This document shows, one piece after another, positions 1-10,080 of a stretch of DNA of 10,080 bases. How positions within the stretch are numbered: position 1 is the first letter of the stretch; each line of letters starts with the position of its first letter. The position numbers and the translations under genes are program-made. The notes below the pieces were generated by a model, which made no database searches, was not told where the DNA came from, and saw only the letters and a program-made list of their open reading frames with translations. The stretch is from the UHGV virus genome UHGV-1553573; one strand, 5' to 3'. Origin of the DNA: a virus.

Positions 1-201
1 TCGTTCTCCTGGTCGCGGCGTTTGATGTATTGCTGGTTTCTTTCCCGTTCATCCAACAATACCAGCGCGATATCTGGCGAAAAGTGCTTCATAAAATCGT
101 TAAGCGCATTAATTCGCTGATCGAAAGGCATTACAGGTGCTTCACCAGCAATTTTTGTTTTTTCAGCGATTTCACGAAGCTTTTGATAATCAATCTTGCT
201 C
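1..201 (-). CDS. Hypothetical protein, 5' part only; continues beyond the left edge of the window
   Basis: Open frame on the minus strand from a GTG at 199-201 to position 1 with no stop; GGAGG about 6 nt upstream; the GTG overlaps the TGA stop of the upstream gene (GTGA), suggesting translational coupling. Translation begins VSKIDYQKLREIAEKTKIAGEAPVMPFDQ. Not in the ORF track because it runs off the window. Confidence 0.3.
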
Positions 202-763
202 ACTGGTTGCCTCCTTTGCGAAGCTGTTCCGCCCATTCTTCTAGGGATTTCTCCGCATATTCACCGGACAGGCCATCAATCGGGTGTGGTTCATTAGCCA
301 ACTCTTCTTTCGCTGACAGAATCATGCGTGTAACGTCGAAAACTTCACGTAAAGACTTATTGATAAATCCGTGATTGAAAGCCGCAGCAAGACGGCTGGC
401 GGTATAGTTAATCCCCTCGTTGCGTGCTTCCGCACGAATTTCAGACAGGAAAGCATCGGTGGCTGGCATATTTCCTGTTGCCTTCATTGCCTCCAAAATA
501 ACCAGAACGCCATCTCGCCCAATCTCCTCGCAGATAACCTCGGTGCTGTCGCCAACAACATCGCAAAATGCCTGAACTGCTTTACGAGCCAGCGCATTCT
601 CCGCAGCCAGCGCATTAGCACGCACCAGTTGCACTTCCAGCTGCGTTGCCAAATCGCTGATCAGCTTTGCCACACTGCGCATATCAACGGCACCACATTC
701 TGCTTTCAGTTCCGAAGCCATCTCATGCCCGGCGGCAACTAACCCTTTGATATTACTTTCCAT
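200..763 (-). CDS. Hypothetical phage protein, 187 aa
   Basis: ORF track entry; ATG at 761-763 with GAGG about 7 nt upstream; co-directional with the replication operon. I do not recognise the family. Confidence 0.55.
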   Translation of the reverse strand: MESNIKGLVAAGHEMASELKAECGAVDMRSVAKLISDLATQLEVQLVRANALAAENALARKAVQAFCDVVGDSTEVICEEIGRDGVLVILEAMKATGNMPATDAFLSEIRAEARNEGINYTASRLAAAFNHGFINKSLREVFDVTRMILSAKEELANEPHPIDGLSGEYAEKSLEEWAEQLRKGGNQ

Positions 764-824
764 CTTTATCCTCGCTTATCCACATAACTTATTGATTACA
801 TTGATAACTAAAAAGATCGTCGAT

Positions 825-1169
825 TCAGAACTCTTCGATTTTCCAGCCACCACCTGCTTTCTTTGGCTTAACAGTTACCCCGATGATTCGGAACGGATAT
901 TGATCTGCGGCGACTTTGGTTTTCACCCTGGCGTCGTCGGTCCAGAAACCTTTCACTTCGTGCAGTTCCATCTCTCCGGTGGCGAGCATCACAGCGAAAT
1001 CTGGCGTATAGAACGTGTTATCAGCTAACCGCAGCTTGATACCCTCGAATCGATACCAGGCGATTTCCCCTGCACGTTTACGCAGCTCAAGGTGCTGGCA
1101 ATACGCAGATTCTGTTTTGTTCATCTGGCCTGTTTTGAGTCGACCAAGAGCCTGTATCTGTTTTCTCAT
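825..1169 (-). CDS. Small phage protein (114 aa) with a PD-(D/E)XK-like motif, putative nuclease fold
   Basis: ORF track entry; ATG at 1167-1169 with AAGGG upstream; the translation contains FYTPDF followed about 15 residues later by ELHEVKG, i.e. a PD...E-x-K arrangement. Confidence 0.55.
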   Translation of the reverse strand: MRKQIQALGRLKTGQMNKTESAYCQHLELRKRAGEIAWYRFEGIKLRLADNTFYTPDFAVMLATGEMELHEVKGFWTDDARVKTKVAADQYPFRIIGVTVKPKKAGGGWKIEEF

Positions 1170-1260
1170 GATTTACCCTTGAGGTAATTAAAAACCACAT
1201 AAGACACGAAATCAATAGATTTTAGAATATTTATTACCCAACAGGTAATTATCAAGACGT
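1170..1260 (-). promoter_or_regulatory. Candidate promoter/operator region for the 825..1169 gene, with two TTACC-N5-GGTAA palindromes
   Basis: Perfect palindromes at 1173-1187 (TTACC CTTGA GGTAA) and 1234-1248 (TTACC CAACA GGTAA); on the minus strand TTGATA (plus 1250-1255) precedes a 17-nt spacer that is the 1234-1248 palindrome. The -10 hexamer is ambiguous. Confidence 0.4.
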
Positions 1261-1280
1261 AAAAAAATGCGCTATCGCGC
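1261..1280 (-). terminator. Weak candidate intrinsic terminator after the P-like gene
   Basis: On the minus strand a 4-bp GC stem (GCGC, loop GATA, GCGC) is followed by ATTTTTTT, just downstream of the stop at 1286-1288. The stem is short. Confidence 0.3.
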
Positions 1281-1285
1281 TGGTA

Positions 1286-2068
1286 TTACTTGATAAATCC
1301 TGCCGCCTTTCCCCGCCTGTATTCCTCCATCAGCCACTGCGCCGGTGTTATTCCCCCAAGGGTGGCGGCGTTAGGCATGCACCCGAAACTTCGCCCTGGT
1401 GGATGGTAAACGTCTCTCCCTGTGTCCGGAGGTGTACTCATGGGCTCTCGCTTTGCCTGTATGCCGATCACCGGATCGGGTATCTGCTGTCCGGAAGCTA
1501 CCTTTTTCGCCCAATCATCGAGCAGCCTGCGCGCGTGTTTCTCAACCTCAATCTCGCTAAGCTGGCGCTGATACATTGCACGGCGGGTATCACATACGAC
1601 CCAGTACATAACCGGATGTCGCCACGGGAATCTTTCGGGACCACCAGGATATAAACTTTTTTCCTTGCTGTACCGGTGAAACTCCGCCATCACATCGTCA
1701 ATGGTGACGCCAAGAACCATCTTGCTGTCTTTGCACCACTTGATGAATTGCCCTGGCGACGGCCAGAACGGAGATTCACTGGCGCGGGCGTGGCGCATAC
1801 CAGCGTTAACCTGTTCCATTGTTGTGATCCCATTCTCCAGAAACGCAAGCATCCATTGTTTTCGAAATTCGTTTAGCTTTCCTTGCTCGCTGATAGCAGC
1901 GATGCTGCCTGGAAATGCAGCCTGTAACTGGACAAACATTTCGTTGAAAATTCTTGCAACCTGCTCCTTCTTTGCCCTTTCATCGTCAGCAGAAGCAACC
2001 GCCGTCGAGTGGTCATGCCCACCACGAAAGCGATCGTACTCATTAAGAAGTTCTGGAGTTGATTTCAT
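1286..2068 (-). CDS. Lambda P-like replication protein (DnaB helicase loader family)
   Basis: Translation contains WMLAFLENGITTMEQVNAGMR and FWPSPGQFIKWC, which I recall as closely matching lambda P; it sits immediately downstream of and overlapping the O-like gene. Start moved from the track's 2080 to the ATG at 2066-2068 (MKSTPELL), which has GAGGTG 5-8 nt upstream. Confidence 0.8.
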   Translation of the reverse strand: MKSTPELLNEYDRFRGGHDHSTAVASADDERAKKEQVARIFNEMFVQLQAAFPGSIAAISEQGKLNEFRKQWMLAFLENGITTMEQVNAGMRHARASESPFWPSPGQFIKWCKDSKMVLGVTIDDVMAEFHRYSKEKSLYPGGPERFPWRHPVMYWVVCDTRRAMYQRQLSEIEVEKHARRLLDDWAKKVASGQQIPDPVIGIQAKREPMSTPPDTGRDVYHPPGRSFGCMPNAATLGGITPAQWLMEEYRRGKAAGFIK

Positions 2069-2894
2069 CCCACACCTCATCTATCCAGTCAGTGTTATGC
2101 CAGTCAAGGCTCTTTCTGACTTCACCTGATTTCTGTCTACAGAACTGGATGCGCCTTGCCAGCTTCTGCTCCCACTGTGCCTGATGGTATGCCTTACCCT
2201 CAGCCATCCAGTAAATTCTGAACTCTGCAAGTTCCTGTGCCGTTGGCAGACTGTCCAGGTAGATTCCCTGCAATGAGCTTTTCCGAAGAAAGTCATCTGA
2301 TGGCTGCCATTGTTCATGCATGACAAATTTGCCTAATTGCCCTGGCCCACCAGGAGGAACAAAGTTATTCATCACGGCGTTGTTTGCGCCGGGGTCATGA
2401 GGCACAGAATCCCCGGTTTTTGTCCTGCTCTCCCTCTCTTGGTTAAATGACTGGTTATATGACTGGTTCTGGATCCCGTTTTTGGGATCATTCAACATCC
2501 CGTTTTTGGGATCATTCAACATCCCGTTTTTGGGTATATTCCCGTTTTCGGGAACATTACCGTTTTCGGGAACATTACCGTTTTCGGGTTCATTACACCC
2601 TTCTAGGTCGCCTTTAATGTTCCCGTTTTTGGTTATATTAAGAGAGAAAACCCGCACTCTTTTTGTCGCTCCCTTTCTCTCTCCGGTATCTGAAATAAGC
2701 CCCATTTTCATGAGCGATATAAGTCCGGCCTGCACGGTTTTTTTATTCAGGCAAGTGTCTTTAACGAGGCGTTCTATGCTGGGGTAGCAGAGGTTATATT
2801 CATCGGCTCTGTCAGCCATCGAGAGCAGTATGAGCTTTAATGATGAGCTACCTGGATCTGTCTCCCAGGCCCAATCTGTTGCATGTCTGCTCAT
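2043..2894 (-). CDS. Lambda O-like replication initiator (iteron-binding origin protein)
   Basis: 283-aa ORF with GGAG 9 nt upstream of the ATG at 2892-2894; its central part is encoded by the iteron array and gives the peptide repeats NGNVPENGNVPENGNIPKNGMLNDPKNGMLNDPKNG; followed by the P-like gene with a 26-nt overlap, as in lambdoid O-P pairs. Confidence 0.8.
   Translation of the reverse strand: MSRHATDWAWETDPGSSSLKLILLSMADRADEYNLCYPSIERLVKDTCLNKKTVQAGLISLMKMGLISDTGERKGATKRVRVFSLNITKNGNIKGDLEGCNEPENGNVPENGNVPENGNIPKNGMLNDPKNGMLNDPKNGIQNQSYNQSFNQERESRTKTGDSVPHDPGANNAVMNNFVPPGGPGQLGKFVMHEQWQPSDDFLRKSSLQGIYLDSLPTAQELAEFRIYWMAEGKAYHQAQWEQKLARRIQFCRQKSGEVRKSLDWHNTDWIDEVWDEINSRTS
2472..2640. 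repeat. Replication origin iterons inside the O-like gene
   Basis: About seven direct repeats with core CCCGTTTT(T)GGG: three at 24-bp spacing (2472, 2497, 2521) with palindromic arms GATCCC/GGGATC, three at 18-19-bp spacing (2541, 2560, 2578) with arms TTCCCG/CGGGAA, and one more at 2621-2640. On the O-coding strand they read TCCCAAAAACGGGA, resembling the lambda ori iteron as I recall it. A flanking ATGACTGGTT direct repeat lies at 2447-2456 and 2459-2468. Confidence 0.75.
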
Positions 2895-2909
2895 GATTAA
2901 TCTCCGCTA

Positions 2910-3110
2910 TCAGCTTGAGTGTTGTGGGGAGGAATTAATCATGATCTGCTTAATCTCTGCCCTGATGCGACGGTTTGATTCCATGGTGCACTCAACACAG
3001 TGTCCGTTGTAAACCCAGCGTTCACTGTCATGTCCATGCTTACATGGTTTTCCGGTGTAGTAGCGTTTAAGTCCGCGCTTTGCGGCATCAATACGTGTAA
3101 TGATTTCCAT
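2910..3110 (-). CDS. Small putative zinc-binding protein (about 66 aa)
   Basis: Translation MEIITRIDAAKRGLKRYYTGKPCKHGHDSERWVYNGHCVEC has a C-x-H-G-H ... H-C-x-x-C cluster; AGGG about 7 nt upstream of the ATG at 3108-3110; stop 12 nt before the O-like start. The track's longer start (3173) would leave no room for a promoter after the upstream terminator, so the internal start is preferred. Confidence 0.45.
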   Translation of the reverse strand: MEIITRIDAAKRGLKRYYTGKPCKHGHDSERWVYNGHCVECTMESNRRIRAEIKQIMINSSPQHSS

Positions 3111-3206
3111 GGTAAGCCCTGTTATTAGTATTGGGGTTACGGTCATTTTGTGCTGACACAAAAAAAAGATCAACCAGATTTGGTTTTTTATTACCTTTGA
3201 GGTACG

Positions 3207-3238
3207 AATAGATATGAAAAGACCGCCGGGTGGCGGTC
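3207..3238 (-). terminator. Intrinsic terminator downstream of the Cro-like gene
   Basis: 7-bp GC-rich stem GACCGCC / GGCGGTC (3221-3238, loop 3228-3231) followed on the minus strand by TTTTCATATCTATT; lies 23 nt past the stop at 3261-3263. Confidence 0.55.
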
Positions 3239-3260
3239 TACAGAGGGTTGTAGCTGGATA

Positions 3261-3491
3261 TCATGAGTAGAAGAAGTATGCCAGTTCTGCTTTTGAGCGC
3301 AGCCATTGTCTTGTTTTACAGGCTTTAAAAAGCCCATTCATCAATACCTTACCTGGCATTTTGCGCTTACCTGTTAAGTGAGTCTGGATATAGTGACTCG
3401 TCGTTCCGGCTTCCTGTGCGAAGGCTTCACGCTCATCCGGAGTAAGTGCAAGCCAGTGCTTTTTGAAATCGAAATGTCCGTTATCGCTCAT
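3261..3491 (-). CDS. Cro/YdaS-like small HTH DNA-binding protein (76 aa)
   Basis: ORF track entry; the segment FAQEAGTTSHYIQTHLTGKRKMP resembles the Cro/YdaS-type helix-turn-helix; transcribed divergently from the repressor-like gene and upstream of the O/P genes, i.e. the cro position. Confidence 0.6.
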   Translation of the reverse strand: MSDNGHFDFKKHWLALTPDEREAFAQEAGTTSHYIQTHLTGKRKMPGKVLMNGLFKACKTRQWLRSKAELAYFFYS

Positions 3492-3645
3492 AGCTATTGC
3501 CTGATATTTATTTCAGATAATAAATATTCACCCATAAGGTAACAAAAATCAAGGATAGTTACCTATGGGGTGCATTTACCTGTTGGGTAATATTGCTTTA
3601 AATTGAATCATCTACTGATTCATATATGAGGCGATTTTCCAGAAA
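3492..3645. promoter_or_regulatory. Divergent promoter/operator region between the Cro-like and repressor-like genes (OR-like)
   Basis: Three clustered palindromes of the TTACC-N5-GGTAA family at 3528-3542 (TCACC CATAA GGTAA), 3559-3573 (TTACC TATGG GGTGC, degenerate) and 3576-3590 (TTACC TGTTG GGTAA, perfect); a perfect 9-bp AT-rich inverted repeat at 3504-3512/3519-3527; AT-rich hexamers usable as -10/-35 on both strands. Confidence 0.6.
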
Positions 3646-4230
3646 ATGAAAAGTATCCAGGACGTCCGCAGGCAAAATCTCAACGACTTGATCGACCGTG
3701 AATTCAATGGTGTTCAGACGCGGATGGCAGAAAAACTTGGAACTCAGGCAAATCTGGTAAACCGCTGGGCTCTTGGCAAGAAGGTTATCGGCGACCAGGT
3801 TGCACGAAAAATTGAAGCTGCCGCCAATAAACCCCGTAACTGGCTTGATATCGATCGCTCGCTTTCTCAGGAAGGTTTTCAGCCTGTCGGCCCAAGCGAC
3901 ATTGGTCAGCTGGCGGCTCACAACCTGGAACGCTGGATGAGCGAAAGCCGCGACCTTTCAACGCAGGGAAAACTTCACCGCGCATCCGGCGTCGCCCAGG
4001 TGACAATCAGTCGCCTGTTAAACAATGAGGTCAGCGTTTCCATTTCCACCCTGGAGAATGTTGCATCCGCATTCGGGCGTCACGGCTATGAATTACTGAT
4101 TCACCCGCACGACCCTGCGACCATCAACTATGACCGCTCGCGCTACGCATTGTTACCCGAAACCGAGAAAGCAAAGATCGAAAGTTACATTGAATTTGTC
4201 ATCAACCAGAACGAAAAAAACAAACAATAA
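3646..4230 (+). CDS. Tandem helix-turn-helix (XRE-type) repressor-like protein, 194 aa, with no peptidase domain
   Basis: Two HTH-like segments: QTRMAEKLGTQANLVNRWALGKK near the N-terminus and ASGVAQVTISRLLNNEVSVSISTLENVASAFG in the second half. No S24-peptidase-like C-terminal domain is apparent. Sits in the cI position; weak or absent Shine-Dalgarno before the ATG at 3646. Confidence 0.7.
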   Translation: MKSIQDVRRQNLNDLIDREFNGVQTRMAEKLGTQANLVNRWALGKKVIGDQVARKIEAAANKPRNWLDIDRSLSQEGFQPVGPSDIGQLAAHNLERWMSESRDLSTQGKLHRASGVAQVTISRLLNNEVSVSISTLENVASAFGRHGYELLIHPHDPATINYDRSRYALLPETEKAKIESYIEFVINQNEKNKQ

Positions 4231-4250
4231 AATCATACTTTTCAGTAAGT

Positions 4251-4277
4251 AAGCCGCCTTCTGGCGGCTTTTTTATT
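4251..4277 (+). terminator. Rho-independent terminator after the repressor-like gene
   Basis: 8-bp stem AAGCCGCC / GGCGGCTT (4251-4258 and 4263-4270, loop TTCT) followed by TTTTATT; 21 nt after the stop codon. Confidence 0.7.
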
Positions 4278-4287
4278 GCCTATACTA

Positions 4288-4364
4288 TTACCTAATGGGT
4301 AATTTTTTTAACTCATATCTATTGACATCAAACCAAATACGCATAATTATTACCTCAACGGTAA
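4288..4364 (+). promoter_or_regulatory. Strong rightward promoter with two flanking operator palindromes (OL/PL-like)
   Basis: Perfect -35 TTGACA at 4322-4327, 15-16 nt spacer, then ATAATT/TAATTA at 4343-4349; perfect palindromes at 4288-4302 (TTACC TAATG GGTAA) upstream and 4350-4364 (TTACC TCAAC GGTAA) over the predicted start site. Confidence 0.6.
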
Positions 4365-4383
4365 CAGACCGAGGTAACAAGTT

Positions 4384-4536
4384 ATGCAGTGGAAAATCAT
4401 CAACGGTTGGTACTGCGTTACTGCATGCGGATTCATGAGCTGGAAGTTCCGCACCTTACAGGAAGGCATTAAGTGGGCTTTCGTCAGCAAAGAAGCTCGC
4501 GATGTAGCCAACGATAACGAGATATGGGAGGGCTGA
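4384..4536 (+). CDS. Small hypothetical protein, 50 aa
   Basis: ATG at 4384 with GAGG 9 nt upstream, first ORF after the promoter; stop TGA at 4534-4536 lies 2 nt before the next start. Below the ORF-track size cutoff. Translation MQWKIINGWYCVTACGFMSWKFRTLQEGIKWAFVSKEARDVANDNEIWEG. Confidence 0.3.
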   Translation: MQWKIINGWYCVTACGFMSWKFRTLQEGIKWAFVSKEARDVANDNEIWEG

Positions 4537-4538
4537 TA

Positions 4539-4838
4539 ATGAACGTTAATCAGCAGAAAAATCTTCAAAAAATCATGCTGGCATTCGACAAGGACTACCG
4601 CCTGTCAGAACAGCTATATGACCGACAAGTTGAACTGATCGAGAGCATCCGGCTTCATCAACTGGCCTCAACTTTTGACGCTGTAACAGGCAAAGGAGTT
4701 CGCCAGGAAGTGCTGGAGGCAGCTAAAGACAGCCCTGAGTTCGAAGAACTAATGGATGCCTGCCGGCGCGAGGCAATGGCAATTATCGCCCGCTGGGATC
4801 TGGCTGATCAGCTTGATGGGCAGAGGGACGCGGCATGA
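4539..4838 (+). CDS. Hypothetical protein, 99 aa, translationally coupled to the exonuclease gene
   Basis: ATG at 4539 preceded by GGGAGGG at a 6-nt spacing (preferred over the track start at 4524); its stop overlaps the exonuclease start as ATGA (4835-4838). Confidence 0.55.
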   Translation: MNVNQQKNLQKIMLAFDKDYRLSEQLYDRQVELIESIRLHQLASTFDAVTGKGVRQEVLEAAKDSPEFEELMDACRREAMAIIARWDLADQLDGQRDAA

Positions 4839-5656
4839 AACCGGGAATTTATTTCGACATCAGCAACGAAGACTACCACGCCGGTGACGGCGTGAGTAAG
4901 TCGCAACTGGACATGGTTGCCAAGAATCCAGCGCTTCTTAAATGGGTTCAGGCAGCACCAGAAGACGAAGAGAAAAAGTCTGCACTGGATATGGGAACCG
5001 CATTGCACTGTCTGCTTCTGGAGCCTGGAGAGTTCGACAAACGCTTCATTGTTTCACCGAAATTCGATCGTCGGACGAAACAAGGTAAAGCTGACGAAGA
5101 GGCATTTCTTCGTGATGTAGCGGATATGGGGATTACGGTACTTGATGCCGAGCAGTGGCGGAAACTGGAGCTGATGCGTGATAGCGCAATGGCTCACCCG
5201 GCGGCACGCTGGATGCTGGAAGCACCTGGTTACTGCGAAGCATCAATGTACTGGAACGATGAAGAGACGGGTGAGTTGTGCCGAATTCGTCCAGACAAAT
5301 GGCTGAACGAGCACAACGTGATCGTCGACGTGAAAAAGGTTGCAGATATGGACCGTTTTGCACGTCACATCGAGGAATTCCGCTACCACGTGCAGGACGC
5401 AATGTACCGCGAAGGCGCAATGAGGGTTACTGGTCAGCCGCATGGTTTTTTCTTTCTTGCCGTGAGCGAAAGCATTGATTGTGGTCGGTATCCGGTACGC
5501 GTGTTCGGGCTGGATGCGCCGGATGTCGATGCCGGGCACGCTCTGTTCCGCCGGGATCTGAATACCTATCACGAATGCCGCATCAGCGATGAATGGGGCG
5601 GCGTGGAAATTATTAAACGCCCTGAGTGGGCACGCAAACAGGATATGTACGTATGA
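4835..5656 (+). CDS. RecE-like / RecB-family PD-(D/E)XK exonuclease (phage recombination exonuclease), 273 aa
   Basis: Motifs IRPDKW, then VIVDVKK, then QDAMY (Q-x-x-x-Y), matching the D...D-x-K plus QxxxY signature of RecB-family nucleases; immediately upstream of and overlapping the annealing-protein gene. Confidence 0.75.
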   Translation: MKPGIYFDISNEDYHAGDGVSKSQLDMVAKNPALLKWVQAAPEDEEKKSALDMGTALHCLLLEPGEFDKRFIVSPKFDRRTKQGKADEEAFLRDVADMGITVLDAEQWRKLELMRDSAMAHPAARWMLEAPGYCEASMYWNDEETGELCRIRPDKWLNEHNVIVDVKKVADMDRFARHIEEFRYHVQDAMYREGAMRVTGQPHGFFFLAVSESIDCGRYPVRVFGLDAPDVDAGHALFRRDLNTYHECRISDEWGGVEIIKRPEWARKQDMYV

Positions 5657-6570
5657 GCAACGAAATTGCAATCACCAATGATGTGTTGGCTATTCGGGGA
5701 ATCGATGAAGTTACATGGAGCGCTCTGAAAAACAGTATTTACCCTGGGGCAAAAGATGAATCGGTAATGATGGCAGTCGATTACTGCCGGGCGCGTCAAC
5801 TCGATCCTCTTCTTAAGCCGGTACACCTGGTACCAATGAGTGTTAAAGACTCGAAGAGTGGAAAGAATGAATGGCGCGACGTGGTCATGCCTGGCATTGG
5901 ACTTTATCGCATTCAGGCCTACCGTTCCGGCGATTACGCAGGCGCTAATGAACCTGAGTTCGGTCCAGATGTAACACAAACGCTTTCAGGCGTGGAGGTT
6001 ACCTTCCCTCAGTGGTGTAAGTACACCGTCAGCAAGCGAATGGCAAGCGGGGAAATCGTAGAGTTTAGCGCCAAAGAATACTGGATTGAGAACTATGCAA
6101 CTGGGGGGCGTGACACATCGGCACCAAATGCCATGTGGAAAAAGCGCCCTTATGCGCAGTTGGCAAAATGCGCAGAGGCACAGGCATTACGTAAAGCATG
6201 GCCGGAGATTGGTCAACAAGCCACAGCTGAGGAAATGGAAGGTAAATATATCGACTCACCTGACATTATTGAACGTGACGTAACTCCAAGAAGTCAGGCA
6301 AAGCACGGCACAGCATCCAGCATGAACAGTCTGATCAACGCTAAACCAGTGAAAAAGCATGATGAGCAAACGCGTAAAGCGGATAGCCGTGATCCAGAAG
6401 AAATGCTGATGGCCTTTACCAGCGCAGCGATGAATTACAGCACTGTCTCCGAACTGGATAAGGCTTACAAATACATTGCACAAAAACTTTCAGATGATGA
6501 CGAACTGCTGGCAAAAGCCACCGACGTTTACAGCGTTCGTCGGGAAGAATTAAACGAAACATCTATGTAA
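5653..6570 (+). CDS. Bet/RecT-family single-strand annealing protein, about 305 aa
   Basis: The segments AVDYCRARQLDPLLKPVHLVPM and PNAMWKKRPYAQLAKCAEAQALRKAWPE parallel conserved regions of lambda Bet as I recall them. Start placed at the ATG at 5653, which overlaps the exonuclease stop (ATGA) and has AGGA upstream; the track's GTG at 5626 is less likely. Confidence 0.75.
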   Translation: MSNEIAITNDVLAIRGIDEVTWSALKNSIYPGAKDESVMMAVDYCRARQLDPLLKPVHLVPMSVKDSKSGKNEWRDVVMPGIGLYRIQAYRSGDYAGANEPEFGPDVTQTLSGVEVTFPQWCKYTVSKRMASGEIVEFSAKEYWIENYATGGRDTSAPNAMWKKRPYAQLAKCAEAQALRKAWPEIGQQATAEEMEGKYIDSPDIIERDVTPRSQAKHGTASSMNSLINAKPVKKHDEQTRKADSRDPEEMLMAFTSAAMNYSTVSELDKAYKYIAQKLSDDDELLAKATDVYSVRREELNETSM

Positions 6571-6578
6571 CCACCACC

Positions 6579-6597
6579 GCGGCGCCACGTGCGCCGC
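6579..6597 (+). other. GC-rich hairpin with no U-tract, between the annealing-protein gene and the AlpA-like gene
   Basis: GCGGCGC (6579-6585), loop CACGT, GCGCCGC (6591-6597): a perfect 7-bp stem 9 nt after the stop; no T-run follows. Confidence 0.4.
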
Positions 6598-6619
6598 ACT
6601 GCAACCAAGAGAGGTATTC

Positions 6620-6868
6620 ATGAAAGGTGCATTAGGTAAGAAAGAACTCCTGGCGGTGGTGCCACTGTCATGGAGCACTATCGACCGTATGGAGCGCGCA
6701 GGGGAATTTCCTAAACGCTGGTATATCACCGATAAACGCTGCGCATGGAACCGTGATGAAGTTGAGCGTTGGCTTGATGAACGTCAGGCAGCAAGCCCGG
6801 CAGAGTTCCAGGGTAAAAAGCCTCCTGTTCAGCAACGTGTATATCGTCCCGTGAGCAACGCTGCATGA
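6620..6868 (+). CDS. AlpA-family phage transcriptional regulator / excisionase-like DNA-binding protein, 82 aa
   Basis: LLAVVPLSWSTIDRMERAGEFPKRWYITDKRCAWNRDEVERWLDE fits the AlpA/Xis-type pattern (S-x-S-T-I, FPK, W...EV..WL); AGAGAGG 5 nt upstream of the ATG. Confidence 0.7.
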   Translation: MKGALGKKELLAVVPLSWSTIDRMERAGEFPKRWYITDKRCAWNRDEVERWLDERQAASPAEFQGKKPPVQQRVYRPVSNAA

Positions 6869-6977
6869 GTGCGCTGCTAAGGCACTGGAGCAAATGGTCA
6901 GGATGGTACTTATTCCTGGCCTCTGTTTCAGCATGGCTTTATCTGCTGGCATTAATTTTCAGAGAGGGTTGGATTAA

Positions 6978-7277
6978 GTGAGAAAGTTAAGCCGACTTGA
7001 AAAATATCACATGAATAAGGTTTCAATGCGCAGTCCGTCAAAGATTGTCGCCGTTACTCCTGCGGCGATAGAGATCGAAAAACGCGCGATTGAAAGAGAG
7101 AAAAAAGGGCAATTCCGCATTGCCGCTCACCTTTGGCTTCAGTGTATGGATGTTGCTTCTGGTGATGTTGAACGTGCAAGGATCGCGGTTCGCAGGGACC
7201 AATGTATCACAAAAGGTAACGGCCTTCGCCGTGGCGACTATAGCGGCATAGGATGTTGTGGGGTGGTTTATGACTAA
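6978..7277 (+). CDS. Hypothetical protein, start uncertain (GTG 6978, ATG 7011 or ATG 7026)
   Basis: ORF track entry; GAGAGGG about 9 nt upstream of the GTG; its last codons overlap the methyltransferase ATG by 8 nt. Confidence 0.45.
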   Translation: MRKLSRLEKYHMNKVSMRSPSKIVAVTPAAIEIEKRAIEREKKGQFRIAAHLWLQCMDVASGDVERARIAVRRDQCITKGNGLRRGDYSGIGCCGVVYD

Positions 7278-7920
7278 GAAATACACACTAATCTATGCAG
7301 ATCCACCCTGGGTATACCGGGACAAAGCCGCAGATGGTAATCGCGGTGCCGGTTTTAAATATCCGGTTATGAGTGTGCTGGATATCTGCCGCCTTCCTGT
7401 GTGGGATTTGGCCGATGAAAACTGTCTGTTGGCCATGTGGTGGGTGCCAACACAACCACTCGAAGCACTAAAAGTTGTTGAAGCCTGGGGATTCCGTCTG
7501 ATGACGATGAAGGGCTTCACGTGGATAAAATGTGGTAGTCGACAACCAGATAAACTGGTTATGGGTATGGGACACATGACTCGCGCCAATAGTGAAGATT
7601 GCCTGTTTGCGGTAAAGGGAAAACTACCTACGCGCATTAATGCAGGGATCGTTCAGTCATTTACCGCACCGCGGCTTGAGCATTCAAGAAAGCCAGATAT
7701 CGTTCGTGAAAAACTTGTGCAATTATTAGGCGATGTTTCTCGCATTGAACTGTTCGCCCGCCAGACGTCTCATGGCTTCGATGTTTGGGGTAATCAGTGC
7801 GAAGACCCGGCAGTGCAACTACACCCTGGATACGCGTTGGATATCGGCGGATTAACAAATGCATTCAGCAATGCTCCGCTGTCACCAACAGACAACCAGG
7901 GGCGGGAGCGTGCAGCATGA
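7270..7920 (+). CDS. MT-A70-family N6-adenine DNA methyltransferase with no restriction partner in the window
   Basis: N-terminal [10 protein letters not shown] (DPPW catalytic motif) and later EHSRKP, both typical of this family. Start placed at the ATG at 7270 ([14 protein letters not shown]) rather than the track's GTG at 7258; stop overlaps the phosphatase start. Confidence 0.75.
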
Positions 7921-8576
7921 ACCTATATCAACGCATCAATGGCGCTGACTGGTGCAATATCTTCGTCGTCGGCGATCTGCATGGGTGCTACACGCTGCTG
8001 ATGAACGAACTCGACAAAGTTTCATTCGACCCGGCGCGCGATTTGCTTATTTCCGTTGGTGACCTTGTTGACCGCGGCGCTGAAAACGTCGAATGCCTGG
8101 ATTTGATTACTATGCCGTGGTTCCGAGCTGTTCGTGGCAACCATGAGCAGATGATGCTGGATGCACTGGTCAACGGCGGAAGTTTCGGACATTGGATGTC
8201 AAACGGCGGTGGATGGTGGCACCAACTTGATTCTGAGCAGGATGTGCAACTCAAATACCTTCTGCCAAAGGTTACCAACCTCCCGATGATTATCGAACTG
8301 GTTACCGGCAATAAGAAGGTCGTCATCTGCCACGCAGACTACCCGCACAACGAATACGCATTCGATAAGCCAGTACCGGAAGAAATGGTGATATGGAATC
8401 GTGAGCGGGTTAGCGACGCGCAGGACGGTATTGTCTCGGAGATAACCGGTGCCGATTTGTTCATCTTCGGTCATACGCCAGCACATCACCCACTGGTGTA
8501 TGCAAACCAAATGTACATCGACACCGGCGCAGTGTTCTGCGGAAATCTGACGCTTACCAAAGTCCAGGAAGGATAG
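7917..8576 (+). CDS. Lambda-type Ser/Thr protein phosphatase (PPP-family metallophosphatase), 219 aa
   Basis: GDLHG, GDLVDRG and GNHE motifs plus the extended run [17 protein letters not shown]...[14 protein letters not shown]...VICHADYP...FIFGHTP...[16 protein letters not shown], which matches lambda phosphatase as I recall it. Start at the ATG at 7917, overlapping the methyltransferase stop (ATGA). Confidence 0.85.
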
Positions 8577-8578
8577 AA

Positions 8579-9835
8579 TTATTTATTACTGTCTTCCATC
8601 CACTTCTCAAACTTCGACGGGGAGAACGGAATCAGATCCGTATGCTCCCCGTTAATCCAGGAATCAATCATATCGGCCCACTGCTGCAACATGTAGGCGC
8701 GCTGTCTGGCGTATTCCGCTTTGTTATATACGGCGCGCACACCTTTCTGCTCGTGTGCCAGAGCCTTTTCAATCCAGTCTGAAGGATAACCAGCCTCATG
8801 CAACAATGTACTGGCTGTACGGCGCATATCATGTACAGTAAAATCCTGAATATGCTCACCATCTTCATTTATTATTTTCACCGTTCTGTCGATCAGAGAG
8901 TTCAGCGCGGCATTAGATAATGGCTTCCGGAAATTGTAACGACCAGGAACCAGATATTCACTTCCACCAGCGCACATCTGCAACCCGACTAATATATCCT
9001 GTGCCTGTTTAGGCAGGTAAATAACGTGCGCCCGACTTCCCTTCATGCGGTCTGAAGGAATTGTCCATGTCCATTTTTTAAAATCTATTTCATCCCACGT
9101 TGCATTGGTGAATTCTCCCTTACGAACCATGGTGATAAGCACCAGCTTTAAAGCCATTTTCATAGTGCCCATAGCACCAATGGCATCCAGCGTGCGGAAG
9201 AACAGGCCAATTTCTTCTGGTGTCAGTGTTCGCTCTCGTGGTTTAAATATGGCGATAGACGAAGGTTTAATGTCAGCCGCAGGATTAAACAAACCATGAC
9301 CACGGTCATTGGCGTGACGGTATACGCTGCTGATGATCTCCCTGGCCTGTACTGCTGTTGCCCGACCACCGCGTTCGACAATCCGGTCACACAAATCACG
9401 AACCATTGATGTGGTAATTTCAGCCATCATTTTGTTGCCAAGAACCGGAAGTATGTCACGGTCGATCACCGCCTGCTTCATTGCGCGGGTACTGTCAGCC
9501 AGGATGACGTGTTTCATATAACTGTCGGTATGTACCGCAAACGTCTCGGCACCACGAATCTTTTTAATACCGTCACGTTTAGCCGCAGCCGGTGACTGGC
9601 CTGCTTTAAGCAGCTTCTTTGCAGCAATCAGTTCTTCTCGCGCTTCTGCCAGGCTGATACCGTCACGCCCATACTGCCCGATTACCAGTGTTTCGCGGCG
9701 ACCGTTGATACGGTAGTCATAGCGAAACGAGACCGTGCCTGACGTAAGCACAGCTACATACAGCCCGTCACGATCGGAGACCTTGTACAGTTTGTCCTGC
9801 GGCTTGAGGTTTTTTAATTTTGTATCGGTAAGCAC
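8579..9835 (-). CDS. int: P4-type tyrosine integrase, 418 aa
   Basis: N-terminus LTDTKLKNLKPQDKLYKVSDRDGLYVAV is typical of P4-like integrase arm domains; C-terminal HDMRRT ... ALAHEQKGVRAVYNKAEY fits the H-x-x-R ... Y catalytic region. GTG start at 9833-9835 with GGGTGA upstream; convergent with the phosphatase gene, 2 bp apart. Confidence 0.85.
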   Translation of the reverse strand: MLTDTKLKNLKPQDKLYKVSDRDGLYVAVLTSGTVSFRYDYRINGRRETLVIGQYGRDGISLAEAREELIAAKKLLKAGQSPAAAKRDGIKKIRGAETFAVHTDSYMKHVILADSTRAMKQAVIDRDILPVLGNKMMAEITTSMVRDLCDRIVERGGRATAVQAREIISSVYRHANDRGHGLFNPAADIKPSSIAIFKPRERTLTPEEIGLFFRTLDAIGAMGTMKMALKLVLITMVRKGEFTNATWDEIDFKKWTWTIPSDRMKGSRAHVIYLPKQAQDILVGLQMCAGGSEYLVPGRYNFRKPLSNAALNSLIDRTVKIINEDGEHIQDFTVHDMRRTASTLLHEAGYPSDWIEKALAHEQKGVRAVYNKAEYARQRAYMLQQWADMIDSWINGEHTDLIPFSPSKFEKWMEDSNK

Positions 9836-9948
9836 AATTCACCCGTATAGAAACCATTTTCATGACGGTATGAGAGTATACCTTTAAGGTAATACCGTCA
9901 CCTGTACCGACGAAAAATATGGTGTAGAGTGAATAGAAATGAATACAT
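9836..9948 (-). promoter_or_regulatory. Integrase upstream region: candidate int promoter, operator-like palindrome and nested inverted repeats (possible att-proximal sequence)
   Basis: On the minus strand TATACT (plus 9875-9880) is a near-consensus -10; ATACC TTTAA GGTAA at 9878-9892 is a one-mismatch member of the operator family; a 9-bp inverted repeat TGACGGTAT / ATACCGTCA (9863-9871 and 9892-9900) brackets it. Confidence 0.35.
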
Positions 9949-9979
9949 AAAAACAAAAACCCTCTGTAAAAACAGAGGG
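9949..9979 (-). terminator. Intrinsic terminator for the gene entering from the right edge
   Basis: 7-bp stem CCCTCTG / CAGAGGG (9960-9966 and 9973-9979, loop TAAAAA) followed on the minus strand by TTTTTGTTTTT. Confidence 0.55.
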
Positions 9980-10027
9980 TTAAATTAGTATCTGAATAGG
10001 AATGAGTTGCTATGAGTTAGCTGTTAA

Positions 10028-10080
10028 TCATTCCCACTCAATGGTAGCTGGCGGCTTGCCGCTGATGTCATACACCACGC
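10028..10080 (-). CDS. 3' end of a probable chromosomal gene (last 16 codons only)
   Basis: Minus-strand frame reads VVYDISGKPPATIEWE then stop (TGA at plus 10028-10030), followed 50 nt downstream by the terminator. Too short to identify. Confidence 0.25.
   Translation of the reverse strand, partial: VVYDISGKPPATIEWE

Follow-up and report, generated by a model that had tools for sequence, protein, structure and literature searches.

The RefSeq record of Salmonella phage epsilon15 (NC_004775.2) lists seven 'protein_bind: repressor' sites, marked 'lysogeny', which are predictions and share the consensus ATTACC-N5-GGTAAT. The sites were reportedly predicted by Kropinski et al. in 2007, and the Rep/Ant switch of Salmonella phage SPC32H (PDB 5d50 and 5d4z) is said to come from Kim et al. 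in 2016. In lambda, the nin region past P contains the tR2 terminators and is expressed by N-antiterminated read-through from PR. As summarised in two papers, SPC32H Rep binds DNA as a tetramer whose DNA-binding dimer pairs are drawn from separate dimers, and one such tetramer is enough for repression; its tetramerisation domain is of the looping type, the Ant tetramer disassembles it, and control is exerted via this antirepressor and not by self-cleavage (PMC9638917, PMC9986798). The paper on the related phage ZX5 defines no operators. Known already, therefore, are the kind of operator discussed below, the homologous site in epsilon15, marked ever since that genome was annotated, and a repressor family with solved structures. 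New are a proximal site that lies over a ribosome-binding site, the paralogy of the locus with PL, its conservation throughout the genus despite swaps of the flanking genes, and its prevalence.

An epsilon15-like prophage, its repressor and its right-arm genes

The window, a stretch of 10,080 nucleotides from UHGV virus genome UHGV-1553573, is about 97% identical to phages phiV10, PAS61, phiv142-3 and ZX5. The att core described for these phages, ATTGAGTGGGAATGATT (PMC9782041), is found at positions 10026-10042. These matches identify the window as an epsilon15/phiV10-type podovirus prophage of the genus Uetakevirus and not a lambda-type phage. The lambda frame in which the locus had originally been interpreted consequently gives way to that of an epsilon15-like podovirus whose repressor is a homolog of SPC32H Rep.

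This repressor, encoded by rep (3646..4230, plus strand; 194 residues), matches SPC32H Rep (PDB 5d50) over residues 1-190 with an E value of 4e-42 and 42-43% identity. It contains two HTH-type domains, and a Pfam search gave HTH-type families only, with no self-cleavage domain detected. The Reps of the window, SPC32H and epsilon15 are about 43% identical overall, and all three carry an invariant N-terminal NLVNRW that is probably the recognition helix; this invariance fits the half-site that the three phages have in common. Indeed, the TTACC half-site is common to all relatives in the family. A scan of IMG/VR for a distant Rep with a changed half-site returned only Reps that were 100% identical, and tblastn with Rep against the phage database yielded the same lineage plus a single Pseudomonas outgroup. 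In that outgroup phage, PseuP_224, the N-terminal domain of cI is 39% identical to Rep residues 4-68, the C-terminal part is unrelated to Rep, and three TTACC-N4-GGTAA palindromes flank the gene. An antirepressor gene was not found within the window; in relatives it is located near the tailspike gene.

The unit upstream of the locus ends with a P-like replication gene (1286..2080, minus strand; PF06992, E 4e-53), which is labelled 'replication protein P' in phiV10, PAS61 and E. coli genomes and whose DNA matches were confined to epsilon15-like phages. The O-like gene of this unit encodes DnaT and HTH domains. Downstream lies a gene for a 114-residue protein (825..1169, minus strand), the first of the putatively regulated unit, which belongs to DUF1064, a member of the PD-(D/E)XK superfamily with unknown function (PMC1189080, PMC3424549). 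The match to PF06356 (E 3.6e-7) reaches 31 bits against a gathering cut-off of 24.7, and both gene calls of the original prediction, P-like and PD-(D/E)XK-like, were upheld. Residues E20, P56, D57, E71 and K73, which form an E...PD...ExK pattern, are invariant in 25 homologs. A weak match to T7 endonuclease I (E 0.22) aligns the PD..ExK residues with D55/E65/K67, which we take to be the catalytic-motif residues of that enzyme. The AF2 model (pLDDT 85) gave Bax1, archaeal Hjc and VRR-NUC as best folds, with probability ~1 and E values of 0.01-0.1 that speak for likeness at the fold level only, and the protein falls into phrog_190, 'Holliday junction resolvase', with an E value of 6e-43. Furthermore, RuvC fills the DUF1064 slot in epsilon15, Tyrion and PAT1, a swap that supports a role of the DUF1064 protein in junction processing. 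On the strength of these sequence and model comparisons, the 114-residue protein is a probable junction-resolving or recombination nuclease.

The second gene of the unit (200..763, minus strand) encodes a 187-residue protein that matches phrog_614 (E 2e-61), a PHROG of unknown function, and is named Eae or eae-like in PAS61 and phiV10; a PDB sequence search with it gave no match. Taken as a whole, the locus is an ordinary feature of the epsilon15-like family, and it was found in 529 of 5,426 complete E. coli genomes.

A candidate terminator, paired predicted operators and a putative promoter block

Read on the minus strand from 1290 to 1165, the cassette presents in order the stop codon of the P-like gene, a terminator, a first palindrome (site A), an A/T-rich block, candidate -35 and -10 elements, a second palindrome (site B) and the ATG of the DUF1064 gene. 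The terminator candidate (1261..1280, minus strand) is small and of the intrinsic type, with GCGC (1280-1277), a GATA loop, GCGC (1272-1269), one A and a T7 run (1267-1261); its RNA fold has a free energy of -8.4 kcal/mol and a z score of -2.0. It was left uncalled by the consensus scanner because its stem has only 4 bp, which is below the scanner's threshold of 5 pairs. The phiV10 record annotates the matching hairpin as a putative rho-independent terminator. In an alignment of 11 diverse phages, the stem and T-run are kept and the loop varies, the lone change being an A-to-G between stem and T-run in one phage; among 69 unique E. coli-type copies there is no polymorphism (pi 0). Such strict conservation argues that the terminator works, and the weak terminator that had been predicted at this position is indeed present. 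A variable stretch of about 10-11 bp separates it from site A.

Site B, the predicted proximal operator (1173-1187; TTACCCTTGAGGTAA), reads TTACC-TCAAG-GGTAA and is a perfect match to the motif TTACC-N5-GGTAA, as is site A, the predicted distal operator (1234-1248; TTACCCAACAGGTAA). Extended by one base on each side, site A becomes a 17-bp perfect palindrome (1233-1249; ATTACC-TGTTG-GGTAAT on the minus strand). The two sites are 61 bp apart start to start, just as had been noted for two perfect palindromes in this region, and a repeat finder reports an 18-nt direct repeat. Site B also contains the Shine-Dalgarno sequence AAGGG (1180..1176) and is followed, after three nucleotides (ATC), by the DUF1064 ATG at 1169.

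The motif of sites A and B is the one found on both sides of the repressor gene. When up to one mismatch was allowed, eight occurrences were counted in the window where 0.14 were expected, and none of 200 shuffled sequences attained this number; chance palindromes are thereby ruled out. OR (3528..3590), placed between rep and the cro-like gene, comprises sites at 3528-3542 (one mismatch), 3559-3573 (two mismatches) and 3576-3590 (perfect), and OL/PL (4288..4364, plus strand), just after rep, comprises sites at 4288-4302 and 4350-4364 that are 62 bp apart. A single site with one mismatch (3191-3205) lies just past a tR1-like terminator (3239..3220), before the next rightward gene; whole-genome motif scans found a counterpart in phiV10 at 33112 and none in SPC32H or epsilon15. 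The scan with at most one mismatch also placed a site upstream of int, at 9878. We presume that Rep is the ligand of sites A and B, which would then be additional binding sites for the prophage's own repressor.

Whole-genome scans with at most one mismatch returned 14 sites in phiV10, 18 in SPC32H and 15 in epsilon15. Perfect or one-mismatch sites recur upstream of terS, the head operon, the lysis cassette and int, and further in the antirepressor-tailspike region, at OL and at OR. The perfect copies in intergenic DNA precede the terminase genes and the head operon, adjoin the antirepressor and tailspike genes and surround rep; those before the lysis cassette and int have one mismatch. The 62-bp pair after the replication genes is present in phiV10, SPC32H and epsilon15. 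In SPC32H, all ten perfect sites are intergenic, where intergenic DNA makes up 6.8% of the genome (p about 2e-12). The predicted operator design is genome-wide, and most operon starts in the epsilon15-like family carry a putative operator. The earlier suggestion that the products of this particular unit need special silencing, as toxic proteins would, loses its footing with operator copies ahead of most operons. The 36 phage-database records with the cassette are the same set as those with a full-length Rep homolog, a coincidence that is confounded by shared descent.

Between the two sites, the minus strand holds an A/T-rich block that runs from site A to the -35 (1216..1232; AAATATTCTAAAATC), includes an AAAATAT conserved in the 11-phage alignment and is possibly a UP-like element. 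It is followed by a candidate -35, TTGATT (1210..1215, minus strand; within ATCTATTGATT), part of a TATTGA that is invariant in the 11 phages, and, 17 bp further on, by a candidate -10, TTTAAT (1187..1192, minus strand), whose final T doubles as the first of site B. This TTGATT-17-TTTAAT combination scores 9/12; the consensus scanner passed over it because position 2 of the -10 is not the near-universal A. The original prediction had set a TTGATA -35 between the palindromes. That TTGATA (1255..1250) is located outside the pair, between the terminator and site A, and it is TTGATT that stands between them. The scanner match joining TTGATA to AATATT was rejected as a promoter, since it falls in the most variable stretch, where relatives have CTCAAT, CTCGAC and other sequences.

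A template for the promoter block is offered by PL, where TTGACA (4322-4327), a 17-bp gap and AATTAT (4345-4350) are bracketed by the sites at 4288 and 4350, and where the -10 ends at 4350 on the first base of the second OL site. The order at OL/PL is the T-run of the rep terminator (4251-4270), the site at 4288, about 20 bp, ATCTATTGACA, 17 bp, AATTAT and a site, and the cassette is collinear with it: T-run, site, about 20 bp, ATCTATTGA, 17 bp, -10 and site. The ATCTATTGA context is common to the TTGATT of the cassette and the TTGACA of PL. From the start of the site to the start of the -35 there are 33 bp in the cassette versus 34 bp in PL; one nucleotide that relatives have after site A is missing from the window, and for this reason its sites are 61 bp rather than 62 bp apart. 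The PL layout of SPC32H is that of the window. In light of these correspondences, OL/PL is evidently the paralogous template whose layout the cassette copies. It is the PL paralogy together with the strong conservation of the block that leads us to propose TTGATT-17-TTTAAT as a promoter, and the best reading of the locus is an independently repressed transcription unit that would start at the DUF1064 gene.

Conservation and variability of the cassette

We aligned 11 cassettes from phages of Escherichia, Salmonella, Enterobacter and Klebsiella. Little or no change was seen in either pair of arms, in the AAAAT after site A, in the TATTGA or in the AATTACC where the -10 meets site B; the N5 spacers of both sites differ between phages. 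Relatives also differ in the genes around the cassette, with either a P-like or a solely DnaT-like gene before it and either a DUF1064 or a RuvC gene after it; whichever of the latter two follows, the GGTAAATCATG junction persists, and three of the 11 phages show minor variants of it. In phiV10 and PAS61, both sites are kept with intact arms and different spacers.

A second view was obtained from IMG/VR, where 80 loci have a Rep 100% identical to that of the window. The cassette has perfect arms in 75 of these 80, and one more has a single mismatch in site B. Diversity was calculated from 69 unique 900-nt segments, in which pi is 0 for the site A arms, 0.003 for the site B arms and 0.018 for the block from -35 to -10, compared with 0.224 for the N5 of site B and 0.454 for the N5 of site A, which takes the form of 27 different pentamers. 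These values indicate half-sites under purifying selection and a spacer that is free to vary.

Among the identical-Rep loci, the 16 columns made up of the site A spacer, presumed to be uncontacted, and the stretch 5' of it diverge about 20 times faster than the other 861 aligned columns, and their diversity is 6-12 times that of third-codon positions nearby. The distal OL site (4288) is hypervariable like site A, and the perfect OR site (3576) and the proximal OL site are not. Pairs of loci that are identical elsewhere are identical in the 16 hypervariable columns too. We raise, tentatively and with considerable doubt, the idea that in each 62-bp pair the distal operator (site A and OL 4288) is a diversification hot spot. 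If selection and not a mutational quirk were responsible, the operator strength of secondary promoters would be tuned rapidly and independently of the repressor, and such tuning could set induction thresholds or timing or help a prophage to escape co-resident related prophages.

Proposed regulation and known systems

We consider it probable that positions 1170-1285 form a self-contained cassette, composed of a terminator and a PL-like promoter flanked by Rep operators. In this model, the terminator (1261-1280) would end the PR-driven replication unit of cro-like, O-like and P-like genes, and a sigma-70-type promoter, TTGATT(1215..1210)-17-TTTAAT(1192..1187), would restart transcription for a right-arm operon whose first genes are the DUF1064 nuclease gene and the Eae-like gene and which extends beyond the window. 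The two Rep operators would flank this promoter on matching faces of the DNA, 61 bp apart here and 62 bp in relatives, or about six helical turns, with the edge of the -10, the ribosome-binding site and the likely transcription start under site B and, further upstream, the A/T-rich block under site A. Two sites some six turns apart fit one tetramer bridging both; in the lysogen, a single Rep tetramer with two DNA-binding units may occupy the pair, loop the promoter DNA and hold the unit off. Upon induction, an antirepressor would strip Rep from the DNA as in SPC32H, and the promoter would be released along with PL, PR and the other Rep-guarded promoters. We infer Rep binding, looping, promoter activity, terminator efficiency and the nuclease substrate from the comparisons above. 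The repressor-controlled internal promoter and independent module that had been predicted for this locus thus gain computational support from the OR/OL motif, the invariant arms, the PL-like block and the epsilon15 annotation.

Other arrangements of the same elements must be considered. The cassette could lack an internal promoter altogether, with the Rep sites acting as a roadblock or loop that backs up a weak terminator and, in the lysogen, suppresses transcription leaking through from PR, and with the DUF1064 operon expressed by read-through during lytic growth. A -10 candidate that has no A at position 2 and escaped the scanner would fit such an arrangement, as would a 4-bp terminator stem that could be leaky. 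However, a roadblock would not need the TATTGA...17 bp...AAT block, which is as conserved as the arms (pi 0.018) and is spaced from the sites as the -35 and -10 of PL are, and the strictly conserved terminator argues for one that works; we therefore regard this arrangement as unlikely.

The palindromes might also act as RNA, in that a site B hairpin on read-through transcripts would hide the DUF1064 Shine-Dalgarno and impose translational control. Site B does include this sequence and folds as a 6-bp hairpin of -4.2 kcal/mol, but the hairpins are weak and no better than those of shuffled sequences (z -0.87 and -1.8), and the arms never change and show no compensatory pairs, so that it is sequence and not pairing that is conserved. 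Furthermore, the palindrome is found in both orientations within promoter regions, near rep as well as genome-wide, including untranscribed contexts, and a transcript starting after the proposed -10 would leave the left arm of site B outside the mRNA. Such a role is very improbable. Only slightly less so is the notion that the cro-like protein is the main binder and reduces expression of the operon late in the lytic cycle. In lambdoid phages the same operators serve Cro and CI, and the 76-residue product of the cro-like gene (3261..3491) matches a PHROG of transcriptional repressors. Binding by this protein is, however, compatible with the main explanation and does not exclude binding by Rep; the paired 62-bp geometry suits a tetramer with two DNA-binding units, and in epsilon15 the annotation ascribes the sites to the repressor.

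The proposed Rep-operator-flanked promoter resembles the paired, in-phase operators of lac (O1-O3), gal (OE-OI) and pLS20 Rco, each bridged by one tetrameric repressor. As there, identical palindromes lie about six helical turns apart around a promoter, and the Rep family is tetrameric with a looping-type domain, although for the window we infer looping and a 62-bp loop would be short.

Comparison with the closest phages is more direct. Cassette DNA can be aligned across the genus including epsilon15, and the operator sites are predictions in epsilon15 as they are in the window. The epsilon15 site at 35906-35922 is homologous to site A; it follows a terminator, GCGCAGTAGCGCATTTTTTT, past the replication gene and precedes the RuvC gene. 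The RuvC ATG of epsilon15 is bordered by a second, unannotated site (AAATTACCTGAGAGGTAAATCATG), in the way that site B borders the DUF1064 ATG; the epsilon15 record thus marks the distal site only and not the proximal one over the ribosome-binding site. The flanking genes differ, being DnaT-like and RuvC genes in epsilon15 versus P-like and DUF1064 genes in the window. SPC32H has the matching cassette at 35972 and 36034, before its own DUF1064 gene, and this compact, 120-bp terminator-operator-promoter module should be directly testable with the well-characterised Rep/Ant pair of that phage.

The lambda nin region is similar in having accessory and recombination genes, a junction resolvase among them, after the replication genes and a terminator. 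It differs in that the terminator of the window is followed by its own operator-flanked, promoter-like block, a putative entry point for a right-arm operon of recombination and accessory genes. Pfam and PHROG searches of the scanned ORFs, which were part of the window's ORFs, gave no antiterminator family, and control appears to be exerted through dispersed repressor sites rather than an antitermination cascade. In sum, regulation in this common type of E. coli prophage seems not to be lambda-like: numerous separate promoters, each insulated by a terminator, appear to be guarded by a single Rep that is itself controlled by an antirepressor.

Candidate operators in the right arm and near int

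Beyond the post-replication cassette, the window carries further matches to the TTACC-N5-GGTAA motif that the prophage repressor, Rep, is presumed to recognize. A single operator with one mismatch (3191-3205) lies directly after a tR1-like terminator (3239..3220), with the next small rightward gene following it. Phages of the phiV10 type keep this site, and no counterpart of it was found in SPC32H or epsilon15. This pairing may be a third terminator-plus-operator junction, located in the right arm.

An operator-like site that also has one mismatch (TTACCTTAAAGGTAT, 9878-9892, minus strand) is found ahead of int, approximately 45 bp from the start of the gene, and is likewise kept in phiV10, SPC32H, and epsilon15. 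Control of int by Rep is thus possible but ambiguous, because the site is enclosed by a larger inverted repeat, GACGGTA...TACCGTC, and because the epsilon15 record annotates the region upstream of int as containing RNase III and integrase-binding sites.

Positions 10026-10042 match exactly the 17-bp att core (ATTGAGTGGGAATGATT) described in phiV10, epsilon15, and ZX5 (PMC9782041). This match lies approximately 190 bp past the int start, and the window thus extends as far as the att site on the int side of the phage genome. Provided that this phage copy is an integrated prophage, the final 38 bases of the window would be host DNA, namely the 3′ end of guaA according to PMC9782041.

Iterons and DnaA- and IHF-type sequences

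Tandem iterons occupy 2470-2640 within the O-like replication gene, with ATCCCGTTTTTGGGATCATTCAAC followed by CCGTTTTCGGGAACATTA repeats; they presumably constitute the origin of replication. The terminator scanner reported two of these iterons as terminator-like hits. Between the DUF1064 and Eae-like genes, inspection of the sequence alone identified a perfect DnaA-box 9-mer (TTATCCACA, 777-785, plus strand) overlapping an IHF consensus match (AATCAATAAGTTA, about 797..785, minus strand). The equivalent place in epsilon15 holds an annotated IHF site.

Variability and apparent loss of the cassette

When phages sharing an identical repressor are compared, hypervariability is seen in the uncontacted N5 spacer of site A, the distal operator in the cassette (1239-1243; 27 different pentamers, pi 0.45), and in the ~10 bp separating this operator from the terminator T-run (1249-1259). 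The corresponding stretch at the distal OL site (4279-4297) is also hypervariable (pi 0.27), compared with a pi of 0.04-0.07 at nearby third-codon positions and near 0 for the operator arms, terminator, and promoter block.

The cassette is absent from four IMG/VR contigs (L031, L066, L068, and L091) that encode a 100%-identical Rep and have OR and OL, the predicted operators on either side of rep, intact. In L031, L068, and L091, an operator pair lies upstream of terS only 2-5 kb from rep; no such pair was found in L066. These contigs look like deletion derivatives that have partly or wholly lost the replication and right-arm genes.

Operator-like palindromes in a Pseudomonas phage

In the Pseudomonas phage PseuP_224, TTACC-N4-GGTAA palindromes (at 3922, 3961, and 4823) flank a cI gene whose 245-aa product is longer than Rep and has an N-terminal domain homologous to that of Rep. 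The half-site is the same as in the enterobacterial Rep operators, and the spacer is one base shorter.

Follow-up and report, generated by a model that had tools for sequence, protein, structure and literature searches.

In phage lambda, Cro shares its operators with CI. In phages P1 and P7 one repressor, C1, acts on many operators dispersed over the genome (asymmetric 17-bp sites in P1) and is inactivated by an antirepressor, not by RecA-mediated cleavage, while the gp71 stoperators of mycobacteriophage L5 are found genome-wide, are asymmetric and orientation-dependent, and block elongation from within transcribed regions. The closest described system is that of epsilon15 gp38 and SPC32H Rep, a characterised repressor family with a solved structure (SPC32H Rep, PDB 5D50). 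Papers that cite this structure describe SPC32H Rep as having an N-terminal DNA-binding, a middle dimerisation and a C-terminal tetramerisation domain (PMC9986798), its tetramer as binding palindromic sites (bioRxiv 10.1101/2021.09.07.459249; PMC9986798), and each palindrome as being read by two N-terminal domains that come from different dimers of one tetramer (bioRxiv 10.1101/2021.09.07.459249).

The stretch of DNA analysed here (the window, 10,080 nt) comprises the early region of a temperate podophage of the phiV10/epsilon15 type (genus Uetakevirus), which is inserted at guaA in E. coli. Its DNA is ~97.7% identical to phiV10, and prophages of this type, carrying at least 80% of the window, are present in 181 of 5,426 complete E. 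coli genomes. The palindrome TTACC-N5-GGTAA that recurs in it is very probably the operator of the lysogeny repressor Rep, which is of the epsilon15 gp38/SPC32H Rep type. This reading draws on motif statistics, genus-wide conservation, promoter positions and repressor homology, all computed here; repressor function, tetramer binding to palindromes and the antirepressor Ant are taken from the literature and databases, and we infer the two-operator clamp, the autoregulation of rep and the exact transcription starts.

As in epsilon15 and SPC32H, the gene order is cro-like, rep, exo/bet, the motif stands at homologous positions and the repressor is a full-length homologue. The motif itself is already known: the epsilon15 RefSeq record NC_004775 carries seven 'protein_bind: repressor, lysogeny' features, which may be predictions rather than footprints, and all seven coincide with motif matches, the window sites having the same half-sites and the same spacing. 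Records of phiV10-type phages hold no operator annotation, and full-text literature searches, made both with the motif string and on operators of Uetakevirus, returned nothing specific. A consensus like ATTACCWDWWNGGTAAT has reportedly been published by Kropinski et al.; our reading does not rest on it.

Table 1. Candidate operators, likely promoters and regulatory genes in the window.
Feature	Position	Strand	Basis or context
Proximal operator of DUF1064-gene promoter, perfect	1173..1187	.	centred near +1
DUF1064-gene promoter	-35 TTGATT 1210-1215; -10 TTTAAT 1187-1192	-	
Distal operator of DUF1064-gene promoter, perfect	1234..1248	.	near -61; just downstream of replication-protein-P terminator
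Replication-operon promoter, conserved	-35 TTGATC 3168-3173; -10 CAAAAT 3145-3150	-	
Half-degenerate operator (GTACC...GGTAAT on minus strand), one mismatch	3191..3205	.	~60 bp upstream of replication-operon start
Cro-like small protein, 76 aa, homologue of epsilon15 gp39	3261..3491	-	ORF list; divergent from rep
Operator C1, TCACC-N5-GGTAA, one mismatch	3528..3542	.	in spacer/-10 region of leftward cro-like promoter
Operator C2, two mismatches	3559..3573	.	31 bp from C1, 17 bp from C3
Operator C3, perfect	3576..3590	.	overlaps likely -35/spacer of rightward rep promoter
Rep, lysogeny repressor, 194 aa	3646..4230	+	identity to phiV10 p40; PDB 5D50 homology; Pfam
Distal operator of exo/bet (PL-like) promoter, perfect	4288..4302	.	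centred near -62
exo/bet sigma-70 promoter: TTGACA, 17 bp, AATTAT	4322..4350	+	consensus match, conservation
Proximal operator of exo/bet promoter, perfect	4350..4364	.	abuts -10; centred near +1
Operator-like ATACC-N5-GGTAA, one mismatch, ambiguous	9878..9892	.	attP arm upstream of int

The original prediction had listed nine copies of the palindrome, and a scan of the window recovered all of them: five perfect, three with one mismatch and one with two (Table 1). Not one of 200 dinucleotide-preserving shuffles of the window contained a perfect copy, against five in the real sequence, and at up to two mismatches 14 matches were observed where 3.08 ± 1.79 were expected. Also as predicted, none of the nine sites falls in a coding region, all of them lying in the non-coding 12% of the window (chance about 0.12^9); the remaining two-mismatch matches, at 3367, 4873, 5739, 5934 and 8290, are inside coding sequence and fit the chance level. 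Most copies had further been said to extend to ATTACC-N5-GGTAAT, which holds for at least one side but for both sides only at 1234 and 4288. A set of 42 perfect sites gave the consensus (A/T)TTACC, a WWWWW-rich spacer and GGTAA(T), with A or T as the central base in 98%.

The proposal that the motif is restricted to the phage element was upheld by a near-identical prophage, which holds 11 perfect copies in 40.2 kb, compared with none in 159.7 kb of flanking chromosome. These counts, the shuffles and the confinement of the sites to intergenic promoter regions leave a negligible probability that the motif reflects chance or a general host feature, such as a methylation/restriction motif or a host-factor site, a reading for which the AT-rich intergenic context speaks and nothing further; a host-wide motif is accordingly rejected.

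Five Uetakeviruses carry 8-11 perfect sites per ~39-kb genome at homologous positions, and the motif is kept at homologous promoters in phages of E. coli, Salmonella, Enterobacter and Klebsiella (alignments A1, A2, A3 and A5; site tables). Across these genera the half-sites and -35 boxes are invariant in the four alignments, and spacers and flanks vary. Such conservation bears on whether the palindromes might act as RNA hairpins, in termination, processing or translational control, and not as protein-binding DNA. They can form hairpins of 5-7 bp, and the 1173-1187 copy overlaps the Shine-Dalgarno sequence of the gene starting at 1169, but it is the half-site sequence and not just the pairing that is invariant, with no compensatory changes, and the distal sites, being upstream of the -35 box, are not transcribed from the promoters they flank. 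Since the predicted folds also have little stability (-3.5 to -5.5 kcal/mol, z -1.3 to -2.2) and no T-runs, we reject a hairpin or terminator role as very improbable.

The operator reading agrees with the promoters that the sites accompany, which we assigned from consensus matches and conservation. The claim that the palindromes stand at promoters of separate early units was supported by conserved -35 boxes and aligned operators, the int-proximal site aside. The exo/bet promoter is the best promoter-like match in the window (10/12), its CTATTGAC segment is invariant in alignment A1, and the 62-bp pairing of its operators is kept in phiV10, epsilon15, SPC32H, Tyrion and BUCT711. At the DUF1064 promoter alignment A2 shows no variation in CTATTGA or in either operator. 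The promoter that a tool detected there, TTGATA (1250-1255)/AATATT, does not recur in phiV10 and the other genomes, and we preferred the conserved CTATTGATT box further downstream. Before the replication operon the GGTAAT half of the site is invariant and the other half varies (GTACC, ACACC, ATACC). The three early promoters are built alike: each has an operator near -61, and two of them have a second at +1; these pairs lie 61-63 bp apart at both loci in every genome compared.

The protein most likely to read these sites is Rep, which is 100% identical to phiV10 p40, ZX5 ORF21 and the PAS61 repressor. Homology to the crystallised Rep of SPC32H spans its full length (E 4e-42, residues 1-190 of 194), the C-terminal region aligning to the tetramerisation/Ant-binding domain; identity to the proteins of epsilon15 and SPC32H is ~42%, rising to 54% in the DNA-binding domain; the NLVNRW helix is invariant across genera despite the 42% overall identity to SPC32H Rep. 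A Pfam search of Rep found HTH families only and no S24 peptidase (autocleavage) domain, and the HTH_3 match falls in the middle, dimerisation domain. The idea that the half-sites 10 bp apart are bound by an HTH protein is supported, whereas the variant in which a single tandem-HTH polypeptide binds the palindrome does not fit the domain roles published for SPC32H Rep and is rejected on those grounds. When the identical repressor of ZX5 was overexpressed, free phage was eliminated and holin and endolysin mRNA fell by 99.97-99.99% (PMC9782041).

Between rep and the divergent cro-like gene lie three of the sites. The cro-like promoter has a conserved -35, TTGATT, at 3547-3552 on the minus strand, which is invariant and which we preferred to the non-conserved TTGTTA at 3540-3545; at C1 alignment A3 shows an unvarying AAAAATCAA block, with a promoter-like match nearby. 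C2, the most degenerate copy, is supported as a site because perfect copies occupy the aligned position in epsilon15 (33358), SPC32H (34407) and BUCT711 (6402/6419). The phiV10 clade differs from epsilon15 in having a degenerate site here, and it also lacks the third rep-exo operator that is present in epsilon15, SPC32H and BUCT711. The overlap of C3 with the likely rep promoter suggests that rep is autoregulated through this site.

The same arrangement raises the possibility that the sites are bound, primarily or additionally, by the Cro-like protein, which would use them to switch rep off and tune early transcription in lytic growth. Throughout the genus this protein is highly conserved, no less than Rep and if anything more so, with an invariant HTH-like stretch (AGTTSHYIQ.HLT), and its gene diverges from rep across the three-operator region. 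A Pfam search of it gave no match, however, the sites are attributed to the repressor in the epsilon15 record, and overexpressed Rep alone silences the lysis genes (PMC9782041). On balance we consider this reading rather unlikely, and the Cro-like protein is unlikely to be the exclusive binder; it may bind the same operators, and shared binding is compatible with the Rep explanation.

With Rep as the repressor, two N-terminal HTH domains of the tetramer would read the half-sites 10 bp apart, and bound Rep would occlude the sigma-70 promoters. At exo/bet and DUF1064 one operator would cover -10/+1 and the second would lie six helical turns upstream (~-61), so placed that one tetramer may clamp both; in the cro-like/rep region the lytic promoter would lie under the three operators, through which rep probably regulates itself. 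Complete genomes have the motif also ahead of the terminase, structural, tail-fibre/antirepressor and lysis units, and a single repressor would therefore silence essentially every transcription unit directly, these included. Direct repression of the early operons, unlike in lambda, had been anticipated in the original prediction and fits both the promoter-sited operators and the identity of the motif with the epsilon15 repressor sites, but the scheme appears wider than was foreseen, reaching the late, lysis and tail units too. No N or Q homologue was seen in the window. A more far-reaching proposal is that promoters bracketed near -61/+1 (61-63 bp, in four host genera) are clamped or looped whole by one Rep tetramer and that this, with the late, lysis and tail operators, amounts to one-tier repression of the whole genome with no transcriptional cascade; we advance it tentatively and hold it to be somewhat doubtful. 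Induction would be expected, as in SPC32H, through a small LexA-controlled antirepressor, Ant, encoded elsewhere in the prophage: a canonical LexA box stands beside the ant homologue in epsilon15 and SPC32H, and likewise in phiV10 and the AREA_486 prophage, both near-identical to the element studied here, ant lying outside the window.

Like lambda CI/Cro, the locus has a repressor gene and a cro-like gene that diverge from a region of three operators, and palindromes that are read by HTH domains in pairs; sites in phase may plausibly be bound cooperatively. It differs in that Rep has no S24 autocleavage domain by Pfam, that operators stand at about a dozen promoters where lambda has two, and that the tetramer, as published for SPC32H Rep, pairs HTH domains from different dimers. 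The likeness to P1/P7 C1, in which one repressor directly controls many separate units, is one of working only, and P1 C1 is not known to be related to Rep in sequence. Repressor sites are numerous and spread genome-wide, as are the L5 stoperators, but here they are symmetric palindromes that flank or overlap -35/-10 elements.

As a discovery the motif matters little, since operators have been annotated and crystal structures and the antirepressor mechanism already described. What is added is the shared early-promoter layout (-61, +1), the ambiguity of the int-proximal site and the misfit of a tandem-HTH reading. The conserved -61/+1 bracket offers a testable geometry for a trans-paired Rep tetramer on DNA, and the conserved half-sites together with the invariant recognition helix predict one shared immunity specificity for Uetakeviruses from four host genera. 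In prophages of this type the motif can serve for annotating promoters and immunity regions, operators being unmarked in the phiV10-type records.

The copy next to int had been counted among the promoter sites; the motif match is there, but its role as a repressor operator is ambiguous. Inverted copies of GTGACGGTAT, a 10-mer annotated as integrase binding sites in epsilon15, bracket it at 9862-9871 and 9892-9901, with three more inside int, and because these arm-type repeats flank it in a region that is generally conserved (88% overall), its status as an operator is uncertain. It may instead be part of the attP arm architecture, a spacer or overlap between inverted integrase arm-type sites and no repressor operator, which we regard as a serious possibility though not the favoured one. 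Against this reading, the site agrees with the motif at 9 of the 10 specified bases, its half-sites have the proper 5-bp separation and its spacer is rich in A/T, it is found 43 bp upstream of where int starts, a sensible place for repressing int in a lysogen, and the arm-site and operator roles could coexist. In its favour, the homologous palindrome in epsilon15 (26882-26896) carries no repressor annotation, the adjacent 26873-26882 being annotated as integrase binding, and the one-mismatch form (GGTAT) is kept in all genomes, GGTAT also ending the arm motif.

The palindrome TTACC-N5-GGTAA occurs where the original prediction had placed it, and a rescan of the whole window together with shuffling showed its coordinates, counts and chance estimate to be correct. 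Perfect copies start at 1173, 1234, 3576, 4288 and 4350, while 0 of 200 dinucleotide-preserving shuffles contained any. Allowing up to two mismatches, 14 matches were observed in the window versus 3.1 expected; these include all four imperfect sites previously named (3191, 3528, 3559 and 9878). All nine cited sites fall within the non-coding 12% of the window, and the remaining five two-mismatch matches, which lie within coding sequence, look like background.

E. coli prophages match the window at 97.5-98.9% identity, at least 80% of it is present in 181 of 5,426 complete E. coli genomes, and a further match is to the early region of phiV10, PAS61, ZX5, TL-2011b and other phages of Uetakevirus, the genus of epsilon15-like temperate podophages. 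At its right end are the attP core and the 3' end of guaA, where ZX5 is reported to integrate. The gene order is Eae-like, DUF1064, replication protein P, DnaT-like initiator and a small zinc-ribbon-like protein; then cro-like (leftward), the repressor, two small ORFs, a PD-(D/E)XK exonuclease and Bet/RecT; and finally AlpA, PerC, an MT-A70 methylase and a phosphatase (rightward), with int leftward. Three neighbouring tandem-repeat arrays within the DnaT-like/O-like initiator gene, encoding the peptide repeats NGNVPE/NGMLNDPK, are likely origin iterons of the kind seen in lambda O.

The lysogeny repressor, Rep (3646-4230), is 100% identical to phiV10 p40 and ZX5 ORF21, and matches PDB 5D50, the Rep of Salmonella phage SPC32H, over its full length (E 4e-42). 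The same structure is named in the repressor note of the epsilon15 RefSeq record, whose seven "protein_bind: repressor, lysogeny" features all coincide with TTACC-N5-GGTAA matches. As outlined in PMC9986798, SPC32H Rep binds DNA through its N-terminal domain, dimerises through the middle one and uses the C-terminal one for tetramerisation and Ant binding, and the palindromes are described as being read by DNA-binding domains of different dimers within the tetramer (PMC9986798; bioRxiv 10.1101/2021.09.07.459249). The alternative of a single tandem-HTH polypeptide, also offered originally, clashes with these domain roles as outlined there; the Pfam HTH_3 match (residues 106-147) lies within the published dimerisation domain. 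Overexpression of the identical ZX5 repressor abolished free phage and lowered holin and endolysin transcripts by 99.97-99.99% (PMC9782041). The original finding is real and was correctly interpreted in outline, but it is not new: epsilon15 already has the motif annotated, and the structure and function of the repressor family have been characterised.

The motif is restricted to the element. A near-identical prophage in AREA_486 has 11 perfect sites in 40.2 kb, versus none in the 159.7 kb of chromosome flanking it, where only six one-mismatch matches occur; the similar host-chromosome density that would have counted against the original prediction was not seen. phiV10, epsilon15, SPC32H, Enterobacter phage Tyrion and Klebsiella phage BUCT711 each carry 8-11 perfect sites at homologous positions. 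Across the aligned homologous intergenic regions the TTACC/GGTAA pentamers and -35 boxes never change, whereas the 5-bp spacers and flanks do. A set of 42 perfect sites shows an A/T bias in the outer flank, and 98% of them have A or T as the central spacer base. Rep of the phiV10 and epsilon15 types is 42% identical overall and 54% in the N-terminal domain, with an invariant NLVNRW stretch. The Cro-like protein is at least as conserved as Rep, whose operators it may share.

From these positions we infer one layout, partly new in its detail, common to the exo/bet, DUF1064 and replication-operon promoters.

Promoter elements, operators and repeats in the window
Feature	Strand	Position	Detail
exo/bet promoter		4322-4327; 4345-4350	-35 TTGACA; -10 AATTAT
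exo/bet proximal operator		4350-4364	about +1
exo/bet distal operator		4288-4302	about -62
DUF1064-gene promoter	minus	1210-1215; 1187-1192	-35 TTGATT; -10 TTTAAT
DUF1064-gene proximal operator		1173-1187	about +1, overlapping Shine-Dalgarno
DUF1064-gene distal operator		1234-1248	about -61
Replication-operon promoter	minus	3168-3173; 3145-3150	-35 TTGATC; -10 CAAAAT
Replication-operon distal operator		3191-3205	half-degenerate, about -60
GTGACGGTAT copy 1	+	9314-9323
GTGACGGTAT copy 2	-	9567-9576
GTGACGGTAT copy 3	-	9657-9666
GTGACGGTAT copy 4	+	9862-9871	one mismatch
GTGACGGTAT copy 5	-	9892-9901
Initiator-gene tandem arrays		2440-2596	12 bp x2.4; 24 bp x2.6 (100% identity); 18 bp x4.1

At both paired loci, in six of six genomes, the operators are 61-63 bp apart, about six helical turns, a spacing that would fit one Rep tetramer engaging both operators of a pair. 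If any aspect adds to existing knowledge, it is this conserved -61/+1 bracket. The replication operon has no complete proximal operator in the window; epsilon15 and SPC32H retain a TTACC half-site there. That the palindromes act instead as RNA hairpins is argued against by the weakness of the predicted hairpins (-3.5 to -5.5 kcal/mol), their lack of T-runs, and the distal operators lying upstream of the promoters that they flank. As for operators between cro-like and rep, those at 3528, 3559 and 3576 are spaced 31 and 17 bp; the first lies within the spacer of a conserved leftward promoter, and the last overlaps the likely -35 of the rep promoter.

A third operator in the rep-exo region, absent from the window, phiV10 and Tyrion in site tables and alignment, sits 76 bp downstream of the proximal operator of the exo promoter, past an extra hairpin-containing insert, in epsilon15 (32479-32493), SPC32H (33528-33542) and BUCT711 (about 7265-7285). 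In Tyrion, annotated ORF gp39 (34059-34271) overlaps the conserved intergenic stretch from rep to exo, with both operators and the promoter (34195-34271), and is probably a spurious gene call.

The ninth site, 9878-9892, is an uncertain operator: two inverted copies of GTGACGGTAT flank it, the epsilon15 record labels identical 10-mers as integrase binding (arm-type) sites, its epsilon15 homologue carries no repressor-site annotation, and overall conservation of the region is 88%. The other three GTGACGGTAT copies lie within the int coding sequence, these two being upstream of int.

Induction via an antirepressor fits the data, since Rep has no S24 domain by Pfam and relatives carry a LexA box by an ant homologue. 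Papers citing the SPC32H structure describe Ant as taking the Rep complex apart. Beyond the window, a canonical LexA box, CTGTATAAACATACAG, adjoins the small ant/gp19 homologue in epsilon15 (19841), SPC32H (19958), phiV10 (20822) and the prophage of strain AREA_486 (15263), in the divergent ant/tail-fibre region, where a Rep operator lies about 40-55 bp away, in agreement with the LexA-controlled antirepressor described for SPC32H. A LexA-like box, CTGATATTTATTTCAG (3501-3516; CTG-N10-CAG, AT-rich), sits after the cro-like promoter and before the start codon of the cro-like gene. It departs from canonical CTGT...ACAG, is kept in phiV10, the AREA_486 prophage and Tyrion, and is absent in epsilon15, SPC32H and BUCT711; through this putative box the cro-like gene may be under direct SOS control in the phiV10 clade.

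In complete genomes the motif also lies upstream of terS (an 18-bp pair), the structural operon and the lysis cassette, and in the tail-fibre/ant divergent region, so direct silencing by Rep appears to extend to essentially every transcription unit. This scheme is closer to the dispersed-operator logic of the P1 C1 repressor than to that of lambda. The phiV10 terS pair (87-101 and 105-119) falls inside the annotated CDS (41-715), whereas the homologous epsilon15 pair (12-26, 30-44) is upstream of a shorter terS (47-643); the phiV10-type annotation probably places the terS start too far upstream.

What the first reader, a model, noticed from the sequence alone, without database searches (positions are those of the whole stretch)
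2400..2640. Origin of replication embedded in the O-like gene, with two iteron subfamilies
Seven iteron-like repeats with core CCCGTTTT(T)GGG fall into a 24-bp-period subfamily (arms GATCCC/GGGATC) and an 18-19-bp-period subfamily (arms TTCCCG/CGGGAA). Just downstream on the coding strand is an ATGACTGGTT direct repeat and a moderately AT-rich stretch, consistent with an unwinding element. Two iteron subfamilies with different spacing are not the simple four-iteron lambda layout and may mark a hybrid or recently recombined origin.
Basis: partly seen in the sequence, partly recalled or inferred. Interest (0 to 1): 0.5.

Follow-up and report, generated by a model that had tools for sequence, protein, structure and literature searches.

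The report
Iteron replication origin inside a prophage initiator gene
The repeats are real and are most likely the replication origin of a phiV10-like E. coli prophage, written into the flexible linker of its own initiator gene as in phage lambda; the two repeat spacings are an old, conserved design, not a sign of recent recombination.

Summary
Observation confirmed. Seven copies of TCCC[A/G]AAAACGGGA lie at 2474-2634 on the minus (coding) strand, against 0.15 expected by chance. Three sit at 24-bp spacing, three at exactly 18 bp, and one is isolated. An AACCAGTCAT x2 repeat follows.

The host gene (2043-2894, minus) encodes a winged-helix HTH_36 domain, a disordered linker and a DnaT-like ssDNA-binding domain. 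A lambda-P-family gene follows. It is not a Pfam lambda-O member.

The repeats code for the linker. In relatives the same DNA motif occurs in other reading frames, so the DNA is what is conserved, not the peptide. All 80 close relatives keep both spacing classes, with varying copy number. About 30 distant relatives from alpha-, beta-, gamma- and delta-proteobacteria show one architecture: short-spaced iterons (17-18 bp), then long-spaced iterons (22-25 bp), then 2-4 copies of GAAYCNNYCA at 12-14 bp. The dyad arms differ between lineages. A sister prophage with a different N-terminal domain lacks the whole cassette.

Best reading: a lambda-style iteron origin of a distinct initiator family. The "hybrid or recently recombined" idea is not supported. 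The conserved 12-14-mer block is a candidate unwinding element and the most interesting part. Nothing has been tested experimentally.

The parts
2043..2894 (-). Replication initiator gene (283 aa): HTH_36 winged helix, disordered linker, DnaT-like C-terminal domain
   Evidence: Pfam gives HTH_36 at aa 18-67 (E = 2.4e-10) and DnaT at aa 190-256 (E = 1.1e-14). AF2 gives pLDDT about 88 for residues 1-85, about 30 for 89-184 and about 87 for 185-256. The C-terminal domain matches DnaT structures 4ou6/6aeq. RefSeq annotates relatives as 'DnaT-like ssDNA-binding domain-containing protein', and phiV10 as 'replication initiation protein'.
2640..2894 (-). Coding region of the N-terminal winged-helix domain (aa 1-85), the presumed iteron-binding module
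   Evidence: This domain, not the C-terminal one, travels with the iterons in relatives.
2620..2635 (-). Isolated upstream iteron (coding strand AACCAAAAACGGGAAC), 45 bp before the main array, inside the least stable 30-mer of the gene
   Evidence: It is present at the same position in close relatives.
2539..2592 (-). Three iterons at 18-bp spacing (cores 2576-2589, 2558-2571, 2540-2553); TTCCCGAAAACGGGAA type; they encode PENGNV repeats
2473..2538 (-). Three iterons at 24-bp spacing (cores 2522-2535, 2498-2511, 2474-2487); GATCCCAAAAACGGGATG+TTGAAT type; they encode PKNGMLND repeats and carry GATC sites at 2472, 2486 and 2510
2435..2469 (-). 12-bp repeats (G/T)AACCAGTCAT x2 plus a partial third (AACCAAGAG); a candidate unwinding-element repeat conserved across the family as GAAYCNNYCA
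   Evidence: A tandem pair lies directly after the last iteron in most of 31 loci, at period 12, 13 or 14.
2400..2434 (-). Purine-rich stretch with a degenerate iteron-like site (coding strand ACAAAAACCGGGGAT, 2409-2423); a possible far boundary of the opening region
   Evidence: In phiV10-type alleles this site reads GGACAAAAAACGGGGA and matches the iteron pattern. Purine fraction is 0.60. Weak evidence.
2127..2342 (-). Coding region of the DnaT-like ssDNA-binding domain (aa 185-256)
   Evidence: 49-52% identity, TM about 0.9 to DnaT 84-153 bound to ssDNA.
1286..2080 (-). Lambda-P-family helicase-loader gene. The mechanical ORF overlaps the initiator's 3' end by 38 nt; RefSeq annotation of the near-identical locus L003 gives a 26-nt overlap, implying a P start near 2068
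   Evidence: Pfam Phage_lambda_P, E = 4.2e-53. The near-identical locus L003 is annotated 'replication protein P'.

Best explanation
This is the replication origin of a phiV10/epsilon15-like (Uetakevirus) prophage of E. coli. It is laid out like ori-lambda but belongs to a different initiator family.

Inferred mechanism:
1. Dimers of the initiator's N-terminal winged-helix (HTH_36) domain bind the seven dyad-symmetric, A-tract-centred iterons (TCCC-R-AAAAC-GGGA). These iterons are written into the part of the gene that codes for the protein's own disordered linker.
2. The conserved order, a short-spaced (18 bp) block followed by a long-spaced (24 bp) block, sets the geometry of an O-some-like nucleoprotein complex.
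3. That complex destabilises the adjacent 12-mer repeat and purine-rich segment (about 2400-2470).
4. The tethered DnaT-like C-terminal domains bind the exposed single strand, as DnaT filaments do.
5. Together with the lambda-P-like protein encoded immediately downstream, they bring in host DnaB.

Shown here: the sequence anatomy, the domain architecture, DNA-level conservation and co-inheritance with the N-terminal domain. Inferred: binding, opening and helicase loading.
For: 1. Non-random array: 7 hits against 0.15 expected.
2. Each unit is an inverted repeat around an A-tract, like lambda iterons.
3. The array maps to aa 87-142, inside the pLDDT-30 linker between two confident domains. The lambda iterons sit at nt 349-433 of gene O.
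4. Conservation is at the DNA level. The core motif occurs in frame 0 (74 times), frame 1 (13) and frame 2 (6) across 24 loci. In Bcep176, Vibrio salinus, Desulfovibrio and others the units are 17, 22, 23 or 25 bp, which are not multiples of 3. In Edno5 the core is CCCAAAATTGGG, which changes the peptide (N to I) but improves the palindrome.
5. Every full-length homologue of the N-terminal domain has an array at the same place, whatever its C-terminal domain.
6. The iteron arms change with lineage: GTTCCA/TGGAAC in Acinetobacter, GTCGGA/TCCGAC in Sphingobium, GTGCCA/TGGCAC in Zoogloeaceae, GGGGCAG/CTGCCCC in Min27. Dyad symmetry, the A/T centre and the overall architecture stay.
7. Natural swap: the APEC O1 sister prophage has the same Cro-like protein, a P gene whose start matches at about 93% DNA identity (the rest was not compared) and a 57%-identical DnaT-like C-terminus. 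Its N-terminal domain is unrelated, and it has neither the iterons nor the 12-mers.
8. A P-family loader gene lies immediately downstream.
9. The DnaT C-terminal domain is known to form filaments on ssDNA (PMC13377028).
10. Literature: domesticated chromosomal homologues (DopC, with HTH_36 and DnaT_C, next to the P-like DopE) are reported to lack iterons (PMC5509034). That fits iterons being needed only by the mobile element.
Against: There is no experimental evidence for this phage or any family member. None was found in the literature searches, and no origin feature is listed in the phiV10 or phiv142-3 stretches retrieved.

The putative unwinding region is only moderately AT-rich (GC 0.37), far from the lambda tract.

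Within E. coli all units are in frame and vary in number, which is also what slippage in a repeat-coding linker would give.

Iteron arrays can act as copy-control or autoregulatory sites without being the start site.

The DopC observation comes from the paper only. I could not retrieve those loci to check it.
Confidence: 0.8

Rival explanations
1. The array is initiator-binding DNA, but it acts mainly in control: autoregulation of the early operon, titration or handcuffing of the initiator, or exclusion of related phages. Initiation starts elsewhere.
For: Iterons play such roles in plasmids; this rests on my general knowledge and was not checked against a paper here. In Stx phages the two extra iterons bind O weakly yet are still required (PMC7466680). 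The conserved short-spaced block could be such an accessory class. AT-rich intergenic DNA exists nearby at 3140-3220 and 3500-3620.
Against: A conserved 12-14-mer block always abuts the last iteron. The P-loader gene is adjacent. The position matches ori-lambda exactly. The nearby AT-rich intergenic stretches lie in the repressor/cro control region.
Confidence: 0.12
2. The repeats are only a slippage-prone, low-complexity peptide linker (PENGNV / PKNGMLND) with no function as DNA.
For: Within E. coli all units are in frame. Copy number varies widely, from about 3 to about 12 units. The region is predicted to be disordered.
Against: The same DNA motif appears in all three frames and in units that are not multiples of 3. 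Every unit keeps dyad symmetry, which a peptide constraint does not explain. Amino-acid-changing variants preserve the palindrome (Edno5). The rare codons CCC and GGG are used throughout. The arms co-vary with the lineage of the N-terminal domain. The cassette is absent from the APEC O1 allele.
Confidence: 0.04
3. The palindromic units act in the mRNA, as hairpins that affect translation or stability of the initiator or P message.
For: The RNA of 2400-2650 (minus strand) folds with z = -4.2 against shuffles.
Against: Any array of DNA palindromes gives this result. There is no Rfam match. The lineage-specific arms, A-tract centres and fixed 17-18 / 22-25 bp spacing point to protein-DNA geometry rather than a conserved RNA fold. 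The 12-14-mers are not palindromic.
Confidence: 0.03

Closest known systems
ori-lambda within gene O of phage lambda (O/P system)
   Same: Dyad-symmetric, A-tract-centred iterons lie inside the initiator gene, in the segment between the N-terminal DNA-binding domain and the C-terminal domain. An easily melted region follows on the coding-strand 3' side. A P-family helicase-loader gene comes next. The sequence style is similar: lambda TCCCTCAAAACGAGGGA against TCCCGAAAACGGGA here.
   Different: The initiator is HTH_36, not Phage_rep_O. The C-terminal domain is DnaT-like rather than the lambda O C-terminal domain. The core is 14 bp, against 17-18 bp in lambda. There are seven iterons in two ordered spacing classes, against four at 20/24/23 bp. 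A conserved 12-14-mer repeat stands in place of a plain AT-rich tract of roughly 25-30% GC (estimated by eye). All units are in frame.
Origins of Stx phages 933W/P27 (six iterons; PMC7466680)
   Same: These are lambdoid origins with more than four iterons. The extra promoter-proximal iterons behave differently from the four next to the AT-rich region, a precedent for two functional classes of iteron in one origin.
   Different: Those phages use true lambda-type O proteins and lambda-type iterons. The extra copies are near-duplicates, not a separate spacing class.
DopC/DopE of Cellvibrionales and some Oceanospirillales (PMC5509034)
   Same: The gene pair is the same: an HTH_36 plus DnaT_C protein followed by a P-family protein. 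The window pair looks like the phage-borne form of that ancestry.
   Different: DopC is chromosomal and vertically inherited, and is reported to have no iteron-like sequences. The window gene is in a prophage and carries a full array. I did not verify the DopC loci.
Iteron plasmid origins (for example RK2 oriV/TrfA, RepE, pi) with 13-mer unwinding-element repeats
   Same: Tandem iterons lie next to an unwinding element made of short repeats. Rep proteins bind one strand of that element sequence-specifically (PMC4081077, listed). This is a possible model for the GAAYCNNYCA repeats.
   Different: No Rep_3/WH1-WH2 initiator is present. Here the origin lies inside the initiator's coding sequence. 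Helicase loading is via a P-family protein.
E. coli DnaT (replication restart primosome)
   Same: The C-terminal domain is 49-52% identical to the DnaT ssDNA-binding domain, with TM about 0.9.
   Different: The DnaT N-terminal domain is absent. The phage protein instead has a sequence-specific winged helix and acts, by inference, at an origin rather than at stalled forks.

Membership tests
Lambda-type (lambdoid) phage origin embedded in the initiator gene | Array of four or more direct repeats, each with internal dyad symmetry, inside the initiator ORF | tested here: met
   Seven units at 2474-2634, against 0.15 expected.
Lambda-type (lambdoid) phage origin embedded in the initiator gene | The array lies between the N-terminal DNA-binding domain and the C-terminal domain | tested here: met
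   The iterons code for aa 87-142, inside the disordered segment 89-184. The lambda iterons are at nt 349-433 of gene O.
Lambda-type (lambdoid) phage origin embedded in the initiator gene | Strongly AT-rich unwinding tract adjacent to the last iteron | tested here: inconclusive
   2434-2463 is the second least stable 30-mer of the gene but has GC 0.37. The lambda tract is far more AT-rich.
Lambda-type (lambdoid) phage origin embedded in the initiator gene | Helicase-loader (P-family) gene immediately downstream | tested here: met
   PF06992, E = 4.2e-53.
Lambda-type (lambdoid) phage origin embedded in the initiator gene | Initiator-dependent replication starting at the array | not testable with these tools
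   This needs cloning, origin mapping and binding assays.
Lambda O protein family (Pfam PF04492 Phage_rep_O) | Match to PF04492 above threshold | tested here: not met
   No PF04492 hit at E <= 0.01, while lambda O itself scores 5.7e-36. hhalign against lambda O gives E = 0.011 and probability 3.8%.
HTH_36 + DnaT_C phage initiators ('primosomal protein I' / DopC-like) | N-terminal HTH_36 domain | tested here: met
   PF13730, E = 2.4e-10. A winged-helix fold is predicted with high confidence.
HTH_36 + DnaT_C phage initiators ('primosomal protein I' / DopC-like) | C-terminal DnaT ssDNA-binding domain | tested here: met
   PF17948, E = 1.1e-14. PDB 4ou6, E = 3e-13. Foldseek TM 0.90.
HTH_36 + DnaT_C phage initiators ('primosomal protein I' / DopC-like) | Adjacent P-family gene | tested here: met
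   The same pairing appears in phiV10, phiv142-3 and the annotated E. coli prophages examined.
Origin cassette of the HTH_36 initiator family (defined here) | A short-spaced (17-18 bp) iteron block, then a long-spaced (22-25 bp) block, then tandem GAAYCNNYCA at 12-14 bp | tested here: met
   Window spacings are 18, 18, 18, 24, 24, followed by 12-mers. The same order is seen in 14 loci by TRF. The 12-14-mers occur in most of 31 loci.
Iteron plasmid Rep family (Rep_3, WH1-WH2) | Rep_3-type initiator | tested here: not met
   No such Pfam hit. There are only weak fold hits to RepA_N-type Rep proteins (4pql and 5kbj, E about 0.1).

The most novel reading that the evidence does not exclude
The HTH_36 N-terminal domain travels through phages of alpha-, beta-, gamma- and delta-proteobacteria as one cassette with a three-part origin: short-spaced iterons, long-spaced iterons, and GAAYCNNYCA repeats at 12-14 bp. 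Those 12-14-mers would be a new sequence-specific origin-opening element. They would be read as single-stranded DNA by the initiator or by its interchangeable C-terminal module (for example a DnaT-like filament), in the way DnaA reads DnaA-trios or TrfA reads the RK2 13-mers. They would not be merely an AT-rich stretch.
Probability: 0.25. Interest if true: 0.65.

Novelty: new variant of a known kind. Interest (0 to 1): 0.42.

Why it matters
About one in ten complete E. coli genomes carries this initiator gene (536 of 5426), yet I found no described origin for phiV10-type phages.

If confirmed, it would extend the lambda principle of an origin written into the initiator's linker to a second, very widespread initiator family. 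It would give a ready set of natural specificity variants, since the arms differ by lineage. It would also offer a defined system for asking how a DnaT-like ssDNA-filament domain and a P-type loader cooperate at an origin. That bears on the proposed DnaT/DnaA parallel (PMC13377028) and on how DopC/DopE were domesticated (PMC5509034).

In practice, the copy-number variation of the units is a strain-typing marker and a source of assembly and annotation errors.

Tried and rejected
- The search for related loci with a seven-genus N-terminal alignment failed because no stretch was conserved enough. A three-sequence alignment worked.
- I tried to reach DopC proteins by searching with the Marinobacterium homologue. 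E. coli variants filled the list and no DopC locus was retrieved. The Neptunomonas hit was another prophage. The 'DopC lacks iterons' point therefore rests on the paper alone.
- The profile comparison with lambda O was too weak to claim or deny homology. PMC5509034 assigns an HTH_36 domain to lambda O by HHpred.
- There were no Rfam hits in the window.
- The strong RNA-folding z-score and the two 'terminator-like' hairpins on the plus strand at 2483-2526 are by-products of adjacent palindromic iterons. I do not treat them as independent features.
- Literature searches for phiV10 or epsilon15 iterons or origin found nothing relevant.
- 'Hybrid or recently recombined origin' was considered and rejected.
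- A DnaA-box or IHF-site reading of the 12-mers was considered by eye only and dropped. No scan was run.
- The idea that the 12-14-mers go with the DnaT-like domain was rejected. They occur with every type of C-terminal domain and are absent from the APEC O1 allele, which keeps the DnaT-like domain.
Full report
**What is in the sequence**

The window is the early region of a phiV10/epsilon15-like (Uetakevirus) prophage of E. coli. Its best phage matches are phiv142-3, vB_EcoP_PAS61 and phiV10, at 94-96% identity. The same gene occurs in 536 of 5426 complete E. coli genomes.

The finding lies inside ORF 2043-2894 on the minus strand (283 aa). On the coding strand the region reads as follows:
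- one isolated unit, AACCAAAAACGGGAAC;
- then, 45 bp on, three units at exactly 18-bp spacing (AACCCGAAAACGGTAA, TTCCCGAAAACGGTAA, TTCCCGAAAACGGGAA);
- then three units at 24-bp spacing (TACCCAAAAACGGGATGTTGAATG, ATCCCAAAAACGGGATGTTGAATG, ATCCCAAAAACGGGATCC);
- then CAGAACCAGTCATATAACCAGTCATTTAACCAAGAG, a 12-bp repeat;
- then a purine-rich stretch.

A search for TCCCRAAAACGGGA with up to 2 mismatches finds exactly these seven sites and nothing else in 10 kb, against 0.15 expected. The short period is 18 bp, not 18-19. Only one short-period unit has perfect arms. The two 'subfamilies' share one 14-bp core that differs at a single base.

**The gene**

Pfam finds an N-terminal HTH_36 domain and a C-terminal DnaT DNA-binding domain. 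It does not find Phage_rep_O, the lambda O family, although lambda O itself scores 5.7e-36 on that model.

The next gene downstream (1286-2080, minus) is a lambda-P-family helicase loader, and a DUF1064 gene follows it. Upstream lie a small ORF, a Cro-like gene and a divergent repressor with two HTH motifs, as in phiV10.

AlphaFold2 with a 14-sequence alignment gives:
- a confident winged helix, residues 1-85 (pLDDT about 88);
- a disordered segment, 89-184 (pLDDT about 30);
- a confident C-terminal domain, 185-256.

The C-terminal domain superposes on the DnaT 84-153/ssDNA structure with TM 0.90 at about 50% identity. The iterons (aa 87-142) and the 12-mers (aa 142-150) are thus written into the linker. 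This is the arrangement of ori-lambda, whose four iterons lie at nt 349-433 of gene O.

**Peptide repeat or DNA element?**

In E. coli the units are in frame and encode PENGNV and PKNGMLND, so a slippage-prone linker was a serious rival. Four observations go against it.

1. The reading frame varies. A codon-by-codon view of nine relatives and a frame count over 24 loci show the same DNA core in all three frames: 74 times in frame 0, 13 in frame 1 and 6 in frame 2. Examples are ACC CAA AAA CGG GAT (TQKRD) in Edwardsiella phage Edno5 and in PPompW, and GAC CCA AAA ACG GAA (DPKTE) in Vibrio phage H20.
2. Several lineages have unit lengths of 17, 22, 23 or 25 bp, which are not multiples of three.
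3. Edno5 has CCCAAAATTGGG. This changes the amino acid but makes the palindrome better.
4. Every unit in every lineage keeps 5-7-bp inverted arms around an A/T-rich centre.

Together these point to constraint at the DNA level.

**Close relatives**

Ten annotated relatives and 80 IMG/VR contigs all carry both spacing classes in the same order.
- The modal layout has spacings 45, 18, 18, 24, 24 (six iterons; 44 of 80).
- The window has one extra 18-bp unit, which is a rare variant.
- Among the contigs, variants have one to four 18-bp intervals and one to five 24-bp intervals.
- Among the proteins, P0013 has nine PKNGMLND units, and P0070 has lost the whole short-spaced block and keeps three iterons.

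Copy number therefore drifts by unit gain and loss, but no relative lacks the array.

**Distant relatives**

A tblastn search with the N-terminal 95 aa and scans of species-representative genomes gave about 30 loci. They come from phages and prophages of Edwardsiella, Vibrio, Pseudoalteromonas, Marinobacterium, Neptunomonas, Providencia, Proteus, Phaseolibacter, Wohlfahrtiimonas, Acinetobacter, Moraxella, Burkholderia, Zoogloeaceae, Methylotenera, Sphingobium and Desulfovibrio, among others. Their N-terminal domains are 28-87% identical to the window's. All have HTH_36 at the N-terminus, but their C-terminal domains differ:
- DnaT-like in four: the window, Superficieibacter, Marinobacterium and PPompW;
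- lambda-O-C-terminal-like in Edno5, judged by eye from its sequence;
- no Pfam match in the rest.

Every full-length gene has an iteron array starting right after the winged helix.

In 14 loci TRF resolves two period classes, always in the same order: 17-18 bp first, then 22-25 bp. These are the window, Superficieibacter, V. salinus, Phaseolibacter, Providencia, Ignatzschineria, Proteus, Bcep176, two Acinetobacter, Desulfovibrionaceae, Desulfovibrio, Sphingobium and Zoogloeaceae. In others (Edno5, Vibrio H20, Marinobacterium) degenerate sites at 17-18-bp spacing can be read upstream of the 24-bp block. The two-spacing layout is therefore an ancestral design of this origin family, not a mark of a hybrid or recent recombination event.

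The iteron core is CCC(A/G)AAAACGG in most gamma-proteobacterial members and different in more distant ones:
- GTTCCAACAATGGAAC in Acinetobacter prophages;
- GTCGGAAAAATCCGAC in Sphingobium;
- AGTGCCAAAAGTGGCACT in Zoogloeaceae;
- GGGGCAGGAGCTGCCCC in Min27.

This is the pattern expected if the binding site co-evolves with its DNA-binding domain.

**A second conserved element**

Directly after the last iteron, most of the 31 loci scanned with a loose pattern carry two to four tandem copies of GAAYCNNYCA. The common forms are GAACCAGTCA, GAACCTATCA and GAATCTATCA. The period is 12, 13 or 14 bp. At period 13 the copies fall in different frames; in Vibrio, for example, they read NQS and then EPV.

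Several loci show only one match to the pattern: Edno5, AB1, Providencia, Ignatzschineria and Proteus. Three fit it poorly but have related short repeats at the same place: GAACAGTAG x4 in Bcep176, AAACCTATTAAT x3.6 in Mcat8 and GGAACCCAAA x2 in PPompW.

On its own it is not significant in the window. Its conservation is what gives it weight.

The region is the second least stable 30-mer of the gene (GC 0.37). The least stable one (GC 0.27) lies on the other flank, around the isolated iteron. I read the 12-14-mers as part of the unwinding element, with moderate confidence only.

**A natural swap**

In E. coli APEC O1 and HB37 the same prophage type has:
- an identical Cro-like protein;
- a P gene whose start matches the window at about 93% DNA identity (the rest of P was not compared);
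- a DnaT-like C-terminus that is 57% identical, including the same ...NTDWI..VWDEINSRTS tail.

Its N-terminal domain, however, is unrelated and is not HTH_36. That gene has neither the iterons nor the 12-mers. The iterons and the 12-mers are therefore inherited with the HTH_36 module, not with the DnaT-like module or the rest of the phage. Lambdoid phages behave the same way, with origin specificity residing in the N-terminus of O; that comparison rests on established knowledge and was not checked against a paper here.

**Literature**

Brezellec et al. (PMC5509034) describe DopC (HTH_36 plus DnaT_C) and DopE (P-like) as lambdoid O/P genes domesticated in Cellvibrionales and some Oceanospirillales. 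They state that dopC has no iteron-like sequences. The window pair is the phage-borne counterpart with the array intact. I could not retrieve dopC loci to check this.

Kozlowska et al. (PMC7466680) show that Stx phages have six iterons, and that the two promoter-proximal ones bind O weakly yet are required. More than four iterons, and two functional classes of iteron, therefore have precedent.

The DnaT C-terminal domain forms a filament on lagging-strand ssDNA (PMC13377028). This suggests what the tethered C-terminal domains might do on an opened origin.

I found no paper describing an origin for phiV10-type phages. No origin feature is listed in the phiV10 or phiv142-3 stretches retrieved.

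**Mechanism proposed**

All steps below are inferred; none was tested.
1. Dimers of the winged-helix domain occupy the dyad-symmetric iterons.
2. The A-tracts and the ordered 18-bp and 24-bp spacing shape a wrapped complex like the lambda O-some.
3. Stress is released at the 12-mer and purine-rich segment (about 2400-2470).
4. The DnaT-like domains bind the exposed strand.
5. The P-like protein delivers host DnaB.

Transcription through the gene from the early promoter may help, as in lambda (established knowledge, not tested here).

**Verdict**

The array is a real, non-random and conserved DNA element. It is very probably the iteron part of the phage origin (confidence about 0.8). It is a lambda-style design in a different initiator family, so I rate it a new variant of a known kind. 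The 'hybrid origin' reading is not supported. The conserved three-part cassette, and in particular the GAAYCNNYCA repeats, is the part most worth an experiment.

Noticed in passing
window 2043-2131 (3' end of the initiator gene and start of P); L003-L010, L128, L129: The initiator's C-terminal tail comes in two alleles...LDWHNTDWIDEVWDEINSRTS, with a 26-nt overlap onto P, and ...NNVPHWNSPEAWEDFL, with a 4-nt overlap. Each goes with a different P allele. The first tail-plus-P allele is also joined to an unrelated N-terminal domain in APEC O1. This suggests a mosaic junction and a tail-P interaction. A similar ...NTDW(I) ending occurs in Edno5, which resembles lambda O by eye, and ...DTDW ends many marine homologues.
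   Followed up: partly
L011 (Edwardsiella phage Edno5) 1501-2343: The Edno5 initiator looks chimeric. It has the HTH_36 domain, the iterons and one GAATCAGTCA, followed by what looks by eye like a lambda-O-type C-terminal half. The join lies just before the SENSNESSD segment, which appears to correspond to the lambda SENSGESSD / EcoRI-palindrome region to the right of ori-lambda. It looks like a natural exchange point immediately after the origin cassette. No formal alignment was made.
   Followed up: partly
window 2472, 2486, 2510: Three GATC (Dam) sites lie within 40 bp, one per arm of the 24-bp iterons, against 3.6 per kb in the window as a whole. Edno5's 24-bp units also carry GATC. Dam methylation or SeqA could modulate initiator binding.
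   Followed up: no
window 2488-2497 and 2512-2521; 24-bp units of L011, L012, L100, L101, L104, L105, L110, L013: The spacer of the long-period units contains a conserved TTGAAT (encoding L-N) in Escherichia, Edwardsiella, Vibrio, Superficieibacter, Marinobacterium, Phaseolibacter, Providencia, Pseudoalteromonas and Acinetobacter phages. It may be an extended contact for the initiator's wing, or a separate site.
   Followed up: no
window 2409-2423: A degenerate iteron-like site (coding strand ACAAAAACCGGGGAT) lies 50-65 bp beyond the last iteron, on the far side of the 12-mers. In phiV10-type alleles it reads GGACAAAAAACGGGGA and matches the iteron pattern. It could bracket the opening region.
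   Followed up: partly
L128 / L129 (E. coli APEC O1, HB37) 1598-2428: In the same prophage type there is an alternative initiator with an uncharacterised N-terminal domain (no Pfam hit) fused to the DnaT-like domain. It has no tandem iterons, only CATCGAAAA x2 at 41 bp found by the repeat finder and GTAACG motifs seen by eye in the sequence. Its origin is unknown.
   Followed up: partly
window 3220-3239 (minus strand): A strong terminator-like hairpin (8 pairs, 6 G-C, T-run) lies between the Cro-like gene (3261-3491) and the small ORF 2910-3173, upstream of the replication genes. phiV10 annotates a terminator at the same place. This implies that antitermination or read-through controls expression of the initiator.
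   Followed up: no
window 587-628: An 18-bp tandem repeat (AGCCAGCGCATTAGCCGC x2.3) lies inside ORF 200-763, which has no Pfam match.
   Followed up: no
window 4835-9835: The rest of the window is a typical phiV10-like early-left arm: a PDDEXK exonuclease (DUF3799), RecT, AlpA, a PerC-like activator, an MT-A70 methyltransferase, a metallophosphatase and a tyrosine integrase.
   Followed up: partly
P0160 (Marinobacterium stanieri, 297 aa): A second M. stanieri protein is 61% identical to the L101 initiator over 69% of the query. It has DnaT but no HTH_36 in its precomputed Pfam domains, so it may be another N-terminal swap.
   Followed up: no

Follow-up and report, generated by a model that had tools for sequence, protein, structure and literature searches.

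An immunity repressor of phiV10/epsilon15-like Escherichia coli prophages and its probable control by a Rep/Ant switch of the SPC32H type

The closest described counterpart of the locus analyzed here is the Rep/Ant switch of Salmonella phage SPC32H. According to papers on this switch, SPC32H Rep is organized as an N-terminal DNA-binding domain, a middle dimerization domain, and a C-terminal domain that serves both in tetramerization and in binding of the antirepressor Ant. DNA is bound by the Rep tetramer and weakly by the dimer, and the operator palindrome is read by a pair of DNA-binding domains drawn from different dimers. The same papers describe Ant as a tetramer that takes the Rep tetramer apart by binding to two Rep dimers. 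A review of Salmonella systems places Ant synthesis after the self-cleavage of LexA and has the repressor inactivated through protein contact.

Related logic is found elsewhere. The Gifsy and Fels-2 antirepressors and Tum of coliphage 186 are outlined as small LexA-controlled proteins that inactivate a non-cleavable repressor. Ant is said to have been described by Kim and Ryu in 2013 as structurally distinct from Tum and from the Gifsy antirepressors. The Rco/Rap system of Bacillus pLS20, with the p53 TetDloop motif, is like Rep in its N-terminal helix-turn-helix (HTH), its C-terminal strand-helix tetramerization motif, and relief by a protein partner; Rep differs from Rco in having an extra middle dimerization domain.

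The window, by which we mean the whole stretch of 10,080 nt that was analyzed, was found to be 97-99% identical in DNA sequence to phiV10-like (Uetakevirus) phages and to E. coli prophages, with 98-99% for the best match to the whole window. It represents the early region of an E. coli prophage that is of the phiV10/epsilon15-like type (Uetakevirus) and whose integration site is the guaA 3' end. The stretch that includes rep and the cro-position gene is present in 540 of 5426 complete E. coli genomes, and the accessory gene set of the window is somewhat unlike those of phiV10 and vB_EcoP_ZX5. An Rfam scan of the window gave no RNA family. The features of the window are collected in Table 1.

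Table 1. Coordinates of the features of the window (position 1 is its first nucleotide)
Feature	Position	Strand	Detail
Second promoter module of PL layout	1173-1248	-	Operators 1234-1248 and 1173-1187 around CTATTGATT-17-TTTAAT; ahead of the DUF1064 gene
Lambda-P-family replication gene	1286-2080	-	ORF list and profile matches
DnaT-like initiator gene	2043-2894	-	
Intrinsic terminator after the cro-like gene	3220-3239	-	Followed by operator-like site TTACCTTTGAGGTAC at 3191-3205
Cro-position gene (76 aa)	3261-3491	-	ORF list
Predicted sigma-70 promoter of the cro-like gene	3517-3545	-	TTGTTA-17-TATTAT; consensus match only
Operator O1	3528-3542		TCACCCATAAGGTAA; 1 mismatch; within the spacer of the leftward promoter predicted for cro
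Operator O2	3559-3573		TTACCTATGGGGTGC; 2 mismatches
Operator O3	3576-3590		TTACCTGTTGGGTAA; perfect; rep side
rep (194-aa immunity repressor)	3646-4230	+	Starts MKSIQD; phiV10 p40, vB_EcoP_ZX5 ORF21; orthologue of SPC32H Rep
Rep residues 1-70	3646-3855	+	Basic HTH, probable DNA-binding domain, with helices at 24-31 and 35-43; role from homologue
Rep residues 85-151	3898-4098	+	HTH_3-like five-helix domain, corresponding to the SPC32H middle dimerization domain (alignment, model)
Rep residues 152-194	4099-4227	+	Aligns with the SPC32H C-terminal tetramerization/Ant-binding domain (CAD/TetDloop)
Intrinsic terminator after rep	4251-4270	+	
PL-like module	4288-4364	+	Operators 4288-4302 and 4350-4364; promoter TTGACA-17-AATTAT at 4322-4350; operator centers 62 bp apart
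Plus-strand genes besides rep		+	Two small conserved ORFs, PD-(D/E)XK exonuclease, RecT/Bet recombinase, AlpA-type regulator, methyltransferase, phosphatase
Tyrosine integrase gene	8579-9835	-	
Operator-like site upstream of the integrase gene	9878-9892		Site at the same position in phiV10 and SPC32H
Attachment core	10025-10041		attgagtgggaatgatt; then the guaA 3' end

An earlier note on this DNA, made from the letters alone, had claimed a lambda-like divergent immunity layout, and this was borne out, with both ORFs located as listed in Table 1, on opposite strands, and three operators between them. As in lambda CI/Cro, the repressor and cro genes diverge around three operators, a separate leftward early promoter is controlled by operators, and the repressor gene lacks a usable Shine-Dalgarno sequence. 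Unlike lambda CI, Rep has no S24 domain and no self-cleavage, and by analogy with SPC32H it would oligomerize through an HTH-like domain together with a p53-like tetramerization motif. A further difference from lambda is that the operator-like sites of phiV10 and SPC32H extend to the promoter regions of the late and lysis genes, of int, and of ant.

The identity of Rep was evaluated by sequence and structure comparison. It was found that the protein is 100% identical to p40 of phiV10 and to ORF21 of vB_EcoP_ZX5, with no protein difference among them. In a phmmer search of PDB sequences, Rep residues 1-190 matched chain A of 5D50, named 'Repressor', with an E-value of 4e-42, and the C-terminal Rep fragment 5D4Z was matched in the PDB sequence search with an E-value of 4e-20; these entries are the Rep-Ant and Rep structures of Salmonella phage SPC32H. 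The Foldseek comparison of the Rep model also ranked 5D50 and 5D4Z at the top, followed by XRE-family HTH proteins, with a TM-score of 0.78 normalized to the 5D4Z chain over 100 aligned columns. Identity to SPC32H Rep was 42% overall (BLASTP), with 54% for the N-terminal domain and 38% for the remainder, and the domain roles given below for the window Rep, being transferred from SPC32H across this distance, are probable ones. What the two systems share is full-length homology of Rep, the order of its domains, the order of the genes, and the sequence and positions of the operators.

The public records point the same way. In the phiV10 record, p40 has long stood as a putative repressor, for which 'two helix-turn-helix motifs' and a resemblance to the repressor of epsilon15 are noted; the homologue gp38 of epsilon15 carries the record label 'repressor'. 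When ORF21 of ZX5 was overexpressed, free phage was abolished, and the transcripts of holin and endolysin fell by about 99.97-99.99% (Li et al. 2022). Rep is the immunity repressor of phiV10/epsilon15-like E. coli prophages and the orthologue of SPC32H Rep. The locus is therefore already known, as a described repressor in an ordinary switch, and it is not new; it carries little weight as a discovery, given that the repressor is in public phage records, that an identical copy has been found active, and that crystal structures and a described mechanism exist for a homologue. Its value lies in annotation, because about 10% of the complete E. coli genomes (the 540 of 5426 noted above) carry rep under the name 'helix-turn-helix domain-containing protein' and Ant as 'hypothetical protein'. 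A reading of rep as part of a toxin-antitoxin pair was considered on the basis of weak HigA and VapB profile matches and of one phage record that uses the name 'VapI'; it was rejected because the HigA and VapB scores were far below the cut-offs.

The domain make-up of Rep was then compared with that of the homologue. Pfam gave an HTH_3 match at residues 106-147, with an E-value of 1.2e-9 (above the cut-off), and a YdaS_toxin match of HTH type at residues 21-61, with an E-value of 3e-4 (below the cut-off). The AlphaFold model, built with 33 sequences and having a pLDDT of 76, shows two helical domains, at residues 4-59 and 85-151, between which residues 72-83 form a disordered linker; a further helical segment is C-terminal, and the strand of the tetramerization motif is not formed in this monomer model. 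Two HTH-like modules, as first read from the sequence, are thus present in Rep, with the N-terminal one giving the weaker profile match. The part after them had been called a short tail, and this description did not hold, as the segment aligns instead with the C-terminal tetramerization and Ant-binding domain of SPC32H Rep. Residues Y162, L170, and F184 in it are invariant across the Rep family, and all three modules of SPC32H Rep align with the window Rep without large gaps.

Profile searches also agreed with the proposal that Rep has no autocleavage domain of the S24/LexA type. There was no peptidase or other sensor domain in Rep by Pfam (S24 followed to an E-value of 1), and NCBIfam and PHROGs gave HTH-type matches only; among the homologues, 86 of 86 have no Pfam family on record other than HTH families. 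Rep in this respect differs from CI/LexA-type repressors, having no S24 match to an E-value of 1 and a C-terminus that aligns with the oligomerization domains of SPC32H Rep. Because it has no S24 domain, Rep should be unable to cleave itself. Inactivation by proteolysis, either by RecA-stimulated self-cleavage through an unrecognized site or by a dedicated protease in the manner of DdrO/IrrE, appears extremely unlikely: DdrO was among the distant fold matches of Rep in Foldseek, but S24 and other peptidase domains were found neither in Rep nor in its homologues, and a gene for a COG2856-type protease was seen neither in the window nor in the phiV10 annotation. In addition, SPC32H Rep is said to have been reported by Kim and Ryu in 2013 to stay uncleaved during the SOS response, which we count against proteolysis as well.

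We infer by analogy with SPC32H that the N-terminal HTH, and not the middle domain, is the part of the window Rep that reads DNA. The N-terminal HTH contains the motif NLVNRW, of which N36, R40, and W41 are invariant across the family, and both this motif and the TTACC half-site are conserved between phiV10 and SPC32H. The earlier note had raised a different arrangement, in which a single Rep chain would place both of its HTH units on one TTACC-N5-GGTAA palindrome as a monomer. The XRE-type HTH fold is real in both segments according to Pfam, AlphaFold, and Foldseek, and DNA contact by the second HTH would be compatible with the sequence alone. Nevertheless, the monomer idea is not supported. 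The N-terminal domain has a pI of about 10 and is basic, whereas the protein after the linker, at about 6.2, is near neutral. The helix motif of the N-terminal HTH and the half-site have both been conserved between proteins that are only 42% identical, and the homologue assigns other roles, being tetrameric on DNA with its middle domain used for dimerization. Furthermore, the symmetric palindrome fits two identical domains, since its half-sites are identical inverted copies. Binding of one chain to one palindrome is therefore considered very improbable, and reading of each palindrome by two N-terminal domains is preferred.

The operators were located by searching the window for TTACC-N5-GGTAA with at most one mismatch. 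Eight sites were obtained, relative to 0.14 expected, and all eight are within the non-coding 12% of the window. At the position of O2, SPC32H and BUCT711 have a perfect palindrome, whereas the window site is degenerate; SPC32H has two perfect sites between rep and cro, 17 bp apart. The spacings between centers, 31 bp for O1-O2 and 17 bp for O2-O3, are kept in four phages, including Tyrion, SPC32H, and BUCT711. Outside the region between rep and cro, two promoters are each flanked by a pair of operators 61-62 bp apart, and the 62-bp pairs at PL and at the DUF1064 operon are both present in phiV10 and SPC32H. This geometry would suit one tetramer whose two pairs of DNA-binding domains clamp the promoter, and, going by the spacing, a single Rep tetramer may span a 62-bp pair. 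As a side observation, operator-like sites were seen near almost every promoter region, including upstream of ant.

The antirepressor was sought in the window and in related phages. The window has no exact LexA box, and its three matches with one mismatch, compared with 3.15 expected, are at the chance level; for this reason the antirepressor is taken to be encoded outside the window. In phiV10, p24 (85 aa) matched chain E of 5D50, named 'Anti-repressor protein', with an E-value of 2.9e-46 and 88% identity, and it is divergent from the tail fiber gene. A perfect CTGT-N8-ACAG LexA box precedes the start codon of ant by 21 nt in SPC32H, in phiV10, and in E. coli AREA_486, so that the distance from box to start codon is the same in the Salmonella and E. 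coli systems. AREA_486 carries the closest full prophage, and its Ant is 98% identical to phiV10 p24. In the prophage map, ant adjoins the tailspike gene and lies outside the window, at a distance of about 25 kb. Ant was found in 35 of the 36 phage records that have a full-length Rep homologue, and the ant region is present in 529 of the 5426 complete E. coli genomes, close to the count for the rep locus. Going by these sequence comparisons, the prophage of this window probably also carries ant. An antirepressor had been listed among the possible routes of derepression, and this route is the supported one, in agreement with the SPC32H mechanism and with the occurrence of Ant and its LexA box in phages that have an identical Rep. 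A microcin that was classed among DNA-damaging bacteriocins by the authors of that work gave a 21- to 47-fold induction of prophages of the phiV10 species.

The E. coli relatives differ from SPC32H in having a Bro-N gene added downstream of ant (ORF4 in ZX5, p23 in phiV10). Li et al. (2022), whose phage has an identical Rep, regarded ORF4, the Bro-N protein, as having antirepressor activity and did not mention SPC32H; overexpression of ORF4 decreased the prophage titer about 1000-fold and rep transcripts by 75%. In AREA_486, residues 157-228 of the Bro-N protein (236 aa) are 44% identical to nearly the whole of Ant, with an E-value of 3e-16, and this protein could bind Rep as Ant does because of its Ant-like C-terminal segment. 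Such a segment may be behind the result of Li et al. (2022), which leaves room for two antirepressors. However, it appears unlikely that the Bro-N protein, and not the small Ant, is the physiological inducer: SPC32H has no Bro-N gene at this place although its switch is described as working via Ant, the phiV10 Bro-N protein retains only the first 29 or so residues of the Ant-like segment, and the LexA box precedes the small ant, with an annotated terminator between ant and the Bro-N gene in phiV10. Induction through the small Ant and a role for the Bro-N protein are compatible with each other.

Taken together, we consider it highly probable that a Rep/Ant switch of the SPC32H type explains the immunity locus of the window. 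By analogy with SPC32H, the TTACC half-sites would be recognized by the N-terminal HTH domains of Rep, dimers would form through the middle HTH-like domain, and the C-terminal segment would build the tetramer, and one such tetramer would therefore have two pairs of DNA-binding domains on offer. Judging from where the sites lie, Rep pairs would occupy the three operators between rep and cro as well as the 62-bp operator pairs at two promoters, the PL-like one and that of the DUF1064 operon, and this occupancy would shut off lytic transcription. DNA damage would inactivate host LexA and release ant transcription, followed by the binding of Ant to the C-terminal part of Rep, which would break the DNA-binding tetramer and free the operators. 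The 76-aa Cro-position protein would presumably then occupy the shared operators. In the genomes that carry the locus, rep and ant can now be named, and the prophages are predicted to be induced in the SOS response through LexA and Ant.

The gene for the 76-aa protein, which is predicted to be of the HTH type, was examined with the same tools. The protein matched PHROG 35, 'transcriptional repressor', with an E-value of 5.6e-13. It had no Pfam match to an E-value of 1, whether to YdaS_toxin (PF15943) or to any other Cro-family profile, searches of NCBIfam and of PDB sequences gave nothing, and its homologues have no Pfam domain on record, the family being annotated as 'hypothetical'. The structure model is a five-helix bundle with a pLDDT of 87, for which the best PDB match was the N-terminal domain of YdaS (8co2; TM-score 0.60-0.62, rmsd 2.1-2.4 Å, E-value about 0.8), followed by the DNA-binding domains of the 434 and P22 c2 repressors (TM-score about 0.6, weak E-values). 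The label 'Cro/YdaS-like' that had been given to this protein is thus reasonable at the fold level only, where the 8co2 match comes with a weak E-value, and it finds no counterpart at the profile level.

The absence of a Shine-Dalgarno sequence at rep, which had been seen in the sequence, was confirmed, as there is no Shine-Dalgarno-like pairing within 13 nt upstream of the ATG. The sole GAGG before the start codon ends 14 nt upstream. This shortfall is common to the relatives, such an element being absent in SPC32H and BUCT711, and Tyrion has a weak AAGAG. A scan from O3 to the ATG gave no convincing sigma-70 promoter for rep, and the parallel drawn earlier with the leaderless lambda cI transcript is conjectural for this gene. 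Translational coupling to a mini-ORF of 7 codons (3626-3649), the stop codon of which overlaps the rep ATG, was considered and dropped because the mini-ORF is not conserved in SPC32H or BUCT711.

The distribution of operator-like sites beyond the early region was also compared between phages. In phiV10 and SPC32H, such sites are present in most of the intergenic regions that bear promoters, namely those of the terminase, the late operon, the lysis genes, int, and the ant-tailspike pair. Going by the positions of these sites, Rep may be a genome-wide silencer that acts beyond the two early promoters, which we regard as a tentative and rather doubtful proposal. One of the sites is located 76 nt upstream of the ant ATG. 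This placement would put ant under the control of both LexA and Rep, and the resulting double-negative loop of Rep and Ant would make induction irreversible.

The region preceding ant, the gene of the small antirepressor, is conserved among the Salmonella phage SPC32H, phiV10 and the E. coli AREA_486 prophage (coordinates in the table below), and in all three the ant ATG is preceded by a LexA box at a distance of 21 nt and, farther upstream, at 76 nt, by an operator-like palindrome of the Rep type. Because these two conserved elements precede the gene, the sequences suggest that ant is under dual control by LexA and the repressor Rep, and therefore that Rep and Ant would form a double-negative loop.

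The identity of Ant between phiV10 (18305-18562) and SPC32H was 88%, whereas that of Rep (window 3646-4230) relative to SPC32H Rep was only 42%, and 38% in the part containing the Ant-binding domain. Therefore, Uetakeviruses of E. coli and of Salmonella might be capable of cross-induction. Among the E. coli RefSeq genome matches listed, the rep orthologue carries only the label "helix-turn-helix domain-containing protein", and "hypothetical protein" is the annotation given to the Ant orthologue; one phage record names rep "VapI antidote".

A gene downstream of ant encodes a Bro-N protein, the C-terminal segment of which, in the AREA_486 prophage, is 44% identical to almost the complete small Ant (E 3e-16); in the phiV10 protein, the Ant-like segment is reduced to its first ~29 residues. 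Antirepressor activity has been observed for ORF4, the Bro-N protein of vB_EcoP_ZX5 (Li et al. 2022), and the Ant-like segment may be a reason for this activity.

The immunity region was not the sole location of TTACC-N5-GGTAA sites in the window and in the whole genomes of phiV10 and SPC32H. In these two genomes, sites recur at corresponding positions close to int and the terminase gene, the late and DUF1064 operons, the lysis cassette and the ant-tailspike region. Pairs of sites, 61-62 bp apart, flank two promoters on both sides.

Coordinates of the features described in this part
Feature	Location	Strand	Remarks
ant control region	phiV10 18213-18285; AREA_486 9209-9281; SPC32H 19937-20133		
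Bro-N protein gene	AREA_486 10706-11416; phiV10 (p23) 18875-19459		downstream of ant
TTACC-N5-GGTAA sites beyond immunity region	window 1173-1248, 3191-3205, 4288-4364, 9878-9892		
Tandem DNA repeats	window 2440-2596		within DnaT-like replication initiator gene
phiV10 p42/epsilon15 p40 orthologue	window 2910-3173	-	PHROG 1081, function unknown; next after cro terminator
Mini-ORF ATGAGGCGATTTTCCAGAAAATGA	window 3626-3649		seven codons; stop overlaps rep start (ATGA)
Attachment core attgagtgggaatgatt	window 10025-10041	-	prophage end

The tandem repeats, which have periods of 12, 24 and 18 bp and are present in 2.4-4.1 copies, also code for the NGNVPE and KNGMLNDP peptide repeats of the DnaT-like initiator and are probably origin iterons like those of lambda O. 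The product of the p42 orthologue has a Cys/His-rich stretch, CKHGHDSERWVYNGHCVEC, and its gene holds the position occupied in lambda by cII. The mini-ORF at the start of rep was not conserved in SPC32H or BUCT711 and is therefore probably fortuitous. The attachment core has been reported to be the attP of phiV10, epsilon15 and ZX5, and beyond it lies the 3′ end of host guaA.

Follow-up and report, generated by a model that had tools for sequence, protein, structure and literature searches.

Does the integrase-proximal end of an E. coli prophage carry a DNA methyltransferase and a protein phosphatase that work as a pair, or does the methyltransferase have a different companion? The question is raised by a stretch of 10,080 nucleotides from virus genome UHGV-1553573 (from here on, the window), in which a first-pass annotation had described three rightward genes joined by overlapping start and stop codons: a hypothetical protein, an MT-A70 adenine methyltransferase, and a lambda-type Ser/Thr phosphatase. 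The three open reading frames were re-found on the + strand (6978-7277, 7270-7920, and 7917-8576) together with both overlaps, which measure 8 nt between the first two genes (ATGACTAA) and 4 nt (ATGA) between the last two. The identities given for the methyltransferase and the phosphatase are correct (Pfam MT-A70 and Metallophos). The first gene, on the other hand, is not hypothetical, as a remote-homology check of 6978..7277 places its product in the PerC family above the Pfam cut-off. Position 6894, where the group had been taken to start, is no gene boundary and lies inside a missed membrane ORF of 38 amino acids. The three proteins are all members of known families, the RefSeq annotation of 100% identical genomes lists the same three genes, and the trio is ordinary, already annotated prophage cargo.

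Genomic setting and operon layout

Annotated E. coli genomes match the window with 100% identity. Judging from its sequence, the window is the integrase end and early-left operon of an epsilon15/phiV10-like (Uetakevirus) E. coli prophage. Prophages of this type are very common in E. coli. A P4-type tyrosine integrase (8579..9835, - strand; Pfam, RefSeq context) faces the operon convergently, with 2 nt between its stop codon and that of the phosphatase, and the host gene guaA adjoins past the integrase. The early-left regions of phiV10 (p36-p31), epsilon15 (gp33-gp28), and vB_EcoP_PAS61 share the gene order of the window, namely AlpA, the 38-aa membrane ORF, the PerC-like gene, and MT-A70, with a convergent P4-type integrase. 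The window is 98-99% identical to phiV10 as far as the methyltransferase stop, after which phiV10 has DUF1382 in place of the phosphatase, and 98.5% identical to PAS61 over the entire trio. In epsilon15, an additional gene (gp30) separates PerC from the methyltransferase, and another gene is found 3' of the methyltransferase.

AlpA and the integrase adjoin the trio, as had been described. The gene of the AlpA-family excisionase/regulator (6620..6868, + strand; Pfam PF05930, PHROG 66, and the annotation of phiV10 and epsilon15) is the first link of an overlapping chain that runs toward the integrase. It is followed by the 38-aa predicted membrane peptide (6865..6981, + strand), which corresponds to epsilon15 gp32 and phiV10 p35, is conserved in other genera by tblastn, and overlaps the AlpA stop by ATGA and the PerC start by GTGA. 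Overlaps of 4-8 nt connect AlpA, this ORF, PerC, the methyltransferase, the phosphatase, and most of the early-left operon. As most of the upstream operon is part of this chain as well, the trio is not distinguished by it, and the "fixed-ratio coupling" that had been read from the overlaps is generic operon packing. The 8-nt overlap of PerC and methyltransferase is retained in 78 of 80 close relatives.

A putative early-left promoter, TTGACA(4322)-17-AATTAT(4350), was located on the + strand by a promoter and repeat scan (4286..4364). Two 17-bp operator-like repeats flank it (4286-4302 and 4348-4364) at a position equivalent to that of annotated repressor-binding sites in epsilon15, and the repressor gene has a terminator-like hairpin at 4251-4270. 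The transcript carrying the trio is likely to start at this promoter. The scans displayed no promoter- or terminator-like site on the + strand from about 4400 to 8576, and co-expression of the three genes, as proposed earlier, is likely. Both scans are crude and may have passed over an internal promoter, comparable to the stationary-phase promoter reported for gp6-gp5 of the Stx phage PA8 (PMC10810198). As the + strand between 6400 and 8900 displayed no such site, nothing there points to a "moron" promoter apart from that of the operon. In 82 related copies, all of them intact, pN/pS is 0.07 for PerC, 0.13 for the methyltransferase, and 0.11 for the phosphatase, values which indicate that selection maintains the trio. 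Minus-strand ORFs inside the trio matched no Pfam family and are therefore treated as spurious; a search of the entire window against Rfam likewise gave no match.

The methyltransferase

The middle gene (7270..7920, + strand) encodes an MT-A70 (beta-class) N6-adenine methyltransferase of 216 amino acids, as assigned by Pfam PF05063, structure alignment, and similarity to gp5 of PA8. The Pfam match scores 80 bits (E 2.6e-22), the cut-off being 23.9, with residues 5-176 covering profile positions 1-172 of 172; MT-A70 structures, too, align over the full length. Motif IV is intact (DPPW at residues 11-14, within IYADPPWVY at residues 8-16); in PA8 gp5, this DPPW was mutated to APPA (PMC10810198). 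The protein is predicted to be catalytically competent and to place m6A on nucleic acid.

Over residues 1-187, 156 of the 187 positions (83%) are identical to PA8 gp5 (M.EcoPA8orf6770P; E 4e-124). The last 29 residues are unrelated to the tail of PA8 gp5, and a PA8-type tail (about 27 residues) is absent. As proposed for PA8 gp5, its C-terminal region may matter for assembling the holoenzyme with PNB-2 (PMC10810198). Tail length and PerC adjacency displayed no clear correlation among the methyltransferases compared. Homologues at 83% identity (M.EcoGV type) were reported as GATC DNA methylases when overexpressed, and one was also reported as a 16S rRNA methylase that has an upstream-encoded partner and controls spontaneous induction (PMC10810198, PMC6602927). 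Even where a homologue has been studied, reports disagree on the nucleic-acid target. PA8 gp5 needs PNB-2, which is encoded upstream, and its substrate preference shifts on co-expression (PMC10810198).

The PA8 gp6-gp5 locus and M.EcoGV of E. coli O104:H4 share the DPPW motif and the integrase-proximal position with the window. In PA8, a small upstream gene overlaps the methyltransferase start, as it does in the window, and DUF1382 follows, as in phiV10. The upstream genes differ, with a helical PerC-like protein of 99 aa in the window and PNB-2 of 143 aa with a predicted winged helix in PA8, and so do the host phages, a podovirus and a lambdoid Stx phage, respectively. BLASTP gave no alignment of PNB-2 with the PerC-like protein at E up to 100, and phmmer found no PNB-2 homologue at any locus.

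A methyltransferase of this kind, lacking a cognate restriction gene, had been called a classic anti-restriction device. The restriction gene is indeed absent: no restriction endonuclease is encoded beside the methyltransferase, and neither neighbour is a nuclease. In some relatives from other genera, a weak PD-(D/E)XK-like gene overlaps the methyltransferase start. The anti-restriction role itself is not established, the closest studied homologues being those reported to methylate GATC or 16S rRNA.

The phosphatase and its slot

The third gene (7917..8576, + strand) encodes a lambda-type (PPP-family, NinI-like) Ser/Thr phosphatase of 219 amino acids (Pfam Metallophos, E 1.2e-15; PHROG 246). 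It matches lambda protein phosphatase (NinI/orf221, PDB 1G5B) colinearly over the full length with 67% identity (E 7e-100). Nine of nine metal-binding and catalytic residues (D20, H22, D49, D52, R53, N75, H76, H139, and H186) are as in 1G5B, and the signature motifs GDxHG, GDxVDRG, and GNHE are present. Scores for E. coli PrpA and PrpB (266 and 222 bits) lie below the NCBIfam equivalog cut-offs of 326 and 332 (NF008516 and NF007425). The enzyme is predicted to be active and would act independently on phosphoproteins.

The nin region had been named as the usual home of such phosphatases, which agrees with nin-region homologues in HK225, phi80, and L021. In lambda, the gene is located between ninH and ninG, whereas in the window, which is podoviral, it adjoins the integrase within the early-left operon; its position is between methyltransferase and integrase rather than in a nin region between replication genes and Q. 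GC3 is 0.61 in the phosphatase versus 0.44-0.46 in neighbour genes, and the sequence points to a separate, nin-region ancestry. In a search of E. coli genomes and phages for a recent donor, nin-region copies reached at most about 79-89% DNA identity, and the phosphatases nearest to this allele are nin genes at 79%.

Homology to phiV10 ends, and homology to nin-region phosphatases begins, at the cargo junction ...GCAGCATGAA (7913..7922, + strand). What is found at this ATGA varies: among 80 close viral contigs, it is DUF1382 in 55, the phosphatase in 19, and in the other 6 an 82-aa ORF with an AntA-like gene. The junction query matches about 540 records with an identity of at least 95%, and those sampled among them display methyltransferase-DUF1382. 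The phosphatase allele, in turn, is accompanied by the methyltransferase junction in 145 of 146 records, and this junction is present in 144 of 5426 complete E. coli genomes (about 3%). The adjacency is confined to one E. coli Uetakevirus lineage, all copies being at least 98% identical, and no metallophosphatase was found 3' of the methyltransferase in any of 38 species-level relatives. Among deposited phages, the allele is carried by PAS61 and BP9 only (2 of 50,697 phage records). Several cargo genes can replace one another at the position 3' of the methyltransferase, the phosphatase being one of them. The phosphatase allele is intact and always in the same position in more than 140 complete genomes, which is compatible with some selected benefit of the arrangement.

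This distribution bears on the functional tie that the first-pass annotation had proposed, in which an orphan methyltransferase directed against restriction and a phosphatase directed against kinase-based signalling or defence form a co-adapted counter-defence pair, their ratio being fixed by translational coupling. The two genes do share a transcript and the ATGA overlap, a GGGAG Shine-Dalgarno sequence precedes the phosphatase, and all copies seen retain the arrangement intact, under purifying selection. PADLOC places the methyltransferase in the type II class, by generic type II methyltransferase models only, and a restriction gene is lacking; it assigns neither the phosphatase nor the PerC-like protein to any known defence system. 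Prophage kinase-phosphatase modules that affect defence are known (PMC11341870). However, about three quarters of sister prophages carry DUF1382 or another gene at the same ATGA, the 38 other species and nearly all phage records lack the pair, and like overlaps join every neighbouring gene. Moreover, host Dam supplies GATC methylation in E. coli, so that a methyltransferase targeting GATC, as M.EcoGV does, would add a mark that is already there. Since the adjacency occurs in one lineage, the pair essentially fails to co-occur beyond it, which is what had been named in advance as speaking against the idea. We therefore regard a counter-defence pair as very unlikely; a methyltransferase-phosphatase partnership is unsupported, and the two genes stand side by side through ordinary mosaic exchange of cargo. 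In lambdoid nin regions (L021), an operon may likewise contain both MT-A70 and NinI genes, and hence the lineage of the window is not the only one in which the two activities can be co-expressed.

The PerC-like protein

The first gene of the trio (6978..7277, + strand) encodes a small PerC-family protein of 99 amino acids with a GTG start, as assigned by Pfam and PHROG 868 (E 1e-51). The match to Pfam PerC (PF06069) reaches 30.1 bits against a cut-off of 22.6 and covers profile positions 5-50 of 90 only. RefSeq places the start at 7026; the start at 6978 aligns with the ATG start of epsilon15, and the N-terminus is conserved. The score for the ANR family (NF033650), at 24.2 bits, lies below the cut-off of 32. 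An AlphaFold2 model displays a helical bundle followed by a disordered tail with a conserved YSGI motif, and a Foldseek comparison of this model with the PDB returned no match with E below 1, yielding generic three-helix bundles only. The subfamily can be described by the pattern ...G.YRRAA..WL..D...R..RR..C...YSG[IV].

PerC of EPEC and Pch of EHEC, the founding proteins of the family, are transcription activators of LEE, with ref. 57 of PMC13612085 as the source. They share with the protein of the window the PerC domain above cut-off and the small helical build. In contrast, the subfamily of the window carries a YSG[IV] tail and is located directly 5' of DNA methyltransferases, a location unreported for PerC and Pch in the literature searched. 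The PerC-like protein may be a prophage-borne activator of host genes (a lysogenic-conversion "moron") that acts as PerC/Pch do on LEE1 and is unrelated to the downstream enzymes, as the Pfam match and the names of PHROG 868 and RefSeq (transcriptional activator) would suggest. Yet the gene lies within a repressor-controlled lytic operon, where no separate promoter-like site serves it; many strains without LEE carry it, as do other genera; and the model, a plain helical bundle, matches no DNA-binding fold significantly. Such a role would also leave the strong linkage to methyltransferases unexplained, and we consider it unlikely.

This linkage extends well beyond the window. A PerC-family gene is located 5' of the methyltransferase in 14 of 38 species-level loci, and in prophages other than Uetakevirus it may abut the methyltransferase directly. 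When loci were picked by the PerC-like gene instead, a DNA methyltransferase adjoined or was one gene off in 12 of 13 viral contigs, and by the same criterion three of the four intact genomic contexts had a methyltransferase. At least four methyltransferase families are found beside PerC-like genes in unrelated prophages (MT-A70, D12(-Dam), phage Dam, and C5). The stop/start junction is conserved as well, with G-V-V/L-Y/N-D-stop over M-T-x. It is the PerC-like gene, not the phosphatase, that is the recurrent companion of the methyltransferase. In the literature searched, PerC and MT-A70 appear together in no paper, and no link of PerC with a methyltransferase was found. A 297-aa PerC-methyltransferase fusion (P0123, 3 member sequences) probably reflects a frameshift in the 8-nt overlap and was not counted as Rosetta-stone evidence.

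Based on this dataset, we tentatively hypothesize, at somewhat less than even odds, that the PerC-like subfamily serves orphan DNA methyltransferases of phages as their dedicated partner, with the phosphatase as a bystander. The PerC-like protein would either control expression of the methyltransferase or bind and direct it to its target, as the counterpart of PNB-2 at this locus. For the first mode, restriction-modification C proteins and com-mom of phage Mu offer a functional analogy, as each is a small gene directly 5' of, and overlapping, a DNA-modification gene; they illustrate a possible working mode and not a family assignment. The dependence of PA8 gp5 on PNB-2 (PMC10810198) and the YSGI motif kept in the disordered tail are consistent with a working pair. 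On the other hand, PNB-2 has no sequence similarity to the PerC-like protein, and the unrelated partner families argue against a fixed structural subunit. Epsilon15-like phages have other genes between PerC and methyltransferase, one intact prophage has a PerC-like gene and no methyltransferase, and the PerC-like gene could simply mark the conserved edge of a hot spot for cargo. The role of the founding PerC and Pch proteins in LEE activation is a further point against the pair. We regard a working pair of PerC-like protein and methyltransferase as somewhat less likely than not.

Proposed model and meaning

Taken together, the earlier interpretation is partly supported. We consider it quite probable that the trio is the integrase-proximal end of a repressor-controlled early-left operon, in which the PerC-like gene and the methyltransferase form a conserved unit followed by a swappable slot, with no dedicated methyltransferase-phosphatase pair. 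Upon infection or induction, one long transcript would start at about 4322-4350 and run through the recombination genes, AlpA, the 38-aa membrane peptide, the PerC-like gene, MT-A70, and the cargo slot, translation being handed from gene to gene via the 4-8 nt stop/start overlaps. In the window, the slot is occupied by the Mn-dependent protein phosphatase of lambda type, whose ancestry lies in the nin region. The methyltransferase would then place m6A on nucleic acid, and the phosphatase would act on phosphoproteins independently of it.

Prophages that are otherwise near-identical but differ in whether one junction holds the phosphatase, DUF1382, or another gene form a natural allelic series. 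This series would permit a clean test of the value of a lambda-type phosphatase to a phage, a question that is open for lambda too. For work on the methyltransferase, the PerC-like gene rather than the phosphatase is the relevant context, because the pairing recurs across families and the substrate preference of the PA8 enzyme shifts with its upstream gene. The module of PerC and methyltransferase offers a new, if modest, lead; should it hold true, the original role of the PerC family would lie with methyltransferases rather than with virulence regulation, and the phosphatase would be independent cargo.

Genes of the trio and their boundaries

Three plus-strand genes follow one another closely in this region: a PerC-like gene (6978-7277; Pfam PerC, 30.1 bits, cut-off 22.6), an MT-A70 methyltransferase gene (7270-7920; Pfam MT-A70, E 2.6e-22, full-length domain), and a lambda-type phosphatase gene (7917-8576; Pfam Metallophos, E 1.2e-15). 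The open reading frames (ORFs) and both overlaps, 8 nt (ATGACTAA) and 4 nt (ATGA), are found as given in the first-pass annotation, which had listed the first gene as hypothetical; the PerC match above cut-off replaces that label. Shine-Dalgarno-like sequences precede positions 7270 (GGGGTGG) and 7917 (GGGAG). Minus-strand ORFs within the trio genes gave no family matches, and an Rfam scan of the window returned no match.

Position 6894, previously taken as the operon start, is not a boundary. A 38-aa predicted membrane ORF (6865-6981, plus strand, MSALLRHWSKWSGWYLFLASVSAWLYLLALIFREGWIK), absent from the first-pass list, lies between AlpA and PerC, overlapping the AlpA stop via ATGA and the PerC start via GTGA; phiV10 and epsilon15 have it as an annotated gene, and it is also conserved in prophages of other genera. 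RefSeq starts PerC at ATG 7026 (83 aa). Based on the epsilon15 alignment, 37 homologues and a 99-position PHROG profile, we favour the start at GTG 6978 (99 aa), which forms the GTGA overlap with the upstream ORF. All three trio genes are intact, with pN/pS values of 0.07 (PerC-like), 0.13 (methyltransferase) and 0.11 (phosphatase), and in view of this purifying selection each is probably functional.

The early-left operon

The 2.2 kb around the trio match annotated E. coli chromosomes at 100% identity; in these, the region is the end of a podovirus-type prophage integrated next to guaA. Among phages, members of Uetakevirus match best: vB_EcoP_PAS61 and BP9 show 98.4-98.5% identity over the entire trio, phiV10 shows 99% as far as the methyltransferase stop, and epsilon15 about 75%. 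Gene order is repressor (3646-4230), small ORFs, PD-(D/E)XK exonuclease, RecT, AlpA, the 38-aa ORF, PerC-like gene, methyltransferase, cargo, and a P4-type integrase convergent with the operon. The recombination module upstream of the trio (4835-6570) is mosaic: in L129 and L131 (723-2654), from prophages otherwise identical, a YqaJ exonuclease and a 340-aa RecT replace the DUF3799 exonuclease and 313-aa RecT. The DnaT-like replication protein (2043-2894, minus strand) carries a short Asn/Gly/Pro-rich repeat run (NGNVPENGNVPENGNIPKNGMLNDPKNGMLNDPKNG).

A terminator-like hairpin (4251-4270, plus strand) follows the repressor gene; beyond it, a promoter-like TTGACA-17-AATTAT at 4322-4350 is flanked by two operator-like repeats of 17 bp, TATTACCTAATGGGTAA and TATTACCTCAACGGTAA (region 4251-4364, plus strand); epsilon15 has annotated repressor sites at the equivalent position. 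Related operator-like copies occur upstream of the repressor as well, in its divergent promoter region (3526-3592). Since no further plus-strand promoter-like or terminator-like site was found between this promoter and position 8576, the trio would form the tail of a single repressor-controlled early-left transcript. Nearly every junction of this operon overlaps, so the overlaps that had been read as fusing the trio, real as they are, reflect generic packing and do not mark these three genes as special. The phosphatase and integrase genes end 2 nt apart (stops at 8576 and, on the minus strand, 8579) without a terminator between them (8574-8581); the transcript would hence run antisense into int, and such read-through could down-regulate the integrase.

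Phosphatase and cargo slot

The phosphatase matches lambda phosphatase (1G5B) over its entire length (E 7e-100, identity at 145 of 217 residues) and keeps D20, H22, D49, D52, R53, N75, H76, H139 and H186, which bears out its assignment as lambda-type. It belongs to PHROG 246 ("NinI-like") and scores under both the PrpA and the PrpB NCBIfam cut-offs. Its third-position GC (0.61) differs from that of the PerC-like and methyltransferase genes (0.44-0.46), which fits a separate origin of the phosphatase gene.

Homology between the window and phiV10 stops exactly after ...GCAGCATGAA; the same ATGA begins a DUF1382 gene in phiV10, whereas it begins the phosphatase here. Among the 80 nearest viral contigs (methyltransferases 98-100% identical), this slot is filled by DUF1382 in 55 cases, by the phosphatase in 19, and by an 82-aa ORF with an AntA-like gene in 6. 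The methyltransferase-phosphatase junction is present in 144 of 5426 complete E. coli genomes; a junction query (at least 95% identity) matched about 540 records, and the rows sampled from these carry methyltransferase-DUF1382 instead. Nearly all records with the window's phosphatase allele (145/146) have the junction, and the next closest phosphatases are nin-region genes (~79% identity).

The first-pass annotation had proposed a functional partnership of the two enzymes, which should then recur beyond this element. The pair is absent from all 38 species-level loci with methyltransferases 55-87% identical, none having a metallophosphatase as downstream neighbour (RusA, NinH, Q and others are found there), and the slot is interchangeable in near relatives. 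This outcome, of the kind that the annotation itself had named as refuting, speaks against the partnership; the pairing is a lineage-specific cargo allele, not a unit. The sole other phosphatase within 3 kb of a methyltransferase in these loci lies in the lambdoid nin region of an Ewingella locus (L021, 2549-5773; NinB, MT-A70, NinE-like ORF, NinI phosphatase with 49% identity, NinG), 0.9 kb from the MT-A70 gene, where both enzyme genes are ordinary nin cargo.

Methyltransferase

The methyltransferase carries DPPW at residues 11-14 and aligns along its length with MT-A70 structures (ciliate MTA1-type proteins, METTL3). Among studied enzymes, its nearest relative is Stx phage PA8 gp5 (M.EcoPA8orf6770P), with 83% identity over residues 1-187 and an unrelated C-terminal tail. 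PA8 gp5 was reported to form a 1:1 complex with PNB-2, the product of the immediately upstream gene (Gong et al., PMC10810198); the complex prefers 16S rRNA over DNA more than 13-fold, and the PA8 enzyme increases spontaneous induction in a DPPW-dependent manner (PMC10810198). Overexpressed on its own, the highly similar M.EcoGV methylates GATC (PMC10810198), and GATC is the specificity listed in PMC6602927. In light of these reports, the earlier view of a classic anti-restriction methylase is not the one with the best support. No similarity was found between the window's upstream PerC-like gene and PNB-2.

Linkage of PerC-like and methyltransferase genes

In 14 of the 38 species-level loci the methyltransferase has a PerC-family gene upstream, and the PerC-linked enzymes are spread over three or more clades of the enzyme tree. 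In unrelated prophages the two genes adjoin directly, sometimes with a winged-helix + PerC fusion; in Uetakevirus-like prophages of other genera they are often separated by 0.15-1.2 kb of additional genes, such as gp30-like ORFs, a DndB-like gene or weak PD-(D/E)XK-like genes.

Further genes overlap the methyltransferase start in L013 (1937-3004), L010 (2417-2995), L014 (2492-2998) and L012 (2513-3004). Those inserted after PerC in Uetakevirus-like prophages of Citrobacter, Scandinavium and Klebsiella are a DndB-like (DGQHR) gene and PD-(D/E)XK-like genes (weak, under the Pfam cut-off); in Pseudescherichia L012, where no PerC-like gene was detected, the overlapping gene encodes an HNH/NUMOD4 endonuclease. 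Such nuclease-like genes might form restriction-modification-like pairs with the methyltransferase. An Acerihabitans locus (L044, 2520-3801) has two tandem PerC/ANR-like small genes ahead of a 267-aa MT-A70 protein. Protein record P0123 (297 aa, PerC and MT-A70 domains, 97% identical to the window genes, three member sequences) was considered as a natural fusion, but a frameshift within the 8-nt overlap is the probable explanation.

A second sample was chosen by the PerC-like gene, not by the methyltransferase. Of its 13 viral contigs, 12 have a DNA methyltransferase as the gene that follows, with an overlap of 4-8 nt at the PerC-like stop. The partners are MT-A70, D12-class Dam, phage Dam (PF05869; by itself or fused to a PAPS-reductase-like domain), and a C5 + Dam fusion. 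Genomic contexts were also retrieved for further PerC-likes: in three intact prophages a D12, Dam or C5 methyltransferase is adjacent or one gene off, one intact prophage has none nearby, and the rest are decayed remnants or contig ends. In lambdoid-type prophages, just past the replication genes, PerC-likes with a YSG[IV] tail stand right before D12 Dam, phage Dam (PF05869), PAPS-reductase + Dam fusions and C5 cytosine methyltransferases (L138, 2441-4896; L141-L149, 2489-4244; L150/L151, L157, L158).

The PerC-likes conserve the YSG[IV] motif and a junction peptide G-V-V/L-Y/N-D-stop over M-T-x. AlphaFold2 predicts a helical bundle (residues 28-80) and a disordered tail containing YSG[IV]; the model had no significant PDB match. 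Our literature search found no paper tying PerC to methyltransferases. Taken together, these data, from a small sampling seeded in part with loci that contain a methyltransferase, suggest that the PerC-like gene and the methyltransferase may form a functional module, and because the partners span unrelated methyltransferase families, a controller role of the PerC-like protein is favoured over that of a fixed subunit. Alternatively, the PerC-like gene could be no more than a conserved gene flanking a hot spot for cargo.

The trio does exist, yet it amounts to ordinary prophage cargo already annotated publicly. The best-supported reading is a Uetakevirus early-left operon with a conserved accessory unit of PerC-like and MT-A70 genes; the slot behind this unit is interchangeable and is occupied here by a nin-type phosphatase. 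Only the PerC-methyltransferase linkage adds to existing knowledge, and it is worth a modest follow-up.

Follow-up and report, generated by a model that had tools for sequence, protein, structure and literature searches.

The phages phiV10, epsilon15, and vB_EcoP_ZX5 are the closest described relatives of the locus analyzed here. The ZX5 paper gave attgagtgggaatgatt as the attachment core of phiV10 and epsilon15, confirmed the same core for ZX5 by junction PCR and sequencing, and showed excision and integration at this site experimentally. Site-specific recombination at GAGTGGGA has been shown experimentally for the genomic island GIsul2. In the intS/attL region of KplE1 (HK620-type) and in the int region of P4, the int promoter is located inside the att arm and is repressed by Int and the excision factor.

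We analyzed a 10,080-nucleotide stretch of viral DNA (UHGV virus genome UHGV-1553573; hereafter the window), in particular positions 9836–10080. The window shared with phiV10, epsilon15, and ZX5 the same 17-bp core, an int gene about 190 bp away from it, the same terminator, and the same ATACCGTCAC repeats, and it differed from them in being another mosaic, as seen, for example, in the complete phosphatase gene beside int. GIsul2, likened to the window by target and core alone, also uses guaA and has its core inside the 17-bp core, but it is a resistance island and not a phage. As in KplE1 and P4, a dedicated promoter, here putative, lies among arm-type sites and directs int transcription away from the core, the excision-factor gene is located elsewhere and is separately transcribed, and Int has a P4-like architecture. 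In contrast to these two systems, the target is the protein-coding gene guaA and not a tRNA gene, a further dyad resembling a repressor operator lies over the putative promoter, and the arm has a built-in terminator; autoregulation of int would follow KplE1 and P4 by analogy. No tRNA or tmRNA gene was found when the window was searched for them; P4-like integrases usually target tRNA genes. The locus resembles lambda attP in that the integrase is heterobivalent and a short core is flanked on each side by arm-type repeats. Unlike lambda, in which int is expressed from pL/pI, the int gene of the window has its own putative promoter in the arm, two arm-type copies are located inside the int coding sequence, and the IHF consensus WATCAANNNNTTR had no match in the arm or elsewhere in the att region; the IHF sites annotated in epsilon15 were unsupported here.

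Over most of its length, the window was 97–98% identical at the DNA level to phages of the phiV10 type (Uetakevirus), and the matches included phiV10, PAS61, ZX5, phiv142-3, and TL-2011b. No record in the E. coli collection searched was identical to the whole window. The int-guaA junction, scored when at least 80% of 9700–10080 was covered, was present in 569 of 5426 complete E. coli genomes, that is, in about one of ten. The remaining genomes matched only from 10026 rightward and represent the empty site. Positions 10043–10080 were matched in all 5426 genomes and belong to guaA, the 3′ end of which occupies 10029–10080 on the minus strand (stop codon at 10029–10031, followed by 16 codons; guaA in all matching E. 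coli annotations). The distance from the guaA end to the int start was 192 nt. These results support the earlier note, which had proposed from the sequence a prophage/chromosome junction beside int, and the element does not run on past 10080. The assignment of the junction and its core is nearly certain. When combined with the model of int control described below, the reading of 9836–10080 as the integrase-proximal att junction of a phiV10/epsilon15-type prophage in the guaA 3′ end is still quite probable. In E. coli 214-4, the segment equivalent to 9700–10080 was 100% identical to that of the window.

The crossover region was a 17-bp att core, AATCATTCCCACTCAAT, located at 10026–10042. Its limits were set by overlap, since phage genomes matched up to 10042 and empty sites matched from 10026. 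Direct comparison of the sequences revealed the identical 17 bp at three places. For attB, the empty site of strain T16R has ...GGGTCAA-ATCATTCCCACTCAAT-GGTAGC; for attP, phiV10 has ...GCTGTTA-ATCATTCCCACTCAAT-TATTTAC; and the far junction, taken from the IAI39 prophage, has host-AATCATTCCCACTCAAT-TATTTAC. The direct repeat expected at the far prophage end was therefore found in IAI39, the unoccupied site was found in the empty-site E. coli genomes matching from 10026, and the flanking gene was identified as guaA by the annotation of the matching E. coli genomes. The reverse complement of the core is attgagtgggaatgatt, the same as the published core. The core spans the guaA stop codon and the last four codons. 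By this comparison, recombination is shown to have occurred within the 17 bp at 10026–10042, with the phage copy restoring the guaA stop codon and the four codons before it, and guaA remains intact in lysogens. The same alignments show that all sequence left of the core is phage DNA. The prophage boundary in the window can thus be placed exactly at 10026–10042, slightly off the interval of about 9900–10030 suggested previously, and inside guaA rather than before the last 16 codons of the minus-strand gene. At the core, the sequence CCCACTC is flanked by AATCATT on one side and by AATTATT (attP) or AATGGTA (attB) on the other, as read from the sequence, and it is a possible 7-bp overlap between imperfect inverted core sites. 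At the IAI39 far junction (locus L004 1–3189), IS3 fragments and a group II intron came before the host gene yfgI (DUF5384), which was truncated, indicating that the host flank has been rearranged.

The int gene (8579–9835, minus strand, GTG start at 9835), identified from the list of open reading frames and by Pfam, encodes a tyrosine integrase of 418 amino acid residues. Pfam detected the domains Arm-DNA-bind_3 (E = 3.9e-20), Phage_int_M, and Phage_integrase, corresponding to the arm-binding, core-binding, and catalytic domains of a heterobivalent tyrosine integrase of the P4/lambda Int type. The GTG start is supported because 28 relatives start at the same codon, which is GTG or, in distant ones, ATG. 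A Shine-Dalgarno-like GGGTGA was read at 9839–9844 on the minus strand, with the block TTCACCCGT invariant in seven phages. The int gene is convergent with the early operon bearing the gene for an AlpA-like excision factor (6620–6868; AlpA family) and for this reason requires a promoter of its own within the arm. On its 3′ side, the neighboring gene is mosaic: a serine/threonine phosphatase of 259 amino acid residues (7797–8576) is encoded in the window, versus a small DUF1382 protein in phiV10 (locus L002 8785–8979), and the last Int residues differ according to which of the two is the neighbor. The phosphatase gene beside int is intact in the window, whereas in E. coli 214-4 it was interrupted by a nest of IS66-family elements of about 8 kb (locus L001 3827–12115).

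A phage-borne intrinsic terminator was located in the arm at 9948–9981 on the minus strand, with a stem-loop at 9958–9981 and a T tail extending to 9948. It consists of a 10-pair stem and TTTGTTTTTA on the minus strand, which agrees with the features of an intrinsic terminator, and it formed in the minimum free energy fold. The phage terminator and the native E. coli guaA terminator were identical at 25 of 27 positions, the pair reading AAAAACCCTCTGTA-AA/GT-AACAGAGGGTT. Terminators with an unrelated stem sequence were found in the same place and direction in guaA-adjacent elements of Morganella, Edwardsiella, Oceanimonas, Chromobacterium, Aquitalea, and Rhodocyclaceae. In Pantoea, a hairpin and a T run were visible, but its 9-nt loop placed it below the criteria of the script for a terminator. 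Because a terminator occupied this position in nearly every lineage, it is regarded as a functional part of the arm. It likely serves to end the transcription of guaA (or of the phage late genes) and to insulate int, as judged from its placement.

The terminator was flanked by two direct repeats on the plus strand, R1 (TGAATAGAAATGA, 9930–9942) and R2 (TGAATAGGAATGA, 9993–10005), both of which were conserved in seven phages. R1 was assigned to repeat family D1 and R2 to families D1 and I2, R2 being an imperfect inverted copy of the core as well. Other lineages had different repeats in the same two positions, and the flanking repeat was lineage-specific: TGAATAGRAATGA in the window, CAATCGTTA(TC/AA)AA in Pantoea and Rahnella, and TTAAAAACWATAG in Morganella. 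It may be a site for an excision factor or an extra core-type site for Int. Elements of Citrobacter sedlakii and Edwardsiella piscicida shared about 100 identical bp from the terminator to the core, located some 100–200 nt upstream of int, while their arms and integrases differed, and the int open reading frame of the E. piscicida element (locus L025) was short, with 1017 nt. This pattern suggests recent exchange or decay.

Upstream of int, a 9-nt inverted repeat was formed by TGACGGTAT (9863–9871) and ATACCGTCA (9892–9900), which are 100% complementary and 20 nt apart, with GGTAT...ATACC between the palindrome arms. This repeat and its inner GGTAT...ATACC, the operator-like dyad, TATACT, the terminator, and the end of the minus-strand gene were all recovered where the earlier note had described them. 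The two palindrome arms are two copies of ATACCGTCA(C). Five perfect copies of ATACCGTCA were present in the window, all within 9314–9900, and 10 copies with at most one mismatch were observed against 1.58 expected, a number reached in none of 200 shuffles. The 10-mer ATACCGTCAC was found on the plus strand at 9892, 9657, and 9567. The right palindrome arm (9892–9901, plus strand) is the arm-type site ATACCGTCAC and was invariant in all 16 aligned sequences. The left arm (9863–9871, with ATACCGTCA on the minus strand) is an inverted, weaker copy that varied in relatives. A degenerate second copy, GTACCGAC, followed by an A-tract, lies 12 bp after the first (9904–9911, plus strand), and its equivalent was perfect in Klebsiella relatives. 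On the far (Rz) side of the core in attP, the motif was also present, as GTACCGTTTTATATACCGTCACC, and was invariant in seven phages; the arm-type repeats are thus placed on both sides of the core, as in systems with a heterobivalent integrase. Tandem pairs with the same 12-bp spacing were found in relatives from Morganella, Edwardsiella, Oceanimonas, and Chromobacterium. Upstream (A/T)TACCGTCA repeats were also kept by integrase relatives with as little as about 57% identity, whose upstream regions were otherwise unalignable; usually, two tandem copies with a 12-bp spacing stood before an A-tract, and an inverted copy lay nearer to int. The epsilon15 GenBank record labels these exact 10-mers, including the equivalent of the right palindrome arm, as integrase binding sites, an annotation that is itself a prediction.

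Two ATACCGTCAC copies on the plus strand inside int, site A (9657–9666) and site B (9567–9576), are probable distal arm-type sites and are both annotated for the integrase in epsilon15, site B as a protein_bind feature. Codon constraint was assessed in 18 int genes with pairwise identities of 69–98%, in which the third base was invariant in only 9.6% of the codons with a conserved amino acid. The run GAC GGT ATC of site A was the only three-codon stretch in the gene with invariant third positions, and the T preceding GAC was retained despite variation of the amino acid among R, C, I, P, and A. In site B, GAC GGT was invariant in the 18 genes and CGT was retained in 16 of them. Constraint thus acts on both intragenic copies at the DNA level. 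In epsilon15 Int, codon 57 at site A encodes Cys (TGT) instead of the Arg (CGT) found elsewhere, and the TGACGGTAT DNA motif is unbroken. A third intragenic copy (9314–9323, minus strand) was rejected as a functional site, its synonymous positions varying freely among relatives. Because the motif recurs on either side of the core, and relatives also have it upstream of int, the palindrome arms are most likely arm-type sites, and the ATACCGTCA(C) repeats are quite likely to be bound by the N-terminal domain of Int. The suggestion that the palindromes may be integrase sites has accordingly gained support from the enrichment of the motif, its copies on both sides of the core, its conservation down to about 57% identity, and the codon constraint; it is weakened by the distance of 370–470 bp between the intragenic sites and the core, which is unusually long, and by the poor conservation of the left palindrome arm.

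The putative −10 element of the int promoter, TATACT (9875–9880, minus strand), was read from the sequence and lies between the sites at 9863–9871 and 9892–9901, a geometry compatible with an int promoter inside the arm as in KplE1 and P4. Its equivalent in epsilon15 is TATAAT, and two relatives end the hexamer with C or G. The best −35-like sequence was GTGACG, with a 15-nt spacer, located inside the arm site at 9892–9901. A sigma-70 consensus scan of 9600–10080 called no promoter, because an acceptable −35 is missing 16–18 nt upstream of TATACT. A near-consensus −10 overlapping the palindrome, as proposed previously, is thus present, and it lacks a proper −35. An int promoter at this place is plausible but would be weak and may need an activator, and we make its exact assignment only tentatively.

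The operator-like dyad ATACC-TTTAA-GGTAA (ATACCTTTAAGGTAA, 9878–9892) matched TTACC-N5-GGTAA, the operator dyad of the epsilon15/SPC32H-type repressor Rep, at 9 of 10 positions, and the single mismatch, ATACC for TTACC, was the same in all relatives. Eight sites with at most one mismatch to TTACC-N5-GGTAA were present in the window against 0.14 expected. They included two pairs spaced 61–62 bp apart (1173–1187 with 1234–1248, and 4288–4302 with 4350–4364), sites at 3528 and 3576 (within 3528–3590), a single dyad at 3191–3205 adjoining a terminator-like hairpin, and the int dyad itself. A further dyad with two mismatches was found at 3559. The cluster of three dyads at 3528–3590 lies between the divergent repressor (3646–4230) and cro-like (3261–3491) genes, and the operator layout was the same in phiV10, epsilon15, SPN1S, and Tyrion. 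The motif also marks the epsilon15 sites annotated as "repressor" and recurs in phiV10, SPN1S, and Tyrion. In the 16 aligned sequences upstream of int, the ATACC and GGTAA half-sites were invariant, and seven forms of the five-base spacer were found across all relatives examined. In Pantoea and Rahnella relatives, which have Rep-type operator clusters and unalignable int leaders, a dyad was found upstream of int with one and two mismatches, respectively. None of nine loci from relatives without Rep-type operators had such a dyad. The ECE228 junction (85% identity) was considered as a case of a different immunity type and rejected, as it was of the same phage type and had the same dyad. With constrained half-sites, a free spacer, and a presence tied to the Rep-type immunity region, the int dyad in these respects resembles a Rep operator. 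Rep reportedly binds paired palindromes as a tetramer; no partner for the int dyad was found at the spacing of about 62 bp or elsewhere within 62 bp of 9878, and single operator sites occur elsewhere in these phages. On balance, we slightly favor the prediction that 9878–9892 is a weak repressor operator. The proposal that int is under the same repressor therefore has good comparative support in the invariant half-sites and their co-occurrence with Rep-type operators and is plausible, while the site itself is single and imperfect.

Other readings of these elements were weighed against the same evidence. According to the layout in the earlier note, the terminator (9949–9979) and all sequence to its right would be chromosomal and the crossover would lie within 9900–10030. 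The terminator does look like a host guaA terminator; however, the entire 9836–10042, terminator included, occurs in free phage genomes, and its annotated presence in those of phiV10 and epsilon15 identifies the terminator as phage DNA. Empty sites, moreover, have nothing in common with the window to the left of 10026. The comparisons of empty sites, phages, attP, and the far junction refute this layout, to which we assign a negligible probability. Another reading takes the inverted repeat as an RNA hairpin, processed by RNase III to control int mRNA. The epsilon15 record marks the equivalent of 9862–9900 as "RNaseIII, mRNA processing", and the minus-strand RNA of 9836–9990 folded at −43.5 kcal/mol (z = −5.2), but the terminator hairpin supplies much of this folding energy, most read-through RNA should end at that upstream terminator, and, if the −10 at 9875–9880 is real, the transcript would begin near 9868 and would not contain the right arm. 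None of the nine pairs was compensated, and six of the nine varied solely by breaking, with the left arm drifting among relatives and the right arm never changing. No Rfam family exceeded its threshold; at permissive E-values, sub-threshold matches alone were obtained, riding on the terminator hairpin. The hairpin, or a retroregulatory element, was consequently rejected for want of covariation and is improbable. Binding of the palindrome by a dimeric accessory regulator instead of Int, such as the AlpA-like excision factor (6620–6868) or a PerC-like activator, is equally improbable, although the 9-bp dyad is perfect, an AlpA-family gene is present, and the KplE1 excision factor also binds beside the int promoter. 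The motif occurs mostly as direct repeats (in tandem pairs with a 12-bp spacing, beyond the core, and within the int gene), its dyad symmetry is not conserved, and it tracks the integrase across elements of differing gene content to about 57% identity. The most suitable reading of the palindrome is a pair of protein sites that differ in strength, not an RNA hairpin.

The operator likeness of 9878–9892 could also be a side effect, with ATACC kept through the overlapping −10 and GGTAA through the adjoining arm site, so that int would be controlled by Int, perhaps with the AlpA-like factor, and no repressor would take part. The int dyad is single and has one mismatch, whereas the main operators are paired 61–62 bp apart; the −10 that it overlaps and the arm site next to it may account for part of its conservation; none of the five repressor sites in the epsilon15 record is upstream of int; and the KplE1 paradigm works without a repressor. 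However, GGT was invariant at the dyad even though the other arm copies are preceded by ATAT, TTTA, or GCTG, and the neighboring arm site therefore does not explain its invariance. The spacer, too, was free to vary while neither half-site ever did, and the side-effect reading does not account for the dyads of the unalignable Pantoea and Rahnella relatives or for their absence in all nine relatives without Rep-type operators. Single operator matches elsewhere in epsilon15 are, in addition, accepted as repressor sites. We consider a mere side effect unlikely, and a weak Rep operator remains our preferred reading of the dyad.

Taken together with this operator, the arrangement suggests how int might be regulated. 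In the free phage, the arm terminator would end the lysis operon. After integration, the same terminator (9948–9981) would replace the native guaA terminator and shield int from read-through, and the lysis operon would run on to the native guaA terminator, now located at the far junction. The free-phage and native terminators would thus exchange partners on integration, so that two near-identical terminators are swapped. Int bound at 9863–9871 and 9892–9911 would bracket the int promoter, and because the putative promoter lies between two arm sites, binding of Int should reduce transcription of int, the effect shown for IntS of KplE1. Rep at the dyad, centered near −17, would switch int off in lysogens and free it upon infection or induction, adding lysogen-specific silencing to Int autoregulation. 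We tentatively propose, as a possibility with odds somewhat short of even, that the int promoter is under double control by a weak Rep operator on the −10/−35 spacer and by flanking Int arm sites, within a conserved att-arm layout. This layout (tandem arm sites, a lineage-specific repeat, an int-facing terminator, the same repeat, and the core) may be common to a guaA-targeting family in Gamma- and Betaproteobacteria. In Chromobacterium, Aquitalea, and a Rhodocyclaceae metagenome-assembled genome, integrase relatives (57–58% identity) were located about 295 nt downstream of a guaA-like gene end (...EWE*), and from these Betaproteobacterial loci, this integrase family can be seen to use the guaA 3′ end very widely as its target.

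Earlier publications already cover the att core, the target gene, and the phage family. The new points are small: int likely has a Rep operator, the arm sites inside int are under constraint, and the terminator is conserved and swappable. Beyond housekeeping, the significance of the junction is small. The double control, the arm layout, and the terminator swap are absent from the ZX5 paper and from the annotated epsilon15 and phiV10 GenBank records. If true, these points would add detail to the KplE1-type model of integrase regulation, and they would be useful in designing integration vectors and reporter phages based on phiV10.
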